The notes beneath the pieces were generated by a model. It ran no database searches, was not told the DNA's origin, and saw only the letters and a list, made by a program, of their open reading frames with translations. From the IMG/VR virus record IMGVR_UViG_3300045988_159959: a DNA stretch of 64,000 nt. One strand, written 5' to 3'. This stretch comes from a virus. Position numbers and translations under genes: made by a program. Within the stretch, counting starts at the first letter, position 1; the number at the start of each line of letters is the position of its first letter. Below, one piece after another: positions 1 through 64,000 of the stretch.

Positions 1-518
1 AGATTCAGAATATCAGTGAATTTGTCCAATTGCTCAATACCAAGAATATCTTCTTTCAAAAAACCGGCTTCGTCCATTTCTCCACCTTCCCATTCACTGA
101 CAATTAAATCGCCTGATTTTCTAACCGGACACCACTCATACATTGTCTTTTCTTTTGGAAAGATCATCATAGCACAAGCATGAATAGAAGCTGCCTTTTG
201 TTGTCCAAGAAGAAGAAAAACAATATTCATCATTTCTGGATATTTATTCAGAAATTGATTTACTTCTGACTTCTTGCAAGCAAGTTTCAAAAAATCTTCT
301 TCTGTCTTTACATCTTCTATCATTTTAGTAAGCCTCCTAAGAGTAGGAATTGAGACTCCATAGAGCTTTCCTACATCGTTTATAGCCTGTTTTATCTGTA
401 AAGTGGTATATGTACCCACAGAACAAACTTGCGAAGCTCCAAAACGATTTTCCATATATTGTTTTACTGCCGGTCGGTATTCTCCCGGCACATCTGTATC
501 AATGTCTAACGCTCCCCC
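1..518 (-). CDS. dnaE: C-family DNA polymerase (Pol III alpha/DnaE-like), downstream segment starting at the catalytic DxD motif; partial (runs off window) and without its own start codon
   Basis: My own minus-strand translation gives GGALDIDTDVPGEYRPAVKQYMENRFGASQVCSVGTYTTLQIKQAINDVGKLYGVSIPTLRRLTKMIEDV. It is absent from the ORF track because it has no ATG. It matches the PDxDxDF / YG..V..I.TFGT / A..DVGR palm motifs of DnaE. The frame is open from a TAG at 579-581 down to position 1. It continues the LLFERFL motif that ends the homologous part of ORF 2175..3728. Confidence 0.8.
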
Positions 519-574
519 TTGTCCGAAAACAAGGGGGAAATTGATCGGGGAGCGATCCCGGTACAAATCGCTCC
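514..574 (-). other. Two 8-bp stem-loops at the 3' boundary of the IscB insertion (possible IS200/IS605-type end or intron 3' structure)
   Basis: CCCCCTTG (514-521) pairs with CAAGGGGG (530-537). GGAGCGAT (549-556) pairs with ATCGCTCC (567-574). The first stem overlaps the point where DnaE homology resumes. On the minus strand, CGCTCCCC (547-554) can alternatively pair with GGGGAGCG (510-517) at the junction. Confidence 0.6.
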
Positions 575-635
575 ACCTCTATTTCTTTAATTTTTTCTAT
601 TTTCATATACCAAAATATATTAAAATTAATAAAAA

Positions 636-1865
636 CTATTCATTTTCTTTAATACACATAGGATGTCTCTTCCCTCTGCATAATTTGATTTTCCTATACG
701 AAGCATCTTTTGGATTATTCCCTTCGATATCCCGGATATTGAAACTACCTGTTTTTCTTCTACCATATATAAACATTATTTTATTGTTATATAATACTTT
801 ATCAAATAAACGAAATCCAAAAACCTCAAATGGAGATTGATTCATACGTTTCAATCCTCCCTTCTGAATCTTTATTTTATGAATCTGGCGATTATGTCTT
901 CTAATCAATTTTATCCTATAAAGGCAATTAATTCTATCAGCTTCGAAGTTCTTGGATATAATAAAAGCATCAGATGCATGAGATTTCTTTATGTTATGAA
1001 TTATACGGTTGTGTTTCGTTACATAACCGTATGTCATGAATACGTTTGGATACAAACCTTTTAAACAATCACACAACCTCCATCTCATTATCCCCATTAC
1101 GGCAGCGTCGCGAAGCGACTTGCCTCTCCGTATCTTCAAGTCTATCTTACCTTTATGATAATCATCATGACATGTCTCACATAAGGTTATTAAATTGGAT
1201 GGAGAATCACCACCGGTTTTCCTTGATTCAATATGATGAACGTTAAGGACCTTGTTTTTTGACTTACCCTTGCAATGACAGCATTTGTGACCATCACGGT
1301 ATAAGACATATTCCCTTACGTTCCAAAAACCAAGTTGTTCTCCTTCTTGATATAATTTACCCTCTATGTCAGGATTCTTGATCTTTTGTGTATCAAATTG
1401 AGCTACTTCAATAACGAGGCGAGTAATTGGCAAAATAGAATACACATTTTGAATAACGCGAATATGAGCGTCTATCTTGTTCTGCACCGAAGGTGCTAAC
1501 CATCCTTCACGTTTTGATTTTATCCTATTATCAAAACGAGGTTTTCTATACCTCAATCTTGACCGCCTTGTCCGTCTTAGCTCTCTCCTTGTAGACAAAA
1601 GATCTACCATATCACTTCTCAGAGTCACTTCACTCGCATAAAGCTCTTTGCTTTTCGTCGTTGCTGACAAACCAACATGTTTGGTTCCGGCATCAACGCC
1701 TAACGTAATTTCTTGTTTGTAACTATCGGATATGTACGTCAATCGGATGGTAAACGGACATAGGTTTACAACGACCGCCTGTTTTGTTTTAAGCAGTCTC
1801 CTAACCTTTCCATGCCTTGTTGTTGGCATAAGCGGTTTACCTTCTATGTTCTGTACATACACCAT
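636..1865 (-). CDS. iscB: IscB RNA-guided nuclease (RuvC split by HNH, Cas9 ancestor family), apparently intact
   Basis: 409 aa. N-terminal PLMP motif (EGKPLMPTTRHGK). RuvC-I LGVDAGTKHVGLS. Arg-rich bridge helix RRELRRTRRSRLRYRKPRF. RuvC-II LVIEVAQFD. HNH CCHCKG...NVHHIESRKTGGDSPSNLITLCETCHDDYH. RuvC-III KSHASDAFII. Confidence 0.85.
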   Translation of the reverse strand: MVYVQNIEGKPLMPTTRHGKVRRLLKTKQAVVVNLCPFTIRLTYISDSYKQEITLGVDAGTKHVGLSATTKSKELYASEVTLRSDMVDLLSTRRELRRTRRSRLRYRKPRFDNRIKSKREGWLAPSVQNKIDAHIRVIQNVYSILPITRLVIEVAQFDTQKIKNPDIEGKLYQEGEQLGFWNVREYVLYRDGHKCCHCKGKSKNKVLNVHHIESRKTGGDSPSNLITLCETCHDDYHKGKIDLKIRRGKSLRDAAVMGIMRWRLCDCLKGLYPNVFMTYGYVTKHNRIIHNIKKSHASDAFIISKNFEADRINCLYRIKLIRRHNRQIHKIKIQKGGLKRMNQSPFEVFGFRLFDKVLYNNKIMFIYGRRKTGSFNIRDIEGNNPKDASYRKIKLCRGKRHPMCIKENE

Positions 1866-2294
1866 TATTCACAAACAACATAATGTTTATTCAACATAAG
1901 TCAGGATAAAAATCCTGTTAGTACCCATCGCCAATGTTATCAAAGGTTTGTTGTAAGCAACACTGTTTCCCAAATACAAAAACTGTTTAATCACTTACCT
2001 TAGAACTACAGACTTGGGCAAATATCCGTAGGTAACTATCTATTCTTTAATAACGTAGTTCTTGTTTCAGAACTTAGGCTAATAACCAGATCCGATTTTA
2101 CGGATGTATTAAAATGGGATAATGATTTTATCTGATTTTAATACTATTTGCGGTTATATTCTTGTTACTTGATATTAGACTAAAATGTCATCTCCTACTT
2201 TCAACGCTTTAGTTGTTATATTGATAGGAAGGATTTTCTTTTTCCCGTCTGCAAGAGTTACCTCATACATCTTTTTCTTTTCAAAATGTCCTAA
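1866..2294 (-). ncRNA. Candidate omega RNA (HEARO-like) scaffold upstream of iscB; extent uncertain, and the guide is expected at the 5' (high-coordinate) end
   Basis: It lies immediately 5' of iscB, where IscB omega RNAs are encoded. 309 nt contain no ORF. Minus-strand hairpins: ATCCG/CGGAT, AGTTCT-gaaaca-AGAACT, TTACCT...AGGTAA, and CAGGAT-tttt-ATCCTG just before the ATG. No covariance model was run. Confidence 0.5.
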
Positions 2295-3728
2295 TCGTCC
2301 TCTTGTCAAAAATCTTTCAAAAAGTAAGTTAAACTTCAAAGGATGTGTATTTATGATACCAAAAAGATAAGAAATTAAAGAACCGCTTGCACTTCCGCGA
2401 CCCGCACCTAACAAAATGTTATTCTTTTTACACCAATTGACAATATCACGCAAAATCAAAAAGTAATCCACAACATCACCAAACTTAATAATCTTAGATT
2501 CTCTTTCGATCCTTTCCACAAGCACATCTTCCGAGTAATCTTCCAAAAGTTCCGGTTTGTTCTCCAACCCTTCATAAATCAAAGAATCAAACATATCTTC
2601 ATTGGAAGTGTATTTTTTCTTTTCTTCTTTTGTCATTTCATAACGGGGAAGATGTCGACTGTCAGTAGGAATTTCAAAGTTGCAATTTTCCGCAATCATA
2701 TCAGCGTTAGTCCTTGCTACCATATAAAATTCCTCCCCTCTTTCACTATCCCCGAACAAAGAAAGAAGTTCTTCCATGTAAGTCGCTTCATCTTTGAAAT
2801 ACTGATTGCCGGATTTGTAGTTTACTTTCCCGTCAATCTTATTTACGACTTCCCGAAGTATGGCATATTCCGGCTCAATATAATAAGCATCACAAATAGC
2901 TACGGGCTTCATTTTGGACTTATAGAACTGTTCAAAGTTCATCAAATAGAAGGTATCCCTATCGTTCTTTGTGTATTTCACGGTATCTACTTGCCAAAAC
3001 ACATTGGGTTTGTTTCTCAAAAGGATAGGAACATCTTCAAGCTGTATTGTTTTTGGATCGAATACAATGTACACATCTGAAACATGTTCCGACATGTCTT
3101 TTGGAGAAACGAATTTTCCATTATCACCACAGTTCAAAATCTTGTTTAATGCAAGCAAATGCTGCCAGCCCTTTTCATTCTTTGCATAGACTTTGTAAGT
3201 ATAGACAATATCCTTCTTTTCATCCTTTACCGGGACTTCCAGACCAAACACAGGGATGATTCCTTCTGCCTTGCAAGCGTTTTGAAATTTGAGCGCACCT
3301 GCCAAAGTTGCTTTTTCAACAATCCCCAATCTTTCTATTCCTAAGAATTTGGCTTTCTTTACCCAATCCGGGTACAATCCCGTACCATTCAAAAGTTCAA
3401 ACGATCCATGTACTCCCAAAAAATTAGTGGAAAGACCTGCCATTTCACTTTGTCCTCTCCATTTTACCCGGTTAAGTTTAGGCTCGTTTTCCTTCCCTTT
3501 GTCCAATGTGTACCATACACCACCAAGACGAAAGATGTAACCATCTTCTTCGGTGCGTTCACAATCCCAACGAAAATCCTCTGAAAAGAAATATCCATCT
3601 TCGTTAGGCTCAAAAACTTCGTATGATTTTCCCTCAAAGAAAACAGTGTAATTTTCTTTGTCGAGAGAGTATTGTATGGTATTGGAAGAAAGGTATTCTT
3701 CCAACTCATTTAAAAGTCGATCCATCAT
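2175..3728 (-). CDS. dnaE: DnaE-like polymerase, upstream segment (N-terminal extension, PHP domain and start of palm). Homology ends near 2295; the last 39 codons are insertion-derived
   Basis: PHP-type FLGVHGSFELLNGTGLYPDWVKKAKFLGIERLGIVEKATLAGALKFQNACKAEGIIPVFGLEV. Also GRGSASGSLISYLFGIINTHPLKFNLLFERFLTRGR, matching RGS.AGS...Y...IT..DP....LLFERFLNPER of DnaE. Confidence 0.85.
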   Translation of the reverse strand: MMDRLLNELEEYLSSNTIQYSLDKENYTVFFEGKSYEVFEPNEDGYFFSEDFRWDCERTEEDGYIFRLGGVWYTLDKGKENEPKLNRVKWRGQSEMAGLSTNFLGVHGSFELLNGTGLYPDWVKKAKFLGIERLGIVEKATLAGALKFQNACKAEGIIPVFGLEVPVKDEKKDIVYTYKVYAKNEKGWQHLLALNKILNCGDNGKFVSPKDMSEHVSDVYIVFDPKTIQLEDVPILLRNKPNVFWQVDTVKYTKNDRDTFYLMNFEQFYKSKMKPVAICDAYYIEPEYAILREVVNKIDGKVNYKSGNQYFKDEATYMEELLSLFGDSERGEEFYMVARTNADMIAENCNFEIPTDSRHLPRYEMTKEEKKKYTSNEDMFDSLIYEGLENKPELLEDYSEDVLVERIERESKIIKFGDVVDYFLILRDIVNWCKKNNILLGAGRGSASGSLISYLFGIINTHPLKFNLLFERFLTRGRLGHFEKKKMYEVTLADGKKKILPINITTKALKVGDDILV

Positions 3729-3752
3729 GTTTTCTTCTTTTCGTTTTCACAA

Positions 3753-3786
3753 GCAAACATACAACTTTTGTATGCAATCATTGTAT
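3753..3786 (-). promoter_or_regulatory. Putative Bacteroidota-type promoter (-7 box TATGTTTG on minus strand) inside a conserved 34-nt motif, upstream of dnaE
   Basis: The reverse complement of 3754-3761 is TATGTTTG (TAnnTTTG), 26 nt upstream of the ATG at 3728. The 21 nt at 3753-3773 are identical to 62143-62163. Confidence 0.5.
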
Positions 3787-3810
3787 GTTTTTACAATCCT
3801 TAACCCTGTT

Positions 3811-4359
3811 TTAACCTAAGTTCATTCTTGTGCTAAGTACACTTTTTATAAACTTCAATCGATTAAAAGGAGTGTCATTTGGTACTACTTCATAAGATAA
3901 TCTTCTTTCCATCAAAAACTTTCTTATTTCTGCATCCCAACATTTTCTTCTTTCTGCGTCCGCCATTCTTTCCCCATCACTCTCTACTTCCCAATAAATA
4001 GGGAAATAAAAGATAACAGGAAGGAAATATTCACTAACGTTTATAAAATCCAATTGTCTTTTCAGTTCTACATCTCTTTGAATAGAAGCAGGTATTGTTT
4101 TTGTAAACGTATGCACATCTATTATACCTCTATCGGAAACATAGCAATCTGTGTTCAGTAGTTCCGCATACTTGTCAAAAATCAGTTTTTGATTTTGGAC
4201 AGAAGTAAAGGAAGGTTCTATCTTCCCTTCCTTTACCAACTGTCTTGTTATGCTATCTATTTTGTCGAACCGGTCAAATGATCTGTCTTTCTTTAAAAGC
4301 TCAAACACAGAAGTTTTTCCAACACACGAAGCTCCCAAAAAAGTTATAGCCCTAACCAT
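3811..4359 (-). CDS. P-loop kinase, NadR/ribosylnicotinamide-kinase-like (AAA_28-type)
   Basis: Walker A GASCVGKTS. C-terminal pattern FPIYWEVESDGERMADAERRKCWDAEIRKFL resembles the D..pw..DG.R.....R region of NadR-type kinases. Confidence 0.5.
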   Translation of the reverse strand: MVRAITFLGASCVGKTSVFELLKKDRSFDRFDKIDSITRQLVKEGKIEPSFTSVQNQKLIFDKYAELLNTDCYVSDRGIIDVHTFTKTIPASIQRDVELKRQLDFINVSEYFLPVIFYFPIYWEVESDGERMADAERRKCWDAEIRKFLMERRLSYEVVPNDTPFNRLKFIKSVLSTRMNLG

Positions 4360-4913
4360 TACCGATTATCTCCGTCACCATGAATTTTGTTTTCTGCCTT
4401 TCTCTTTGCCAGCTTTTCTACATTCTGCTTTGCAATGGATACCAAAGACTGATCTTGTTCCTTCCCTTCAATGAAAGTAACAAGATTCTGTAATCCTACA
4501 AGAATCTGTTCCAACGCCATATGACAAAGTTCTTTTCTCTTTTCAGGGAAAGGTTTACTGTAATCATCGTCCCGGAAGTATTTCTTCACCTGTCCGTTAA
4601 TGATACCTACTTGTTGAAGCAAATAGGACGGGTCTGCCCTGCGAATATCTTCACCATCCAATCTGTCTATTCCAATGTGTAATTCTTTGGGGAACTCAAC
4701 CGGCGGCAATTGCAATTCCTGTCTTGTCATAGCGACATACCAAAGGACGTCTCCTATTTCCTTCATGATCTCCTTTGCTTCGGCAGCGTTATCTACCTTT
4801 TCATAAACTTCTGCCAATTCATTGGTAAGTCCCATTATCACATACGGGATAGCTACCTCTTTTGCATAACACGCTGTTGAAGCCGCGTGCGCTTCATACT
4901 CTTTAAAAGTCAT
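4359..4913 (-). CDS. mazG: MazG-like nucleoside triphosphate pyrophosphohydrolase
   Basis: LTNELAEVYEKV ... EIGDVLWYVAMT (the E..E / E.GD.LWY MazG helices). ATGA overlap with the next gene. Confidence 0.65.
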   Translation of the reverse strand: MTFKEYEAHAASTACYAKEVAIPYVIMGLTNELAEVYEKVDNAAEAKEIMKEIGDVLWYVAMTRQELQLPPVEFPKELHIGIDRLDGEDIRRADPSYLLQQVGIINGQVKKYFRDDDYSKPFPEKRKELCHMALEQILVGLQNLVTFIEGKEQDQSLVSIAKQNVEKLAKRKAENKIHGDGDNR

Positions 4914-4936
4914 AATACGAATTTAAATTAATTGAT

Positions 4937-5425
4937 TTACAACAACTTACCATCAAAACACATGATAAGCCTTTTTATTTTGATGTTTGAATATTCCACA
5001 TCTTTTTTCTTTCCGTTTACTTTGATAGTGACCGTTTGATTCTTTATATCGTTCTTCAAAATCCGATACTCCTTGTCGTCATAAATGACAATCTGATCCT
5101 TCCCAAGTAAATAGATCATATCCCAAAACCACTGTGAGTTTCTTTTCTGCTCATTGGTGGAATACTGGAAATTAGGAATACCAGTAGGGTTCAAAAATTC
5201 TTTCTCATAGAAAGAAAAGTATTCTTCTACTGAAAAGAAAATAGACCGTTTGAAATGTTTCTTTGCCAACAATTCAATCCGTTCTTTCTTAAATTCTGCA
5301 ATATCATTTGCCATCTTGATAAATTCCGGCTTATCAAAGATAAGGCTCCTTACCTTATGGGTAAAGTATTCCAATTGGAGCACTTTCAAATATTCGTCTA
5401 TCGACAATTCTCTGCTTCTATCCAT
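4937..5425 (-). CDS. hypothetical protein
   Basis: 162-aa ORF that fits the minus-strand gene array; no motif recognised. Confidence 0.5.
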   Translation of the reverse strand: MDRSRELSIDEYLKVLQLEYFTHKVRSLIFDKPEFIKMANDIAEFKKERIELLAKKHFKRSIFFSVEEYFSFYEKEFLNPTGIPNFQYSTNEQKRNSQWFWDMIYLLGKDQIVIYDDKEYRILKNDIKNQTVTIKVNGKKKDVEYSNIKIKRLIMCFDGKLL

Positions 5426-5467
5426 CTGATCTTATGATTTGTAGTTTTCAACAAAAGTAGGAATAAC

Positions 5468-6472
5468 CTACCACATTTTCTTGATTTTAGAGACGTAAAA
5501 ATTAATAGGATCATACAAGTTACTTAACACATCGTCCAGATAATCCATATCCATATCTCCCGGATCAATACCGGGCTTATAAAGATAAGCTATCTTAGTG
5601 TTGAATGTTTTTGCAAGCATTAGTCCTGCACTTTTGGATTCTTCAACAGTTGCATCATCATACATCAAGATCACATTCTCTACTCCTTTTCTTTCCAAAT
5701 AGGATATTTGTTCCTTGCTTATACTGTTTCCAAAAGTAAACACACACTTCAAATCCCTGCAATCCCAAAGTTTTAAAAGATTATCTATACCTACCTTGTC
5801 AAACAATCCTTCTACTATTATCACATCTTTTACAGCAGGAGAAAGCTCATTGTAACCACCTAATATTTTTGTAAAGTTCGTGCCTATACTGTTTTCGTAC
5901 CGTAAATGCGGCTTAGTTCCGGTTTCTTTTGCCCTCTCCAAGTCTCTTTTATGCCACTCTTTAGAATGCCTGCTTCTACCGAGCCACCCTACCAACTTAT
6001 CATCCATTTTCATTTTAAAAATGATGTAGTTTTTCAAATCCTTCTCTAAAATAGATTTGGTTTCAGAAGGTTCAAAAAGTGCATAATGATACGCCCTAAA
6101 CCCTCTTTCGTCCAAATAAGGGTCAGATTTCAGTCTTTCAAGACGAAGGGGAAGTTTTACTTCCGGCAGTTCTTCGGACACATCTTCGTCCTCATCATCT
6201 TTCAAAGGTGTAAGTTTTACACTTAATGAATTTTGATATTCCATTCGTATAAGGTCTTTCCTTCCTATCTTGTCCAGAAAATCCTTCAATGGTTTTTTGC
6301 TACCACATTTCCAACAATGAAATACTCCCCCGTGAGGATTTAAAAGAATCCCCCATTTCTTCGACTTCCCACAATAGGGACAATCCATGTTTTTATTGGA
6401 GAGCCACCCTTGCGAACCAAACAACCGAAGTCCAATCGCTGCTTTTACTTCTTCTTCGTCTATCCGTATCAT
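5468..6472 (-). CDS. dnaG: DnaG-like primase (zinc finger + TOPRIM)
   Basis: CPYCGKSKKW...HCWKCGSKK zinc ribbon. TOPRIM residues IIVEGLFDKV and VILMYDDA. Confidence 0.7.
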   Translation of the reverse strand: MIRIDEEEVKAAIGLRLFGSQGWLSNKNMDCPYCGKSKKWGILLNPHGGVFHCWKCGSKKPLKDFLDKIGRKDLIRMEYQNSLSVKLTPLKDDEDEDVSEELPEVKLPLRLERLKSDPYLDERGFRAYHYALFEPSETKSILEKDLKNYIIFKMKMDDKLVGWLGRSRHSKEWHKRDLERAKETGTKPHLRYENSIGTNFTKILGGYNELSPAVKDVIIVEGLFDKVGIDNLLKLWDCRDLKCVFTFGNSISKEQISYLERKGVENVILMYDDATVEESKSAGLMLAKTFNTKIAYLYKPGIDPGDMDMDYLDDVLSNLYDPINFYVSKIKKMW

Positions 6473-6476
6473 AAAC

Positions 6477-7910
6477 CTAAATGCTTTCCATTTTCTCTGC
6501 TTCCGCCTTTTTCTTACGTGCCTGTTTTTTTACCTCTTTCCTTTCGGAAATTTGATTGTACATTTCCATCGTCCGCCCTCTGTGATAGAATCGTCTTTTG
6601 TCATAATTGGTAGCAATTGTAATCACTTCTTGACTTTCCTTGTAATCACGGAGCTTATCGACATAAATACGGGCTGTTGCATTTTCCTTTTCTTCTATTG
6701 TCATGTTCAAAGTAAACACAAAAGAAAAAGGCTTTACAAGCGTTTTGTCACCCTCCGTATAAGAACGGTCAATTACCTTATCTGGATTGTTCCATACTTC
6801 AAACGGAACATCACTTGTCTGTGTGGCCGTAATAATAGGAGCACCTATTTCATCAGCCAAGTTCTTTAATAACTGGGCACAAGTCTGTAACTTTTCTTTC
6901 TTGTGGTCGGGATCGGAATCTATCTTTTTGGATATACCGGTCTTTACCAAATCCAGAGAATCGAGTATTACCAATCCGGGGAACTTGCCATGTGTATTAA
7001 AATAGTCATAACAAAGTTGCCGGACATCCCCCATAGAAGCCTGTCCGAACTTTTTAAATCCATACACTTCAATATCAGAACTAAGTTCCTTTACTTCTTT
7101 GATAGCCTGTTCTATCTTCTTTCTGTCCTTTGGACTGATATTGCCGGATTTAATATCGGAATAGGATTGGGCAGACCATAATTGATCGTATATTTGCATA
7201 CAGGCTTTAACGCCTCCTTCCAATTGAATATGAAGAACCGGTACACCTCTAATAGCAGCAGAATACCCATGCCATTTTAATACACTGCTCTTACCAACTC
7301 CGCTTCGAGCAATCCAAAGAGATGTATCTCCTATTTCCATCCCACCAAAAGAAACATCATCCAACCTATCTATTCCAAAAGGCACTTTTACGGGCTTTTC
7401 AGAGGCAATATCTCCTTCCATGCGTCTTTCTACCATCCGTTCATGAAAACCTCCAAAAACAGACTGAAAACCACCTGATTTGGAACGAAACGACATTTCC
7501 AATATCCTTTGGGATTCTTCGGCATTGACACGTATTGCTTCTTCCTTCTTTCCTTCTTCGTACAAGTCATGCACTTTTCTTGAAAGAAGTTCAAATTCTG
7601 TTTCCTTGACAAAAGACTGCAATTGGTCTATTGCAATTTCCCTATCTATCAAAGCCGCCTTCTTTATTTCCTTTGCCGCATCTTGTACGACATCTTCATC
7701 AGCAAATTTCTGACAAATAGCACCAATAGAAGGTAACTTATTCTTTTCTGTATATTGTATGATCGCTTCCCTAAGAATGAATTTATAGCCCGACCATTCT
7801 TTAGGAATCAATTCATATTTCAAATATTCCGAAGCTATACGCATTATGACTTCATCAGAAAACATCAATTTAAAGATTTCTGCCATGAAGCCGGGATTCA
7901 GTTTGCCCAT
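6477..7910 (-). CDS. dnaB: DnaB-like replicative helicase
   Basis: Walker A IARSGVGKSSV, Walker B LVILDSLDLV, RecA-like C-terminal domain, N-terminal helical domain. Confidence 0.75.
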   Translation of the reverse strand: MGKLNPGFMAEIFKLMFSDEVIMRIASEYLKYELIPKEWSGYKFILREAIIQYTEKNKLPSIGAICQKFADEDVVQDAAKEIKKAALIDREIAIDQLQSFVKETEFELLSRKVHDLYEEGKKEEAIRVNAEESQRILEMSFRSKSGGFQSVFGGFHERMVERRMEGDIASEKPVKVPFGIDRLDDVSFGGMEIGDTSLWIARSGVGKSSVLKWHGYSAAIRGVPVLHIQLEGGVKACMQIYDQLWSAQSYSDIKSGNISPKDRKKIEQAIKEVKELSSDIEVYGFKKFGQASMGDVRQLCYDYFNTHGKFPGLVILDSLDLVKTGISKKIDSDPDHKKEKLQTCAQLLKNLADEIGAPIITATQTSDVPFEVWNNPDKVIDRSYTEGDKTLVKPFSFVFTLNMTIEEKENATARIYVDKLRDYKESQEVITIATNYDKRRFYHRGRTMEMYNQISERKEVKKQARKKKAEAEKMESI

Positions 7911-7923
7911 TTCCTATATTGTT

Positions 7924-10713
7924 TTACACCATGTTTATGCTAAAACTATTGCCTGATCCGTTTTCTTCACGAAGGGTATGTATAGATAAAAAGTTTGACA
8001 TCACAATGTCGTCATGTCCTGAACTCGCTTCCAATTTCCCTTTATCGCTTCTGAAAGTAACGGATGCAAACTCACTAAACATCAACTCTATTTTTTGTCT
8101 TGTCTCCCCTTCCTTGTAAGGAACTTTAATCTGCCCTCTTTCAAACATAGCAGATAAGGATGGTAGACCGGAATAGAGGTCTTTCTTATTTCCTTCTGTT
8201 GTTGTAAACTGCTCGATATTGGAAAGCCCCCTTTCCCTTGCAAGTGCAGACAAAATTCCCTGAAAACCATTTGATTCACATACTATTTTATCCGGTTTGT
8301 ATAAGCGGTTAAAAAGAACAATCTTATCTACCTGTTCGTTATGAGACATTCCTTTCGCACGAAAATAGTTTATCAAATAAAAATTATTCGAATAGTCGAT
8401 ACCCCAAACAGAATAAACAGTGTAGTCCGCACCAATATTACCGGATACAGCAAAGTCACATCCTACCACTACTCTTTGAAGCTCAAACGGGAAAAATTCT
8501 ATACTGTCAGCAAAAGAAACCTTGTCCATTCCCACAGTTGACCTTCTTAAATACTCATAAGGGAAAATGGTTGAGTTATCAGAAATAGGGATAACCAAAT
8601 ACTCACGAGCAAATACAATAGAACCAAGTTCTATTCTTTTTGTCTTTATATCTTCAAAGGTGTACCTATCCGGTGCAAGTGGTCTGCCATCCGGGAAAAC
8701 AATAGGATATTCAAACGAATAGAAGCGTTTATCACCTTTTATCACATTGTACAATTCATTCGGAGCAGTTGAGTAAGGTGTACCGGATACAATTAAATAT
8801 CCGTATGGTTCTACAATAGGTGTAATCGTACCTCTAAAAACTTCTTTTAGTTTTTCCCTTTGCTCGTCACTATACAAAGAACTCTCGTCCGGCATATCGT
8901 CTATAATCGCCGCGCCAACGTGAAGCCCACGAATAAACCCATCCTTACCGCGAACATGAAGAATGGCTCCGTTCTCACCTTCTATCGCTGTTTCACCCAG
9001 CTTTGCTTTCCCATTCGGATCAATCTTTTCCTTTAGAATATCGTTAGTAGTGATTTCTTCTATGATCTTGTTCACATGCACTTTTGCAAGTGTCATAGTG
9101 TTTGTGATCATAGCCGTCTCTTTCCGGTTCTTATTGTCAACCGTATCACCTCCATATAACATAGGACGTGTGTAGGAATACAAACGCCACAAGGGGAAAG
9201 AGTAGCACCACATATAGCTGTTATGAACTACTGTACCGTCTGCAAGCAGAAACTTATGATCTCCATCACAGGTAAAACCGTAATAGTCGTCATCACCAAC
9301 TGGCGTTACCGTTAAAGATGAAACCTGCGTATCTTGAACTTGTTCTATAAATTCTACTTGCTTTCTTTTGATCTTTGTTGGCACGTTATGTAGCTTTCCA
9401 GAAATATGCAATCTATAAAAAACATAATCTTTCAAAACATATTCGCCTCTTTTTTCTGTTTTTACTTTAATATCCTTTCTTTCTTCCGTTACGGTTTTAC
9501 ACCTTAAACCAAGTGACCATGCTAATTGCTGAACCTGATAAGCCAAAATTTTACTTTTAGAAGAATATTCAAAACTTCTATTTGTTTTATTAAGTCCTTT
9601 CCTTTTGGCTCTGTCGGCATCACAACTTCCATCTGTATCTAATATTCCTGCCAATAGCTCCATTCTTTGCTGATAAGAAGCTCGCATATAAATATCCGGG
9701 ATATGCTTGTTTTTTATAAGATCAAGTTCTTTCAACTCTTTGTTAAGATTGATATTTCCTTCGTGAATGGAAATAGACATCTTACTTGCTCTCGTCCCAT
9801 CTTTCCAGCTTTTCACATATCCTCCAATCCTATCTGCATATCCTTTTATATATTCATATATTTCATCATCTGGATTACAAATAACAGAATTGTCCGAATA
9901 CCCATCACCCAGCCAAATTCCCAAAAAATAAGGCTCAATGGGAAGGCTCTGCTCTGGAAGTTCCCATCCGTTTACTCTATACCCCAATACCTTCTTTTGA
10001 GAATACCCAACGTGTGTTGGTATCTTTTCAACAGGAATATCTTCATATTCAATAACGGTATGGCTACGATATGGCTTAACTCCTTTTACTCTTTTTGTGT
10101 ACCTTACTCTTGCGCAAACCAAATGACCTTCGTTTACTGTATAGGACATTGCGTAAGATTGATCTACCCGATACATAGGTGCTCTACCTCTATGTAACTG
10201 CAATACCGTTCTTGGAGTTGAATCAACCCCCATCACCTTGTCCCCAACTTTAATATTTTGGATTTTCTCTATCGAACCATCCGCCATAACTATCGGAGTA
10301 TCAATAAGATTGCACTTACCGGCTCCGCGCGCGCACAAATAACTACTCCACGGAAAGAGTTGTGTAAGGTTCCCCCATTCCAAATTTCTCCATCCTAAAT
10401 TAAAATTAGAAAGGACAGTCGCATTGAAATAGTTATATGAAAGGATTCTTAGGTTTTCATCCATTGAAGCAAACAAATTATCCACATATCCCAATTTTTC
10501 AGTATCGAGAGATCGTCCAAAATTCATTGCATACTCTGTCTGATCTATAATAGTTTCAAGCATCTTGTCCATATCCCTTTTATATCCCCCTGAAAAGAGT
10601 TGAGATATAGTAGGAGAAGGAAGCCTGTCTATTATATCGTCCACAGTAGTAAACAACCTCTTTGCTTGCAAATCGGTCAGAATCCCACCTTTTGAATTAT
10701 ATACTATCGCCAT
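7924..10713 (-). CDS. terL: Terminase large subunit interrupted by a LAGLIDADG intein
   Basis: The extein joins to CARGAGK|SYMW (Walker A GxxGKS). Walker B AAIIDDMPDE. RNaseH-like nuclease motifs VVGCDFAVSG and GHDDIVMS. Confidence 0.85.
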   Translation of the reverse strand: MAIVYNSKGGILTDLQAKRLFTTVDDIIDRLPSPTISQLFSGGYKRDMDKMLETIIDQTEYAMNFGRSLDTEKLGYVDNLFASMDENLRILSYNYFNATVLSNFNLGWRNLEWGNLTQLFPWSSYLCARGAGKCNLIDTPIVMADGSIEKIQNIKVGDKVMGVDSTPRTVLQLHRGRAPMYRVDQSYAMSYTVNEGHLVCARVRYTKRVKGVKPYRSHTVIEYEDIPVEKIPTHVGYSQKKVLGYRVNGWELPEQSLPIEPYFLGIWLGDGYSDNSVICNPDDEIYEYIKGYADRIGGYVKSWKDGTRASKMSISIHEGNINLNKELKELDLIKNKHIPDIYMRASYQQRMELLAGILDTDGSCDADRAKRKGLNKTNRSFEYSSKSKILAYQVQQLAWSLGLRCKTVTEERKDIKVKTEKRGEYVLKDYVFYRLHISGKLHNVPTKIKRKQVEFIEQVQDTQVSSLTVTPVGDDDYYGFTCDGDHKFLLADGTVVHNSYMWCYSFPLWRLYSYTRPMLYGGDTVDNKNRKETAMITNTMTLAKVHVNKIIEEITTNDILKEKIDPNGKAKLGETAIEGENGAILHVRGKDGFIRGLHVGAAIIDDMPDESSLYSDEQREKLKEVFRGTITPIVEPYGYLIVSGTPYSTAPNELYNVIKGDKRFYSFEYPIVFPDGRPLAPDRYTFEDIKTKRIELGSIVFAREYLVIPISDNSTIFPYEYLRRSTVGMDKVSFADSIEFFPFELQRVVVGCDFAVSGNIGADYTVYSVWGIDYSNNFYLINYFRAKGMSHNEQVDKIVLFNRLYKPDKIVCESNGFQGILSALARERGLSNIEQFTTTEGNKKDLYSGLPSLSAMFERGQIKVPYKEGETRQKIELMFSEFASVTFRSDKGKLEASSGHDDIVMSNFLSIHTLREENGSGNSFSINMV
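9220..10314 (-). mobile_element. Intein (365 aa, Hint + LAGLIDADG homing endonuclease) inserted in the TerL P-loop
   Basis: Starts CNLIDTPIVMADGSIEKIQNIKVGDKV directly after GAGK. Contains LGIWLGDGYSD and LAGILDTDGS. Ends DGTVVHN followed by +1 Ser. Codon coordinates were checked on the DNA (TGC at 10312-10314, AAC at 9220-9222). Confidence 0.85.
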
Positions 10714-10716
10714 GCT

Positions 10717-11373
10717 TTACAAAGCAAATTTTTCTCGGAAAGGATTCTTGACCGTCATACCAGCTTGTTCGGTAGCTGTTCCTTCTCCTCGAAGTTTCTT
10801 TACGAAATTTATCATAAGTAGTGCGTTTGCATAGGTATCGTCACCGGCGCGGTGAGCATGAACCAAATCAATGCCTTCTTTGTCACAAATGGTATGTAGT
10901 TGATAGTTTTCCGATTCTGTATAAGCCATGTGAGACAATTGCATCGTATCTACCGAAAACTTTACATACTTGCTTAGATCGTCTCCCATGAACTTGAAAA
11001 AGTTCTCCAAAAAAGCATTATCAAACCCTACTATATTGTGTCCACAAAGCGTACATAATTGACGCGGGTTTTTGTACCTTTTAAAAATCTCCAGACACTT
11101 TTTGTAAGCCTCTTTTAACGAAATTGCCTTTTCATTCTGGATAGATTCAGTAATGCCATGTATTACTTCCGCTTCTGCGCTATAAACCAACCCTTCTTTA
11201 TAGTCATGTGGCAAAATCATAGACACTTCTTCACATATCTCCAGTTTTTCCATATCTATGACCACAAACGCAATTTCTATAAGTGCAATCGTATCAAAAG
11301 CCAGCCTATCCTTTGAAGGTAGACCTCCAGTCTCCACGTCATAACATATCAAATACTTACTCGAACTTTTCAT
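10717..11373 (-). CDS. DEDD-family 3'-5' exonuclease (DnaQ/epsilon-like)
   Basis: ExoI YDVETGGL, ExoII HNIVGFDNAFL, ExoIII HRAGDDTYANALL. Confidence 0.75.
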   Translation of the reverse strand: MKSSSKYLICYDVETGGLPSKDRLAFDTIALIEIAFVVIDMEKLEICEEVSMILPHDYKEGLVYSAEAEVIHGITESIQNEKAISLKEAYKKCLEIFKRYKNPRQLCTLCGHNIVGFDNAFLENFFKFMGDDLSKYVKFSVDTMQLSHMAYTESENYQLHTICDKEGIDLVHAHRAGDDTYANALLMINFVKKLRGEGTATEQAGMTVKNPFREKFAL

Positions 11374-11386
11374 TTTCTTCTCCTTT

Positions 11387-11614
11387 CTATTTTGTTTCTT
11401 TCACAAGTTTCCACAACCTTACATTGCTACCTGCCGGTACACAAGGAACAATACTCAACCCTTCTCCCAAATAGGAAGGGACTTTGCCCGTTGCCGCATA
11501 AGCCCTGATATTCCAGTATGAAAACTTTCCACCATCTTTCTTTTTATAATGCTCATTGAAATAGTCTGTCATTCCAACGAGATTCAAATTTTTTACTATA
11601 ATTTCCGTTGCCAT
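11387..11614 (-). CDS. hypothetical small protein (possible HTH DNA-binding)
   Basis: 75-aa ORF in array; weak excisionase-like pattern YWNIRAYAATGKVP. Confidence 0.4.
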   Translation of the reverse strand: MATEIIVKNLNLVGMTDYFNEHYKKKDGGKFSYWNIRAYAATGKVPSYLGEGLSIVPCVPAGSNVRLWKLVKETK

Positions 11615-11620
11615 TAATTG

Positions 11621-12025
11621 TTAATTCAACACTAATTTCAGTCTATCGAAATCACGAGAACAAGTTTCCTCGCTTTCATACCGGACATGAATGTTTTTGT
11701 AAGGATTATCCTTTAACGTTACATCGTCCGGCATTCTATTTATGATTATTTCCGGTACACCTTCATCTGTATAATCCATTTCTGCGGAAACAATAAATAT
11801 CCTTGTCAGTGCCAATTTCCCATCAGAGAACACAAACATACGCTGTTTTTTTGTATAGTCTCTTTCTGACCACTTAATACATTCTTCGGTAAAGTCAACA
11901 ATACTTTCCGTATCTTGAAGTACTATCACATCTTCCAGCTTTCCTTTCAGAACGTTTAACTTCAAATCCCCAAATAAATTTGCAATGGATTGAAGTAATA
12001 CCTCTATGTTTTCATCTATTCGCAT
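11621..12025 (-). CDS. hypothetical protein
   Basis: 134-aa ORF in array. Confidence 0.45.
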   Translation of the reverse strand: MRIDENIEVLLQSIANLFGDLKLNVLKGKLEDVIVLQDTESIVDFTEECIKWSERDYTKKQRMFVFSDGKLALTRIFIVSAEMDYTDEGVPEIIINRMPDDVTLKDNPYKNIHVRYESEETCSRDFDRLKLVLN

Positions 12026-12180
12026 ACATCCAATTCAATTAAATGTTCATATTCTCTAAGGACTTCCCTTGTTCTCCCATTCTGTACTTTCACTACCAGC
12101 ATAGTACCATCTTCCGTTTGATAGGAATCGGCTACCTCACCTTCAAAGTAGTAACATCCTTCTGTCCAACATACTGTCAT
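12016..12180 (-). CDS. hypothetical small protein (54 aa, below the ORF-track cutoff)
   Basis: My own translation: MTVCWTEGCYYFEGEVADSYQTEDGTMLVVKVQNGRTREVLREYEHLIELDVCE. It fills an otherwise empty 175-nt gap and overlaps the next start. Confidence 0.35.
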   Translation of the reverse strand: MTVCWTEGCYYFEGEVADSYQTEDGTMLVVKVQNGRTREVLREYEHLIELDVCE

Positions 12181-12200
12181 GATATTTTTTAATTTAAAAG

Positions 12201-12545
12201 TTATACAATCTCTCTTTCGTTAAATTCATGTAATCTGTGGCAAGCGGAACAAAGAAGTTCAATATTGTTCTTGTCCATCTTCAAATCCGGTCTTGCACCT
12301 CTTGATCTGATATGAGAAAAGAAAATAGCTTTCGGTTCGTCCCCTAAAGGCTTTCCACATTTTACACAAACATGTGGTCTTTCTTCCCATATCTCCATAA
12401 ATAGGGATTGAAGATCGCCCCTGCGTTCTTTGGTTGTTTCCGTATCGCATTCCTTACAGAGCCACTTCATCCTATTGTAGATATAATGGTTTTCACCACA
12501 TCTTTTACAAGGACGATACTGCCATTTCTCTTTTTTTTTCAACAT
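12201..12545 (-). CDS. HNH/NinG-like zinc-binding nuclease
   Basis: CxxC pairs (CKRCG, CKEC, CVKCG) and HIRSRGARPDLKMDKNNIELLCSACHRLHE. Confidence 0.5.
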   Translation of the reverse strand: MLKKKEKWQYRPCKRCGENHYIYNRMKWLCKECDTETTKERRGDLQSLFMEIWEERPHVCVKCGKPLGDEPKAIFFSHIRSRGARPDLKMDKNNIELLCSACHRLHEFNEREIV

Positions 12546-12546
12546 A

Positions 12547-12774
12547 TCACCAATTCCCCATTAACTTACCATCTTTCACAAAAGCCCAAAAACCTACCGG
12601 TTCCTCCTTTGTCCGTAAAGGAATAAACAGTATATCGCCAGAAGTATTCCCTCTACATAAGACTTTCTTTCCATTATTAGCAGGAACGTATCCCCACATA
12701 CCCCTTTCCAACTTTTCTTCTTCCGACAAAGAATCCAGGAATCTCTGTCTTGCTTTACGTTTTCTCTTTCCCAT
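12547..12774 (-). CDS. hypothetical protein
   Basis: 75-aa ORF, tightly packed in array. Confidence 0.4.
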   Translation of the reverse strand: MGKRKRKARQRFLDSLSEEEKLERGMWGYVPANNGKKVLCRGNTSGDILFIPLRTKEEPVGFWAFVKDGKLMGNW

Positions 12775-12775
12775 A

Positions 12776-12997
12776 CTATCTGTTTTTGTTTTGTATTCTG
12801 TTAAACCTTTCTACAATTTTGCATACATAATCCAGCTTTGCTTCACTTTCTTTGCTTGAAAAATAGATGAATCCGTAACTTTTGATCCACAATGTATTTC
12901 CAAAGCAAGCGTACCTTACAACAAACAATTCAGCTCTTTTCGTATCATAAAAACAAGGAACGATCCTTACTTCCAATTCTTTTCCTTTCTTTCCCAT
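12776..12997 (-). CDS. hypothetical protein
   Basis: 73-aa ORF, tightly packed in array. Confidence 0.4.
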   Translation of the reverse strand: MGKKGKELEVRIVPCFYDTKRAELFVVRYACFGNTLWIKSYGFIYFSSKESEAKLDYVCKIVERFNRIQNKNR

Positions 12998-13002
12998 ATT
13001 CT

Positions 13003-13500
13003 TTAGTTTTTGTACTTTTCTTCACACAGCTTTATATACCGACATCCCTTACATTTTTCGTCATGATATAAAAAACCATCGTAGCTTTCACAAAGGATAT
13101 AGCCTCTCGGAGAATTGAAATAAAGGCATCTTTCTTTGTCCAAATAGGATTCTGTGATACATTCTTCTTTCTTGATAGGATTGCAAAGATCATGCTCCAT
13201 TACAAATTTAGAAACAAACCACATATCTCTTTGCGTTCGGTTTCTCCATCTTTCAATAGCTGCCTTTCCTATTACATTTGCAAGAGGAACCATGCTCAAC
13301 TTTGACACTGACAAAAGAAAAACTTGTCTGTGGAATTGAAAGGTAAGATAGTTCCACAAATCGCCCACTATCTCGTTTTCAAGAAAATTACTTATCTTTT
13401 CCTTGTCTTTTCTTTTCATACGAAACTCGTACATAGGGTTGTTTGTCAGTTTCCCTTGTAAGTATTCGTAAATCTCCTTAAATTCTTCTTTTCTTGTCAT
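13003..13500 (-). CDS. hypothetical protein (Cys-rich C-terminus)
   Basis: 165-aa ORF; first gene after the regulatory gap 13501-13616. Confidence 0.45.
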   Translation of the reverse strand: MTRKEEFKEIYEYLQGKLTNNPMYEFRMKRKDKEKISNFLENEIVGDLWNYLTFQFHRQVFLLSVSKLSMVPLANVIGKAAIERWRNRTQRDMWFVSKFVMEHDLCNPIKKEECITESYLDKERCLYFNSPRGYILCESYDGFLYHDEKCKGCRYIKLCEEKYKN

Positions 13501-13520
13501 TGCTATCGAAATTAGATTTA

Positions 13521-13553
13521 TACAATCATTGCATACAAAAGTTGCATGTTTTA
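13521..13553 (+). promoter_or_regulatory. Inverted copy of the conserved 3753/62143 motif
   Basis: The reverse complement of 13523-13553 differs from 3755-3785 at 2 of 31 positions. On the plus strand it reads TTGCATacaaaagTTGCATGTTTT. Confidence 0.4.
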
Positions 13554-13566
13554 AGTGATAAAAGAA

Positions 13567-13585
13567 GGGGAAGTTTTTGTTCCCC
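13567..13585 (-). terminator. Rho-independent terminator hairpin
   Basis: GGGGAA-7 nt-TTCCCC, followed on the minus strand by ttcttttat. Confidence 0.55.
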
Positions 13586-13595
13586 TATCTCGTCA

Positions 13596-13616
13596 GCAAA
13601 ACTACAACTTTTGTAA
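13596..13616 (-). promoter_or_regulatory. Putative promoter / fourth copy of the motif core (-7 box TAGTTTTG)
   Basis: The reverse complement of 13597-13604 is TAGTTTTG, preceded on the minus strand by TACAAAAGTTG, with a TTTG 19 nt further upstream. Confidence 0.4.
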
Positions 13617-14183
13617 TTATTCCCAAACCAAATTAATGTTAAAAATCTCGTCAGTCTCTTTTTCAACCTTCTTGTAGCGGTTTTGAGTGTTCGTATCTCT
13701 CTCTGCCACATTGTTATAATCTTCTCGGATAATTTTTCCGTCAAGCACCCGTGAAAACCACAAACAAATTTCAGCGTCCGGTTCAAAATCACCCAATGTA
13801 ACCTTATCTTCTTCTGTAGCATCATAGAGTTGAATCCAATAGGGCTTCTCGTAAATAGAAGACGTTCTTGGTGTAACAGGATTGTCGTTTTCATCCTTGT
13901 TCATCTCTATTGCTCCTACCATGATTTTTCCATACGGATTCTCTGTTACAGCAGAAAACCACATATTGACGTTTTTAAGCGTTTCTGTGCCCTCATTTTT
14001 CAAAATGACAGCAATGTATTGATCGCGAGGATTCGCTGCCAAATTAAGGCTTATTTCATCAAATAAATTACTGAACATATCGTTAGGCACAGGGGTGGAT
14101 GATTTGTACCCACCCAAAGAATCAGAAATCTTAGTCTGCTGATTATTGTACCCTGCGCTTGTTGTATAATAAAACTTCAACAT
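13617..14183 (-). CDS. hypothetical virion/tail-fibre-module protein
   Basis: 188-aa ORF downstream of the fibre genes. Confidence 0.45.
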   Translation of the reverse strand: MLKFYYTTSAGYNNQQTKISDSLGGYKSSTPVPNDMFSNLFDEISLNLAANPRDQYIAVILKNEGTETLKNVNMWFSAVTENPYGKIMVGAIEMNKDENDNPVTPRTSSIYEKPYWIQLYDATEEDKVTLGDFEPDAEICLWFSRVLDGKIIREDYNNVAERDTNTQNRYKKVEKETDEIFNINLVWE

Positions 14184-14189
14184 AGTCCT

Positions 14190-15041
14190 TTAGCTTTTAG
14201 GAGTTGACATAAAGATGTTTCCCAGTGACCAATATTCACTTTTTACTTCATTGGAAACGGAAACTGTACCACCGGAATTTTGAACACGGGCAATATAATA
14301 TTCATCCGCTTCTTTTTCAGGTGGTGTAGAAACACTTACTTCCGGCACTAAAGAAATAACATAATCGTCATAGGTGTATAGCCCATTTCTTTGTTCAGAA
14401 GTTAAAACACCACCCAAAGGAAGTGTACCCAATACAATTACTCGAAGATTGGATTCTGCAACAAAAGTAGAAGCAGATGTAAGCAACAAGTTCTGATTGT
14501 CAATTACATTTACGATTTGATAAACCCCATTATTAATAGGAACGGAGCCATCTTGTTTTTCAAACCGGATAGAAACGGGCGTTGATGAAGATTGTCCCCT
14601 TACCTTGCCTGAAAAGTTTACAGAACCCGAAACAACACCTTGTGAGTTGACACTCACGTAACCCTTTTCGTAATTGCGTGTTTGATATCCTATTTTAACC
14701 CAATAGAAGTTGCTGTCATTTGGAACAGCAATATTGTCCTCTACACCAATATCAATAAATTCTCCTTGACTTGTAAGAGCCATACCGGGAAGAATTTTAA
14801 TTGTCCCGGAGTTCGTACCGGTTTCCACTTTGAAAGGATCAACCAAATTATCTTCATTCGTCGGCTTATTGACCGTATTCGGGCTAATCTTTGAAGGATC
14901 ATTTGTTATCATCCCAAAAGAATAAGAAGCCTGTAGCACCGCCTTCATTAGCGGTGCTGTAGCAAAGAAAGACAACATATTCGTCAATTCCTCTCTTTCC
15001 AAAAACACATTTCTGCTGATGTTAATCTTACTCATTTTCAA
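14190..15041 (-). CDS. hypothetical tail-fibre-module protein
   Basis: 283-aa ORF immediately after the 2014-aa fibre gene. Confidence 0.45.
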   Translation of the reverse strand: MKMSKINISRNVFLEREELTNMLSFFATAPLMKAVLQASYSFGMITNDPSKISPNTVNKPTNEDNLVDPFKVETGTNSGTIKILPGMALTSQGEFIDIGVEDNIAVPNDSNFYWVKIGYQTRNYEKGYVSVNSQGVVSGSVNFSGKVRGQSSSTPVSIRFEKQDGSVPINNGVYQIVNVIDNQNLLLTSASTFVAESNLRVIVLGTLPLGGVLTSEQRNGLYTYDDYVISLVPEVSVSTPPEKEADEYYIARVQNSGGTVSVSNEVKSEYWSLGNIFMSTPKS

Positions 15042-15064
15042 TATCTTTTAAAAATTAATACTTA

Positions 15065-18000
15065 CTATTTCCAACCACTTGGTACATTCTCACAATTTGT
15101 ACCATAGAATGTTTGTGAATGACTTGTCACACTACTATCCGTACTGTCTGTTATCAATCTATAGTTAGGCGAACCACTTGATAATTCGTAAACCGGTACA
15201 GTAGCCAATTTTGAACAATTATAAAACATTCTGTCCATATTCACTTTTCCTACGCCCGGTGCAGAAGCTCTTGCGAATAAAGAAGTATAAGATATCGCAT
15301 AAGCACTTTGTGTTCCAAGTGAAAGATTGGTACAACCGGAGAACATTTCTGTACAATCCAATGTGTTACCTAAAATATCCATAGGTGTATTCTCAAACTG
15401 ATTACCTCTGTCCACATTAATAGGTCTCATTGTTGTAGAAGGCATCCCCACATAATTCCCTGTTCTTCCAAAAGAAGTCAAAGAAGTACAACTTGCAAAA
15501 CATCTTCTAAGGTTAGTGAGTGTTGTCATTCCGTTAAAGAAATTTGCCGGAACCTGCTGCACTCCTGATCCTTCAAACATACTTGCAGCATTTTGTAGCT
15601 TTCCATTCTTCATATTAAAAGAAGTAATGTCAGCTACACTCTTACAATTAGCAAACATTCTTGAAGCGTTTGTTACGCTTGACGGAAGTGCTTCTCCATA
15701 CGGAATTGAAAGATATGTACAGTTCTCAAAAAGAGACTGCATGTTAGTTGCTTTCGTATTAAAAGCAAACATGGCAGTAGACCATAAATCAACAAGACTT
15801 GTACAACCCACAAAACATCCCACAAATGAAACGATATTCGTACAATTCCTAAACCATATAACAGGAAGCGAGCTTATCTTTGTACAGCCTTGAAACGTAT
15901 ATTGCATATACTTAGCGTTCGTAGCATTGCTAAATGGTGAAGATGTAGCAGAAAGCCCACCTGTATTTGTCAAAGCTGTACAATCTGCAAATACTGCATG
16001 AAAATCATCTACTCCACCCCCTCGTCCAAAAGTGCCACTTCCAACACAAGAAGCCAAACTTTTACATTCCCGGAACATAGAAGAATGGTATATACAAGAA
16101 AGGGGAACAAGTTGCCCACCCGGAAGTGATGTTACTCCACTACCATAAAAAGCACCGGCGCAAGAATTTCCTGTCATTTTAGTAAACAACCCTGACGGAA
16201 TTGATTTCAAAGACGTACAGCCTCTAAACCAACTTATAACACCTCCTGAAATAGAAGGAATTGCATTTGTAGCAATGGAAGAAAGACTTGTACAACCCAT
16301 AAAAGCACCGGGGTTTCCACCTGTAGCATCAATATTAAATGTACCCGTACTTCCTTGAATAGAAAAAGATTCAGGCCACTGCTTGATTGCTGTAGCTCTT
16401 GTATGGTTTTTGAAATTGGCACGAACTGTACCGGGACTATTTGTATTTCTACTTCCAGCTTGTACCCTCACTTCACTTCCTACAATTTCATACACACCAC
16501 TTGAAACAGAAGGTGTCTGTGGTGAACCACTATAAGTAACAATAAGGGCTTTCCATAAATAGAGGTAAATACTGCTACCGCCTGCATCCGTAATTTCTTC
16601 CCCTGTACTCACACATTGAGAATCGGAAGCAGAAGCATATACATATCCGCCGGAAGGAGAAGAAACAGTTACCCTACCACTACCATTTGTTTGTTCTGTA
16701 GTGTTAGAATAGGTTGATCCGTCCGGCGCAGTAGTTCTTACACTAACAGAAGTATAAGCCTGTAATACATTTTCTTTTCTTAAATAAATGTAAGTGGTTA
16801 CAAGATCGTAATCCAACACAAAATCAATGTACACGTCAGAACCGGACATCGCCACATTATACTTTGTCTGCGATTGATAATTGGTAGCCGTACAAGTTGC
16901 ATCGTATGTACCTGATTGAATACCTGTAAGTGTAAGTAAACCGGATGAATTTGTGTAACCACTCTTTCCTCCATAAGTTACATACGCCCTATTGATATTG
17001 TAACCATTTCTTGATTTTACAGTAATATGTGCATTGTATGTCTTATTCGATATACCAACCCTTTGCTGCGGCATGGATTCTTGATTGACCGTTACCGAAT
17101 AGGTTGTTGTCTGATAATCGTAAACAGACACTTCACACACATACGTTTTCCCCATTTGCATGGTAAAGGTAGTTGTACCATCCGATCCGGTATTCTGTGT
17201 ACTTAACCCTTCGGGCTTAATAGAAGCACCAGACACCGGAAGTCCCGTGTCCGAATTGTAAACATAGAATTGCACCCTTACTTCTTTTCGCGGCATTGCA
17301 ACATATACCGTTTTTGGAAGATCGTTCGGTTGCACCACTCCTACTTGATTTTCAAAATATTGTTTACTTGCGACCCAATTGTACAGATTTCTTGGAACTT
17401 TAAAAACAACTTGTCCATTATTCGTCAAACCTTCCTGTTCACCACTGTTCAAACTGATTTTTGTTCCATTTGAAACAGAACTATTATCTTCTGTTACCAC
17501 AAAAATAAGGTTGTATAAAATTTGAGACATATCAATAGTGACAGTCTGCGCGGCTCTATTTACAGTAAAAGACTGCTCCTTGTCGTTGTATTCTTCATAA
17601 GAAGCTACCGCCTTATATGTACCATTTGGAAGGTCTAATACAATTCCAGAAGAATCTTTTTGAGTATAGGTATGCGTTTCATCCACTACAACAGTAGCAC
17701 CCGTCAAAGCTACACCACCTGCTCCGATCACTTTAATAGTGGTTTTGTATGTCAGCCTTGCCAAATCAATAGTCAAATTAGCATCCCCATAAAACTCATA
17801 GTTCTCTACAGTTACTCTTTGATAGTCATTCGTATAGCGAATATCATAAGTATATTTACCACCTAAAACGCCTTCAAAAAGAGCCTGACCGCTATCGTCC
17901 GTTACCTTCGTAAGTCCGGCAAAAGAAACTGTAACACCCTGTAAAGGAACTTTTTCACCAGTAAAGGTGTTGTAGTCATTTACAGTAAACACCATGTTGT

Positions 18001-21000
18001 AAGTAGGCATAGGATTAAAGTCAATAGCTACTTCTTTGTCACTATCCAAAGTAAGATTTCCATTTACAGGAATCCAATTCTGTTTTTCAACCAAATAAGA
18101 GTAACTACCACCTAACAAATCATTAAAAACAGCCTTACCGTCTGTTCCTGTTCTTCTACTTTGTGAAACTACCAATGCGTTTTCATCCGATCTTTCGTTT
18201 GACACCAAAGTAACGTTTGCACCTTCTACTGCACCGGTAGAAGCATTTGTTACTGTAAATGTTAAATCATAAAGCGGAATCAAAATCATTTCAACCGGTT
18301 CAGATTGGTCGTCCTGTACATTGATATTCTTGTTTATGGTATAATATCCATCTTTTGTGACAGTGTAAGGATAAAGACCGGGAAAAGCATAAAACACCGC
18401 ATTACCATAAGAATCCGTATTTTTAAACTCTCCATTAAAAACTATCTGTGCACCGGAAATAGGAAGTCCTTGTCCATTCCTTACAATGAAAGTGATTTTT
18501 CTTTCGTAAATATCGCCTTGCAGCAAGATATATTCGATTTGAGTATCTTCTTCATCTTCCAAAACCGATAAAAGATTATCTTTTATCGGTAAGAACAAGT
18601 TTTTCTCCACATCAACAGAATAATCACCAGGGAACAAAACTATATCAGCCTCCCCGTTTCTATTGGTTGTAAGAACATCTTCCAGAATAGAAATTTTTGC
18701 TCCCTCGATATAAGAGCCCCTATCAGAAATAACCTTGAAAATAACTTTCTTTTGAACCAAAGGACGTATTTCATTATCTCCTATTATGTTTTTATAAGCA
18801 ACCAAATAGGTTTCCATAAAGTCTTTCACACCTTCATTGCTTACCAAAGAGTTGTTTTTATAATAGGCGGCTATCACATCCTTTTCTCCCAAATGCCCTT
18901 GATAAAACGGCAAGAAAATAGGTTTTATCTTGATATCATAGATATAAACACTACTTGATGCTTGCGATCTGTCTTGGGTGAGAGAAAGCGACAAATAAGA
19001 AGTTCCTTCTTTCATTTGAAGTCCTCTGCCGTATAGGAAGTTCAAATCTACAGGACTTGCATAAGCTCTGTCTTTTCTTGACAAAATACCTCTACATTCG
19101 TAATAAACACCCGCAAATGGCAATCTTAAAATACCGTCCGTTACAGGAGCCTGTGAAGTTGTAATTTTACTTACTTCATTTATATTCAGAACCCAACTAT
19201 CATAATTGCTTGTAGAAGCAGACGTAACTTCAATATATTCCATAAATACCATACCGGCAGGTATGTCATATTTTGTATCGTACAAAGTCATTTCTACAGG
19301 CATATTTCCAGCTTCAATCGTTACAGCTTCGATCGTTGTTTCTTGTGTTTGGAACCTTACCTTTCTTGTTAATGTAATAGGATATTTAAAACTGGGAATC
19401 CAAAAAGAATAAGTTACGGGCATCGGTTCAGCGGTAGAAGCTATCATCTCTGGCGGAAGACCTTCTTCTGTAATGTTAGCAAGAACTCTCATAAGGATTC
19501 CGTCAATAATAGTTCCTTCTGTGTTTCGTTTATATTCTAACGAAGCAAAATCCCTTATCATTGGCGAATAAACTTCAACAGTTTGCCCATCTTTTGGAGA
19601 GCCTAAAGCATCTGACAATAAATTGCCCGGAGTGTTCGCACTTCCTGTATAAAATTCATTCATTATAATAGGAAGTGAAGATTCCGAATCCGCAACAACT
19701 GACAAAGTAGCTGTAGTTGGAAATGTCGTAATCGTATCAGGTTTTTTGGTATAAAAACCAATCAAAATATCTCCTGTAAAATTAGGTAAATCCAAAGAAA
19801 AAGGATTAGAATCAATATAATAAATATACTGACTTCCTGACGCAGAAATTATAAATAATATCGCTCCATAATTACTTGAATCAAATCCACCCAACTGAAA
19901 AACACCTTTAGGGCTAATAACATGACTTGCATCCTTATTAGTAAAGATAATCGTAGGTAAACTTTGAGTAGCTTGTTCTTTGCTGGCAATAGGAAATGGC
20001 GATCCTCCCATAGAAAGACTAAAATTCTCTATTTTCAATTCATGATCTGTAGCTGTAAAATCCCCAGTTACAACAATCTGCTCCATCTCTTCCCCTCCAA
20101 TAGGAGTTCCATCTTGTTGAAAAAAGAAAAACATATTGTTAAATCCGTATCCATCTCCACCATTCAAAGTAGGATTCTCAATATTGGGAAATTGTTCTAT
20201 CAAATCCGTACTGAAAGAATAATCATATTGAGGTTCGTCACCTCCTTCCGGTATGAAATTAGTGCTTTCTACATTTCCATAAGATTCTTTACAAACTATC
20301 CCCTGTTTATCTTTGTTAAAAACTTCAACACCAAACTTCAAATTTTGATTATTAACAGAAGATGATTTTACCTTAAAAGAAAGCTGATAAGTCAAATTTT
20401 CAGATACAGGAAGTAGCTTTGATTTGTCCTCTGCCGAAGATATACCCACCAAACTATTCCCTACAAAAGTCATAGCTTGAATAGGGTTTCCATCATTGTC
20501 AATATCGCTTACCACAACCACGCCGGTAGGATTGACCAAAGGATAAGCATTCAAATCAGTTATGCTTTCTGTTGTCTCATATCCTTTGGTAACGTTTAAA
20601 ACAGTGTCGGTTCTGTTCCATGTAGGAGAACTGTATCCCATTGTCCAGCCCGTATCACGTGCCATCAAAAGGGCAAAAATAAATTCTTCTTCCGTTTTGT
20701 ACCGGATAAGACGAAGAAGCTCACCGAGTATTGTGCCTTCTTTATTTACAATATCAATTGTTCCTCTTTTCCGGTATTCCCTTACATAGTTATCGAACAG
20801 ATATTGCATCTGTTCAAGCGTATCAACTTCATCCGTCACAAGTCCTCTGTTTTCAATAAACAATTCAAACAGAATCTTATTTGTATCAATCTCATTGTAT
20901 TGCTTTGCATACAATACAACAAGGGCAAATATGTGACAGACTGTTTCCCAATATGCCTTAAAATCCTCACCGTCTTTCTTTATGAAAGTAGGAAGAATGC

Positions 21001-21109
21001 CGGGCGAAGATACTTTTTCAAGTACATTCTCCGCCCATTCCATTACGGCAGGATCGTTTTCTTCAAAGAACCGTTTGAATACGGTTTTATTGTAGATTTC
21101 CTGTGACAT
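15065..21109 (-). CDS. Giant tail fibre/receptor-binding protein (2014 aa) with tandem beta-sandwich repeats and a C-terminal BspA/DUF285-type leucine-rich-repeat domain
   Basis: About 9-10 repeats of the pattern V.V.D..G.P..GA.V......T...G.A...L..G.Y.Y.V...GY. The C-terminal ~450 aa carry recurring MF.gCtsL units (FMGCTSLSSI, FRGCTSLKSI, MFRECKSLAS, LFENCTYL, MFANCKSV, MFSGCTNL, MFYNCSKL). Confidence 0.7.
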   Translation of the reverse strand: MSQEIYNKTVFKRFFEENDPAVMEWAENVLEKVSSPGILPTFIKKDGEDFKAYWETVCHIFALVVLYAKQYNEIDTNKILFELFIENRGLVTDEVDTLEQMQYLFDNYVREYRKRGTIDIVNKEGTILGELLRLIRYKTEEEFIFALLMARDTGWTMGYSSPTWNRTDTVLNVTKGYETTESITDLNAYPLVNPTGVVVVSDIDNDGNPIQAMTFVGNSLVGISSAEDKSKLLPVSENLTYQLSFKVKSSSVNNQNLKFGVEVFNKDKQGIVCKESYGNVESTNFIPEGGDEPQYDYSFSTDLIEQFPNIENPTLNGGDGYGFNNMFFFFQQDGTPIGGEEMEQIVVTGDFTATDHELKIENFSLSMGGSPFPIASKEQATQSLPTIIFTNKDASHVISPKGVFQLGGFDSSNYGAILFIISASGSQYIYYIDSNPFSLDLPNFTGDILIGFYTKKPDTITTFPTTATLSVVADSESSLPIIMNEFYTGSANTPGNLLSDALGSPKDGQTVEVYSPMIRDFASLEYKRNTEGTIIDGILMRVLANITEEGLPPEMIASTAEPMPVTYSFWIPSFKYPITLTRKVRFQTQETTIEAVTIEAGNMPVEMTLYDTKYDIPAGMVFMEYIEVTSASTSNYDSWVLNINEVSKITTSQAPVTDGILRLPFAGVYYECRGILSRKDRAYASPVDLNFLYGRGLQMKEGTSYLSLSLTQDRSQASSSVYIYDIKIKPIFLPFYQGHLGEKDVIAAYYKNNSLVSNEGVKDFMETYLVAYKNIIGDNEIRPLVQKKVIFKVISDRGSYIEGAKISILEDVLTTNRNGEADIVLFPGDYSVDVEKNLFLPIKDNLLSVLEDEEDTQIEYILLQGDIYERKITFIVRNGQGLPISGAQIVFNGEFKNTDSYGNAVFYAFPGLYPYTVTKDGYYTINKNINVQDDQSEPVEMILIPLYDLTFTVTNASTGAVEGANVTLVSNERSDENALVVSQSRRTGTDGKAVFNDLLGGSYSYLVEKQNWIPVNGNLTLDSDKEVAIDFNPMPTYNMVFTVNDYNTFTGEKVPLQGVTVSFAGLTKVTDDSGQALFEGVLGGKYTYDIRYTNDYQRVTVENYEFYGDANLTIDLARLTYKTTIKVIGAGGVALTGATVVVDETHTYTQKDSSGIVLDLPNGTYKAVASYEEYNDKEQSFTVNRAAQTVTIDMSQILYNLIFVVTEDNSSVSNGTKISLNSGEQEGLTNNGQVVFKVPRNLYNWVASKQYFENQVGVVQPNDLPKTVYVAMPRKEVRVQFYVYNSDTGLPVSGASIKPEGLSTQNTGSDGTTTFTMQMGKTYVCEVSVYDYQTTTYSVTVNQESMPQQRVGISNKTYNAHITVKSRNGYNINRAYVTYGGKSGYTNSSGLLTLTGIQSGTYDATCTATNYQSQTKYNVAMSGSDVYIDFVLDYDLVTTYIYLRKENVLQAYTSVSVRTTAPDGSTYSNTTEQTNGSGRVTVSSPSGGYVYASASDSQCVSTGEEITDAGGSSIYLYLWKALIVTYSGSPQTPSVSSGVYEIVGSEVRVQAGSRNTNSPGTVRANFKNHTRATAIKQWPESFSIQGSTGTFNIDATGGNPGAFMGCTSLSSIATNAIPSISGGVISWFRGCTSLKSIPSGLFTKMTGNSCAGAFYGSGVTSLPGGQLVPLSCIYHSSMFRECKSLASCVGSGTFGRGGGVDDFHAVFADCTALTNTGGLSATSSPFSNATNAKYMQYTFQGCTKISSLPVIWFRNCTNIVSFVGCFVGCTSLVDLWSTAMFAFNTKATNMQSLFENCTYLSIPYGEALPSSVTNASRMFANCKSVADITSFNMKNGKLQNAASMFEGSGVQQVPANFFNGMTTLTNLRRCFASCTSLTSFGRTGNYVGMPSTTMRPINVDRGNQFENTPMDILGNTLDCTEMFSGCTNLSLGTQSAYAISYTSLFARASAPGVGKVNMDRMFYNCSKLATVPVYELSSGSPNYRLITDSTDSSVTSHSQTFYGTNCENVPSGWK
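16600..18760 (-). repeat. Tandem array of ~80-90-aa CarboxypepD_reg-like domain repeats (protein-level) in the 2014-aa fibre
   Basis: Periodic sequence pattern seen by eye in the translation; boundaries approximate. Confidence 0.5.
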
Positions 21110-21134
21110 TCTAAAAATTTTTGAATTGTTTTTG

Positions 21135-21260
21135 TTATACCGTTTCTACATACGTCCCCACAAGGTCTTTTAAATCATGTGAGAGCGGTGTTCCGCTATC
21201 GCGAGTACATTTGTACTTCACGCCGTCTTGCGTGTAAAATTTGCCATTAAAAAGCTCCAT
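21135..21260 (-). CDS. small ORF (42 aa from ATG) in frame with the preceding gene
   Basis: MELFNGKFYTQDGVKYKCTRDSGTPLSHDLKDLVGTYVETV. The frame is open all the way back to the TAA stop of ORF 21333..23030. Confidence 0.3.
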   Translation of the reverse strand: MELFNGKFYTQDGVKYKCTRDSGTPLSHDLKDLVGTYVETV

Positions 21261-21332
21261 AGGCGGTGTATAAGGAATAGGATCATCCTCTGTACCTTCG
21301 TGATTATTTTCTCTAATTATTTTATTTCGAAA

Positions 21333-23030
21333 TTATTTAGCTTTTAATGTTTGCAAGTAAATGTAAGCCTTAATACAGTCTTCTTTTGAAAGAACTTTAG
21401 GGAAGATAGCTAAGTTCTTGAAAGCTATTTTTGTATAATTTGTACCATTATGCCCTATCATTAACATTTGTCCAAAATCAACTGTATCTCCCGGCGTTAC
21501 CTTTTGTAAAGAATTAAAATCTAAATAAACTGAACCCTTAGAGGTAACGGCTTTTATAGAATTTCCAACAACATTAGTTCCTAACTCTGCATTAATATAC
21601 ACATTCATTCTACCGGTTAATGAATAATTATAAAATCTAAATGAACCAAACTTAGCAATACCGGCAATTTTTATTGCATCTTCTTTCAGAAACTCCCATT
21701 CGCCAACAGTTGTCCAATCCTTGCCAACTGTAAATGCGGAACTCTGAATCTTATCATCCACACCATCTGTTACCAGATAGCCCGCATATTCCCCTTCTTC
21801 ATTGTAGCCACTCCCTTCTGCAAAACCAAAATTAGACAGCACAAGATTATTACCATTGCCCGTTATGTTAGCTATGGTAGCCCTGTCGGTATCTTCGTTG
21901 GTTTTCCCGACTACTGTCCATGCTTGGTCGGGGAATAGCCAGGGGTATTCTTGTTTGTAGTAGTTTAGTACCTTTTCATCATCTTCGTCTGTTGAGAAAT
22001 ACCCATTACAGATTGTTTGACCGGCGATAGCAGCTCTGGCAAGAAAAGTGGCATACACATTTCTCCACAAGTAATACAATCCGGGATTAGCTATAAATTC
22101 TTTTGAGCTAAGTGACCGTGATTCACCTGTAAATAAATTAATTATAGTTGTAATATCTTTATTTCTTTTACAGACTAATAGCATGAATTGATTAATGCGA
22201 GGAACAAGGTTAACCCCAGTTGATGGTTGAAAATTTATGTGAGTACCACTGTAATTAATAGAAAAGTCTTTAGTTTCATTTTTCCCACACAAAATCATAT
22301 TCCTTGCCGGATCATCCTGAAATGGAATAAACGCCGTGTACACCGTGTAAGTATCCTCGAAGTTAAGCTCCTTCTCTGTTACTGCAAAGTCGTCTACTCC
22401 GTCACCGAGGATGAAGCCGGGGTATGAGGGGAGTTGCTCGATGATTATATTAAGATCAATTGCTTTTGGATTAGATATCCAGATATAAATTCGAGATTGA
22501 TCCCATCCGGCTTCAAAAGGTTGATATATCTTATAAATACCATCCTTTTCTATTCGTTCAATATCCTCACCGAAACCCCCTTTTGTTACCCTCAATAGTG
22601 CACCATCTTTCAGTCCCATCACTTTTAAGGTGAAATCATAGATATCTCCTTCTTTAGCTACACTTGTAGCATTTGAATAGATATTTGTATTTTTGACTGT
22701 AGAAGGTATGTTCAAATTCATTTTAGAAGAAGTATGAGTTTGTGTGCCACCAATACCAGTTAAGTTCCCGTACCCCCAACCATTAAAATTTTGATTGTAT
22801 CCACCAACTCCAGACATCCCTGCCCAACCAAAGTTCTTCATCTGTAAATCATGCCCATTACCTGTAAGGTCTTTCCATACAGGATTAGTAGACATATCTT
22901 CATTGGTTAATCCTTTGGCAGACCATCTTGCAATCATACCAGGGATGTTTGGGAAGGGTGTACCGCCACCTCCCCCAAACCTTCTTCTAAAAGGAATTGC
23001 GTTTATGTTTCCTAATAGCATCATAATCAT
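21333..23030 (-). CDS. Tail fibre-associated protein with two LamG/concanavalin-like lectin-type modules
   Basis: Duplicated pattern KDLTGNGHDLQMKNFGWAGMSG / ANITGNGNNLVLSNFGFAEGSG, typical of Laminin_G_3-like domains in phage fibres. Confidence 0.5.
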   Translation of the reverse strand: MIMMLLGNINAIPFRRRFGGGGGTPFPNIPGMIARWSAKGLTNEDMSTNPVWKDLTGNGHDLQMKNFGWAGMSGVGGYNQNFNGWGYGNLTGIGGTQTHTSSKMNLNIPSTVKNTNIYSNATSVAKEGDIYDFTLKVMGLKDGALLRVTKGGFGEDIERIEKDGIYKIYQPFEAGWDQSRIYIWISNPKAIDLNIIIEQLPSYPGFILGDGVDDFAVTEKELNFEDTYTVYTAFIPFQDDPARNMILCGKNETKDFSINYSGTHINFQPSTGVNLVPRINQFMLLVCKRNKDITTIINLFTGESRSLSSKEFIANPGLYYLWRNVYATFLARAAIAGQTICNGYFSTDEDDEKVLNYYKQEYPWLFPDQAWTVVGKTNEDTDRATIANITGNGNNLVLSNFGFAEGSGYNEEGEYAGYLVTDGVDDKIQSSAFTVGKDWTTVGEWEFLKEDAIKIAGIAKFGSFRFYNYSLTGRMNVYINAELGTNVVGNSIKAVTSKGSVYLDFNSLQKVTPGDTVDFGQMLMIGHNGTNYTKIAFKNLAIFPKVLSKEDCIKAYIYLQTLKAK

Positions 23031-23039
23031 ATAATTATA

Positions 23040-23414
23040 TTAAATCCCAATACTCAAAGAAGAAACAGTCGTACCCTCTTTCACAATTTTCTGAACCATG
23101 TACATAAGAGGATTGCCGATATTTGCATTCACTTCGGCTTCTGAAATAGTATATTCCATACCACCGGCAAGAATCACTTTAATTGTACCTGCCGCAAGAG
23201 GAATGATAACAAAAGAAACCGGTTGACCGTTTTGGTCGATAAGTGTTATATCTTCATCAATAGAAGCAAAGTTCCATGCACTGCTGATTAAAGAAGGTGC
23301 TGCATCACCATTATTAGTTATCAGCTTATTGGAGTTAGCTGTTACTGTTCTTTTTATGATATCCATTGCAATGATTTTTAAATTGTTTGTTTTATCTAAG
23401 TAATTACTTGACAC
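23040..23414 (-). CDS. hypothetical protein
   Basis: 124-aa ORF in the fibre module. Confidence 0.45.
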   Translation of the reverse strand: MSSNYLDKTNNLKIIAMDIIKRTVTANSNKLITNNGDAAPSLISSAWNFASIDEDITLIDQNGQPVSFVIIPLAAGTIKVILAGGMEYTISEAEVNANIGNPLMYMVQKIVKEGTTVSSLSIGI

Positions 23415-23520
23415 AAAAATAACCTTTCTTTTTGAGAAAATACAAACTTACCCTCTTTTCTTTTTCTACACCTCTTACAAATACATTTCCCTTCTTTTAG
23501 TAGGGAGAGGGGGAGGAAGA

Positions 23521-24288
23521 ATGCTGAATTGGCAAAGTTGGAGTAATTTTGTTTTGGAAGGAGGGACAACGGGAAACATATTGTACCTTCCTAACGTTAA
23601 AATGGCTGATATTGAAGGTAATAAATTTGATTACATTGGTTTTAGTCCTAACTACAATGTAAACGGAAGCTATACGGAAGGCACAGAGGTTGGATTGAGC
23701 ATACAAGAAACGACAACAGATTTATTAGCTTATAACGGACAAAAAAGTCCGGCACATGATGATAATGTGAAAGGAGTGGTAATTTTGCCGGGAGGATATA
23801 CTGTTTATTATGGCAAATCTTCCGGTGGATTTGCTGCACATGGTGCGGGTAATTATTATTGTTCTGGAAGCTATGGTAGCCAAAATGCAAGTGAATTAAC
23901 TGGAAGTCAAGCAGACCAATATATGCAACCCGCAGGCGCACCGGGTGGAGACGGTACTTTTGGTTTTAAATGCTCTTATGAGGTAAATTTTGCATCGCCT
24001 CGAACCAACCCTATCACCTCTACAAAGACTATCCCTATCTCATCTATTTTTGGAGGAACCTCTAAAGGAAAAGCAGGGTATATAAATACTAATGGCGGAC
24101 AAAGAACCGGTGCAAGTGTTTATGGCGGAGCCGGATATGGCGATTCATGGGAAGGAGTAGTAGAAGGTGTGAGGAAAGCTGGTTATGGAAGTGGACAAAT
24201 GTCTTCTCCGGCAGATGAAGATGCAGGAAATCTGATCTTACCCGGTGACGGTATTGTCTGCTTATATTATCATAATGAACCAATCTAA
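23521..24288 (+). CDS. Glycine-rich domain protein, paralogous to the C-terminus of the 2859-aa protein; the only plus-strand gene
   Basis: KTIPISSIFGG / GGAGYG / GDGIVCLYYHNEPI align with ETIPIQSVFGG / GGGGYG / GAGIVCIYYHNNPI at the C-terminus of ORF 24346..32925. The gene is preceded by the purine-rich gggagagggggaggaaga. Confidence 0.65.
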   Translation: MLNWQSWSNFVLEGGTTGNILYLPNVKMADIEGNKFDYIGFSPNYNVNGSYTEGTEVGLSIQETTTDLLAYNGQKSPAHDDNVKGVVILPGGYTVYYGKSSGGFAAHGAGNYYCSGSYGSQNASELTGSQADQYMQPAGAPGGDGTFGFKCSYEVNFASPRTNPITSTKTIPISSIFGGTSKGKAGYINTNGGQRTGASVYGGAGYGDSWEGVVEGVRKAGYGSGQMSSPADEDAGNLILPGDGIVCLYYHNEPI

Positions 24289-24298
24289 AAACAAAATA

Positions 24299-24320
24299 GG
24301 GAGAGCTTAAATACTCTCCC
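24299..24320. terminator. Bidirectional terminator between the convergent genes
   Basis: GGGAGAG-cttaaata-CTCTCCC, flanked by an A-run upstream and T-rich sequence downstream. Confidence 0.6.
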
Positions 24321-24345
24321 CTTTAATTTGTTGATATTCAGTTAT

Positions 24346-27300
24346 TTAAATAGGATTGTTGTGGTAATAGATACAAACGATACCTGCACCTTCGTTGTAA
24401 TCATTTGTTCCACTTCCTATTTTAAAACAAGTTCCACCGGCTCCATATCCTGCCGATCCATTTGGATTTGCTTCTCCATAACCACCTCCACCACTGGCTT
24501 TACAGTTCGTAGTAGAAATGAAGTAGCTTAATCCACCGGTTCCTATACCGCCAAACACAGACTGAATAGGAATGGTTTCGCTTGCTCTAATTCCGGTATT
24601 GTAGTCTGGACCTTGTGTTCCAAGTCTTCCGTCGCCACCTTCTCCGCCTTGCATAGTTGTAGCGGTAGATGTAGTTTGCTCGCCATTTCCATAGCTACCA
24701 CCACTACCGGCTGTTAGAACAGAAGTTGCAAGACCGCCTTCTGTTCTTCCATAAACGAAAAGACCACTATCTGTTTCTCCATTTAAAGCAAATTCCCAAT
24801 AATCCTGTCTGTGATCCTGTCCGTTGGACATGTCGCCTAAAAAGGCGGTTATTTCATTTCCTAAACTTTGATTGTAACGAACATATAAACCGGGAGAAGA
24901 TGAACCGGACATACTGTGTCTAAAGTCTATTTGAGTAATCCAACCTATACCACCAACACCGTCACTGGAAGTTATTATGTTCTTTTTGTAAGCGATCATA
25001 CCGCCATCTCCACCCATACAACCACCAATCCATTGAGGTGCATTAGGAGCGTTGTCAGTATTTTTACCGACTCCCCCTCTCCCTACTAAAAGAAGGGAAA
25101 TGTATTTGTAAGAGGTGTCAAGTATGTAGTTCTTTTGGTCTGATGTGATTTGTACCAACTTATTAGGTTTGGTTAAAGTGTATTCCAAAGAGAAAGATTG
25201 CCCGAATATCACATCAAATACACCGTTCGTTGTAAACGTATCGTACCCTTCGGACGTGATTGTGATCGAATAGTTTCCGGCAGGTACTTTTGGAATACTT
25301 GCCGTATAAGTTGCCGGCACTGCCGATCCTTGATGTGACTTTCCATCCGAATCCACCAATGTAATTTGTCCACCGGCAGGCAGTACCTTTATATGTACAT
25401 AATAAAGCGGTGTAACGTTTAGCTGAACCTGCATACCGTTACTTGTCACATTAATTCTTTGTGTTATCTCTTTAGAATAATCTCCTTCCGGCATGTACAA
25501 ATCGTAAGTTCCGTAAGTAACGTTATTAAACGTTGCCGTCCCGGTAGATGTACTTGCAGTTTGAAGAGCAATAGTTTCACCCGGGTTTCTAGGCTGGATT
25601 TCGCTTGGAACATATCCACTTATAGAACCGGCTCTTTTTATCTGTACTTCAAAATAGGAAAAGATTTCCTCCATATATACCTCGTACTTATTACCGTCAC
25701 CCTCACTAATGGTTACCGTACCTTCTTTCGATACATATCCATCTTTTTGTACTGTTATTTTAAATGTTCCTGTCGGAAGATATAAAATCAAAGCTCCACT
25801 TGCAGGCGTTGTACCGGTTGCGTAAACTTGTTCTGTAGTCTGATCGGACACAACCACTTGAACGCCTGATATAATGTCGCCAAACAAATTATTTTTATGA
25901 ATAGTAATGTTCAATTCATTACCCGGCTGTAATGCTACCTCAATTGTTTTAGCCTCTGTTACCGTACCGGCATTTCCTGTAGCCGTCAAATATGTATCAG
26001 CAGAAACCTCATAGTTGTAACTCTGATTAAGTTCAACCGACAAAACAGCTTCACCTTCATCGTTTGTAGTTCCTGTTACTGTACCGGCAATAGAAGTCAT
26101 TTTGACAAGTGCACCGAAAATAGGTGTTGAAATGATATTGCGGACACGAGCAAAAGCACGGGCATAACGTTGAGAGGCTTTTGTGTCGTAAATTGCGCCC
26201 CCAGTATTAGCTGCCATAGTCCAAGCATTGTTTTCATCTCTTTGTGTTGAACTCCAAAGACGAAAAGTTCCAAACACCGTTCTCCCACCGATTTTTGTCA
26301 TACATGCTTCAATCTGATCTTTGTAATAGTATGCTAATGTAAGCTCACCCAAAGAAGGTAAATATCCCGTATATCCTTCTGGAAACAAATCGGTTGTAGT
26401 ACGACAAGAATATGCAGCAGGAGCGTTACTTCCTAATTGTTCTACGAGCTTGTCAGTATTACTTTCTCCCGCAAAATCTTCCATTGCAATACTTCTTGCA
26501 GTGGTGGTAACAATCCCATCAATAAGTCCACCTGAATTAGCCCACTCTATGTTAGCGAAATTAGCAGCTTTACTTATCACAAATTGGCTACCAGAAACCA
26601 TTACAGCAACACCTACAGTATCGTCAATAGTACTGGAATACTGATCCTTTTCATATAGCTTGTTGTTTTTGCCAAGAATGTACACTCCTTCTTCCATACC
26701 ACCTTTAAAGGGAAATGGGAAGAAAGGTAAAACATTACCAGCTGTATTTCTAATCTGAACTTCTCTTGTGCCAGCTTCTACATTTGAATAATAAGCAGAA
26801 TCAGTGCCTTCTACTATTGAAGTCCACATTTTACTCGCCGGTATAGCAGCAGTAGCGTCTATTAACTCTAAAGCAGTATTTACGGCCGATAAATTATCAT
26901 GAAGCACATCTGCTTCTCCAGTAGAAGGTAAGTATCCTGAACCTTTCGGGAAACCGGGAGCAACTACATCCTTACAATAACGAGCGGCACTACTACTATC
27001 CAGCAAAGACACCATATAATCTGTATAGGCTTTACCATGAAAAAGTTGAGGCAAATAAGCTATAAAATTAGGGCCATCAAAAGGAGAGTCCAAATCAGTA
27101 TCACTTCCCCAAGTTTGAGTATTCTGCAAATAAGTAGAAGATATCATAAATGCTGCATTGTCAGTAGCAACACCTACGCCAATAGCCTCGCTGGATGATT
27201 TTCCTGAACTTACCCATTCTTCTGTTGTGTAACGATTACCAGAGTAATCACAGATATATACTCCGTTAGGAATTGGGTTGTATTCGTATGTACAGAAAGG

Positions 27301-30300
27301 GCGTGAAGGATAACTGTTACTAATTTTCCCTACAGTACCAACAGCATTGCTATCCCAAGCAAAATAATAAGCATTTGCTGCACCATTTTGCGAACTTGTC
27401 CAATAATCATCTTCTTGAATAGGTGAACCTGCTGTTTTATTCATTGCAGCCGTTATTACAGATTTATTGTAATACGCCACTTTCCATTGTCCAGTAGAAG
27501 GCAAATACCAAGAACCTACTCCAAAACCTTCTGTAGAATAGTTATTGCATTTACCTGCCGCAATATCATTTGCACTCGATTGAAAAGAAACGATAGCCTC
27601 TGTATTTGTCTTCCCACTAAAATCAATTAAAGCAACTCTCCATAATGGGTTTACAAAAGCACCTGCAATAATCTCAGCAGTAGTTGACCAAGGAGCTTCA
27701 ACAAGATTATTTAGTGCCATAAAATCAAAATCTCTGCTTCTTACATCTGTAATAACACCCACACAAGTCTTTGATGAATCCAATTCAGTAGACCAAGTTT
27801 TATCTCCATATACAAAATCACCTACTTTTGGACGAAATACAAAAGGTATCTCCTTTTGTTCAGTTACCTTAAATGTTACTTCTGTGTTATTTGAAACCAA
27901 AAGTTCTTTATTGATAGCAGGGGTATTTACATTCAACACACCGGACTGCGCTTCATAAGGTGAAGGCGGTGTCATTGTGTAGTTGTAATTTCCATACAGA
28001 ACTTTGTTTTCCGGCACTTCCGTACTTGTAAACTTCTTTCCATAGAAAGAAATAGTTATGTTAAGGCTCTTTATATCGTCTGTAGACAAAGAGCCTTCAT
28101 CTGCCGAGGCAAGATTTAAACTAAAAGCAGTGCTTTTGAACAATTCTTCCGCATCAAAAATAAGATCGGAAAGCTGGATTCTTTGAATGGTATCGTTTGT
28201 TAAAGGTAGTGTATTTGGACTTTCTACACTTCCCCAATTAGCAACAATTTTTAAATTTTCGGGAACACCAGAAACTTTTACACCAAAGTCCAAGGGCTTA
28301 TTGTAATTTATATCTACAATGGGCCCTATCATTATTATACTCAAAATATTAAATACAAATCCTGCATCGACATTAAAAACAACATAATCATTTGTAACAG
28401 TCGTTCCTTCCTCTTTCTTTACTCCTGTAAGCGTAAAATTCCTTTTCTTTGCATCCCAACTTCCATTCCATCCATCTATCCTATTTCGATTCAAAACATT
28501 GGCTGCGTTCATATTACTTGAACTGCCTGCATTATATTCTGTTATAGGAGAAAAAACCACACCATTGGGAAAGTATGTCTTCATCTGATCTCCTGGCACA
28601 CCAGCTTCCGGTATGGTATATGTTTCATTTTCAGGTAAGACAAACGTACCTGAATAATCTGCATCATCATCCTGTGACCATTCAAAATCCCCACCAGCAA
28701 AATTCATAGTGGCAACACCATTTGTACCTGTCGTACCTTTGTATTTATTAGACGGATCAAGTCGATCTACCATTTCCACAACGGCATTCTGAATAGGAGA
28801 ACTGTCAATTTCTTTTTTTACCGTAAACGTAACAGTAGAAACCTGCTGCATATTAAGTGTAACAGTTTGCGCACCGTCATTTACAGAAAAACTTCCGGAC
28901 AAATCAACATAACCGGTTTTTGTTGCCGTATAGGTGTAATTCCCATTTCTATTTTGGAACTCAACCACACCACTATCATTTGTACTTCCTGTGTCAACCT
29001 GCACGTTTTCTCTTTTAAGTGTAATATTTACACCACTAACACTTGGTATGGTCTGAAATTTAATTGTATATTTCAAATAATCTGACAAGTCAAGTTCCAA
29101 AGTTTTAACTTCTGTGCCCACTTGGAAAGTTCCATCCGGCACATCAATCAAATCGGTATTATCCGTTTCACTTGTAGGGATAGAATAGACATAATTTCCC
29201 GAAGGTAAACTTATCGTAGCAATACCTTGTTGATTGGTAACGATCGTTTCCGGAAGTGCCCTTACTTTTGCTTTACCTGCTTTTGTAGCTTGGCTTATCA
29301 CAATCTTTACATTTGCCAAATTACCGCTTTTGGCAGTTGTATGAAAAGTGACAACAGCACCGGCATTAATTGTAATATCTACACTTTTTTCTGCTTCTTC
29401 AATCTGTACCGTACCACTGCCACCAACATACCCATCTTTTGAATAGGTGTATGTATGTGTACCGGTAGAAAGATTGGTTGCTGCAATACCTCCATTTGCG
29501 GTCGTAAGCGTTTCCGAACCGTCAATAACAATCTGAACGCCATCCACAGGAGAACCCAAATTATCCTTTACCGTAAATGTTGTTTCAAAGCCATACGTTA
29601 ATTCAACTTCCTTTATTTCGTCAGCATCATTAATGCTTCCTACACCTTCTTCCGGAGAGTAACCCGTAAGCGAAGCGTTCCAATCATAAGCACCATTTAC
29701 AACCTGTACCGGATCAGTCGTGCCATCTTCCTTTGTTGTAAGTATAGTAGAACCATCCACAAGAGCCTCACCACTTACGTTAATAGTAACACCTTGTAAA
29801 ACCGTTTTTTCAGCCGCACTAACTTTGAAAGACAAATTCCAGATTTTCTTTAATATCTGGGTAAAGGTTTCTTCACCAGAAACTTCAAGAGATAATTCTT
29901 CACCTTTGTAACCACCCTTTGCAAAAGTAGCGATATAACTTCCTGCTTTCAAGCTAACCGTAGCTTCACCACTTGCGTTTGTTGTAAGAGCATCTTCTCT
30001 ACCGGATATCTGAATTTCAACATCCTGCAAAAGATTAGGAGAAGCCATATTGTCCTTTACAACAAACGTAACATCATAAGACATTGCTGTAACTGTAACT
30101 GCTACGTTCTTGTCTGCGTTTGCTACAGTAACACTTCCTTCCTGCTGTACATATCCAGCTTTAGTAACTATATAAGAGTATGTGCCATTAGAAAGCGGAA
30201 CCGTTACCAAACCACCCTGTGAAGTCTGATAATCATTATCATTTACATGAAGATTTGCATTACCAACCGCAACACCTTCATCTGTTGTTACAGCAAAAGT

Positions 30301-32925
30301 AATGTTATACTTTCTATATTCCATATCCACCGTAACCAACGGTATATCTGCGCTTGCTACCGTCAAATCATCAGAATAATCATCCATTCCGGTAGCTGTA
30401 ATGGTAAATGGATATGTACCGTTCTTTAACTGCAAAGATACTTGCCCGTTTGATTGTGTCTGATAAGTGTTATTATTGATAGTTACCGTAGCGTTTTCAA
30501 TAGGCTGTCGCTCCGGGTCTCTTACAGACAAGATTACATTATACAATCTTGCTTGTAAATTGACAACCGAACTATTATCACTATCCAAAACAGTAACCGA
30601 AGAATTACCATCGTAATAACCGGATTTTGTAACAGTGTAAGGATACGTGCCGTTTTGCAAACTTACAGTAACCTGACCTTTATCGTTGGTAGGGTAGGAA
30701 CTGCTATTAATATTTACTGCCGCGCCCTGAACCGGTTCGTTGCTATCACTATCCAAAACAGTAATAACAACATTGTAATGTTTCAAATCAAGCGTTCTTT
30801 CGATATTAACATTCTGTCCCTGTACATTAAACGAACCGGTCAAATCATCATACCCTCTTTTTGTAATAGTATAATTATATTCACCGTTCTTCAATTTTGT
30901 AGTTGCCTGCCCTAAACTGTTTACAGGTAGTGCAGACGGTTGTCCTTGTATTGTTACAAGTGCGCCTTCTGCCGGCGTACCTTGATTTACTTGATAAACA
31001 TTAAACAAAACATCGTACAAGAAATAATCCAACTCAAATGTCACATCTGCATTTGAATTATTAACTGTAATTGATCCATTCAATGTATCATATCCGGTTT
31101 TTTCAATCGTCACAGGGTATTGACCGTTTACAAGCGGAATCTCCACTTCTCCTTGTTGATTGGTAGGATATTGACCGTTATTTACTTTAACAACAGCGTT
31201 AGCGATAGGATCGTTCTCTGCGTCTTTTACAATAACTGTAATCGTCCATACGGTAAACTCCATTTCTACATTTACCTGTGCATTGCCATCCTGCACGACT
31301 ACATTGTTGGAATAATCATCGTATCCCAACTTTGAAATCAAATAAGGATAATTCCCATTTCTCGCCGACAAAGTAGCAACACCCTCTATATTGGTAGTGG
31401 TTGTTCTATTGTCCATTGTCACATTTGCGTAAGGCACTGCCGCGCCTCTTTCATCCCGTACGCGGAAAGTAACTGTATAAGGTGCTCTAACCATTTCCAC
31501 ATCAATAGAAACACCGCCATTCAGAACAACAAACGTTCCTTCTACCGGAATATATCCTTGCAAAGAAGCAATATATGAGTATTGTCCGTTTGCAAGCTGC
31601 AAAGAAGCCTGTCCCTGTTCATTTGTTGAAATGCCATTGTTGCCAATAGAAATATTTACACCTTCTACCGGGTTCCCATCTGAATCTTTTACATTGAAAA
31701 ATGCTGTCTGATAAAGATTCAGAGAACTGTCATTAATACCGACAAACAAATCTTCTGATTCCGCCGGATAGAACAAAGGTGAAAGATTGCTATCAGAATC
31801 ATACAAGATATTGCCATCCTGATCCCGCATAATAAATCCTCTGATACGCGGCAATTGATTCGCCGGGACTTGCTGATCGTAATACGGGAAAAAGTATTCA
31901 TCCGGCACATATTTCACACCTTCTGTCTTTTTCACAATATCCAATAAATCGTCCCATTCAACAACATCACCCGGTGTCCAAAAACGGAAATCCAAATACT
32001 TAGTAAGGTTTACTTGGATATTCTGGCGCACTGTAGCTACATCGTAATCCGGCTGTAATTGCACACGGAAATCCAATCCTCTTTCAGAACCAACATAAAA
32101 CCAATCTATGTTTTTAAGAGAAATTCCTACGGCTTTTCCCTCTATATTCAAATCCGAAAGACTGAAATACCCTTGTACCTGTTCAAGCAATGTTCCTAAT
32201 TCATCCTCCGTAAAGAAAATACCATTCTGTGATACGATATAAAGGTTATAAATGCCTTGTTCGTTTAATCCAGCAGCCATCACCTTTAAAACACGATCAT
32301 CAATACCGTTCAATACTTGTGTCCAGTATTCTACAGTATTCTTACTTAGAACATTCAGATTGTTTTTGATACGAATACGAAAAGTTTCATCGTCTTCGCT
32401 ATCCCGTCCGCCAATAGCATAATACTCATTCGTACATTCGATATGCCCTTGTGGTTGTGGATTGACATTCGTAATACTATTAGGCGCAACATTGGTAGTA
32501 TAGCCTGCATTCACGCTCCTTACCTTTACATAGCCATAACCGCTTTCACCCACTGTAAGAGATTCGTCCACCTGAAAACGAATACCATTCTTACTTACAA
32601 AAGTAACAGTGGTATCATATACAGTGCCCGGATCGGCAGACACCCTAATATAAGTAGAAGAACCGAGTGCTCCCTTTCGAGGACTTACCCCATACAAAGC
32701 AGCCGCCTTATCCAAATAAACGCCGGTTGCCGTGTCTGGGAATATCTGCGCTTCTTTTATGGCAATATCTTTCATCGCCTTTTGAGCCACTTTAGCTACA
32801 CCGAATGCAGTTGCGTTCACAACCGAACCGTCCGCCACATTACTTACTTTGGCAGTTTTATCCAAAAACATCTCTATAAAGAGATTTTTCAAATTGGTTA
32901 TCGTTGCACTTGTTTTCGTTATCAT
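24346..32925 (-). CDS. Baseplate J-like protein fused to a giant fibre (2859 aa). Contains CarboxypepD_reg-like repeat arrays, three DUF1566/Lcl-C-like modules and a Gly-rich C-terminal domain
   Basis: The N-terminal ~380 aa resemble baseplate J/gp6-type proteins (AFGVAKVAQKAM..., YLDKAAALYGVSPRKGA, GYTTNVAPNSITNV, YYAIGGRDSEDDETFRIRI). About 13+5 beta-sandwich repeats follow. LPS.GE...YWSS-type modules occur three times. Confidence 0.7.
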   Translation of the reverse strand: MITKTSATITNLKNLFIEMFLDKTAKVSNVADGSVVNATAFGVAKVAQKAMKDIAIKEAQIFPDTATGVYLDKAAALYGVSPRKGALGSSTYIRVSADPGTVYDTTVTFVSKNGIRFQVDESLTVGESGYGYVKVRSVNAGYTTNVAPNSITNVNPQPQGHIECTNEYYAIGGRDSEDDETFRIRIKNNLNVLSKNTVEYWTQVLNGIDDRVLKVMAAGLNEQGIYNLYIVSQNGIFFTEDELGTLLEQVQGYFSLSDLNIEGKAVGISLKNIDWFYVGSERGLDFRVQLQPDYDVATVRQNIQVNLTKYLDFRFWTPGDVVEWDDLLDIVKKTEGVKYVPDEYFFPYYDQQVPANQLPRIRGFIMRDQDGNILYDSDSNLSPLFYPAESEDLFVGINDSSLNLYQTAFFNVKDSDGNPVEGVNISIGNNGISTNEQGQASLQLANGQYSYIASLQGYIPVEGTFVVLNGGVSIDVEMVRAPYTVTFRVRDERGAAVPYANVTMDNRTTTTNIEGVATLSARNGNYPYLISKLGYDDYSNNVVVQDGNAQVNVEMEFTVWTITVIVKDAENDPIANAVVKVNNGQYPTNQQGEVEIPLVNGQYPVTIEKTGYDTLNGSITVNNSNADVTFELDYFLYDVLFNVYQVNQGTPAEGALVTIQGQPSALPVNSLGQATTKLKNGEYNYTITKRGYDDLTGSFNVQGQNVNIERTLDLKHYNVVITVLDSDSNEPVQGAAVNINSSSYPTNDKGQVTVSLQNGTYPYTVTKSGYYDGNSSVTVLDSDNSSVVNLQARLYNVILSVRDPERQPIENATVTINNNTYQTQSNGQVSLQLKNGTYPFTITATGMDDYSDDLTVASADIPLVTVDMEYRKYNITFAVTTDEGVAVGNANLHVNDNDYQTSQGGLVTVPLSNGTYSYIVTKAGYVQQEGSVTVANADKNVAVTVTAMSYDVTFVVKDNMASPNLLQDVEIQISGREDALTTNASGEATVSLKAGSYIATFAKGGYKGEELSLEVSGEETFTQILKKIWNLSFKVSAAEKTVLQGVTINVSGEALVDGSTILTTKEDGTTDPVQVVNGAYDWNASLTGYSPEEGVGSINDADEIKEVELTYGFETTFTVKDNLGSPVDGVQIVIDGSETLTTANGGIAATNLSTGTHTYTYSKDGYVGGSGTVQIEEAEKSVDITINAGAVVTFHTTAKSGNLANVKIVISQATKAGKAKVRALPETIVTNQQGIATISLPSGNYVYSIPTSETDNTDLIDVPDGTFQVGTEVKTLELDLSDYLKYTIKFQTIPSVSGVNITLKRENVQVDTGSTNDSGVVEFQNRNGNYTYTATKTGYVDLSGSFSVNDGAQTVTLNMQQVSTVTFTVKKEIDSSPIQNAVVEMVDRLDPSNKYKGTTGTNGVATMNFAGGDFEWSQDDDADYSGTFVLPENETYTIPEAGVPGDQMKTYFPNGVVFSPITEYNAGSSSNMNAANVLNRNRIDGWNGSWDAKKRNFTLTGVKKEEGTTVTNDYVVFNVDAGFVFNILSIIMIGPIVDINYNKPLDFGVKVSGVPENLKIVANWGSVESPNTLPLTNDTIQRIQLSDLIFDAEELFKSTAFSLNLASADEGSLSTDDIKSLNITISFYGKKFTSTEVPENKVLYGNYNYTMTPPSPYEAQSGVLNVNTPAINKELLVSNNTEVTFKVTEQKEIPFVFRPKVGDFVYGDKTWSTELDSSKTCVGVITDVRSRDFDFMALNNLVEAPWSTTAEIIAGAFVNPLWRVALIDFSGKTNTEAIVSFQSSANDIAAGKCNNYSTEGFGVGSWYLPSTGQWKVAYYNKSVITAAMNKTAGSPIQEDDYWTSSQNGAANAYYFAWDSNAVGTVGKISNSYPSRPFCTYEYNPIPNGVYICDYSGNRYTTEEWVSSGKSSSEAIGVGVATDNAAFMISSTYLQNTQTWGSDTDLDSPFDGPNFIAYLPQLFHGKAYTDYMVSLLDSSSAARYCKDVVAPGFPKGSGYLPSTGEADVLHDNLSAVNTALELIDATAAIPASKMWTSIVEGTDSAYYSNVEAGTREVQIRNTAGNVLPFFPFPFKGGMEEGVYILGKNNKLYEKDQYSSTIDDTVGVAVMVSGSQFVISKAANFANIEWANSGGLIDGIVTTTARSIAMEDFAGESNTDKLVEQLGSNAPAAYSCRTTTDLFPEGYTGYLPSLGELTLAYYYKDQIEACMTKIGGRTVFGTFRLWSSTQRDENNAWTMAANTGGAIYDTKASQRYARAFARVRNIISTPIFGALVKMTSIAGTVTGTTNDEGEAVLSVELNQSYNYEVSADTYLTATGNAGTVTEAKTIEVALQPGNELNITIHKNNLFGDIISGVQVVVSDQTTEQVYATGTTPASGALILYLPTGTFKITVQKDGYVSKEGTVTISEGDGNKYEVYMEEIFSYFEVQIKRAGSISGYVPSEIQPRNPGETIALQTASTSTGTATFNNVTYGTYDLYMPEGDYSKEITQRINVTSNGMQVQLNVTPLYYVHIKVLPAGGQITLVDSDGKSHQGSAVPATYTASIPKVPAGNYSITITSEGYDTFTTNGVFDVIFGQSFSLEYTLTKPNKLVQITSDQKNYILDTSYKYISLLLVGRGGVGKNTDNAPNAPQWIGGCMGGDGGMIAYKKNIITSSDGVGGIGWITQIDFRHSMSGSSSPGLYVRYNQSLGNEITAFLGDMSNGQDHRQDYWEFALNGETDSGLFVYGRTEGGLATSVLTAGSGGSYGNGEQTTSTATTMQGGEGGDGRLGTQGPDYNTGIRASETIPIQSVFGGIGTGGLSYFISTTNCKASGGGGYGEANPNGSAGYGAGGTCFKIGSGTNDYNEGAGIVCIYYHNNPI
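28680..31700 (-). repeat. Tandem array (~13 units) of ~75-85-aa CarboxypepD_reg-like repeats (protein-level)
   Basis: Example units: YNVVITVLDSDSNEPVQGAAVNINSSSYPTNDKGQVTVSLQNGTYPYTVTKSGYYD and YNVILSVRDPERQPIENATVTINNNTYQTQSNGQVSLQLKNGTYPFTITATGMDD. Boundaries approximate. Confidence 0.6.
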
Positions 32926-32936
32926 CTGAATATCAA

Positions 32937-33887
32937 TTATATAGGAACATTAACTAAATAATCTTTCTTTGTTACGGTTTTACATTGCAAAGAAAGGAAC
33001 ACCGCATCATCCTCTCTTTTTACGTCCATAAGTTCCACAGAATCCCATCTCGAATCTCTTTGGAACATATTCATAACGTTCTTAAAAATAGACGGATATT
33101 GAATGGCGTTTACTGTCGTGCCAATAAACTCATTCGCAATACCATAATCCTTAAATTCAGGTATTGCGCCCTTTTGTGCAGACAAAATGGCATCAAGAGC
33201 TTGCCGTATAGCATCATCTCCTACCACTATCTTCAAATCGTCATTTTCAAACACAAAATTAAGGTCAATATCCCGTCCCAATATATTGTCGCCTACCAAT
33301 ACGTCTACTACCGTGTCAAGATAATTGTTACCGATATTTTTAAGATTGACACAAAAAATGCCTCCACCATCAGTAAATGAATAATCAGTTTCTTCTATAT
33401 ATTGAGGAATTGTAATATTCATCCAATCATCTTCCGGGTTTTCACTATTAAGTTGTCTTGCCACATCTTCAAACCGCTCTCCCGTTCTCAAATGTTTTTC
33501 AAGCTGCAAAGTATTGTTTCTCTCCAAAGAAGAACTGCGGAGCCACCTTGCAGAACTCTTTATAGTAGAAAGTTTGGTTTGCGTTTCTGTAAAATTATCC
33601 AATATCTCCCACATGGAAATATCATCCAAAGTATTCTCATGTAAGATAAATAGAGGTTCAATCGTTTCGGATTCTCTTACCAGCTCAACCAAACGCAAAA
33701 AAGAATCCTTATCAAGCTCACCACCATTACTATAATAGTCAGCGATCAAAGGATAATCATTGGTGCAAAAATCCACAAACTTCTGAAAGTAGGATTTTAT
33801 ATCATACCCGGTTATTCTGAAAAATTTATCGAACATATCCTCAACCATTGCCCAATAATCCTTTTGAAAGTGAACTTGCAAACTCAT
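32937..33887 (-). CDS. baseplate-module protein (position-based)
   Basis: 316-aa ORF immediately upstream of the baseplate J-like gene. Confidence 0.4.
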   Translation of the reverse strand: MSLQVHFQKDYWAMVEDMFDKFFRITGYDIKSYFQKFVDFCTNDYPLIADYYSNGGELDKDSFLRLVELVRESETIEPLFILHENTLDDISMWEILDNFTETQTKLSTIKSSARWLRSSSLERNNTLQLEKHLRTGERFEDVARQLNSENPEDDWMNITIPQYIEETDYSFTDGGGIFCVNLKNIGNNYLDTVVDVLVGDNILGRDIDLNFVFENDDLKIVVGDDAIRQALDAILSAQKGAIPEFKDYGIANEFIGTTVNAIQYPSIFKNVMNMFQRDSRWDSVELMDVKREDDAVFLSLQCKTVTKKDYLVNVPI

Positions 33888-34623
33888 TTATCCCCTTTTG
33901 TATAACATTAGAAGAACACATTGATACAAGGGAACTCTTTGCTCCTTTCGTTGCGGAAACAGCCTCCAAAGGAGCTATAACCGTCATTTCAAGATTATAT
34001 TCCCATATCATATTTTTAGAAATATTCTGACTGAACGTTACCCCTCTTGGCGGGATAGTAACCAAATAGCTTTCTCCTAATGCCATATTATAAAAATACA
34101 ACTTCATAGGAAAGCCCAATTCATCCACCCCGTTACTTTTGTCTATAATAGACTGCAATATCTTAATACAACCATATCCGGTTTTTATACCGGTATTAAA
34201 AGAAGGCATTGTAAGTGAACTTGTACTTTTCCCTTGCAATTGGTAAAGATAACGTTTTCCTGCTGCTATACTGAAAGCCGCACCGGTTAAAGAAACGCTA
34301 TCGGAACCGGATAAAAGAATCTTGAATGTTCGTCCAAAATTCCCTTTTATGGATATAGATTGCGGCATAAATACCGGAGAAGTCAAAACAGTAACGCCAC
34401 CTGCCGTATTAACCACAGTCGTTCTTTTCGGCTCGCTCTTGTCAATACTTTCCGGGCTAATAGGAAAAGTGAAGACATCAATCGTATTATCCTTAGAATC
34501 TGCCAATTCCAAAGAGCACATATACACCTCAAAATCATTCGGGAATTGCGTTGCCATCATGGAACGCCCCAAATTTTTAAGCGTCGACTTTGCTGTCTTT
34601 ACTACTGAATCCAAAACTGCCAC
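33841..34623 (-). CDS. baseplate-module protein (position-based)
   Basis: 260-aa ORF between the spike-like gene and the J-like gene. Confidence 0.4.
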   Translation of the reverse strand: MAVLDSVVKTAKSTLKNLGRSMMATQFPNDFEVYMCSLELADSKDNTIDVFTFPISPESIDKSEPKRTTVVNTAGGVTVLTSPVFMPQSISIKGNFGRTFKILLSGSDSVSLTGAAFSIAAGKRYLYQLQGKSTSSLTMPSFNTGIKTGYGCIKILQSIIDKSNGVDELGFPMKLYFYNMALGESYLVTIPPRGVTFSQNISKNMIWEYNLEMTVIAPLEAVSATKGAKSSLVSMCSSNVIQKGINEFASSLSKGLLGNG

Positions 34624-34647
34624 GGCTATAAGTGTTTAAATTATTCT

Positions 34648-34655
34648 CAAAAGTA
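34648..34655 (-). promoter_or_regulatory. Putative -7 box (TACTTTTG on the minus strand)
   Basis: Matches TAnnTTTG, 25 nt upstream of the ATG at 34623. Confidence 0.3.
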
Positions 34656-34675
34656 CAAACTTTTTTCATAACACA

Positions 34676-35680
34676 CTATCCCTGTGTTATTTTTTCGTTC
34701 TCATAATCAGAAGCATTAAAAGATTGTGCCGACTGCATAGGGGACGTAACGGGTACTGGAGCTGGACTTGGTACGCCTGCCGTTGCTCCGACAAGGAAAG
34801 AGCCAGCCGGCACATTGTGGGTATGAGAATTGAAAGTATTCACAAACGCATTCAACTTGCTTGTAAGATTATCCAATTCAACCAAACCTTTCAGCCCTCC
34901 TCCATTGAACTCAATTATATCATTGTTCATTTTGAGTGTAGAAGCTCCTGTTTTCAAATCCAACTGTTCTTTAGTTATTATACTTTGTACATCATCCCCA
35001 ATTTTAACCGACACGCCTGTATCGTCTACCTGTAAGGATTGTTCAAGTTCTTCTGTTTTCCAATGAAAAAAAACCTTTTCCAAATCCATAGAAACACGTC
35101 TCTCTTCTTCCTCCGGTTTTTCAGGATTAACAATTTTAGCTTCCATTTGGGTATAACTCTTTACAGAAATCATTTCACCACCCGTCACATTCACTTTACC
35201 GGTAGATTCAATATTCACCTCCGATTCAAAGGAACCGGTTGCTTTCACATTTACAGAAGCCTTTTCAGGGGAATTGATAGAAACAGAAATTGTATTATCA
35301 GTAGGGTCAACCATCAAAGAAGCTGTCACATTCCCTATTGTTTTTCTAAACCGGAAAGTATTCTCTTTCCACATAGGAGATTGATCGTTTCTGCAATAAC
35401 TTCCTACTACAATAGGAATACCGTCATACGGATTAGTAGCTATTACCACTGCCGACCCTTGCTCATTTTCTTTTGAAGGAAACTCTATATTCGCCAACAC
35501 TTCGTTTGTGATATATATATCCCTAAAGAAAACACCGCCATTTCCCATAACAGAAACACGCCCGGTACGAAAGCAAGTCTCTACATACAAATCCCTGTCC
35601 ACTCCGTTAGGAATGACTATAAACCCAAATGAAATAGGTTCAGAAGAACCGTTTAATTTTCTTACCTTTCCCCCTGCCAT
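34676..35680 (-). CDS. Candidate central baseplate spike (gpV/gp5-like)
   Basis: Position after the hub-sized gene. The C-terminal NSHTHNVPAG contains an HxH motif like the metal-binding apex of P2 gpV-type spikes. Confidence 0.4.
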   Translation of the reverse strand: MAGGKVRKLNGSSEPISFGFIVIPNGVDRDLYVETCFRTGRVSVMGNGGVFFRDIYITNEVLANIEFPSKENEQGSAVVIATNPYDGIPIVVGSYCRNDQSPMWKENTFRFRKTIGNVTASLMVDPTDNTISVSINSPEKASVNVKATGSFESEVNIESTGKVNVTGGEMISVKSYTQMEAKIVNPEKPEEEERRVSMDLEKVFFHWKTEELEQSLQVDDTGVSVKIGDDVQSIITKEQLDLKTGASTLKMNNDIIEFNGGGLKGLVELDNLTSKLNAFVNTFNSHTHNVPAGSFLVGATAGVPSPAPVPVTSPMQSAQSFNASDYENEKITQG

Positions 35681-35682
35681 AA

Positions 35683-37845
35683 TTAACTAAACATCTTACG
35701 ATTCAAAAAATAATCAAACTGATCTTTATCCACTTTAGGCATGACAAGCGTTGTTATTTTATCCGCTTCTGCTTGCTTTGCTGCATTTCTTATTTCCGTC
35801 AAATCAATCAATTTGAAATAATCCGGTTTGACATCTTTACTTTCTTCTCCGGCATTGTCCTGCCGGTTCTTCACGTTCGAGAAAGAGTTAGAAAGAATCG
35901 GCATATACATACCTCTTTCTACTTGTAAAATCGTTTGTCTTTGCAAGTTGCCATCCAAGAACGAAACATTGTTTACAACCGAGGAAACATAAAAGAACTC
36001 ATTTGTCGGCTCAAAATAAATAAACGTCCCAACCTTTATTCTTCTATCCCCATTGATCGTAATAGTCCCTGTCCTTGTAAACGGCAAATAAGCTGTTGAT
36101 TCCATAATGTAAATCAAATCGTTTGTTGCAGCCGCCTGAAAATTTGCAAGAGATCGGGTTGCCTCTGTACCTTCCAAATCCTTGTAATTCAAATATTGAT
36201 CCGTAAAGGACATTTTCTTGTTACCAAAAACTTCCGCATACTCATTCAAATATACAATAGGAACAAAGGCAAGACTTGTTGTATTTGTCTGCCCGGCATG
36301 ATTGCTCATAACTTTTAGCTGATACCACGAATAACTTCTTGTATCATAAGACAAATCATACCCGTGCATATTTTCAGACTTAACTGTAATGTATTGCCCA
36401 TTCTTATACGCACCCAAAATAGCATCCTTGTTGAATGGTGGCTGTCTTACCACAAGGTCTATTGTATTGACATAAGTATCAAAATAAAACTCAACCAAAG
36501 GGAATTGACAAACCCTATTCATATACTCCAAAAGTGTACCGTTCGGATTGGCAATAGAAGAATCTATGAGCACCCTTTTTTCAAGGACATCTTCCACAAA
36601 CACTTTAAATATTTGCCAAATTCCGTTTACAGATTGTTTTTCGTCTACGCCTATATCGTAACTTTCCGTTCTTTTATCTTGCCATGAATCAAACACACTA
36701 TTCTTTGTTATACCTATGTTTGACATCACATTCACAATAAACCAAATACATTCCCGAATAGGCTTCATTTGATACGACCACAAAAGATTGGAGAATGCAC
36801 CGGTAAGAACATTTCTTTTAAACCAAATACTGTCTTCGCTCATCTCATACCAATGAGAAAATGTATCAGTTGCATTCAGCAAAGGGATAAAATAACAGCC
36901 ATCATCTGAAAACAGTTTGTTTATATCTCGTCCTTCTATTGTAATGGATTTTACGTTTCCTTGTGCTTCGTAAGATGTGGTGCAAGTATCTACAAACCCT
37001 ATCATATCCCAAATATTGTCCTTAGCTACTTTAGAAACAGGAATTTCCAAATCGACACGTTTGCCAAAATCCACATCTCCTTTATTGTTTTCTTTTTGTA
37101 AACGTTCAAACCGTATAAAGACAATATCGTTGTTTTGTATAAATTTCTCTTGGAAGGACTTGACTTGCGCACCGGTATTAGAAACTGTATTAAATTGTTC
37201 CAAAACAGAATCCCCAAACTTAAATGAGCTTCCATTAAAATAAAAAGGTGCTAACAAAATGCTAAACTCTCCTGTTTGTTTAGATTTAGTTGTAACCGTC
37301 TGCAACACATAAGGAGATAGGTCGATCACTTTGTCAATTGATTTTATGTACATCCATACCCGGATGTTCATAGATATTATTTTGGCATTTATCCCGGTTC
37401 CTTCCAATGCAGAAGTTACATTTGTATCAGGCAAATATTCAGAATCACTTATCAGTTCTTCATAGTTATCTCCCCAATATGCTTTAAAACTTCCCTGTGA
37501 AACAAACTGCCCTTCTTTTGCAGCTTTCACAAGAGAAATAGGTGTATCTCCTTTAGGACACCACAAAACCGTCCCCTGCTTTATATAAGGCAATGTGCCG
37601 GAATCATAGTCACTTTTGTATTTGACTTGTTCTTCCTTATCATACGTTCCCCAAATAATATCCAAATTTGTGATACCCTTACCGTTTTCCACCTTCATCA
37701 ATTCAGAGGGTGTAAATTTCTTTTTCCCAGACGGAAGAATTTTTTGCCAATAATTTATAAAGTCCTCCGGTTTTGCTTGTTGATAGCTTTCCAAAGGATA
37801 AATAGGTGGATTCTTTAATTCTTTGTTTTTTTCTTCTGTTGCCAT
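35683..37845 (-). CDS. Large tail/baseplate hub-region protein (position-based)
   Basis: 720-aa ORF directly downstream of the tape measure gene. Confidence 0.4.
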   Translation of the reverse strand: MATEEKNKELKNPPIYPLESYQQAKPEDFINYWQKILPSGKKKFTPSELMKVENGKGITNLDIIWGTYDKEEQVKYKSDYDSGTLPYIKQGTVLWCPKGDTPISLVKAAKEGQFVSQGSFKAYWGDNYEELISDSEYLPDTNVTSALEGTGINAKIISMNIRVWMYIKSIDKVIDLSPYVLQTVTTKSKQTGEFSILLAPFYFNGSSFKFGDSVLEQFNTVSNTGAQVKSFQEKFIQNNDIVFIRFERLQKENNKGDVDFGKRVDLEIPVSKVAKDNIWDMIGFVDTCTTSYEAQGNVKSITIEGRDINKLFSDDGCYFIPLLNATDTFSHWYEMSEDSIWFKRNVLTGAFSNLLWSYQMKPIRECIWFIVNVMSNIGITKNSVFDSWQDKRTESYDIGVDEKQSVNGIWQIFKVFVEDVLEKRVLIDSSIANPNGTLLEYMNRVCQFPLVEFYFDTYVNTIDLVVRQPPFNKDAILGAYKNGQYITVKSENMHGYDLSYDTRSYSWYQLKVMSNHAGQTNTTSLAFVPIVYLNEYAEVFGNKKMSFTDQYLNYKDLEGTEATRSLANFQAAATNDLIYIMESTAYLPFTRTGTITINGDRRIKVGTFIYFEPTNEFFYVSSVVNNVSFLDGNLQRQTILQVERGMYMPILSNSFSNVKNRQDNAGEESKDVKPDYFKLIDLTEIRNAAKQAEADKITTLVMPKVDKDQFDYFLNRKMFS

Positions 37846-37848
37846 ATT

Positions 37849-39960
37849 TTATTCCTCCGCCGATCTACCACTAAAATATTGATATGCTTGCACTAAACCT
37901 TTCCAAATAAGGAATGGATTGCCAGAAGTAGAATAAGTTTGTCTCAATACATCTTGATTCTCCCCTTTCATAGGATTCATAAGAGAATCTACTATAGTGT
38001 CTCGAACTGATTTAGCTATTTCTTCTTTCGGTTGATTCAATTTATTGTACAAAGCGTTTAGAGCATTCAAAATTTTACCCAATCTATCTATATTTGTTTC
38101 TCCTATACCAATCATCCTGTTCTCATAAGCCGACATCATTCTTTCACCGGCTGTAACAGTTCTTTCGGCAGCAGTAGGTTCATATCTATTTGTCGGGTCA
38201 TTCTGTGCTTGGAGTGCCTGACTTGATTCTTTGACCATCTCAAATGTTTTCTCGTAATCCAGCGTTCCCGTTTCCGTAAGCGCATTAATGTCCGTATAGG
38301 TCAATTTCGTAAAAGCACCTCTCATCAAATGACGAAGTGTTTCCAGACTTCCGCCCGCCATTTGCGTTAAAGCATCGAGAAAACGCTTCATTACGTTTTC
38401 ATCGCCTTTCCCTTTTGTCAAATCATCCAAAGCAGCAAGAATTTCAGAAGGAGTTGTCGAACCGGTAGCTTGCTGGGCTGCCCTAAACAAAAGTGTCTGC
38501 GTCACCTCGTCTTGTGAAATTCCTTGTCCCATAAAAGATTCCTGTACCCGTTCAAGTTGTCTACCTTCCATTCCTGTTTGCAGACGAACGGCACGCATGA
38601 TAGCAGCTATGTTTGCCGCATCTATCTCACCTGTTCGAGAAAGGATATCATCAGCAGACCGAACAAAAGTAGTCATACTTTCATCCATAGTAGAAGCAAT
38701 TTCACTAAGCGGAATTTGAAGTTGCTTCATAGTTTGTTCAAAAGACCGGATAATAGCAGATGAAGAAGCTGTTTGTCCTTCTTCTGTACGAGCGAAACGC
38801 ATTGCTCCTTGCATTCCCATTACCGACTGATCGCTAAGCCCGTATAAACGCTGTACAGCCATCAAACTTTGTGTTTCCGGTACAGGTGCTACAGTTGCTT
38901 CTTTTCCGCCGGCGGCACGAATAAGTTCAGCACGTCTTTGAATGTATTCACCTACATTCATTCCCAAAGCAGAAGAAGCGTAGCTACCCTCTCTGAAAGC
39001 CGTAGCCATAGATTGTCCGGCAGTTGTTCCCATTGTTTGAGAATAGGCTATAGTTCTTTTTTGAGCTTCCATAGCTTTTTCTACAGAAGTCGTAAAAATA
39101 CCAGCAACCACATTTGCAATAGCCGTTGTAACTCCGCCTAAAAATCCTCCTACACCGGGGATTAAAGAAAGCCCTTCCCCTAAAATTCCGCCTAAAGAAG
39201 AAATAATCCCGCCACCCATAGCAGCCGGACTTTGGAAAGTGGCTCCTACGCCGGAAATAACCCTTGTTGCGATATTGGTAGCAGTGCTTCTATCGCTGCC
39301 TCTTTCCACATTTTCTTGTCTTTCCCTTGTAATAGTAGTTGGCTCTCTGTCTACCGGTGTCGGGGTGGGAACCGGAATAGGTTGTATTCCTGAACCTCCG
39401 CCAGATGTACCCCTTCCGTTGTACAAAGTTTCATCTATAGAAAAAATACCTTCCTGTATGGCTTCTAAAGCTCTTGTGCCGGCTTGTACTTGTTGAAGTA
39501 TTTGTCCGGCTATACCGGAAATATCGCCATTCCCAGAAGCGATCGCCTCCACCACAGAAGCAAAACCTTCTTTATTGATACCCAAAAGTGCATTCAAATC
39601 TATAGCCCTTGCACCACCGGTTTGATAAACGTCAAGTTGTCCTCTAAGACTATCTATTTCGTCTTGCTTCGTTCTTCTCTTTCTTCGAGTAGGAGTTGGT
39701 TGTTCTGTTTCTCCTTCTTCCGGTTGTGGGGTTGGTTGAGTGGGACGAACAGGAGAAACAGGTTGCCTTCCTCTTTCGGAATTTTGTCGTCCCAAAAGAT
39801 TCAATTGTTCCCTAAGCTGATTGATAGCATCATTTTGCTGACGAAGAATATTGTCGTTGTTTTCAACGATCCTTCGCTGAATACTTTCCATTTCCCCACC
39901 TATAGCCCTAAGTTGAGAAGTGTCTACCGAAACTCTAAGCCTTTTCTCCGCGTTCGCCAT
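37849..39960 (-). CDS. Tail tape measure protein
   Basis: 703 aa. It has a coiled-coil N-terminus and a Gly/Ala-rich hydrophobic segment (GGIISSLGGILGEGLSLIPGVGGFLGGVTTAIANVVAGIF). It follows two small chaperone-like ORFs. Confidence 0.7.
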   Translation of the reverse strand: MANAEKRLRVSVDTSQLRAIGGEMESIQRRIVENNDNILRQQNDAINQLREQLNLLGRQNSERGRQPVSPVRPTQPTPQPEEGETEQPTPTRRKRRTKQDEIDSLRGQLDVYQTGGARAIDLNALLGINKEGFASVVEAIASGNGDISGIAGQILQQVQAGTRALEAIQEGIFSIDETLYNGRGTSGGGSGIQPIPVPTPTPVDREPTTITRERQENVERGSDRSTATNIATRVISGVGATFQSPAAMGGGIISSLGGILGEGLSLIPGVGGFLGGVTTAIANVVAGIFTTSVEKAMEAQKRTIAYSQTMGTTAGQSMATAFREGSYASSALGMNVGEYIQRRAELIRAAGGKEATVAPVPETQSLMAVQRLYGLSDQSVMGMQGAMRFARTEEGQTASSSAIIRSFEQTMKQLQIPLSEIASTMDESMTTFVRSADDILSRTGEIDAANIAAIMRAVRLQTGMEGRQLERVQESFMGQGISQDEVTQTLLFRAAQQATGSTTPSEILAALDDLTKGKGDENVMKRFLDALTQMAGGSLETLRHLMRGAFTKLTYTDINALTETGTLDYEKTFEMVKESSQALQAQNDPTNRYEPTAAERTVTAGERMMSAYENRMIGIGETNIDRLGKILNALNALYNKLNQPKEEIAKSVRDTIVDSLMNPMKGENQDVLRQTYSTSGNPFLIWKGLVQAYQYFSGRSAEE

Positions 39961-40294
39961 TTTCCTTTATCTCTTTTGCTTTCTGTTCAAACTCGATCAT
40001 CTTAAACATCTGATCTTCATAGAAAGCAGTATCTTGTTCCGAAATTCCACCTTCCGGTGCTTTTAGCCAATCTCCAATATTAGGAATATATTCTTGTTTT
40101 TCTTTTTCTTCTTTTTCCTGTTGCAGTTCATAAAAAACTTTGTCTTCTTCAAATTCCATAAGTTCTGCAAAAAAATCACATTTCTTATGTTCTTCTGAAA
40201 GAAACGGGATTTTATGCTTGTTCCTATACCACCTATCAATAGGAAACATATTATCCCATCTTATGACAAAGTTTTTATATTCTTCTCGGTTCAT
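39935..40294 (-). CDS. Tail assembly chaperone-like protein (second of pair)
   Basis: Acidic 119-aa ORF with an ATGA overlap to the upstream ORF; its 3' end overlaps the tape measure start. Confidence 0.45.
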   Translation of the reverse strand: MNREEYKNFVIRWDNMFPIDRWYRNKHKIPFLSEEHKKCDFFAELMEFEEDKVFYELQQEKEEKEKQEYIPNIGDWLKAPEGGISEQDTAFYEDQMFKMIEFEQKAKEIKENGERGEKA

Positions 40295-40632
40295 CAGTCT
40301 ACAGATGAAAGGATTTTTTCGGCTTCCTTCAAGAACGGGAATACGTCTTGCATATAAATATCACAAATTTCTTTGTAATCTTTCAATCCCAGTTCAGAGA
40401 AACTTTTTACTTTCAAATCAGACATTAGTTGCGGACATAAAACAGAAATAGCAGCTTCCACATCTATCATATCTAAAGCACGCTGTGCTGAAATAGTTGG
40501 GTTGCCAATCATGGAATTATAACTTCCTTTACCAAGTCTCTGTTTGTTTACCTCAATTTGGTAATACTGTCCAACGTTCGGGAAACTGATCTCATACTTT
40601 CTTCCTTTCACTGTAATCTCTTTGACATCCAT
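40294..40632 (-). CDS. Tail assembly chaperone-like protein (first of pair)
   Basis: 112-aa ORF between the tube region and the tape measure gene. Confidence 0.45.
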   Translation of the reverse strand: MDVKEITVKGRKYEISFPNVGQYYQIEVNKQRLGKGSYNSMIGNPTISAQRALDMIDVEAAISVLCPQLMSDLKVKSFSELGLKDYKEICDIYMQDVFPFLKEAEKILSSVD

Positions 40633-40662
40633 ACTATATGATTTTTAATTGATTGATACGCA

Positions 40663-40670
40663 CAAATATA
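40663..40670 (-). promoter_or_regulatory. Putative -7 box (TATATTTG on the minus strand)
   Basis: Matches TAnnTTTG, 31 nt upstream of the ATG at 40632 and just after the terminator at 40689-40706. Confidence 0.35.
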
Positions 40671-40688
40671 CATATAAAACAGAGAAAA

Positions 40689-40706
40689 GCGGAATTTTCA
40701 TTCCGC
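40689..40706 (-). terminator. Rho-independent terminator after the moron
   Basis: GCGGAAT-tttc-ATTCCGC, followed on the minus strand by ttttctctgtttt. Confidence 0.6.
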
Positions 40707-40718
40707 TTTCTGAAAAAA

Positions 40719-41678
40719 TTACTCATCCCCTTTCTCTTTATTTGATTCAAAAGAAGTCCTTATGATTTTGCTCATAGAAGAATCAAATTCATCACAAATT
40801 TCTTCTTTTGAATTTTCTTCAAATTCTGTCTGTAACTGAATAGGAGGTGTTTTGTATTTCAATTGGAACAGATCGTCAAATTGTTCTTTCGTTTGAGAAA
40901 CAGACATCAATGTTGTAACTTCTATGATCTGCTTCTTCAAATGTTCTCTCCCTATTTCTGGCGTCAAAGATTGATGCCACTTATATTTCCAATTCCCCTT
41001 TGAAGTTTTGCCCGTTTTTTCTTTTATTCTATCTACAACACCCTGCGGAAGTAATTCATAAATATATTTATTTGTTAGTTTTCCAATAAAAGAAGGCTTG
41101 TTTCTAATATATTTAGGAATAAATGGCAACCCCCACAAACGATATATATTTTTATAAAAATCATCTGTAAAAGTAAGCTGCCATTTCAATATTTCGTCCG
41201 ATATATAAGCATTGAGAATTTTTTGAAGTTCAAATCTCTCTCTGTCATATTGATAACCTGTTGCTTCATCTACCAAAGATATAATTCCAACCTTGGCAAA
41301 AGACCGAACCAAAATTTCACATTGATCCGCTATTATCTTTTGTCTGTTACTCAATTCAATACACTTTCTCGCTTCAAGCATCCCATCGCAAATATCCACC
41401 AACACAGTAGCTTCGTATCCATTGATTTTTTGTCCGCCATCATAGCATTCTAAAGGTTCAAAGTGTGCCGGGTCTAAATCTTTAAAAATAAAAGGTTTAA
41501 GTGTTGAGTTATTTAAAAAAACAGGGATTTTTGTGCCGGTGTTTTTATTCTCTACTATTTTTAAAATTCCCTGCATTCCCCTCCCAGATAGCACTCTTGT
41601 TCCGTTTTCCAGCACATAGCAAGGGATTGAAAAATCGCCTAATTTCAATTCTCCTTTACACTCAATCTTATTGATCAT
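40719..41678 (-). CDS. P63C-domain protein (antirepressor/Bro-like family)
   Basis: The N-terminus FSIPCYVLENGTRVLSGRGMQGIL and the central region resemble P63C-domain proteins. Confidence 0.5.
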   Translation of the reverse strand: MINKIECKGELKLGDFSIPCYVLENGTRVLSGRGMQGILKIVENKNTGTKIPVFLNNSTLKPFIFKDLDPAHFEPLECYDGGQKINGYEATVLVDICDGMLEARKCIELSNRQKIIADQCEILVRSFAKVGIISLVDEATGYQYDRERFELQKILNAYISDEILKWQLTFTDDFYKNIYRLWGLPFIPKYIRNKPSFIGKLTNKYIYELLPQGVVDRIKEKTGKTSKGNWKYKWHQSLTPEIGREHLKKQIIEVTTLMSVSQTKEQFDDLFQLKYKTPPIQLQTEFEENSKEEICDEFDSSMSKIIRTSFESNKEKGDE

Positions 41679-41679
41679 A

Positions 41680-42087
41680 TCATTTACAATTTGAATTAGT
41701 TAAACAAAATTTTATTCGTCTCATCATCTCCCAAGCTGTTTTTTGAGTTACTTCCAATTTTCTGCCCATTTCAACAGAATTTATTGTATCATCATACAAA
41801 ACCAGCCATAAAGCCTTAAACCACTTTATAAGTGGAATTGATGTCTTAAAAAAGATAGTTTTCGTTTTTACATCAAAAGCCTTATTTGTATCACAACAAA
41901 TATACTCATTGCCACGAAGCCTAACTTTAGATTCTCTACTATAAGGAGAAATAGGATAAGAATCTTCCCATCTAAGGGCTTCCAAAAATCTTATACAACT
42001 TTCTTCTGTAGGGAAAGCAGCATCAAGATCATCTAAACTTTTAAATCTACTACTCATAACAAATTGAATTTTTAATACACGCCACAA
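41680..42087 (-). CDS. IS1595-transposase N-terminal-domain-like protein (no catalytic domain)
   Basis: FPTEESCIRFLEALRWEDSYP...IFFKTSIPLIKWFKALWLV resembles the N-terminal Zn-ribbon/HTH region of IS1595-family transposases, but the Cys ligands are degenerate. Confidence 0.4.
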   Translation of the reverse strand: MWRVLKIQFVMSSRFKSLDDLDAAFPTEESCIRFLEALRWEDSYPISPYSRESKVRLRGNEYICCDTNKAFDVKTKTIFFKTSIPLIKWFKALWLVLYDDTINSVEMGRKLEVTQKTAWEMMRRIKFCLTNSNCK

Positions 42088-42111
42088 AGATAGTAAAAAT
42101 TATAATCCAAA

Positions 42112-42119
42112 CAAATATA
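42112..42119 (-). promoter_or_regulatory. Putative -7 box (TATATTTG) for the moron; a second copy lies at 42215-42222
   Basis: Matches TAnnTTTG, 25 nt upstream of the ATG at 42087 and downstream of the terminator at 42145-42162. Confidence 0.35.
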
Positions 42120-42144
42120 ATAATAATAATTTCTAAAAACAAAA

Positions 42145-42162
42145 GGTGGACAAACGTCCACC
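42145..42162 (-). terminator. Rho-independent terminator after the tube gene
   Basis: GGTGGAC-aaac-GTCCACC, followed on the minus strand by ttttgttttt. Confidence 0.6.
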
Positions 42163-42300
42163 TTCCTTTATTATGAATAATAAGATTGAATGTAATTGCT
42201 TCACAGCAACGAAGCAAATATAGCAACTTATTTTATTCTTACAAAATCAATCCATAACCTTTATATTAACAAATTTTACAACTTATCTTGTTAAATGTAG

Positions 42301-42783
42301 TTAATATTCAGCAGTTACAATCGGATTAAGATAACGTATGTTAACATTAAAACTTGAAACGGATTGCTCCTGCAACTGCCAATTCTGATTCTCAATGAAA
42401 CAAGGTGTCAAAAGAGCAATTGTCTGTCCTGTCGGATCAACACTTGTTACCATCTTACGAGCATCATCAAAGTTCTGTACCAATTTCTTATAGATCATGA
42501 TAGAGAACCCTTGTTCTGCAAATGTAAGAGTGTCCAAAACCTCCTGCAAAGTCCCCAGACGGTGAATCATCGCTTCCACTACCGGAGCCTTGAAAGACAA
42601 AAAGAACTGATCTACCGTTGCTGAACATCTATAAGAAACCGGCGGAATTTCCTGAATAGGCAAACTACCCAATCCCTGTACATCCACACGGTTAATTTGT
42701 TCCTGTACGGTTATATTTCTAACAAAACCGGCTGTTTCGTTGCCGATCTTGATATATGCCATAGGTGCACTGAATGTCTGCAT
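42301..42783 (-). CDS. Tail tube protein
   Basis: 160-aa ORF immediately after the sheath-sized gene; strong terminator downstream. Confidence 0.55.
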   Translation of the reverse strand: MQTFSAPMAYIKIGNETAGFVRNITVQEQINRVDVQGLGSLPIQEIPPVSYRCSATVDQFFLSFKAPVVEAMIHRLGTLQEVLDTLTFAEQGFSIMIYKKLVQNFDDARKMVTSVDPTGQTIALLTPCFIENQNWQLQEQSVSSFNVNIRYLNPIVTAEY

Positions 42784-42804
42784 AATATCTATGTTTTAGA
42801 ATTA

Positions 42805-44448
42805 TTATCCGCGAATTAAGAAGCCTGTGAAGAACAACTTGTTGATTTCATTGTTCACAACGATCTTATAGGTTACAAACCAAGCATCTTCCTGTCTTGT
42901 AACAAGAACGTCTTTGAACGAAAGCAATAGGTTGTCCTGTGCCTCATTTGCCACTCTCGATTGCAAATAAGCAACCGTCCAGTCTTTCACCGCACCGGCA
43001 GACAATGTATTGACGTTTACACCGTTTTCCTGTCCCAACAAGTCAATAGAAGCGTTTACAACCAATTCCTTGTTGATCTGGGCAACGATACGCATAAACT
43101 GAATACTGTGGCTCTGTCCGTTGGAATTGAACAACACTTTGTTGTCCTGCAAAGTGTTCACGCCCTGCAATACGACAAAGTTGTTCGTATAATCATTGTA
43201 AACCGTCACAAGCATACCAGCATTCAAAGCCTTTGTCTTTTCCGTATCGTTCAAAGTGTGCTTCAGTTTGTCAATACCGATTGTCTTGTTTGTAACCGGG
43301 ATATAAGGCGGTTTTCCTGCCGTTCTACCCAAAATACAACACAAGTTATACATTACTCCCCACCAGCGTGTTTTGATACCTGTAATACCGGAAGTCATAC
43401 CTGCACCACCATGTACCAACTGAACCAACTCACTGTTGAACCCTTTCGCCAAATCAAGTGATTTAGAGAAATTGGCGGCATCGTCATAACCTCCCACAAA
43501 CAAGAAGTGGGTGTACTTAGCTTGACTATTCATATGAGCAATGTACTGTTTCTGCAATGCGGAATCAGCATTTATACCGAACTGATCCATAAGAGCAAAG
43601 CTATAGTCCAAACCTGTAATTGCTTCCATAACTTTCGCCATGTTGTCAGTATTGTAAGTTTCAGTACCGCCCTTTGCCAAGAAATAGGATTTACCAGCCA
43701 GTACAGTAGTAACGTCACTCTCAGATACCGTTCCTTCTCCTTGTACTTCCGCGTTTTCTGTCAATACAAACAGGTTAGCAAAATTAGAATCGGACTTAGC
43801 CCAATCAATCAAAGTGTTGATGTTATCAAATTCAGGTGACTGCAATACCAAAGTAGGTGCTGCTTGATCTTCCGGCGTTTCTCCAATAGGATAACCATCT
43901 TCTGCATATCCTGTGAAAGAACCGACATAGAATTTCATGATCCATTTTGCCGGATCATCTTCGCCCGTTACAATGGATGCACCATAACCGGTAATCAAAT
44001 TGCCGGCTTCTGAAAGTTTACCGTTTGCACCCAAACCTTCATCCAACGTTTTTACTTCAAACGTACCGCCGGAAGTGGTTGCAAAAGTAAGTGTTGCGGA
44101 TGTAGTCTTTGCGGCTCTCACAAAAAGAAGCTGTGAAATACCAGTAGAAGCAGGGTTGGTATAATCCGGTGTGAAAAGACCTTCTGCGATCTTCCAGAAC
44201 ATACCACCTTTCACGAAAGAACGGAACTCGGCAATAGTGTCAAACGTATAGACAGAATCCAATCCCTGAAAATTTTCTCCGTCTATACCTGAACCTCCAC
44301 CCCAATTTGCACCATAAACACCCGTATCAATTATGATTGCCTTTCCGTAGTCCAGCGTACGAGAAGGGCTTGTTTCCGAGGTCGTAATTCTTGAATAAAC
44401 ACCCGGCAACGTAATTTGCTTATTATTGAAAATAAAAGATGTGGCCAT
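42805..44448 (-). CDS. Contractile tail sheath protein
   Basis: 547 aa; canonical sheath-tube order. Confidence 0.6.
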   Translation of the reverse strand: MATSFIFNNKQITLPGVYSRITTSETSPSRTLDYGKAIIIDTGVYGANWGGGSGIDGENFQGLDSVYTFDTIAEFRSFVKGGMFWKIAEGLFTPDYTNPASTGISQLLFVRAAKTTSATLTFATTSGGTFEVKTLDEGLGANGKLSEAGNLITGYGASIVTGEDDPAKWIMKFYVGSFTGYAEDGYPIGETPEDQAAPTLVLQSPEFDNINTLIDWAKSDSNFANLFVLTENAEVQGEGTVSESDVTTVLAGKSYFLAKGGTETYNTDNMAKVMEAITGLDYSFALMDQFGINADSALQKQYIAHMNSQAKYTHFLFVGGYDDAANFSKSLDLAKGFNSELVQLVHGGAGMTSGITGIKTRWWGVMYNLCCILGRTAGKPPYIPVTNKTIGIDKLKHTLNDTEKTKALNAGMLVTVYNDYTNNFVVLQGVNTLQDNKVLFNSNGQSHSIQFMRIVAQINKELVVNASIDLLGQENGVNVNTLSAGAVKDWTVAYLQSRVANEAQDNLLLSFKDVLVTRQEDAWFVTYKIVVNNEINKLFFTGFLIRG

Positions 44449-44461
44449 AATTTATTAATTA

Positions 44462-45436
44462 TCAATTGTTTATATCGAATTTATGTAACTTTATTTTATT
44501 TATCCTCTCCAAATAGTCGGAAGGTAATGTTGACCTCTTTTCCATATTTTCATACTCCCACAATGGTTGAAGATTCAAATAATGGTTAGCAATAGACATA
44601 CCTTCTTCTATATTGTCTCTATATTCTTGACAAAAATAAGACAAAGGTATGATATGGTCAATATTCCACTTCCCCTTTCCATTGCCTCTATTCTCCCAAG
44701 TCATACCATCTTTAAATTGAGACTCAATATGAATAATTAAGTCGGGAATAGAGCAACCAAGAAAATCAAGATTTCTTTTCCATCCGTACAAGAAATATTC
44801 TCGAATAGAATCTCTTAATTTTTTCAAATATTTCTGCTTCGTTTTAAAAACAATATCTGTTTCTAATTTATTTTGTTTCCATTGTTTCAAACGCCCACTA
44901 AGCCTATATTCTATATGCAGTTGCTTATAATAATCCTTTTTGTCTTTATAAGTCTCTTTTGCTTGTTTTGAACGGCATTCCTTACAAATACAGTCAAATC
45001 CCGTACTCGACGTTCTATGGACATAAAACTTACTTCTTTCCTTTTCTTCCCCACAAACAGAGCATACTATCTTGCCTTCATAAGAAAGTTCTCTATTTCT
45101 TTCTCTATTTTTATCTCTACTTTCAGCAGCACTTTTGTTAGCGCACTCCTTACAATACCCAGATCGTCCGTCTACATGAGTTTTGCTTTTTCCAAAATTA
45201 TCAATAGAAAGCTCTCTACCACAACAAGAACAAACTTTAAACTCTTTAATTATCCTTTCTTCTAAAGGAATATTTTTTATGACAGACAATCTTTTGCTTT
45301 TCTTCAAGTCAGCACATTTCTTGCAATAGCAATTCAACCCATCCGGTTGGTTCTTTTTCTTATAGAACTCACTGATAGGCAATTCTTGTCGACAACAAGA
45401 ACAAACTTTTGTCCCTTTTTGAAAGTCTGCTTTCAT
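44462..45436 (-). CDS. Free-standing HNH homing-type endonuclease with three tandem zinc-ribbon modules
   Basis: Three repeats: CSCCRQELPISEFYKKKNQPDGLNCYCKKCA, CSCCGRELSIDNFGKSKTHVDGRSGYCKECA, CSVCGEEKERSKFYVHRTSSTGFDCICKECR. C-terminal WNIDHIIPLS...NLQPL. Confidence 0.65.
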   Translation of the reverse strand: MKADFQKGTKVCSCCRQELPISEFYKKKNQPDGLNCYCKKCADLKKSKRLSVIKNIPLEERIIKEFKVCSCCGRELSIDNFGKSKTHVDGRSGYCKECANKSAAESRDKNRERNRELSYEGKIVCSVCGEEKERSKFYVHRTSSTGFDCICKECRSKQAKETYKDKKDYYKQLHIEYRLSGRLKQWKQNKLETDIVFKTKQKYLKKLRDSIREYFLYGWKRNLDFLGCSIPDLIIHIESQFKDGMTWENRGNGKGKWNIDHIIPLSYFCQEYRDNIEEGMSIANHYLNLQPLWEYENMEKRSTLPSDYLERINKIKLHKFDINN

Positions 45437-45485
45437 ATTGTACCAAAATTACACCTTCAAAGGTAATCATTTTTCAATCAACGAA

Positions 45486-46184
45486 CTATCTGAACCCCAC
45501 AATTTCTGATTCTACACCTGGAAGTCCGTCAATAGAAGTCGGGTCACCAAGAGCAATGCTATCCACTTGATTCACTTTCCCAAAGATGATCTTTCCGAGT
45601 AAAGACGTATCCACCAATCCCGGTACTATTTCTTCTGACGATAAATCAAGTCCGATAGAACGAATGAAAATAGGTGTCGGCATCAGATTGTTTTGCATCA
45701 TAAGCTCCTTCATGGTAAATTCTATTTTAAGGAACTGTGAAGCTAAAGTATCCCAAGAGCCAAGTAGTAATGCGTACAGAATCTCTGACATCAGGATTGA
45801 TTCATTCATGTTTACAGAAAAGCACATGATTTCCAATCCGTACTGCCTTGTGTCCCTATACATAGGAACGCCACCCATAAAAGATTCTATTTTACCTATA
45901 GAATTGGCGATACCACCTGTCTTTCCGGGTTCCCGAATAACGTATGCTGGCAATCCTGTTTTGTCTTTCGGATATTCCAAAACTACCTTTATATTGTTCG
46001 GGTTTGTTTCTTTTCTTAAAAAGATATTTTTTGCTTGTTCATAATAATTGAAAGAGCCGTCCTGTGTATCTCCCAATACTTTATACAAGAAAGAATCTTT
46101 TTCGTTTTCCTTGCTTTCGAAGTCCGTTTGTACATATTCCAAACAGGCTTCCACTATCTTTTTTATTTTGACTATCTGTAACAT
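45486..46184 (-). CDS. neck/tail-completion module protein (position-based)
   Basis: 232-aa ORF between the head and sheath genes. Confidence 0.35.
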   Translation of the reverse strand: MLQIVKIKKIVEACLEYVQTDFESKENEKDSFLYKVLGDTQDGSFNYYEQAKNIFLRKETNPNNIKVVLEYPKDKTGLPAYVIREPGKTGGIANSIGKIESFMGGVPMYRDTRQYGLEIMCFSVNMNESILMSEILYALLLGSWDTLASQFLKIEFTMKELMMQNNLMPTPIFIRSIGLDLSSEEIVPGLVDTSLLGKIIFGKVNQVDSIALGDPTSIDGLPGVESEIVGFR

Positions 46185-46186
46185 CG

Positions 46187-46954
46187 TTACATCGCATTTA
46201 AAAATTGATCAATCACTTTATCTGCAACAACATCTATCTTTGCTTGTTCAAGAGCTTTGTCCATAAGTTTATATGGAACAATGCCACCATTCCACCAACT
46301 ATTAGGATCAGAGTTTTCACTTACCCTTCTCCATGTAAAGTAACCGCTTCTCTTTTCTTTTTCAGTAGAAGCAATATTTACTTTAGTTAGACCCTGATAA
46401 ATAGGAGCTTTGTGCATGTAAGCAGGTTTATTTACACCCAGCCTATTTATTGCTTTTCTTTGTCCTTTTTCAGAAAAACTTTCTGGTAAATTACCGCTTC
46501 CTAATCTTCCTGTCTTCTGAACTGCGTTATAAATTTGTTGCGGCATTATAGAAGCAAACAATCCCGAATCCGCTACAGCTTCCGGTGTTGCATGTCTAAA
46601 GGGAATATCTATATACCAACCTCCATCCTGCGCTGTTTTCTTTTTTGGGGAATTTCTAAAACCTTCCTTTTCATCAAAAGGCGGCTGTCCTTCTTCTATC
46701 ATCAAAGGAATAGAAGAAGCCCTGTTTGTCAACCCGAATGTAACCGACAAAGGGGATTCTCTTTCAATGAAAACTCCCCTTTTATACTCATTTCTTGTAG
46801 TACGAAGTTCCCGGCTTATCAGATTTTCCCACCTAAGCTGATATTCAGTTATAACAGCATCTATAATAGAAGCACCTAAAAACGTAGATTGATCCTGTGA
46901 AAGATCAAATTCTTCCACCAAATCACTTAAATCTATGTTGATAGGCACTATCAT
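46187..46954 (-). CDS. neck/head-tail joining module protein (position-based)
   Basis: 255-aa ORF. Confidence 0.35.
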   Translation of the reverse strand: MIVPINIDLSDLVEEFDLSQDQSTFLGASIIDAVITEYQLRWENLISRELRTTRNEYKRGVFIERESPLSVTFGLTNRASSIPLMIEEGQPPFDEKEGFRNSPKKKTAQDGGWYIDIPFRHATPEAVADSGLFASIMPQQIYNAVQKTGRLGSGNLPESFSEKGQRKAINRLGVNKPAYMHKAPIYQGLTKVNIASTEKEKRSGYFTWRRVSENSDPNSWWNGGIVPYKLMDKALEQAKIDVVADKVIDQFLNAM

Positions 46955-47745
46955 TACTCACTCACTTTCATCTGAATATTGTCGTTCAAAATAACTCCCG
47001 ATCCATCAAAATTAGGTTTTTCAGACACAATCAAATGCGTTCTCCTTGCCACCGCTTGAATAGGGAGCCTTGTTCTTTCCAATTGTCCCGTTTCCTTGTT
47101 TTTCTTCCAAGAAGCCCGGACTTCATGAGGAAAGTCCAGTACATGAAATTCCAATTGATGTTGGTAATAAATACTTACAACCGGATTTAAGGACATATCA
47201 GCCGTCAAAATTACGCAATAAGGGTTTGTATCACTTATCTTATAATCTGCCGGAGAAAGCTGTCTCAAAGGCTCTGTAGACGATTCAAACACATGTATGC
47301 TATAAATGCTCAATGGTTTGTAAGTCGTAAACACAAAAAAGTTCTCCCCATCCGTTCTTACAGGCAAATTTTCGCTAAAATAAGAGAACTCTTTTAAAAT
47401 TGTGATCCGGTCAAAATACCCTAAATTGGGTTTATCAACATCTGTTACTGTTATGTTAATTGTCCCTATCAGTTCTTCCGACCAACGTTTGTAACTATTA
47501 TCCCCGTTTATGCCGGTTATAAGAGCATGAGTGTTTGTAGGGTTGATATAGAAATAACCTGTACCAAAACAATTCTGGCAATCCACTAAAGGCGCATCCG
47601 GTGCATTACAAGGACATCTTAACGCCTTTTCCAATATCACCTCATACCCTTTCAAATAAACGGCAGAATCAAACTCTGAACGTATAAATTCAGGACTTGC
47701 ATTACTCAAAGGCGGAACCGGTGTTTGTAAAATGCTCTTTGACAT
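46954..47745 (-). CDS. neck module protein with a CxC...CxxC motif
   Basis: 263-aa ORF containing CPCNAPDAPLVDCQNCFGTGY. Confidence 0.35.
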   Translation of the reverse strand: MSKSILQTPVPPLSNASPEFIRSEFDSAVYLKGYEVILEKALRCPCNAPDAPLVDCQNCFGTGYFYINPTNTHALITGINGDNSYKRWSEELIGTINITVTDVDKPNLGYFDRITILKEFSYFSENLPVRTDGENFFVFTTYKPLSIYSIHVFESSTEPLRQLSPADYKISDTNPYCVILTADMSLNPVVSIYYQHQLEFHVLDFPHEVRASWKKNKETGQLERTRLPIQAVARRTHLIVSEKPNFDGSGVILNDNIQMKVSE

Positions 47746-47756
47746 GATTCACCTCC

Positions 47757-48563
47757 TTATAATACTAAAAGCCTAAATTCATCGTACACAAGTTTTATCC
47801 GCCCTACAGTTTCCTCTATTTCTTTTTGATACTGTTTCAAGCGTGCCCCGTAACCTGCATTTTCAGCAGAAGCGGTAGAGTTGATAGATTGTCTTAATCC
47901 ATCTATTTCCAAGTGCATAGAAGCTATACCGGGTAAACTGAATATCATATCTCCGGCAATATTAAGCGGGCCAAATGAAGCAAGTTTACCAACAAGATTA
48001 ATCAAATCGGCAGGCATTTTATCCAAATCAAAACCGGTTATATATTGAATGTCCCAATAGTCCGGTATGTTTGTAAACCGTTGAAAGCCTATCTGCGTAG
48101 TCATTCCGGTAAGGATAACATCTGCATTTGCATTAACCGAATTTGCACCGGTAGGAACGACACTCATTCTTCGTTTCCCTATCCCGTCCATATCTTTCTC
48201 ACAACTAAGCCAACCTTGCGGGTAAATAATCTGCTCCATCTTATTAAGCATACCTGTAAGTGCAAGCGGAACCCTTACCGGACAGTTAGTTTGAATGATA
48301 GGAAATTGCTGGAAATAATCTGTTCTGTAATAAGAATGCGTTTCCGATTCAACTAATTGCTTTACAAATTTGAGATTAAAATAATTCTCGATCTCTCTCT
48401 GTGCAGCACTCAAATAAGTTCTAAGTGATTCATCAGAAAAAGAAGTCCCCGTACCGGCTTGTATAGCGATACCGTACAGGTAATTGTTCCACATCTCCGC
48501 AACGGAAATAACAGAACCCGTATTTTTCTTATACTTTACTGTAAAAATCAGTTGTCCCGGCAT
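47757..48563 (-). CDS. head-tail connector module protein (position-based)
   Basis: 268-aa ORF. Confidence 0.35.
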   Translation of the reverse strand: MPGQLIFTVKYKKNTGSVISVAEMWNNYLYGIAIQAGTGTSFSDESLRTYLSAAQREIENYFNLKFVKQLVESETHSYYRTDYFQQFPIIQTNCPVRVPLALTGMLNKMEQIIYPQGWLSCEKDMDGIGKRRMSVVPTGANSVNANADVILTGMTTQIGFQRFTNIPDYWDIQYITGFDLDKMPADLINLVGKLASFGPLNIAGDMIFSLPGIASMHLEIDGLRQSINSTASAENAGYGARLKQYQKEIEETVGRIKLVYDEFRLLVL

Positions 48564-48578
48564 AGCTCAAATATCTTT

Positions 48579-49142
48579 TTACTTTTTGGGTAACGCAATT
48601 ATAGCATCAATCAGTTCGTCTTTCTGATCTTCTTCTTTGAATCTTCCGGCTTTCTGCTTGCTCATTCCGTTTTCAATAGCAAGTGCCTTCAAATCATCAA
48701 AAGTCATTTTAGACATATCTTCCTTTAAGGAAGCAATTTCTTCTTCGGTTGCTGTGTTTTCTCCGACGGCGTCTTCCACAATTTCCTTCGGCTGTCCGCC
48801 ATTAGACAATCTTTCAACCTCTTTTTTCCACACATTCAAAGACTGTTCCAACTGTTCAATCTTTTTGTTCTTGTCTTTGATGATACCGTTCAAACGAGCA
48901 ATTTCAAACTCATATTCTTCTTTCAGAACTTTAAGAGCTTCATCGGTATCTTTTTCAGCTTCCGTTTTTTCTTTTTCAAGTTTTTCCGCTTCTTCTTCCA
49001 AAGCAATACCGGGGAAACCACCATTTTTGATGTATTCCCAAGTTTCATCCTTTACTTCGGCTTTCCCGTTTTCAAACTCCACAAGTTCATTCAAAAACTG
49101 AATGGTAGTGTTTTTATATACTGTTGATACAATCTTTTTCAT
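48579..49142 (-). CDS. acidic coiled-coil protein downstream of the capsid gene
   Basis: 187-aa E/K-rich ORF. Confidence 0.4.
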   Translation of the reverse strand: MKKIVSTVYKNTTIQFLNELVEFENGKAEVKDETWEYIKNGGFPGIALEEEAEKLEKEKTEAEKDTDEALKVLKEEYEFEIARLNGIIKDKNKKIEQLEQSLNVWKKEVERLSNGGQPKEIVEDAVGENTATEEEIASLKEDMSKMTFDDLKALAIENGMSKQKAGRFKEEDQKDELIDAIIALPKK

Positions 49143-49171
49143 ACGAAATATAATTATTGATAAATAAAATA

Positions 49172-49204
49172 GGGAAGGAAGGCGTTATAAAACCTTTCCT
49201 TCCC
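49172..49204 (-). terminator. Strong terminator after the major capsid gene
   Basis: GGGAAGGAAGG-10 nt-CCTTTCCTTCCC (11 bp with one bulge), followed on the minus strand by tattttattt. Confidence 0.65.
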
Positions 49205-49230
49205 TTATTAATTTGCCAAGACAACTGTCT

Positions 49231-50766
49231 TTAAGCACCCAAACCTTCGTCACCGATATTGATAATACGGCAAATCTTAGCCGGCTGATACAAACACGGC
49301 GTACCGTAGTTCAAGATAGCGAATCTACGAGACGGTGCAGTGATAGCAAAGTCAAGTTTGCGAGTGTCACCGAACTGCAAGTATTCGTTGATCTCACTGT
49401 CGTTGTAGTAAATCAAAGCAGACTTCGTACCTGCAATGATACGGTTACGGTCACGAACCTTACCGGCATCAGCACCATCATATCCAGCAGTCAACATAGA
49501 AGCCGGGATAGTGAAGATAGGATAGTATTCTGTCGTGTCGGTCAAAGCAGTTACTTCCTTGGTACGATAGATAACGTAGCAAGTAGGAGCATAAGCACCA
49601 CCAACCGGAGCGGTAAACTGCAAATCAACAGACTGATTAGCTGCAACTGCCAAAGCAGTATCCGTCAATTTCAAAGGAGCAGATTCACCATAACGGTTCT
49701 TAGCTGTTACCAAGTAGCCATAAGAGCCGGCATGTAATACGAAGTTGGTCTTTGCATCGGCAACAACGGCAGACTTGGTAGCACCGGCAACAGGAACGCC
49801 CGGAGCCTTCGGAGAAGAAGCTGTAGCAGAAGCCTTGATCGGACGGCGAACATCAAAGAACTTGTCGCTCTTAACAGAAACCTTACCGAACTGCGTCATG
49901 ATGTCGTTTACAGACTGTCCCATTGTTGCGCCTACAACGCTGTTAGACATACCGACAACAACACGTTTTGATTCATGGAATTTCTTCACATAGTTGTTGA
50001 ATACAACCGGTGCAGAAACGATACGGTCAATATAACCGTTATAAACGTTTACAACGCGATCGGCAGCATCTTCAACCAAAACATCTGTCAAGATACCGTT
50101 CTGTGCGTCAATTACAGCCGGAGAGCCATAATAAGCATCCAAAATCTGTTCTGTGCTCATACCTTCCGTAGAACCACGGTCAGTAGAAGCTACACCCATC
50201 ATGTGCTGACGGAAGATACCATCAAACTGTTCTGTAATACAAGTAGAATCAGCATCCGTCAAGCGAGTGTCAATCAAAGTCAAAAGCAAAGTGGTCTTGT
50301 TCTGTACCTCACGAGTGTACATATTCATACCACCAGCAAGTTTAGCAAGCATAGCCGGATCAGTTACCTGACCTGTAACGCCCATAAACTTAGAGATGAT
50401 TGATTTACGGATGTATTGAGTATCTGTTTCTTCCGGTGTTTCACCTTCAAGATTGAAGATACCAATTTCTTCACCATATTTGTACAACTGGTTGTACTGG
50501 TGAACCGTATTTTCAATTCTCTGTTTCGGCATTTCGTTATAAACAACCAACTGGTTCAAACGGTTAGCCAAAACCTTAATGTAAGCATCCAAAGATTCAA
50601 CTTTCAGACCACCACCATTGTTGATCTGATTGTCATATTGCATACCGGTCTGCAAACCGGCTTCCATTGCTTTCAGCACATCAGCAGTATTGTCAGCACC
50701 ACCAAAAGCAGCCAAATCGTTATAATTGTACAAATCCATTGTTCTATAATGTTTTATATTTTTCAA
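49231..50766 (-). CDS. Major capsid protein
   Basis: 511 aa. It directly follows the protease and scaffold genes and is followed by the strongest hairpin terminator in the window. Confidence 0.6.
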   Translation of the reverse strand: MKNIKHYRTMDLYNYNDLAAFGGADNTADVLKAMEAGLQTGMQYDNQINNGGGLKVESLDAYIKVLANRLNQLVVYNEMPKQRIENTVHQYNQLYKYGEEIGIFNLEGETPEETDTQYIRKSIISKFMGVTGQVTDPAMLAKLAGGMNMYTREVQNKTTLLLTLIDTRLTDADSTCITEQFDGIFRQHMMGVASTDRGSTEGMSTEQILDAYYGSPAVIDAQNGILTDVLVEDAADRVVNVYNGYIDRIVSAPVVFNNYVKKFHESKRVVVGMSNSVVGATMGQSVNDIMTQFGKVSVKSDKFFDVRRPIKASATASSPKAPGVPVAGATKSAVVADAKTNFVLHAGSYGYLVTAKNRYGESAPLKLTDTALAVAANQSVDLQFTAPVGGAYAPTCYVIYRTKEVTALTDTTEYYPIFTIPASMLTAGYDGADAGKVRDRNRIIAGTKSALIYYNDSEINEYLQFGDTRKLDFAITAPSRRFAILNYGTPCLYQPAKICRIINIGDEGLGA

Positions 50767-50778
50767 TCGAAATATTCC

Positions 50779-51465
50779 TTACTTCTGGAGCTTGATATTG
50801 TACTTTTCGTACATGAATTTTGCCAAATCCTTACCTACCGTATCGGCTTCAGTATTTGCCAAGAAAACCAAAGCATCGTCACCGATTGACTTTTCAAGTT
50901 CCTCTCCGGCATTTTCAATAGCCTTGTTGATAGCAGCCATCACTAAAGGACGTTGTTTTGTAACAGAAAGAAGTGTCTTGCCTTCTTCGTCAACTTCCGG
51001 CTTCATTGCTTTTTCCAAAACAGCGGAAGTCTGAACGCCTTTGAAAGAAGGTGTCTGTGCGCCAAAAGATTCCAAAGATTTTTCAATGTTGCCAAAACGT
51101 TCGTTCATGACTTCTGTCATACCCTTAACGATGTTAGCAGCCAAAGAAGCACCGAAAGCCTTCATATCATCCATAGAGAAAGATTTCTCAACCTTATCCT
51201 CTTTTTCTTTGATATCTTCTTTCAAATCCTTCTTGTCTTTTTCATCTTCTTTTTCGTCCTTTTTCAAATCGTCAATGTGCTTTTTGTCATTTTCGATATT
51301 CTTATCCTCTTTCTTTTCAGATTCTTTCATATCGGCAACACTTTTCGATTTTTCAAAAGTCACATCTCCGTTCGCTACCATAGTAGCGATATCTTCTGCA
51401 CTGAAACCAGAATTTTCAAGTGCCTTGTATAACGGATCGTCTTTAAATTCTTTTACGTCTACCAT
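50779..51465 (-). CDS. Scaffolding protein
   Basis: 228 aa, highly charged (KKEDKNIENDKKHIDDLKKDEKEDEKDKKDLKEDIKEKEDK), located between the protease and capsid genes. Confidence 0.55.
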   Translation of the reverse strand: MVDVKEFKDDPLYKALENSGFSAEDIATMVANGDVTFEKSKSVADMKESEKKEDKNIENDKKHIDDLKKDEKEDEKDKKDLKEDIKEKEDKVEKSFSMDDMKAFGASLAANIVKGMTEVMNERFGNIEKSLESFGAQTPSFKGVQTSAVLEKAMKPEVDEEGKTLLSVTKQRPLVMAAINKAIENAGEELEKSIGDDALVFLANTEADTVGKDLAKFMYEKYNIKLQK

Positions 51466-51483
51466 AACATTATGTATAAAAAA

Positions 51484-52224
51484 TTATTGTCGAACTTTTT
51501 CTACGAATGTATCTAAAACACTTTTTTCAACTCTACCTTCTTGAACCGCACGATAAATCTCCCAAAAAGCATCAACATCAAAAGAATGTGATTTTTGAAA
51601 ATTCACCTTGAAATTATTGTCAATCTGGACAAGTCCATTCTCTGTGCAATATTCAAAAAGAATAGTTGATTTTTGTATTTCCAACAAATCATTCACACTA
51701 CCACCCTTACTTTTTTCGATATCCAAATAGGTCTTAGTGTTGACCGGTGTCATTGTAAGGGCAATGTTTGTAATAAGAGCTTTTGTTACTCTTTTAGGAT
51801 TTTTCTTATCCCGTTCCAACGCTTTACCTTCTACGCTCATACCCGGTTTTCTTGTCGAACCCGATTCTTGCATTTCAATTGCCTTATCCCAAAAGGCACG
51901 GGCTTCCGGCGACTTTTCCCACAATTTACCTTTTACAAAAAACTTATTGTCTTTCACATAGGCTTCAATAGGTTCACCGATCCAAAAACGACTTTTGTTA
52001 ATAGGTGAACGTGTGGGTAAATGATCAAGATTAAATAAACCGGATTTCAGGAATCTATCATATATAAACCCGGACGGTTCCAATACTTCTTCTTCATCGT
52101 CTTTTGAAGAATCAGAAGCGACACCAGAGAATACCATATTTGCATACGGAGACTGTTGTTCCGATACCGCACTTTTGGCTTTCTCCAAGTCCAAATCTAC
52201 ATATAATTTAAAACTATCAAACAT
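51484..52224 (-). CDS. Prohead maturation protease (HK97/S78-like, position- and size-based)
   Basis: 246-aa ORF upstream of the scaffold and capsid genes. Confidence 0.45.
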   Translation of the reverse strand: MFDSFKLYVDLDLEKAKSAVSEQQSPYANMVFSGVASDSSKDDEEEVLEPSGFIYDRFLKSGLFNLDHLPTRSPINKSRFWIGEPIEAYVKDNKFFVKGKLWEKSPEARAFWDKAIEMQESGSTRKPGMSVEGKALERDKKNPKRVTKALITNIALTMTPVNTKTYLDIEKSKGGSVNDLLEIQKSTILFEYCTENGLVQIDNNFKVNFQKSHSFDVDAFWEIYRAVQEGRVEKSVLDTFVEKVRQ

Positions 52225-52265
52225 TTTTGATTGATTGAAATTGAAATAAACGTATTAGTAACACT

Positions 52266-52284
52266 CAAAAATACTGCAAAATTA
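52266..52284 (-). promoter_or_regulatory. Two adjacent putative -7 boxes (TATTTTTG, TAATTTTG on the minus strand)
   Basis: In the 128-nt gap upstream of the protease ATG at 52224. Confidence 0.3.
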
Positions 52285-52352
52285 GAGATAAATGGCAATA
52301 ACCCAATATTTTAACTTTTATTAATAATTATCGCAATCTATCTCCAAACGCC

Positions 52353-54326
52353 TTAGTGCAGTTGTAATCTATATTTAGACTGTTTGAGTGTTGCAAGAAA
52401 ATCGTCAATCCAGCTTATTTCCCCAATATATTCGTCCTTTTCGGCAAGTTCTTTTCTGAACTCAATCGTTTTGTCAAATATCATCTGGCAAATAGCAACC
52501 GGATCATCTTCTTTCACTTCGTCCCCTTGAATTTCTCCATCTTTGAATCGTCCAAATCCTGACTGTCCGGCTTCTGCAATCTTATCCTCAAATTCTGAAA
52601 CTTCTTCTGAAAGTTCATCGAGGTAAACATGCTTGGAATTATCTTCCTCGCCCCAATGAATGTTTTTAAGACGTGTTTTAGCACCTTCCAGAAAATTGAG
52701 ATAAGTGTTGAAAATACTCTTATCAGTCTTTTTGGACTTTTCAATTTCTTCAATTTCTCTGTTTTCTGGGGACAATTCGTCTTCTGTCGATTTTCGAATG
52801 TTTTCTGTTTTAGTAACATTTTCAAGACGAAACTTGCCGTTCCATTTCCATTCCTGTTCCCCGTTTTCTTCTGTCTTAATAACAATGGAAAAAGGCTTAC
52901 AAAGATTAGTCACCTTTTGAAGCGTACCTAAAAAATCAGCAAACTTATCTCCCTTTCCACCATCATTGTCAGAGAAATTTACATGAAACTCACCATAAGT
53001 ATATTTGTTCGGTTCTTCTGCCACTTCAATTTCTTTTTCTTCATAAACGGTTCTCTTAAAAGTAATAGCTTTTTCGATACCTTCTCCCACACCATCCTCT
53101 GTACGGACAATGTTTTTAGTTTCACCGTTCAAAGATTCACGCTGCAATACCTGTGCGTCTGCCGTATCCATAGTTTTTTCTACTTTCCAATCTTCCGGCA
53201 ATTCATCTTCCAGATTAAGTTCCTTTGCCCGTTTCTTAATCCATTTCTTTACTTCTTCTTTTGGCATAGAAGAACTACCGGACAAACGAATAGCATCTTT
53301 CAAATCCTGCCGATTACGAATAGGATATTTACCATTAGGCATTGCTTCACCTTTCTTTGCCAAATCCTTTCTTTCTTCATGAGTGAAAGAAGTTTTGTTT
53401 GCCGACTTTTCAAGTTTTTCAGGATTCTTTTCACAATAGGAGGTGAACACATCCTTTGAAATTTTACCCTCTTTGAAAGATTTCATTACCAACTGAAATT
53501 CATCCGGCACTTCAATACCAAGAATACGCTTGATATTGTCTTTCATGTCAAAAATGAAATTGTACAGATCAAGTTCAGTATGAGGATTGATCCACTCGCT
53601 ACCCGTTTCTTCCTCTCCATCCACAAGAATGTTTGCAGGAGTATCAGGATCAATATAGCACATGAAATAGTGAATCTCAATGTCCTTCTTCTTTGGAATA
53701 TATTTGCCAACCGGTATCAGAAGTTCTTCCGACATATCAATACCAGTTTCCTCAAACAGTTCTCTTTTGGCAGCTTGCAAGAAAGTTTCTCCCGGATCAA
53801 CATGTCCGCCCGGAATACACCAATCATTCGAGACTGCACCCTTTTCTCCCACACGATTCAAAATAAGAAGTTTGTCACCTCTAAAAACAAGCACGTCTGC
53901 AAACCGAACTTTTCCCTGTTTTGCTTTGAACAGATCAAAATAAACAGACTTCTTGATCAAACCCTGCTTCCATAATTCCCGGCAATTTTCAAGTTGACGA
54001 ATATCTTTTGCCATTTCAGCAAATTCTTCATCATTTTCCAACTTTGCAATGGATTTATGGATAGAATTTCTTCTCTTGTACACGTCCATCAAATCCTTAG
54101 ACTGTTGCTTCAAAAACTCATTAAAGCAGCTTTCTGCCTTTGCAACCGCATCAGCATCTTCGCTTCCTTTCAGTTCATCATACTGTGACTTCTGAATGGA
54201 ATAAATTTCACCAAGAGAACTTATTTCTTGGCTTATCTCTTTTCCTTTTTTAAGAAGTCCCCTGTATTCGGTTATTTTTTCATTTTGCGTCTGTAATCCG
54301 AGCAACGCTTTCAAATTCAAACCCAT
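52353..54326 (-). CDS. Multidomain head-module protein: coiled-coil, Nudix hydrolase, linker and Dps/ferritin-like C-terminal domain
   Basis: Perfect Nudix box GHVDPGETFLQAAKRELFEETGI (53739-53807). The C-terminal 121 aa, LKNIHWGEEDNSKHVYLDELSEEVSEFEDKIAEAG...WIDDFLATLKQSKYRL, follow the Dps pattern HW...H..L.E.....D.IAE. Confidence 0.55.
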   Translation of the reverse strand: MGLNLKALLGLQTQNEKITEYRGLLKKGKEISQEISSLGEIYSIQKSQYDELKGSEDADAVAKAESCFNEFLKQQSKDLMDVYKRRNSIHKSIAKLENDEEFAEMAKDIRQLENCRELWKQGLIKKSVYFDLFKAKQGKVRFADVLVFRGDKLLILNRVGEKGAVSNDWCIPGGHVDPGETFLQAAKRELFEETGIDMSEELLIPVGKYIPKKKDIEIHYFMCYIDPDTPANILVDGEEETGSEWINPHTELDLYNFIFDMKDNIKRILGIEVPDEFQLVMKSFKEGKISKDVFTSYCEKNPEKLEKSANKTSFTHEERKDLAKKGEAMPNGKYPIRNRQDLKDAIRLSGSSSMPKEEVKKWIKKRAKELNLEDELPEDWKVEKTMDTADAQVLQRESLNGETKNIVRTEDGVGEGIEKAITFKRTVYEEKEIEVAEEPNKYTYGEFHVNFSDNDGGKGDKFADFLGTLQKVTNLCKPFSIVIKTEENGEQEWKWNGKFRLENVTKTENIRKSTEDELSPENREIEEIEKSKKTDKSIFNTYLNFLEGAKTRLKNIHWGEEDNSKHVYLDELSEEVSEFEDKIAEAGQSGFGRFKDGEIQGDEVKEDDPVAICQMIFDKTIEFRKELAEKDEYIGEISWIDDFLATLKQSKYRLQLH

Positions 54327-54334
54327 ATCAGAAA

Positions 54335-54811
54335 TTATTTTTGTTTATCCTTACAAATTGTCATATCCGGCACACAAACATTATCTGCAAAATAAAAGTC
54401 CGGCTTATCAAGTTCAAAGGTATAGAAATATTGCGAAACATTTGCAATAGGTATCTGTATAATATTGGTTACTTTACCTTTACATCCATTCTTAAGCATA
54501 AGAACATCTCCCGGTTTTATCTTGTCTACTCTTTTTGTTTTGTTATGGCACAAAACATAGGAGCCATCCACCACTCTATGTAAAGCATCTTCTCGATATC
54601 CCTTTTCAAGAGTTTCATCTTCCGTAACATAGCATATATCAAAAATACGCGGAACAGAAGATAGTTCAAACTGTGTTACCTTTGTTACCCTTCTGTAGCC
54701 GGTAACAGTTTTTATCACATTCCCTACCTGAATATCTTTTATCCATTTTGAATTATCAACAGTAGGAATACTGATATAACCGGAATTAAAAATCGTTCTT
54801 TGTTTTATCAT
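54335..54811 (-). CDS. Free-standing Hint-like (intein-related) domain protein lacking the catalytic Cys and HN
   Basis: GYISIPTVDNSKWIKDIQVGNVIKT (block A-like), IKPGDVLMLKNG, and YFYTFELDKPDFYFADNVCV (block F/G-like). ATGA overlap with the upstream gene. Confidence 0.4.
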   Translation of the reverse strand: MIKQRTIFNSGYISIPTVDNSKWIKDIQVGNVIKTVTGYRRVTKVTQFELSSVPRIFDICYVTEDETLEKGYREDALHRVVDGSYVLCHNKTKRVDKIKPGDVLMLKNGCKGKVTNIIQIPIANVSQYFYTFELDKPDFYFADNVCVPDMTICKDKQK

Positions 54812-56778
54812 ACCTCGAAATGTTTTGTACCTACAGTTATCTTTACCTTTGATTTTCTCTGAACCCGCTTACTTTCATCCGCCTTTTTAGGTTCAAATGA
54901 CTGTGTTTTATCGTCCCATTCGTACCCATCTGGAATGTAACGGAGATTGCATCTGCAATTACCTGACAAACAAACCTTACCATTTCGTCTTACAATTAAT
55001 GTATGGTATTTCTCCAATTCAACATCTCCAATCATACCATCATAATCAATCATTTGAACATTCAAAACAGAACATCCTTTAGCGGACAACTGCCTTATTC
55101 TCCAATTATCATATTTAGATGTATATGTTTTATTCTGTCTTTTATCAAAGGCTGTTACTTTGCCAAAATTCCTATAACTTGGTCTATAACCCAATTTCAA
55201 AAGAATCTCTCCAATATCGTTACATAACTTTATAGAAGACGTAAAATATTGTACTTCTGGCTTACAAACATATCCATCATATACTTTAGGCTTTCTTTCA
55301 ACGCCATCACCTTCTCTAAAAGCTGTCAAGAAAATATTCAAAAGATTAGGAGAAAGTTCTTTTATTTCTTTTGGAACAAACTTATCATAAGCATGTCCAA
55401 AAGATTTCAAATAAGCAAACAATTCTTTTCTTTCTGAAATAGTTGCGCCAATATATTCTTTACTTTTAAAAGGTTTTAACCCCATATTAGAAAGACATTC
55501 AAACATTTTTTCTTTTTTGTCCCCATCAAATTGAGATAAAACAATATAATTAGCACACTTATTACTTGTAGCACTTCCTTCCGAAAGAAAATAGCCCATA
55601 AATTGACAGAATAAATCTGCTTTGTATTTATATCCATCAAAATAAAAATAATCTTTGTCAACGCCAGTCCATTTAAATCCAGCACATCTAAAAAAAGCTC
55701 CTTCCGGTAAAAATCTTTCAGAAGTAAGACAAATTCCTTTTATTTTCCTTGTTGAAATAGCATGATGATGATTAGGAGTAGTACAAAGAGAAAATGACCT
55801 ATTTGTACGTTCTATCATCTTTCCTTTGTAATGCTGATTTATCCATCTAACAGCCTTAACCCACTCCAATTCCTCTGTATCTGGGTTTACAGACAAAAAC
55901 AATTCATTTTTATTCAAAGACTGAAATGTTTTCCACCCCTCATTTGTAAAAACCTCCGTATCTTCCGAAAAACAAAACGGATGAATTGGCGACAATGTGG
56001 CTTTCCAATCTTTTGACTTTCTTCCTATATTAGTACCGTTAGCGATCAATTCAGACAAATCAAAAATAACAGGCTTAGACCCTATACCATTTGTTGTGTA
56101 AGCATTAAGACAGAAACGACAGGCGCCGGGATATGTTTCTTTATACACCTTTGCATGAATACCATGCTCTTTCATGATCGTCTGCGCTATTCCTATCTGA
56201 AAGATGTTCTCCATTTCAGTAGCAACAATACGACCCCAATCCCGGTTCCATTCATCCAATCTATGTCCCAATGAACTAACAATAGATTGTACAGATTTCC
56301 TTTTCAGAACACCTTCCGTCAATTCTTCCCTAATAGCTGTTTCTACTTCCCTCTCCCGTTCTGCCACTGCTATTTTCATTTCTTCTTCTGAAATGGTAGA
56401 AGAAAGAGAATCTTTTATACGTGTCCCCATTCCTTTTATATAAGAATAAGAACGCATAGCCGCAGCATTATATTCTGCTTTTTCTCTTGAAGTGAGTTCC
56501 GGATATTGTTCTTTTTCAACATATTGTTGAAGGTCGTTGAAGTTAAGAGAGGATAATTGTGCAGGAGTAAGAATTGCCGCCAAACGTCCAAATATAAATG
56601 CTTGCCAATAAGGTGGTATTTTTAAAACTTCTGTCTTTAAGTCGAAGCCAAATCTTTTCAGCATATCTATATCTTCTTGGGAAAGATATTCCTTGCCCAA
56701 TACATCGGCAATTACACGAGCAATACGGTAATCGACAATGAAAAACAACTGCTGTATTTCTTCCGGTGTAAATAGCAT
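54808..56778 (-). CDS. Mu F / SPP1 gp7-like minor head (morphogenesis) protein interrupted by a LAGLIDADG intein
   Basis: The extein joins to SPIHPF|CRCNLRY, which is the HPxCRC signature of the Phage_Mu_F family. The gene is adjacent to the portal gene. Confidence 0.7.
   Translation of the reverse strand: MLFTPEEIQQLFFIVDYRIARVIADVLGKEYLSQEDIDMLKRFGFDLKTEVLKIPPYWQAFIFGRLAAILTPAQLSSLNFNDLQQYVEKEQYPELTSREKAEYNAAAMRSYSYIKGMGTRIKDSLSSTISEEEMKIAVAEREREVETAIREELTEGVLKRKSVQSIVSSLGHRLDEWNRDWGRIVATEMENIFQIGIAQTIMKEHGIHAKVYKETYPGACRFCLNAYTTNGIGSKPVIFDLSELIANGTNIGRKSKDWKATLSPIHPFCFSEDTEVFTNEGWKTFQSLNKNELFLSVNPDTEELEWVKAVRWINQHYKGKMIERTNRSFSLCTTPNHHHAISTRKIKGICLTSERFLPEGAFFRCAGFKWTGVDKDYFYFDGYKYKADLFCQFMGYFLSEGSATSNKCANYIVLSQFDGDKKEKMFECLSNMGLKPFKSKEYIGATISERKELFAYLKSFGHAYDKFVPKEIKELSPNLLNIFLTAFREGDGVERKPKVYDGYVCKPEVQYFTSSIKLCNDIGEILLKLGYRPSYRNFGKVTAFDKRQNKTYTSKYDNWRIRQLSAKGCSVLNVQMIDYDGMIGDVELEKYHTLIVRRNGKVCLSGNCRCNLRYIPDGYEWDDKTQSFEPKKADESKRVQRKSKVKITVGTKHFEV
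54958..55974 (-). mobile_element. Intein (339 aa, Hint + LAGLIDADG) inserted in the HPxCRC motif
   Basis: Starts CFSEDTEVFTNEGWKTF. Contains FMGYFLSEGSA and FLTAFREGDGV. Ends VCLSGN followed by +1 Cys. Coordinates were checked on the DNA (TGT at 55972-55974, AAT at 54958-54960). Confidence 0.75.
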
Positions 56779-56780
56779 AC

Positions 56781-56978
56781 TTACTTAGATTTTTGCTCCA
56801 CCATTTTCTTCGTCAAATCCATCAACATATTATTTATCTGTGTCGAAAAGATAACCTGCGCCATACCTTCATACCCTTCTTGTACTTTTGGATAACGCAT
56901 AGGGTCAACATGATGGTGTACATTTGACACTAAAGGCATCTTTTCGACCTTGATATTTTTGACATATCTCACATTCAT
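56781..56978 (-). CDS. hypothetical small protein
   Basis: 65-aa ORF between the portal and Mu F-like genes. Confidence 0.4.
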   Translation of the reverse strand: MNVRYVKNIKVEKMPLVSNVHHHVDPMRYPKVQEGYEGMAQVIFSTQINNMLMDLTKKMVEQKSK

Positions 56979-56981
56979 AAA

Positions 56982-58685
56982 TTACTTCTCTCCCCAGTTC
57001 TTTTCAATGTAAGACATTGCAGCACTCATGATAGGGTTGGAATCGAACGATTTCTGTGTACCTTCTTTGTCTTCTAACGCAATTTGTCGATCCACTTCTT
57101 CGTTCATCGCATCACCTCCGTACATAGCTTGCTGCATCTGATATTGTTTTTGAAGCTGGTAGGATTGATTCAAGATGGTATCGGTTTCCGGGTTAAATTT
57201 ACGTCCAGAGTATTTTTCAAAAATATCTTCCAGACAAACCATACCGTTTTGAATTTTCTTAGCATCAATCTCAACCTGCCTTCCTTCATCTTCCGCATCC
57301 ACACCCGTAAAGACAAATTCAAAATCTTCGTCCAGTTCTGATACAAGATAGTAATTAATTACTTCTTGTAAGAACACAAGAATAGGTTTCAAGCCTTTAT
57401 CTTTTGAATGCTGCAAACGTTCCTTTTGTCCAGCTTGTCCAAAGATATTTGTTTGATCTTTGAATTGGAAGCCAAGCTCTGACGGATCAATACGATAAAC
57501 CGCACAAGTCATAACAAGTAGGAATTTTACCCACTCGCTAAACTCCATATCCCGGTTGGTGTTTTTAGACAGATCAACCCATTGAAGGTCTAAACCGTTT
57601 ATAATCGGCGTTCTATGTGAATTTTGAACCCCCACCATTGTCTGTTGCCATGCCTGCCTAAATTCGCTCAAAGAAGCCTGTGATATGTTTGGATTCTTAA
57701 CATTGATAAATCCTTTAGGGTTAGACCCCTTAGAAAAATATGAACCATTATATTCAAATCCCCACAAAATCCATGTCATAACGCTGGACAACGTTTCCAG
57801 TTCAGATGTTCCATACCCGTTTTTATAGATGTTGGTCGATTTGTTTCGGATACCGATACCAAGCTCCCAAGGATAAAAAATAACGCTTTCATGCGTAACG
57901 GGATGCTGCATGATCTGACCTTGCCAGCACATACAATATTTCGGTAAGTATCCTTTGAATCGGTACTGTTCAAATTCTTCATGGAACTTCGGATCGATAC
58001 TGTCAAGAAAACGTACCAAAGAAGCATCTACAGCACGATAACGAGCCAGATTCCATGATCTGTCCCTTACTATTTCAAAAGCAAGTTGATCAAGAGTAAG
58101 GCTATCAAACACAACCTTTCTCCCAAAGTCTTGAAATGTGTCAAACGATTCCCATTTGTCGTGAAAACCGCCTTCTTCCAAAAACTTTCTGATATAATTG
58201 ATTTTTATCTGATCTTCCCTTGAGCGTTCTGCGCTTACCTTTTCAAAAGGATTCCGTTTTCTTCTGATAGTGTATCCTTCTTTCTGCTCATCAGTGCTGA
58301 AATGAAGAAAATTCTGAACCTGCTCAACACGAGTATTGACAACGGCCCGAACGACAAAGATGTCTCCCATTCTCCGAAGCACCTCAAAGGGCATAGAACC
58401 GTAAAAGTTAGGGTCTTTATAACCCCTGCCCGTATCGCTCGCTTCGTCCGGGTTGAAAAATACAGCCTTTACATCATCCTGTCTTTGATTGATATTCCCC
58501 ATATAAAGGTTGGCTTTCACCAAATCCTCCAAGTTGTCAGACCGGGACATCTGTTGTAATTTAGATTGAAGTACAGTAGGAAGAGTTTTTTGCAATCCTA
58601 CAATATCTTCCAAAGAAAGGCTGGTCAGACCCTTTAACAGGTCTGACTTTCCTTGATTTTTATTTTTATCTCTTTTCCTACTCAC
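56982..58685 (-). CDS. Portal protein
   Basis: 567 aa; position immediately upstream of the Mu F-like gene. Confidence 0.6.
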   Translation of the reverse strand: MSRKRDKNKNQGKSDLLKGLTSLSLEDIVGLQKTLPTVLQSKLQQMSRSDNLEDLVKANLYMGNINQRQDDVKAVFFNPDEASDTGRGYKDPNFYGSMPFEVLRRMGDIFVVRAVVNTRVEQVQNFLHFSTDEQKEGYTIRRKRNPFEKVSAERSREDQIKINYIRKFLEEGGFHDKWESFDTFQDFGRKVVFDSLTLDQLAFEIVRDRSWNLARYRAVDASLVRFLDSIDPKFHEEFEQYRFKGYLPKYCMCWQGQIMQHPVTHESVIFYPWELGIGIRNKSTNIYKNGYGTSELETLSSVMTWILWGFEYNGSYFSKGSNPKGFINVKNPNISQASLSEFRQAWQQTMVGVQNSHRTPIINGLDLQWVDLSKNTNRDMEFSEWVKFLLVMTCAVYRIDPSELGFQFKDQTNIFGQAGQKERLQHSKDKGLKPILVFLQEVINYYLVSELDEDFEFVFTGVDAEDEGRQVEIDAKKIQNGMVCLEDIFEKYSGRKFNPETDTILNQSYQLQKQYQMQQAMYGGDAMNEEVDRQIALEDKEGTQKSFDSNPIMSAAMSYIEKNWGEK

Positions 58686-58697
58686 GTCAATAAAAAA

Positions 58698-59900
58698 TTA
58701 AGCGGAAGTGCCTGCTGCCTGTGATAGCGTAATTGTTATTTGCTTTGTTCCTTCCGATTGTTTTACAACTGCTGACCCTTCTCTTGCTGTACCAGTATTG
58801 ACCGCTGCTACAACGGAATATTCGGTTGTTCCTTTCGAAAAACCTGTACCGGAAACTGTCGTAGTATAATTCACAGCCACAGGACTACCACTATTCTTTC
58901 CATTTACCGTCTTTTGTTTTGTAGAAGAAATAGAAAGAGTTTTTGTTTCACCCGTAGCAACAAATTCCACTCTTGAAGGGTTTGAAGTCAAATTATAAGT
59001 ATAAGCAACGGTTGCTTTAGGCTGACTTAAATTAATCGTAATTGATTTTGCGCCCGACCCTTCTTGTGTCACAACAAGAGTTCCTGTTCTTCCGGTAGTC
59101 TCATTTGTATTTTCAGTGGCGGAAACAGTATAATTTGCTCCCGATTGAGTTTTCAAAGAGAAACCCGTACCGGTTACCTTTCCTGTAGTATTTACGGTAG
59201 TTGGAGAACCACTGTTCTTACCGTTCAGCTTCTTTTGTCTGGTAGAAGTGATTGTGACCACTTGATCACCTGCCGTTGCAGCAAAAGTAAGAGTTGTCTT
59301 ATTGGCTGTGATCGTATTTTCATAAGTAATAACAGATGCAGCTTGACTTAAAGAAATGGTTGCTGTTTTTCCACTCTCATTCTGAATGATTGTAGCTGTA
59401 CCAGTTCTTTGCTTGTCAGTAGGATTCTCTGTAGCAGAAATTTGACTTATTCCCGCATTACCCGAAAAACCTGTACCGGAAATTTTAATCTGAATAGCAA
59501 CGGCTATGGGTTTCCCGTAAGGCGCACCGTCCCGATATTCCTGCTTGCTGGAAGTAACAACAAAATTCTTGCTTTCTCCCGTATTAACGAAAGAAAGTGA
59601 TTTTGTCTGCAATGTAAACGTATATTCCGTTCTATCAAGAACGTTCACATAATTGATCTTTTCTTCTTCCAGTCCTTCGGGATAGCCGATAAGACCCAAT
59701 CCATTAGCAAGACACCATTCTTTGAACTTACCGATATTGTAGGTAACGCCAGCATCAATCACAATACCGAGAGACTTGTAATATTCAACGTCACCTACCG
59801 TATTTTCTGTTACAAAAACATTCATCTGATTGTCAATTCCATCAGTTATGACAGTCATTTGCTTGCTTAAATCCTTTGTCGTAAAAAGAAGTCTTAACAT
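58698..59900 (-). CDS. Surface/decoration-type protein with three BACON-like Ig-fold repeats
   Basis: Three ~90-aa units end in the patterns ATENPTDKQRTGTATIIQNESGKTATISLSQ, ATENTNETTGRTGTLVVTQEGSGAKSITINLSQ and AAVNTGTAREGSAVVKQSEGTKQITITLSQ. Confidence 0.55.
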   Translation of the reverse strand: MLRLLFTTKDLSKQMTVITDGIDNQMNVFVTENTVGDVEYYKSLGIVIDAGVTYNIGKFKEWCLANGLGLIGYPEGLEEEKINYVNVLDRTEYTFTLQTKSLSFVNTGESKNFVVTSSKQEYRDGAPYGKPIAVAIQIKISGTGFSGNAGISQISATENPTDKQRTGTATIIQNESGKTATISLSQAASVITYENTITANKTTLTFAATAGDQVVTITSTRQKKLNGKNSGSPTTVNTTGKVTGTGFSLKTQSGANYTVSATENTNETTGRTGTLVVTQEGSGAKSITINLSQPKATVAYTYNLTSNPSRVEFVATGETKTLSISSTKQKTVNGKNSGSPVAVNYTTTVSGTGFSKGTTEYSVVAAVNTGTAREGSAVVKQSEGTKQITITLSQAAGTSA

Positions 59901-59911
59901 AGCTTCTAAAA

Positions 59912-60490
59912 TTAATGAGCCACTACTTCGAACTTCTGAACACCATCATCAGACATAACAACAAGATTCAAATCTTCCTTTTTGGACAAGCCAAGATCAG
60001 CTAAGGAAAATTCCATAGGTGTACGACCGTTTACTTTCGAAACAAGAGTTTTCTTGTCTCCCCGGATTGTTCCGTAACGTCCTACTGAATCCTTTAATGT
60101 TACTGTATTGGGAAAATAAATTTCCACTTCTTTCTCCGCTGGAACAGTCGTAGCAATTTCCAAAACACAAACATTGCTACTATTCCAAGAAGCCTTTACG
60201 GAAACAACTTCGTTCAGCCCTTGAGGTTCGATCGACAAAGTAAGCGCATGATCTTCCGCAAACGCAACCAATTCTTCGTGCTGAACAGTTTCACCCACAT
60301 TCCAGTTCCAACCCAAAGCAAGAAAAGCATCACTTCCCTTCTTTTCATCTTCTGTAGCGTTGACAGAACCGGGAGTTACAACACCGCGAGGTGATTCCGT
60401 GATAAGCACTCTTTTCTGTTCACAAGAGCCATCCGTAACGACCACTACGTCAATCTTCTTATCTGTATCAGTAAATCTGTATAGTCTCAT
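59912..60490 (-). CDS. Paralog of the N-terminal domain of the BACON-repeat protein, with a different C-terminus
   Basis: MRLYRFTDTDKKIDVVVVTDGSCEQKRVLITES compared with MLRLLFTTKDLSKQMTVITDGIDNQMNVFVTEN. Confidence 0.45.
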   Translation of the reverse strand: MRLYRFTDTDKKIDVVVVTDGSCEQKRVLITESPRGVVTPGSVNATEDEKKGSDAFLALGWNWNVGETVQHEELVAFAEDHALTLSIEPQGLNEVVSVKASWNSSNVCVLEIATTVPAEKEVEIYFPNTVTLKDSVGRYGTIRGDKKTLVSKVNGRTPMEFSLADLGLSKKEDLNLVVMSDDGVQKFEVVAH

Positions 60491-60502
60491 TTGTATAAAA
60501 AT

Positions 60503-61030
60503 TTAGATTGTATCTTTTTCGGAATCACCCGTTTTTCCTCCGGGCTTTCTTAAAAATCCATTTTCGTCAAATTCCCTTAAATATTTTCTCACCCACACAG
60601 GAACAAGGTTGGGATTTATCTTACCTGAATTTTCCACTATAGAGATAGATTCCCTTACTATTAATGCTGTACTCATAAGAGATCGAAACCATGTGAAAGT
60701 TGTGGTTGTTTGTCCGTCTATAGTGTATTCTCCCAAAACATGAGCTACAATAAGCAAACACCCATATACAAAAATTTTAGTCAGGATCATTCCAAAACCT
60801 TTCGATGAAAAGTCTTTTTGCTTCAAATGGAATACCCAACTAATAAGAGTGTCCACAATAATAAGGACAACAAGGAATTTGAGAAATTCCCAATCTTTGA
60901 ATATGTATTTTTCTATCCAGTCCACAATAGGAGATAAAGGTAAAGCGATCAGTATAGGATAGCAGAAGCTACCTAAATAGGATTTGAAATGATATAATCT
61001 TCTGTTCTCCATCATCAATCCTCTAATCAA
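60503..61030 (-). CDS. Holin (Phage_holin_4_1-like, multi-TM)
   Basis: Several hydrophobic helices and the family-like RESISIVENSGKINP motif. Confidence 0.55.
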   Translation of the reverse strand: MIRGLMMENRRLYHFKSYLGSFCYPILIALPLSPIVDWIEKYIFKDWEFLKFLVVLIIVDTLISWVFHLKQKDFSSKGFGMILTKIFVYGCLLIVAHVLGEYTIDGQTTTTFTWFRSLMSTALIVRESISIVENSGKINPNLVPVWVRKYLREFDENGFLRKPGGKTGDSEKDTI

Positions 61031-61443
61031 TCTTTTTTATCGGATTCCGATTCCTCCTTCTTTTTCTTGTAGTCAGAATCTTTTTTGTAAGGCATACCCA
61101 CAATTCCTTTTCTTCTGTTCTCAGGAGTATCTTTATAGAAACCTATTTTGTTTTTTACAGGAAGTCCGGTTGCTCCGGCTTTTTCGATTGTTTCTTGGTC
61201 GGCATCCTTCCACTCAATCTGTGGTTCTCTATAATATACAACAGATTTGTTGAAGTTTTCGTCAACCACAACAACACGATTCAGAGACACAAAGTCTATA
61301 GCTCCATGTTCCCTTTCAGTAGGATCAATACTTTTCACAACGTCAGAAGCAAAGTTTTTCACCTGTTCCAACGTATAAACCTCCCAGCCATTCTTTTCTG
61401 CAAGGCTTAAAAATTCATTTATAGGAAATTCTTGTACACTCAT
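61027..61443 (-). CDS. hypothetical protein (start moved to the ATG at 61443; the ORF track uses a GTG at 61494)
   Basis: MSVQEFPINEF... begins at an ATG. The GTG-extended 17 codons overlap a 10-bp helix of the upstream structured leader. Confidence 0.45.
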   Translation of the reverse strand: MSVQEFPINEFLSLAEKNGWEVYTLEQVKNFASDVVKSIDPTEREHGAIDFVSLNRVVVVDENFNKSVVYYREPQIEWKDADQETIEKAGATGLPVKNKIGFYKDTPENRRKGIVGMPYKKDSDYKKKKEESESDKKD

Positions 61444-61469
61444 GGACGTAATTGGGTGCTTATACACTT

Positions 61470-61624
61470 CTTTGCACCAAAAGTATATTTTCACGCTTCA
61501 TAGGGACATTGTTGAAACCATCAACCCGTAATAATTTCTAAAGAGGTCTCTCCACATGCTTAAATTCCCGGTGCACCACCGGTATCGTTAATAAAATTGA
61601 TGATTAACATAAACTGGTGCAAAG
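61470..61624 (-). other. Structured 5' leader: multi-hairpin junction closed by a 10-bp helix
   Basis: CTTTGCACCA (61470-61479) pairs with TGGTGCAAAG (61615-61624). The helix encloses three hairpins: GTTGA/TCAAC (61511-61525), CCGGTG/CACCGG (61568-61582) and GTTAAT/ATTAAC (61587-61608). Confidence 0.45.
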
Positions 61625-61658
61625 TTATACTAATCACCTATTTATAATTCAACACATA

Positions 61659-61666
61659 CAAAAGTA
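61659..61666 (-). promoter_or_regulatory. Putative -7 box (TACTTTTG on the minus strand) upstream of the structured leader
   Basis: Matches TAnnTTTG within ACATACAAAAGTATAAC, which is related to the conserved motif. Confidence 0.3.
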
Positions 61667-61696
61667 TAACTTTTTTCCTACAAAAGAATGTTTTAT

Positions 61697-62137
61697 AAAG
61701 AAAAACTTGTAAGCAATACTTTCTATGTTGGTGCGGCAACCGTACTTGTATCGCTTACAAGTGCCGTTCTCCCTCCGCACAGGGATCAAAGGTAACGACG
61801 AAGCCTTTAAAGTAGGAAGTGAATTTGTCTCGCCACTCTGCCCGCAGGACAATGTTACTTCAAAAGAAGCCTTTCTCACGAGAAACCATTATCTCACGAC
61901 ATCCTACAAGCCGCCATTTGCCCTACTTCGGGACTTATTCGTTAGGAACGATTCTTATAGGGGAGCCGGCATTTCCTGACTCGGTTCGTTTATCATTAGA
62001 GACATTCGATCTAACACTTCCTTAATTTTGGGAAACATTAAGATCGTTCCCCATCAACCTCACATAGCCTTCAAAAAGAAGAAGGGAAGCTATCGCGAAT
62101 CACTTCCCAAACTTCAACTTTTTAAGCTATCTCATCT
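61697..62137 (-). ncRNA. Candidate ~440-nt structured non-coding RNA of unknown class
   Basis: No ORF of 80 aa or more on the minus strand. The region looks more GC-rich than its flanks by eye. It lies directly downstream of the promoter motif at 62143-62176. It has many local and long-range complementarities (listed in findings) and ends in GCTTACAA followed by gtttttcttt. Confidence 0.45.
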
Positions 62138-62142
62138 CGACT

Positions 62143-62176
62143 GCAAACATACAACTTTTGTATTCAATAATTGCAA
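62143..62176 (-). promoter_or_regulatory. Putative promoter (-7 box TATGTTTG); a copy of the dnaE promoter motif, pointing into a non-coding region
   Basis: 62143-62163 is identical to 3753-3773 (21 of 21 nt; 30 of 34 over the extended motif). Confidence 0.5.
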
Positions 62177-62185
62177 TTTTTGATG

Positions 62186-62416
62186 TTAAATATCCTTAAT
62201 ATCTACCCCACATGCAGAAGCTATCAGTAGAGACACTTCACGTTCCTTTTCCGGCATCTTCTCAATAGAAGCCTTATATCCTTCCGGATTGCCGTTATAA
62301 CTCTCTACGATCGCTTTCTTTTGTTCTTCTGAAATGTTGTAGAAAGCCAATACACTTTTCTTTTCTTCTTCCGTCATGGAAGACTTGTTTTTAATGTTAG
62401 GTAATTTGTTTATCAT
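62186..62416 (-). CDS. hypothetical small protein
   Basis: 76-aa ORF in array. Confidence 0.4.
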   Translation of the reverse strand: MINKLPNIKNKSSMTEEEKKSVLAFYNISEEQKKAIVESYNGNPEGYKASIEKMPEKEREVSLLIASACGVDIKDI

Positions 62417-62417
62417 T

Positions 62418-62831
62418 TTATTTCATCCTTAAAAAAGATGGTGTTTCTGCCATTTCAATTTTCTTACTCTTTACTGCCATTCTCTTTCTTATTGCCTTAA
62501 AAGCAGCCTTATAACATCTTTCACCACAAAAACCTGCTTTATACTTATCCTGTTGCACTGACGAAAAGTAATCAGAAATGTTTATTCCAGCTATAGTTAA
62601 ATTCATAAGCATTTCCTCTATAACAACAGGACTAAGATCACCTCTCCTTTGTTTATACCACAACACTGGGTTTCTTTCAAAACTAATCCTAATGCCAAAA
62701 TACTCATCTTTTACCTCTCTATCTGGCTTATAATGACACAAAAACTTAAATTTGTATTCAGCAGCTTCTTTTATTCTATCAAAAGTATGAATACTTCCAG
62801 CAGATATAATCATAATCTTACTCATAATCAA
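62418..62831 (-). CDS. hypothetical protein
   Basis: 137-aa ORF in array. Confidence 0.4.
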   Translation of the reverse strand: MIMSKIMIISAGSIHTFDRIKEAAEYKFKFLCHYKPDREVKDEYFGIRISFERNPVLWYKQRRGDLSPVVIEEMLMNLTIAGINISDYFSSVQQDKYKAGFCGERCYKAAFKAIRKRMAVKSKKIEMAETPSFLRMK

Positions 62832-63931
62832 GCTGCTTTATAAAGTTTTCGATAATAATTTCTGACAATAGGCTGTGGCACTCGCTTTCTGTAAGTAAGC
62901 GGACGTTTGTCAAATATAAGAGATTTAAAAAAATCGGCAGTAGTTTTCTTCTTTTCCTGTAGACAAGACCTTATTCTACTCGCAAGACTACATAATCGTT
63001 CATATTCTTTGTTACTGTCATTCATAAAATTTTCTGCATAGCAATCGTACTGTTTTGTTCTACGTTGTGCTGAAACGAGATAACGATAAGTTTCAAGAGA
63101 AAAACGCTTTTTTAAAACAGAATCCCCTGCACTTTTCGTGTACATAACAATTTTCTTCGCAATAATAGCGTTCCATTTACGCATAGAAGGAAGATTAATC
63201 TGAAAATTCCAACAGCCTTTTATTTTACGGGAGTTTAATTCTTTTTTCGTAGGTTCTCTAAAAAAATCCCTTCCAAAATAAAGTTTTAACTTTTTCATAC
63301 TGTATCTGACTTGATCTATCGTCCAACCAAGTTCTCGTGCAATAGTCTTTTGACTAAAAAACAAAGAAGGTTCCCATTTGAGAGAAGGATCGTTTTTCTT
63401 TTCAGACAACCACACATGATAAATAATTCTTCTTTTTAGTTCAAGATAGACCGAAAGAACACGTTCATTAAAACCAAGTCTTAATTCTCGATTATTAAAT
63501 CTTTGAGTATCTTTAAATGCCTTAAAGGGACGCAAAAGGCAAGCAGGAATTAAATTCATATCTTTAGAATAGAAGGATTTATCTTTTATCACGAAACGAT
63601 AGGAAGTAATAACCTTCATCCTTCCACAAGAAGGATCAAAAATTTTTTCCACCTTATGTTCAATCTTCATGCCACCGGCATACTTATTAAATATCGTCAA
63701 TGCTTGATTTTCAGATTCACATCCTATTGCATCTTTTAGAAAAGACAAAAGAGATTTTTTTGAATAAAAAATCTTTGAAGTAATACCTTTGGTTTTTCTC
63801 TTAGGAGTGACCTCTTTTCCTTTTTTGGTAAACCTTCTTCTGCCCGAAAATTTACCTTCACTCTCATTTAGTAGTAACTGCCGTTCTAAATCAGAACGAA
63901 TCAAAAAGGCTGCTATATTTTTACAGTCCAT
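62828..63931 (-). CDS. hypothetical basic protein with a possible HTH (replication/regulatory candidate)
   Basis: 367 aa; SQKTIARELGWTIDQVRYSMKKL is HTH-like. No RT or recombinase motif was seen. Confidence 0.4.
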   Translation of the reverse strand: MDCKNIAAFLIRSDLERQLLLNESEGKFSGRRRFTKKGKEVTPKRKTKGITSKIFYSKKSLLSFLKDAIGCESENQALTIFNKYAGGMKIEHKVEKIFDPSCGRMKVITSYRFVIKDKSFYSKDMNLIPACLLRPFKAFKDTQRFNNRELRLGFNERVLSVYLELKRRIIYHVWLSEKKNDPSLKWEPSLFFSQKTIARELGWTIDQVRYSMKKLKLYFGRDFFREPTKKELNSRKIKGCWNFQINLPSMRKWNAIIAKKIVMYTKSAGDSVLKKRFSLETYRYLVSAQRRTKQYDCYAENFMNDSNKEYERLCSLASRIRSCLQEKKKTTADFFKSLIFDKRPLTYRKRVPQPIVRNYYRKLYKAA

Positions 63932-64000
63932 AAATGGAATTTTTAATGGTTGTTATCAAATCGTTTTAATTCTCACAGTACAAAGAAAGCAAAAAAAAAC

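Follow-up and report, generated by a model that had tools for sequence, protein, structure and literature searches.

The window, a 64-kb stretch of phage DNA analysed here as a whole, contains at 62142-61697 a minus-strand region of ~435 nt that has no coding signal and has a putative promoter, P1, directly upstream. Read along the minus strand of 61400-62260, a 76-aa ORF reaches its stop codon at 62186 and is followed by TTGCAATTATTGAATACAAAAGTTGTATGTTTGCAG. The ~440 nt that come next lack a long ORF and end in GTATTGCTTACAAGTTTTTCTTT. The GC content is 0.44-0.46 across 61700-62100 vs 0.31-0.38 in the flanks, so that the impression of a GC-rich region gained in an earlier reading of this DNA (the sequence-only reading) was correct.

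The 21-mer GCAAACATACAACTTTTGTAT is present as exact copies at 62143-62163, within P1, and at 3753-3773, where shuffles predict 0 matches. The second copy is just upstream of a dnaE-like ORF (2175-3728) whose 517-aa product matches phage DNA-polymerase families, and the earlier claim that the region and the polymerase gene have the same promoter is thereby upheld. Within the window, the promoter core ACAAAAGTTGnAnnTTTG lies at 3754(-), 13535(+), 13597(-) and 62144(-), four copies against 0.03 expected from shuffles. Downstream of the copy at 13597(-) is a block encoding a polymerase exonuclease subunit, the large terminase, DnaB, primase, MazG and thymidylate kinase, which runs to the dnaE-like gene and ends there. 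Because this core is common to the RNA gene and the replication genes, the promoter of the RNA gene is of the replication-module type, which differs from that of the adjoining structural and lysis genes.

Two other sites in the window are worth recording. At 13535-13614, two replication-class promoter copies point away from each other. The copy at 13535(+) faces into the plus strand of a window whose transcription is otherwise all on the minus strand; no gene is evident there, and the product may be an antisense RNA or some other non-coding RNA. At 636-3728, the dnaE-like ORF, of only 517 aa, has immediately after it a HEARO RNA (1917-2126) and an IscB-like HNH protein (636-1865), which suggests an IscB element in or beside a split polymerase gene.

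To describe conservation at the locus, we used an alignment (A1) of 43 distinct intact copies. TAnnTTTG is the Bacteroidetes-type -7 promoter motif, and the -7 box of P1 is kept in this form in 43/43 homologues; on the published Bacteroides consensus, P1 is probably active as a promoter. At the other end, a T-run follows the stem H15 (Table 1) in 43/43 homologues, and transcription would presumably terminate there. A simple terminator scan made no call at H15 and its U-run, the loop of H15 exceeding the tool's 8-nt limit. Beyond the U-run, the -7 box of a second predicted promoter, P2, which matches the same consensus, reads TAnnTTTG in all homologues, as TACTTTTG or TACATTTG. Its conservation ahead of the downstream gene marks the RNA as a separate unit. 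Taken together, the conserved P1, the stem with its U-run, and P2 before the next gene argue that the RNA is a transcription unit of its own, with probable 5' and 3' ends set by these conserved motifs.

Between the terminator region of the RNA and the 155-aa gene, the window has a 187-bp presence/absence element (61453-61639, minus strand). This element is absent from the GenBank phage MT835500 and many other relatives, is 99.5% identical where present at the site, and has a 78% copy in an unrelated phage record, MT836001 (L002:3001-3186). Its 10-bp inverted ends (CTTTGCACCA/TGGTGCAAAG) each lie within a TAnnTTTG-like box, and CCGGTG-GTG-CACCGG is one of its several small hairpins. The sequence could be a miniature mobile element or else encode a small RNA. 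On the upstream side, the ORFs between a 367-aa ORF and the RNA encode 107, 102 and 147 aa in one relative (L237:1300-2700) vs 137 and 76 aa in the window (62186-62831). Since the upstream genes differ between relatives, the RNA has no fixed upstream protein partner.

Homologues among human-gut phages

Comparison with GenBank phages by blastn revealed one close relative, MT835500, from human faeces. A search with the downstream 138/155-aa gene returned 53 IMG/VR loci, on contigs of up to ~100-108 kb. The element occupies the same position in 53/53 of these loci, all of them retrieved through the neighbouring 155-aa gene, with 73-97% nucleotide identity. Wider searches for homologues, whether with the neighbouring protein alone or as a profile, with the portal protein, or with DNA patterns in IMG/VR, JGI metagenomes and GTDB genomes, led back to the same ~60 contigs or gave chance hits, and nothing else. 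In a literature search, we found no description of the RNA of 61697-62142.

Genes for a tail sheath, a portal, a major head protein and a large terminase are present in the phage; by terminase, its nearest cultured relatives are Bacteroides thetaiotaomicron phages, at 33% identity. The carriers are one genus-level group of ~100-105 kb tailed Bacteroidales phages of the human gut, with a contractile-tail sheath and promoters of the Bacteroidetes type.

For the portal gene (56982-58685), many relatives (L276, L278, L279, L281-L284, L286, L288-L291) align in one piece only over residues 1-356 (or 1-322), and the match in L286 spans 2367 nt, a pattern that points to an intron, intein or endonuclease gene interrupting the portal gene in some members. 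An alignment in pieces, three in this case, was also seen for the MT835760 terminase. Many contigs of the group (L238, L244, L246, L247, L249, L251, L258, L259, L267-L269 and L274) start or end ~50-850 nt upstream of the portal gene (window ~58700-59900), inside a 400-aa BACON-repeat gene. These contig ends may mark a genome end, or assembly may have broken off at a repeated or hypervariable stretch.

Coding tests and the minus-strand fold

ORFs listed within the region are short and lie on both strands. Across the 43 homologues, 232 indels have lengths that are not multiples of three vs 63 that are, and variable columns fall on the three codon positions without periodicity (63/66/59). The indel lengths and the absent codon periodicity exclude a protein-coding explanation, in agreement with the sequence-only reading, which had seen no credible ORF. 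A protein or small peptides expressed through an unusual start or genetic code, with the structure incidental, has next to no probability: stop-free stretches of 74-107 codons do exist, mostly on the opposite strand, but in addition to the indels and the missing periodicity, whole segments are swapped for unrelated hairpins, and pairs are kept at 99.8% via compensatory changes.

Folded as a single sequence, the minus strand does better than its shuffles (z = -3.30; -2.63 for the plus strand). The consensus structure, obtained with RNAalifold on A1 plus one added loop-loop pairing, has 93 pairs in 16 helices on the minus strand, with 99.8% of cells canonical in the 43 homologues. Compensatory double changes are found at 22/93 pairs (276 cells), vs 1-4 pairs when the partners are slid by 1-3 columns, a shift that leaves 43-52% paired. 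The covariation score is 0.240, vs 0.03-0.065 in register-shifted controls, and 0/500 shuffles reach the observed values in a control that ignores phylogeny. The consensus includes 421 G-U cells and is therefore valid on the minus strand only (99.8% canonical pairs vs 89.4% on the plus strand). Covariation among related phages and the strand test thus both back the claim of a highly structured minus-strand RNA made in the sequence-only reading.

The homologues all come from one tight phage clade of about three sequence lineages with recombined modules, so that independent covariation events are few, fewer than the cell counts suggest, with most double changes apparently tracing to these three or so lineages plus recombination. 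Compensatory changes, G-U strand asymmetry and the lack of a coding signal, which together characterize a conserved structured RNA, are all found in the region, and we are confident that the ~435-nt gene for a structured non-coding RNA of a new family is real.

Table 1 Features of the RNA gene and its flanks, in window coordinates; helices and domains follow the consensus fold
Feature	Position	Strand	Description
P1	62143-62176	-	Putative promoter; -7 box TATGTTTG (62151-62144) and upstream TTG element; includes the 21-mer
D1	62054-62142	-	Long irregular 5' hairpin; almost invariant sequence; purine-rich internal loops (A1, RNAalifold)
H4	62107-62085	-	Apical hairpin of D1, GGAAGT...GCTTCC; 1 compensatory pair, several G-U changes
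D2	62030-62052	-	Hairpin GGGG...CCC; stem conserved, helix 5 98.8% paired
H17, 5' strand	62015-62021	-	GGAAGTG; partner CACTTCC at 61815-61821; long-range, closes central domain
D3	61841-61984	-	Multi-branch core; outer helices H6/H7, with H8, H9, H10 and H11 inside
H6/H7	61976-61970 with 61854-61847	-	GGAAATG with CATTGTCC; 2 (H6) and 3 (H7) compensatory pairs
H8	61968-61965 with 61900-61897	-	CGGC with GTCG
H9	61961-61955 with 61909-61903	-	CCTATAA with TTGTAGG; encloses variable insert 61954-61910; 2 compensatory pairs
Insertion site TAGGATG	61900-61906	-	Between 3' strands of H9 and H8
H10	61895-61880	-	1 compensatory pair
27-nt block	61853-61879	-	GTGAGAAAGGCTTCTTTTGAAGTAACA; H11 hairpin and single-stranded flanks; identical in 43/43
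H11	61870-61857	-	Hairpin within D3 core
H12/H13	61763-61799	-	Hairpin with conserved internal loop GUUACCUUUGAUC; H13 2 compensatory pairs
H14	61780-61775 with 61736-61731	-	Kissing helix, 6 bp, GUGCGG with CCGCAC; 100% paired
H15	61762-61748 with 61719-61705	-	15-bp stem, part of 61705-61762; encloses H16
H16	61740-61727	-	Small hairpin; loop CCGCAC is kissing partner of GUGCGG
U-run	61696-61704	-	TTTTCTTTA; directly after H15; presumed RNA 3' end, terminator-like
P2 -7 box	61659-61666	-	TACTTTTG; predicted promoter of downstream 138/155-aa gene

Domain D1 begins with 13 bases, AGTCGAGATGAGA (62142-62130), that are identical in 43/43 homologues, and its helices 1-4 are 99.6-100% paired. Since the first ~90 nt hardly vary, covariation is neutral on pairing in this domain, and the near invariance could be a DNA-level instead of an RNA-level signal. 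The GGGAAG/CTTCCC complementarity picked out by the sequence-only reading is supported and corresponds to H4. The loop of D2 differs in length by lineage and is as short as 4 nt. The long-range pairing of GGAAGTG with CACTTCC (H17) is plausible: the alignment here is insufficiently homologous for column-wise counts, and the support comes from constrained folds, in which H17 forms in 4/4 divergent variants from differing sequences (GGAAGUG/CACUUCC, GAGGAG/CUCCUU and GGAAG..UUAGAUUGAA/UUCAGUUUAA..CUUCC).

Within the core, H6, H7, H9 and H10 are all 100% paired. The 3' domain is dominated by H15, which occurs in three sequence versions, is 99.8% paired and has compensatory changes at 9/15 pairs. 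The proposed pairing of TTGTAAGC with GCTTACAA ahead of the U-run falls within this stem and is strongly supported. The same reading had set against it a local hairpin, ACTTGTA/TACAAGT, as the other arm of a terminator/antiterminator choice. This hairpin is lost in 2/3 sequence variants, and the switch falls with it, only the long stem and U-run being conserved. The GTGCGG/CCGCAC pairing survives as a loop-loop (kissing) contact, H14, with 2 compensatory pairs and a joint change of GUGCGG/CCGCAC to GGGUGG/CCACCC. Its two 3' hairpin loops are ~40 nt apart in one compact domain, and intramolecular pairing is the simpler reading. Two of the suggested pairings were not borne out: CCTTC/GAAGG, where CCTTC becomes CCTCC with no compensating change, and CGATCTTAA/AGATCG, which is found in the window's subgroup only. 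The best-supported helices overall are H15, H6, H7, H9, H10, H13 and the loop-loop contact H14. Between lineages, peripheral hairpins are swapped or resized, and the core helices and the 27-nt block are fixed.

Insertion of tnpB into the gene

In 8/53 loci, the gene is split by a 1.25-1.35 kb insert at TAGGATG (window 61906-61900); the heptamer is present on both sides of the insert, whose terminal repeats are degenerate. The insert codes for a TnpB of 403-408 aa in the same orientation as the RNA gene, with matches to PF01385 (OrfB_IS605) at 1e-25 and PF07282 (Cas12f-like TNB) at 1e-11. The window itself has no TnpB. For comparison, we fetched 80 tnpB loci of 281 relatives in IMG/VR. Some tnpB copies lie elsewhere in phage genomes whose RNA gene is intact, and blastn of the RNA against the 80 loci detected no homology in the ~70 copies outside the RNA locus, which have 84-91% protein identity and other genomic contexts. 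The DNA shared by the elements begins ~40-60 nt upstream of the ATG, runs until ~40 nt past the stop and is bounded by inverted terminal repeats of ~14-21 bp (GGTAACTATATACC ... GGTATATAGTTACC); in 13/28 distinct insertions, an 8-nt direct repeat, usually after TAA, flanks the element. Because the other copies come without the RNA and have ends of their own, and because TAGGATG flanks the insert, the RNA gene is, on this comparison, an insertion target and not part of the tnpB element.

It is scarcely tenable that the RNA is instead an insertion-sequence remnant, with the left end as its 5' half, the right end plus an omega RNA as its 3' half, and tnpB deleted. The TnpB gene of the split loci does lie exactly mid-RNA and in the same orientation, and a structure with a pseudoknot is typical of TnpB omega RNAs, but the copies elsewhere have no homology to either half of the RNA and possess inverted-repeat ends of their own, the two points on which we rejected an insertion-sequence end or TnpB omega RNA. 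Moreover, TAGGATG on both flanks is expected for an insertion with target duplication, and the RNA ends in a U-run that leaves no room for a transcribed guide.

Insertion was accompanied by loss of structure. The 5' strands of H6, H7 and H8 are missing from 7/7 realigned interrupted copies, and D2 and part of D1 are also missing from 4/7; these copies have lost 13-21 pairs, whereas virtually every pair is kept in the 43 intact ones. Interruption by tnpB, with helices lost only in interrupted copies, fits the pattern of an RNA that is dispensable, yet under purifying selection where intact. In the intact gene the target sequence is TAGGATG-TCGTGAGA. One possibility is that the intact gene is a natural target site of the RNA-guided TnpB of sister phages, in which case the locus would be a battleground between competing phages.

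The tnpB element (L062-L135, for example L065:2440-3790) is unusual in its own right. It has inverted repeats and a direct repeat, unlike the classical IS200/IS605 ends, which to our knowledge have no inverted repeats and no duplication. Its TnpB has the motif IVGYNDGWKQE where the RuvC-II glutamate context is usually found, and lacks most of the zinc-finger cysteines.

Possible roles and relation to known RNAs

On balance, we lean slightly towards a stand-alone non-coding RNA gene of a new family with a trans-acting scaffold or decoy role; the scaffold or decoy mechanism on its own, reached by elimination, is a tentative proposal. Transcription would start just downstream of P1, alongside the replication genes, to give an early or middle transcript, and would stop at the 15-bp stem H15 and its U-run, releasing a discrete RNA. 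This RNA would fold into four parts: a 5' hairpin domain that hardly varies, a small hairpin that does, a core made up of a central multi-branch domain closed by the long-range helix, and a compact 3' domain held by kissing loops. It would then work in trans by virtue of its three-dimensional shape, binding protein as an accessory scaffold or decoy that serves host takeover or counter-defence early in infection, and would be neither an antisense regulator, a guide RNA nor a cis-acting leader.

A function that depends on three-dimensional shape is suggested by the swapping of peripheral hairpins around a held core and tertiary contact, and by the base-for-base conservation of the 5' domain, as in a protein-recognition surface. 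It is also suggested, over an antisense function, by the lack of an antisense target: complementarity to other minus-strand sequence in the 64-kb window nowhere exceeds 12 nt, which is chance level. Nothing ties the RNA to a partner protein, and the neighbouring proteins gave no informative Pfam, PHROG or PDB match.

We regard it as improbable that the RNA is a leader acting in cis on the lysis and structural genes downstream, with a terminator that is read through conditionally, in the manner of the lambda PR'-tR' 6S transcript or of put-type RNA, which makes RNA polymerase terminator-resistant. The position would suit such a leader, since the RNA ends in a terminator-like stem and adjoins a same-strand block (155-aa gene, holin, portal, major head protein, tail sheath), but a conserved second promoter separates the U-run from the next gene, and in many relatives the 187-bp element is inserted there with both units undisturbed. 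The promoter of the RNA is of the replication-module class, unlike the adjacent late genes, and the terminator stem has no conserved alternative. The downstream genes are in place in the tnpB-interrupted loci inspected (L012 and L037), and every locus was retrieved via the downstream 155-aa gene.

The promoter class common to the replication genes, together with an AT-rich region just downstream, would also fit an origin-of-replication transcript, that is, a structured pre-primer RNA beside an AT-rich unwinding region, comparable to ColE1 RNA II or T4 oriF/oriG. This is very unlikely, given that the strong covariation of the terminal stem speaks for an RNA hairpin and termination rather than for a lasting RNA-DNA hybrid, that 15% of relatives have an interrupted, decaying copy of the gene, and that there is no skew inflection at the site. 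Another RNA function, including catalysis or self-assembly, takes up the remaining probability. A bolder extension of the new-family reading, in our view rather doubtful, is that the RNA founds a new class of large ornate phage RNAs and has its own activity. Candidate activities are multimer self-assembly via the covarying GUGCGG/CCGCAC loops, and the sequestering, early in infection, of a host protein of defence or RNA metabolism; for either, the nearly invariant 5' domain would be the recognition surface.

Few structured RNAs of bacteria and phages exceed ~400 nt, and the large ones with a worked-out function are mostly catalysts or large assemblies. The present RNA has a well-supported fold with a tertiary loop-loop contact, clear gene boundaries and a size suited to cryo-EM, and the sister phages, some with the gene intact and others with it interrupted, amount to a set of natural knockouts. 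Its carriers are human-gut Bacteroidales phages, a group that is abundant yet little understood, and the partner or activity of the RNA could reveal a new phage use of RNA in infection, a claim limited by the narrow, single-clade distribution.

A scan of 61400-62400 against Rfam 15, as the sequence-only reading had recommended, produced no family match, either at the gathering scores or below them: the 4227 models, which include RNase P, tmRNA, SRP, 6S, group I/II introns, ROOL, GOLLD, OLE, raiA and riboswitches, gave 0 matches at E<=10. Two divergent homologues had inconsistent hits only, at 9-24 bits vs thresholds of 38-100 bits. ARAGORN identified no tRNA or tmRNA in the whole window.

The idea of a guide scaffold for the resident IscB was not sustained. 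The HEARO model (RF02033) matches the window at 1917-2126 only, with 97.9 bits, in a true copy that adjoins the IscB-like ORF 636-1865. The HEARO/IscB omega RNA, which belongs to a mobile-element nuclease, is likewise a structured RNA, but the present RNA ends in a terminator-like stem and not a guide; with neither a HEARO match at E<=10 nor an adjoining nuclease ORF at 61697-62142, we rejected this assignment. We likewise rejected a TnpB omega RNA with a flanking guide, as the 3' stem runs straight into the conserved U-run and then the promoter. The two are alike in being pseudoknotted, structured RNAs, and tnpB lies inside the RNA gene in the interrupted relatives, but the present RNA pre-exists as the insertion target, and loss of core helices follows insertion. 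Neither an RT nor any other Pfam domain was detected in the ORFs up- and downstream. A retron, DRT or UG27-type RT template RNA was set aside on the lack of an adjacent RT gene and because the RNA is a single unit; UG27 RNA arrays of Bacteroidota phages are multi-unit and RT-linked (bioRxiv 10.64898/2026.09.22.753630).

Lambda 6S (PR'-tR') and HK022 put resemble the locus as short promoter-to-terminator units directly upstream of a late-gene block. However, the present RNA is far larger and has a conserved tertiary contact, its promoter is of the replication-gene class, and the downstream genes have a separate predicted promoter. With phi29 pRNA it has in common that both are phage-encoded structured RNAs with complementary loop-loop pairing. 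The loops of pRNA pair between molecules, in a ring on the portal, whereas here they are ~40 nt apart; the two are unrelated in sequence, and nothing points to a packaging role for the present RNA.

The comparison with large ornate phage RNAs holds as an analogy but not as family membership. ROOL and GOLLD do not match in sequence or structure, their Rfam models finding nothing at E<=10, and the present RNA is smaller (~435 nt), belongs to another host phylum, judging by its Bacteroidota-type promoters, and has no adjacent tRNA genes. Like ROOL and GOLLD, it is hundreds of nucleotides long, multi-domain, phage-borne and apparently its own transcription unit, has loop-loop contacts and appears to be non-essential for the phage. 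In our assessment, the RNA is a new family within the loosely defined kind of large ornate phage and prophage RNAs.
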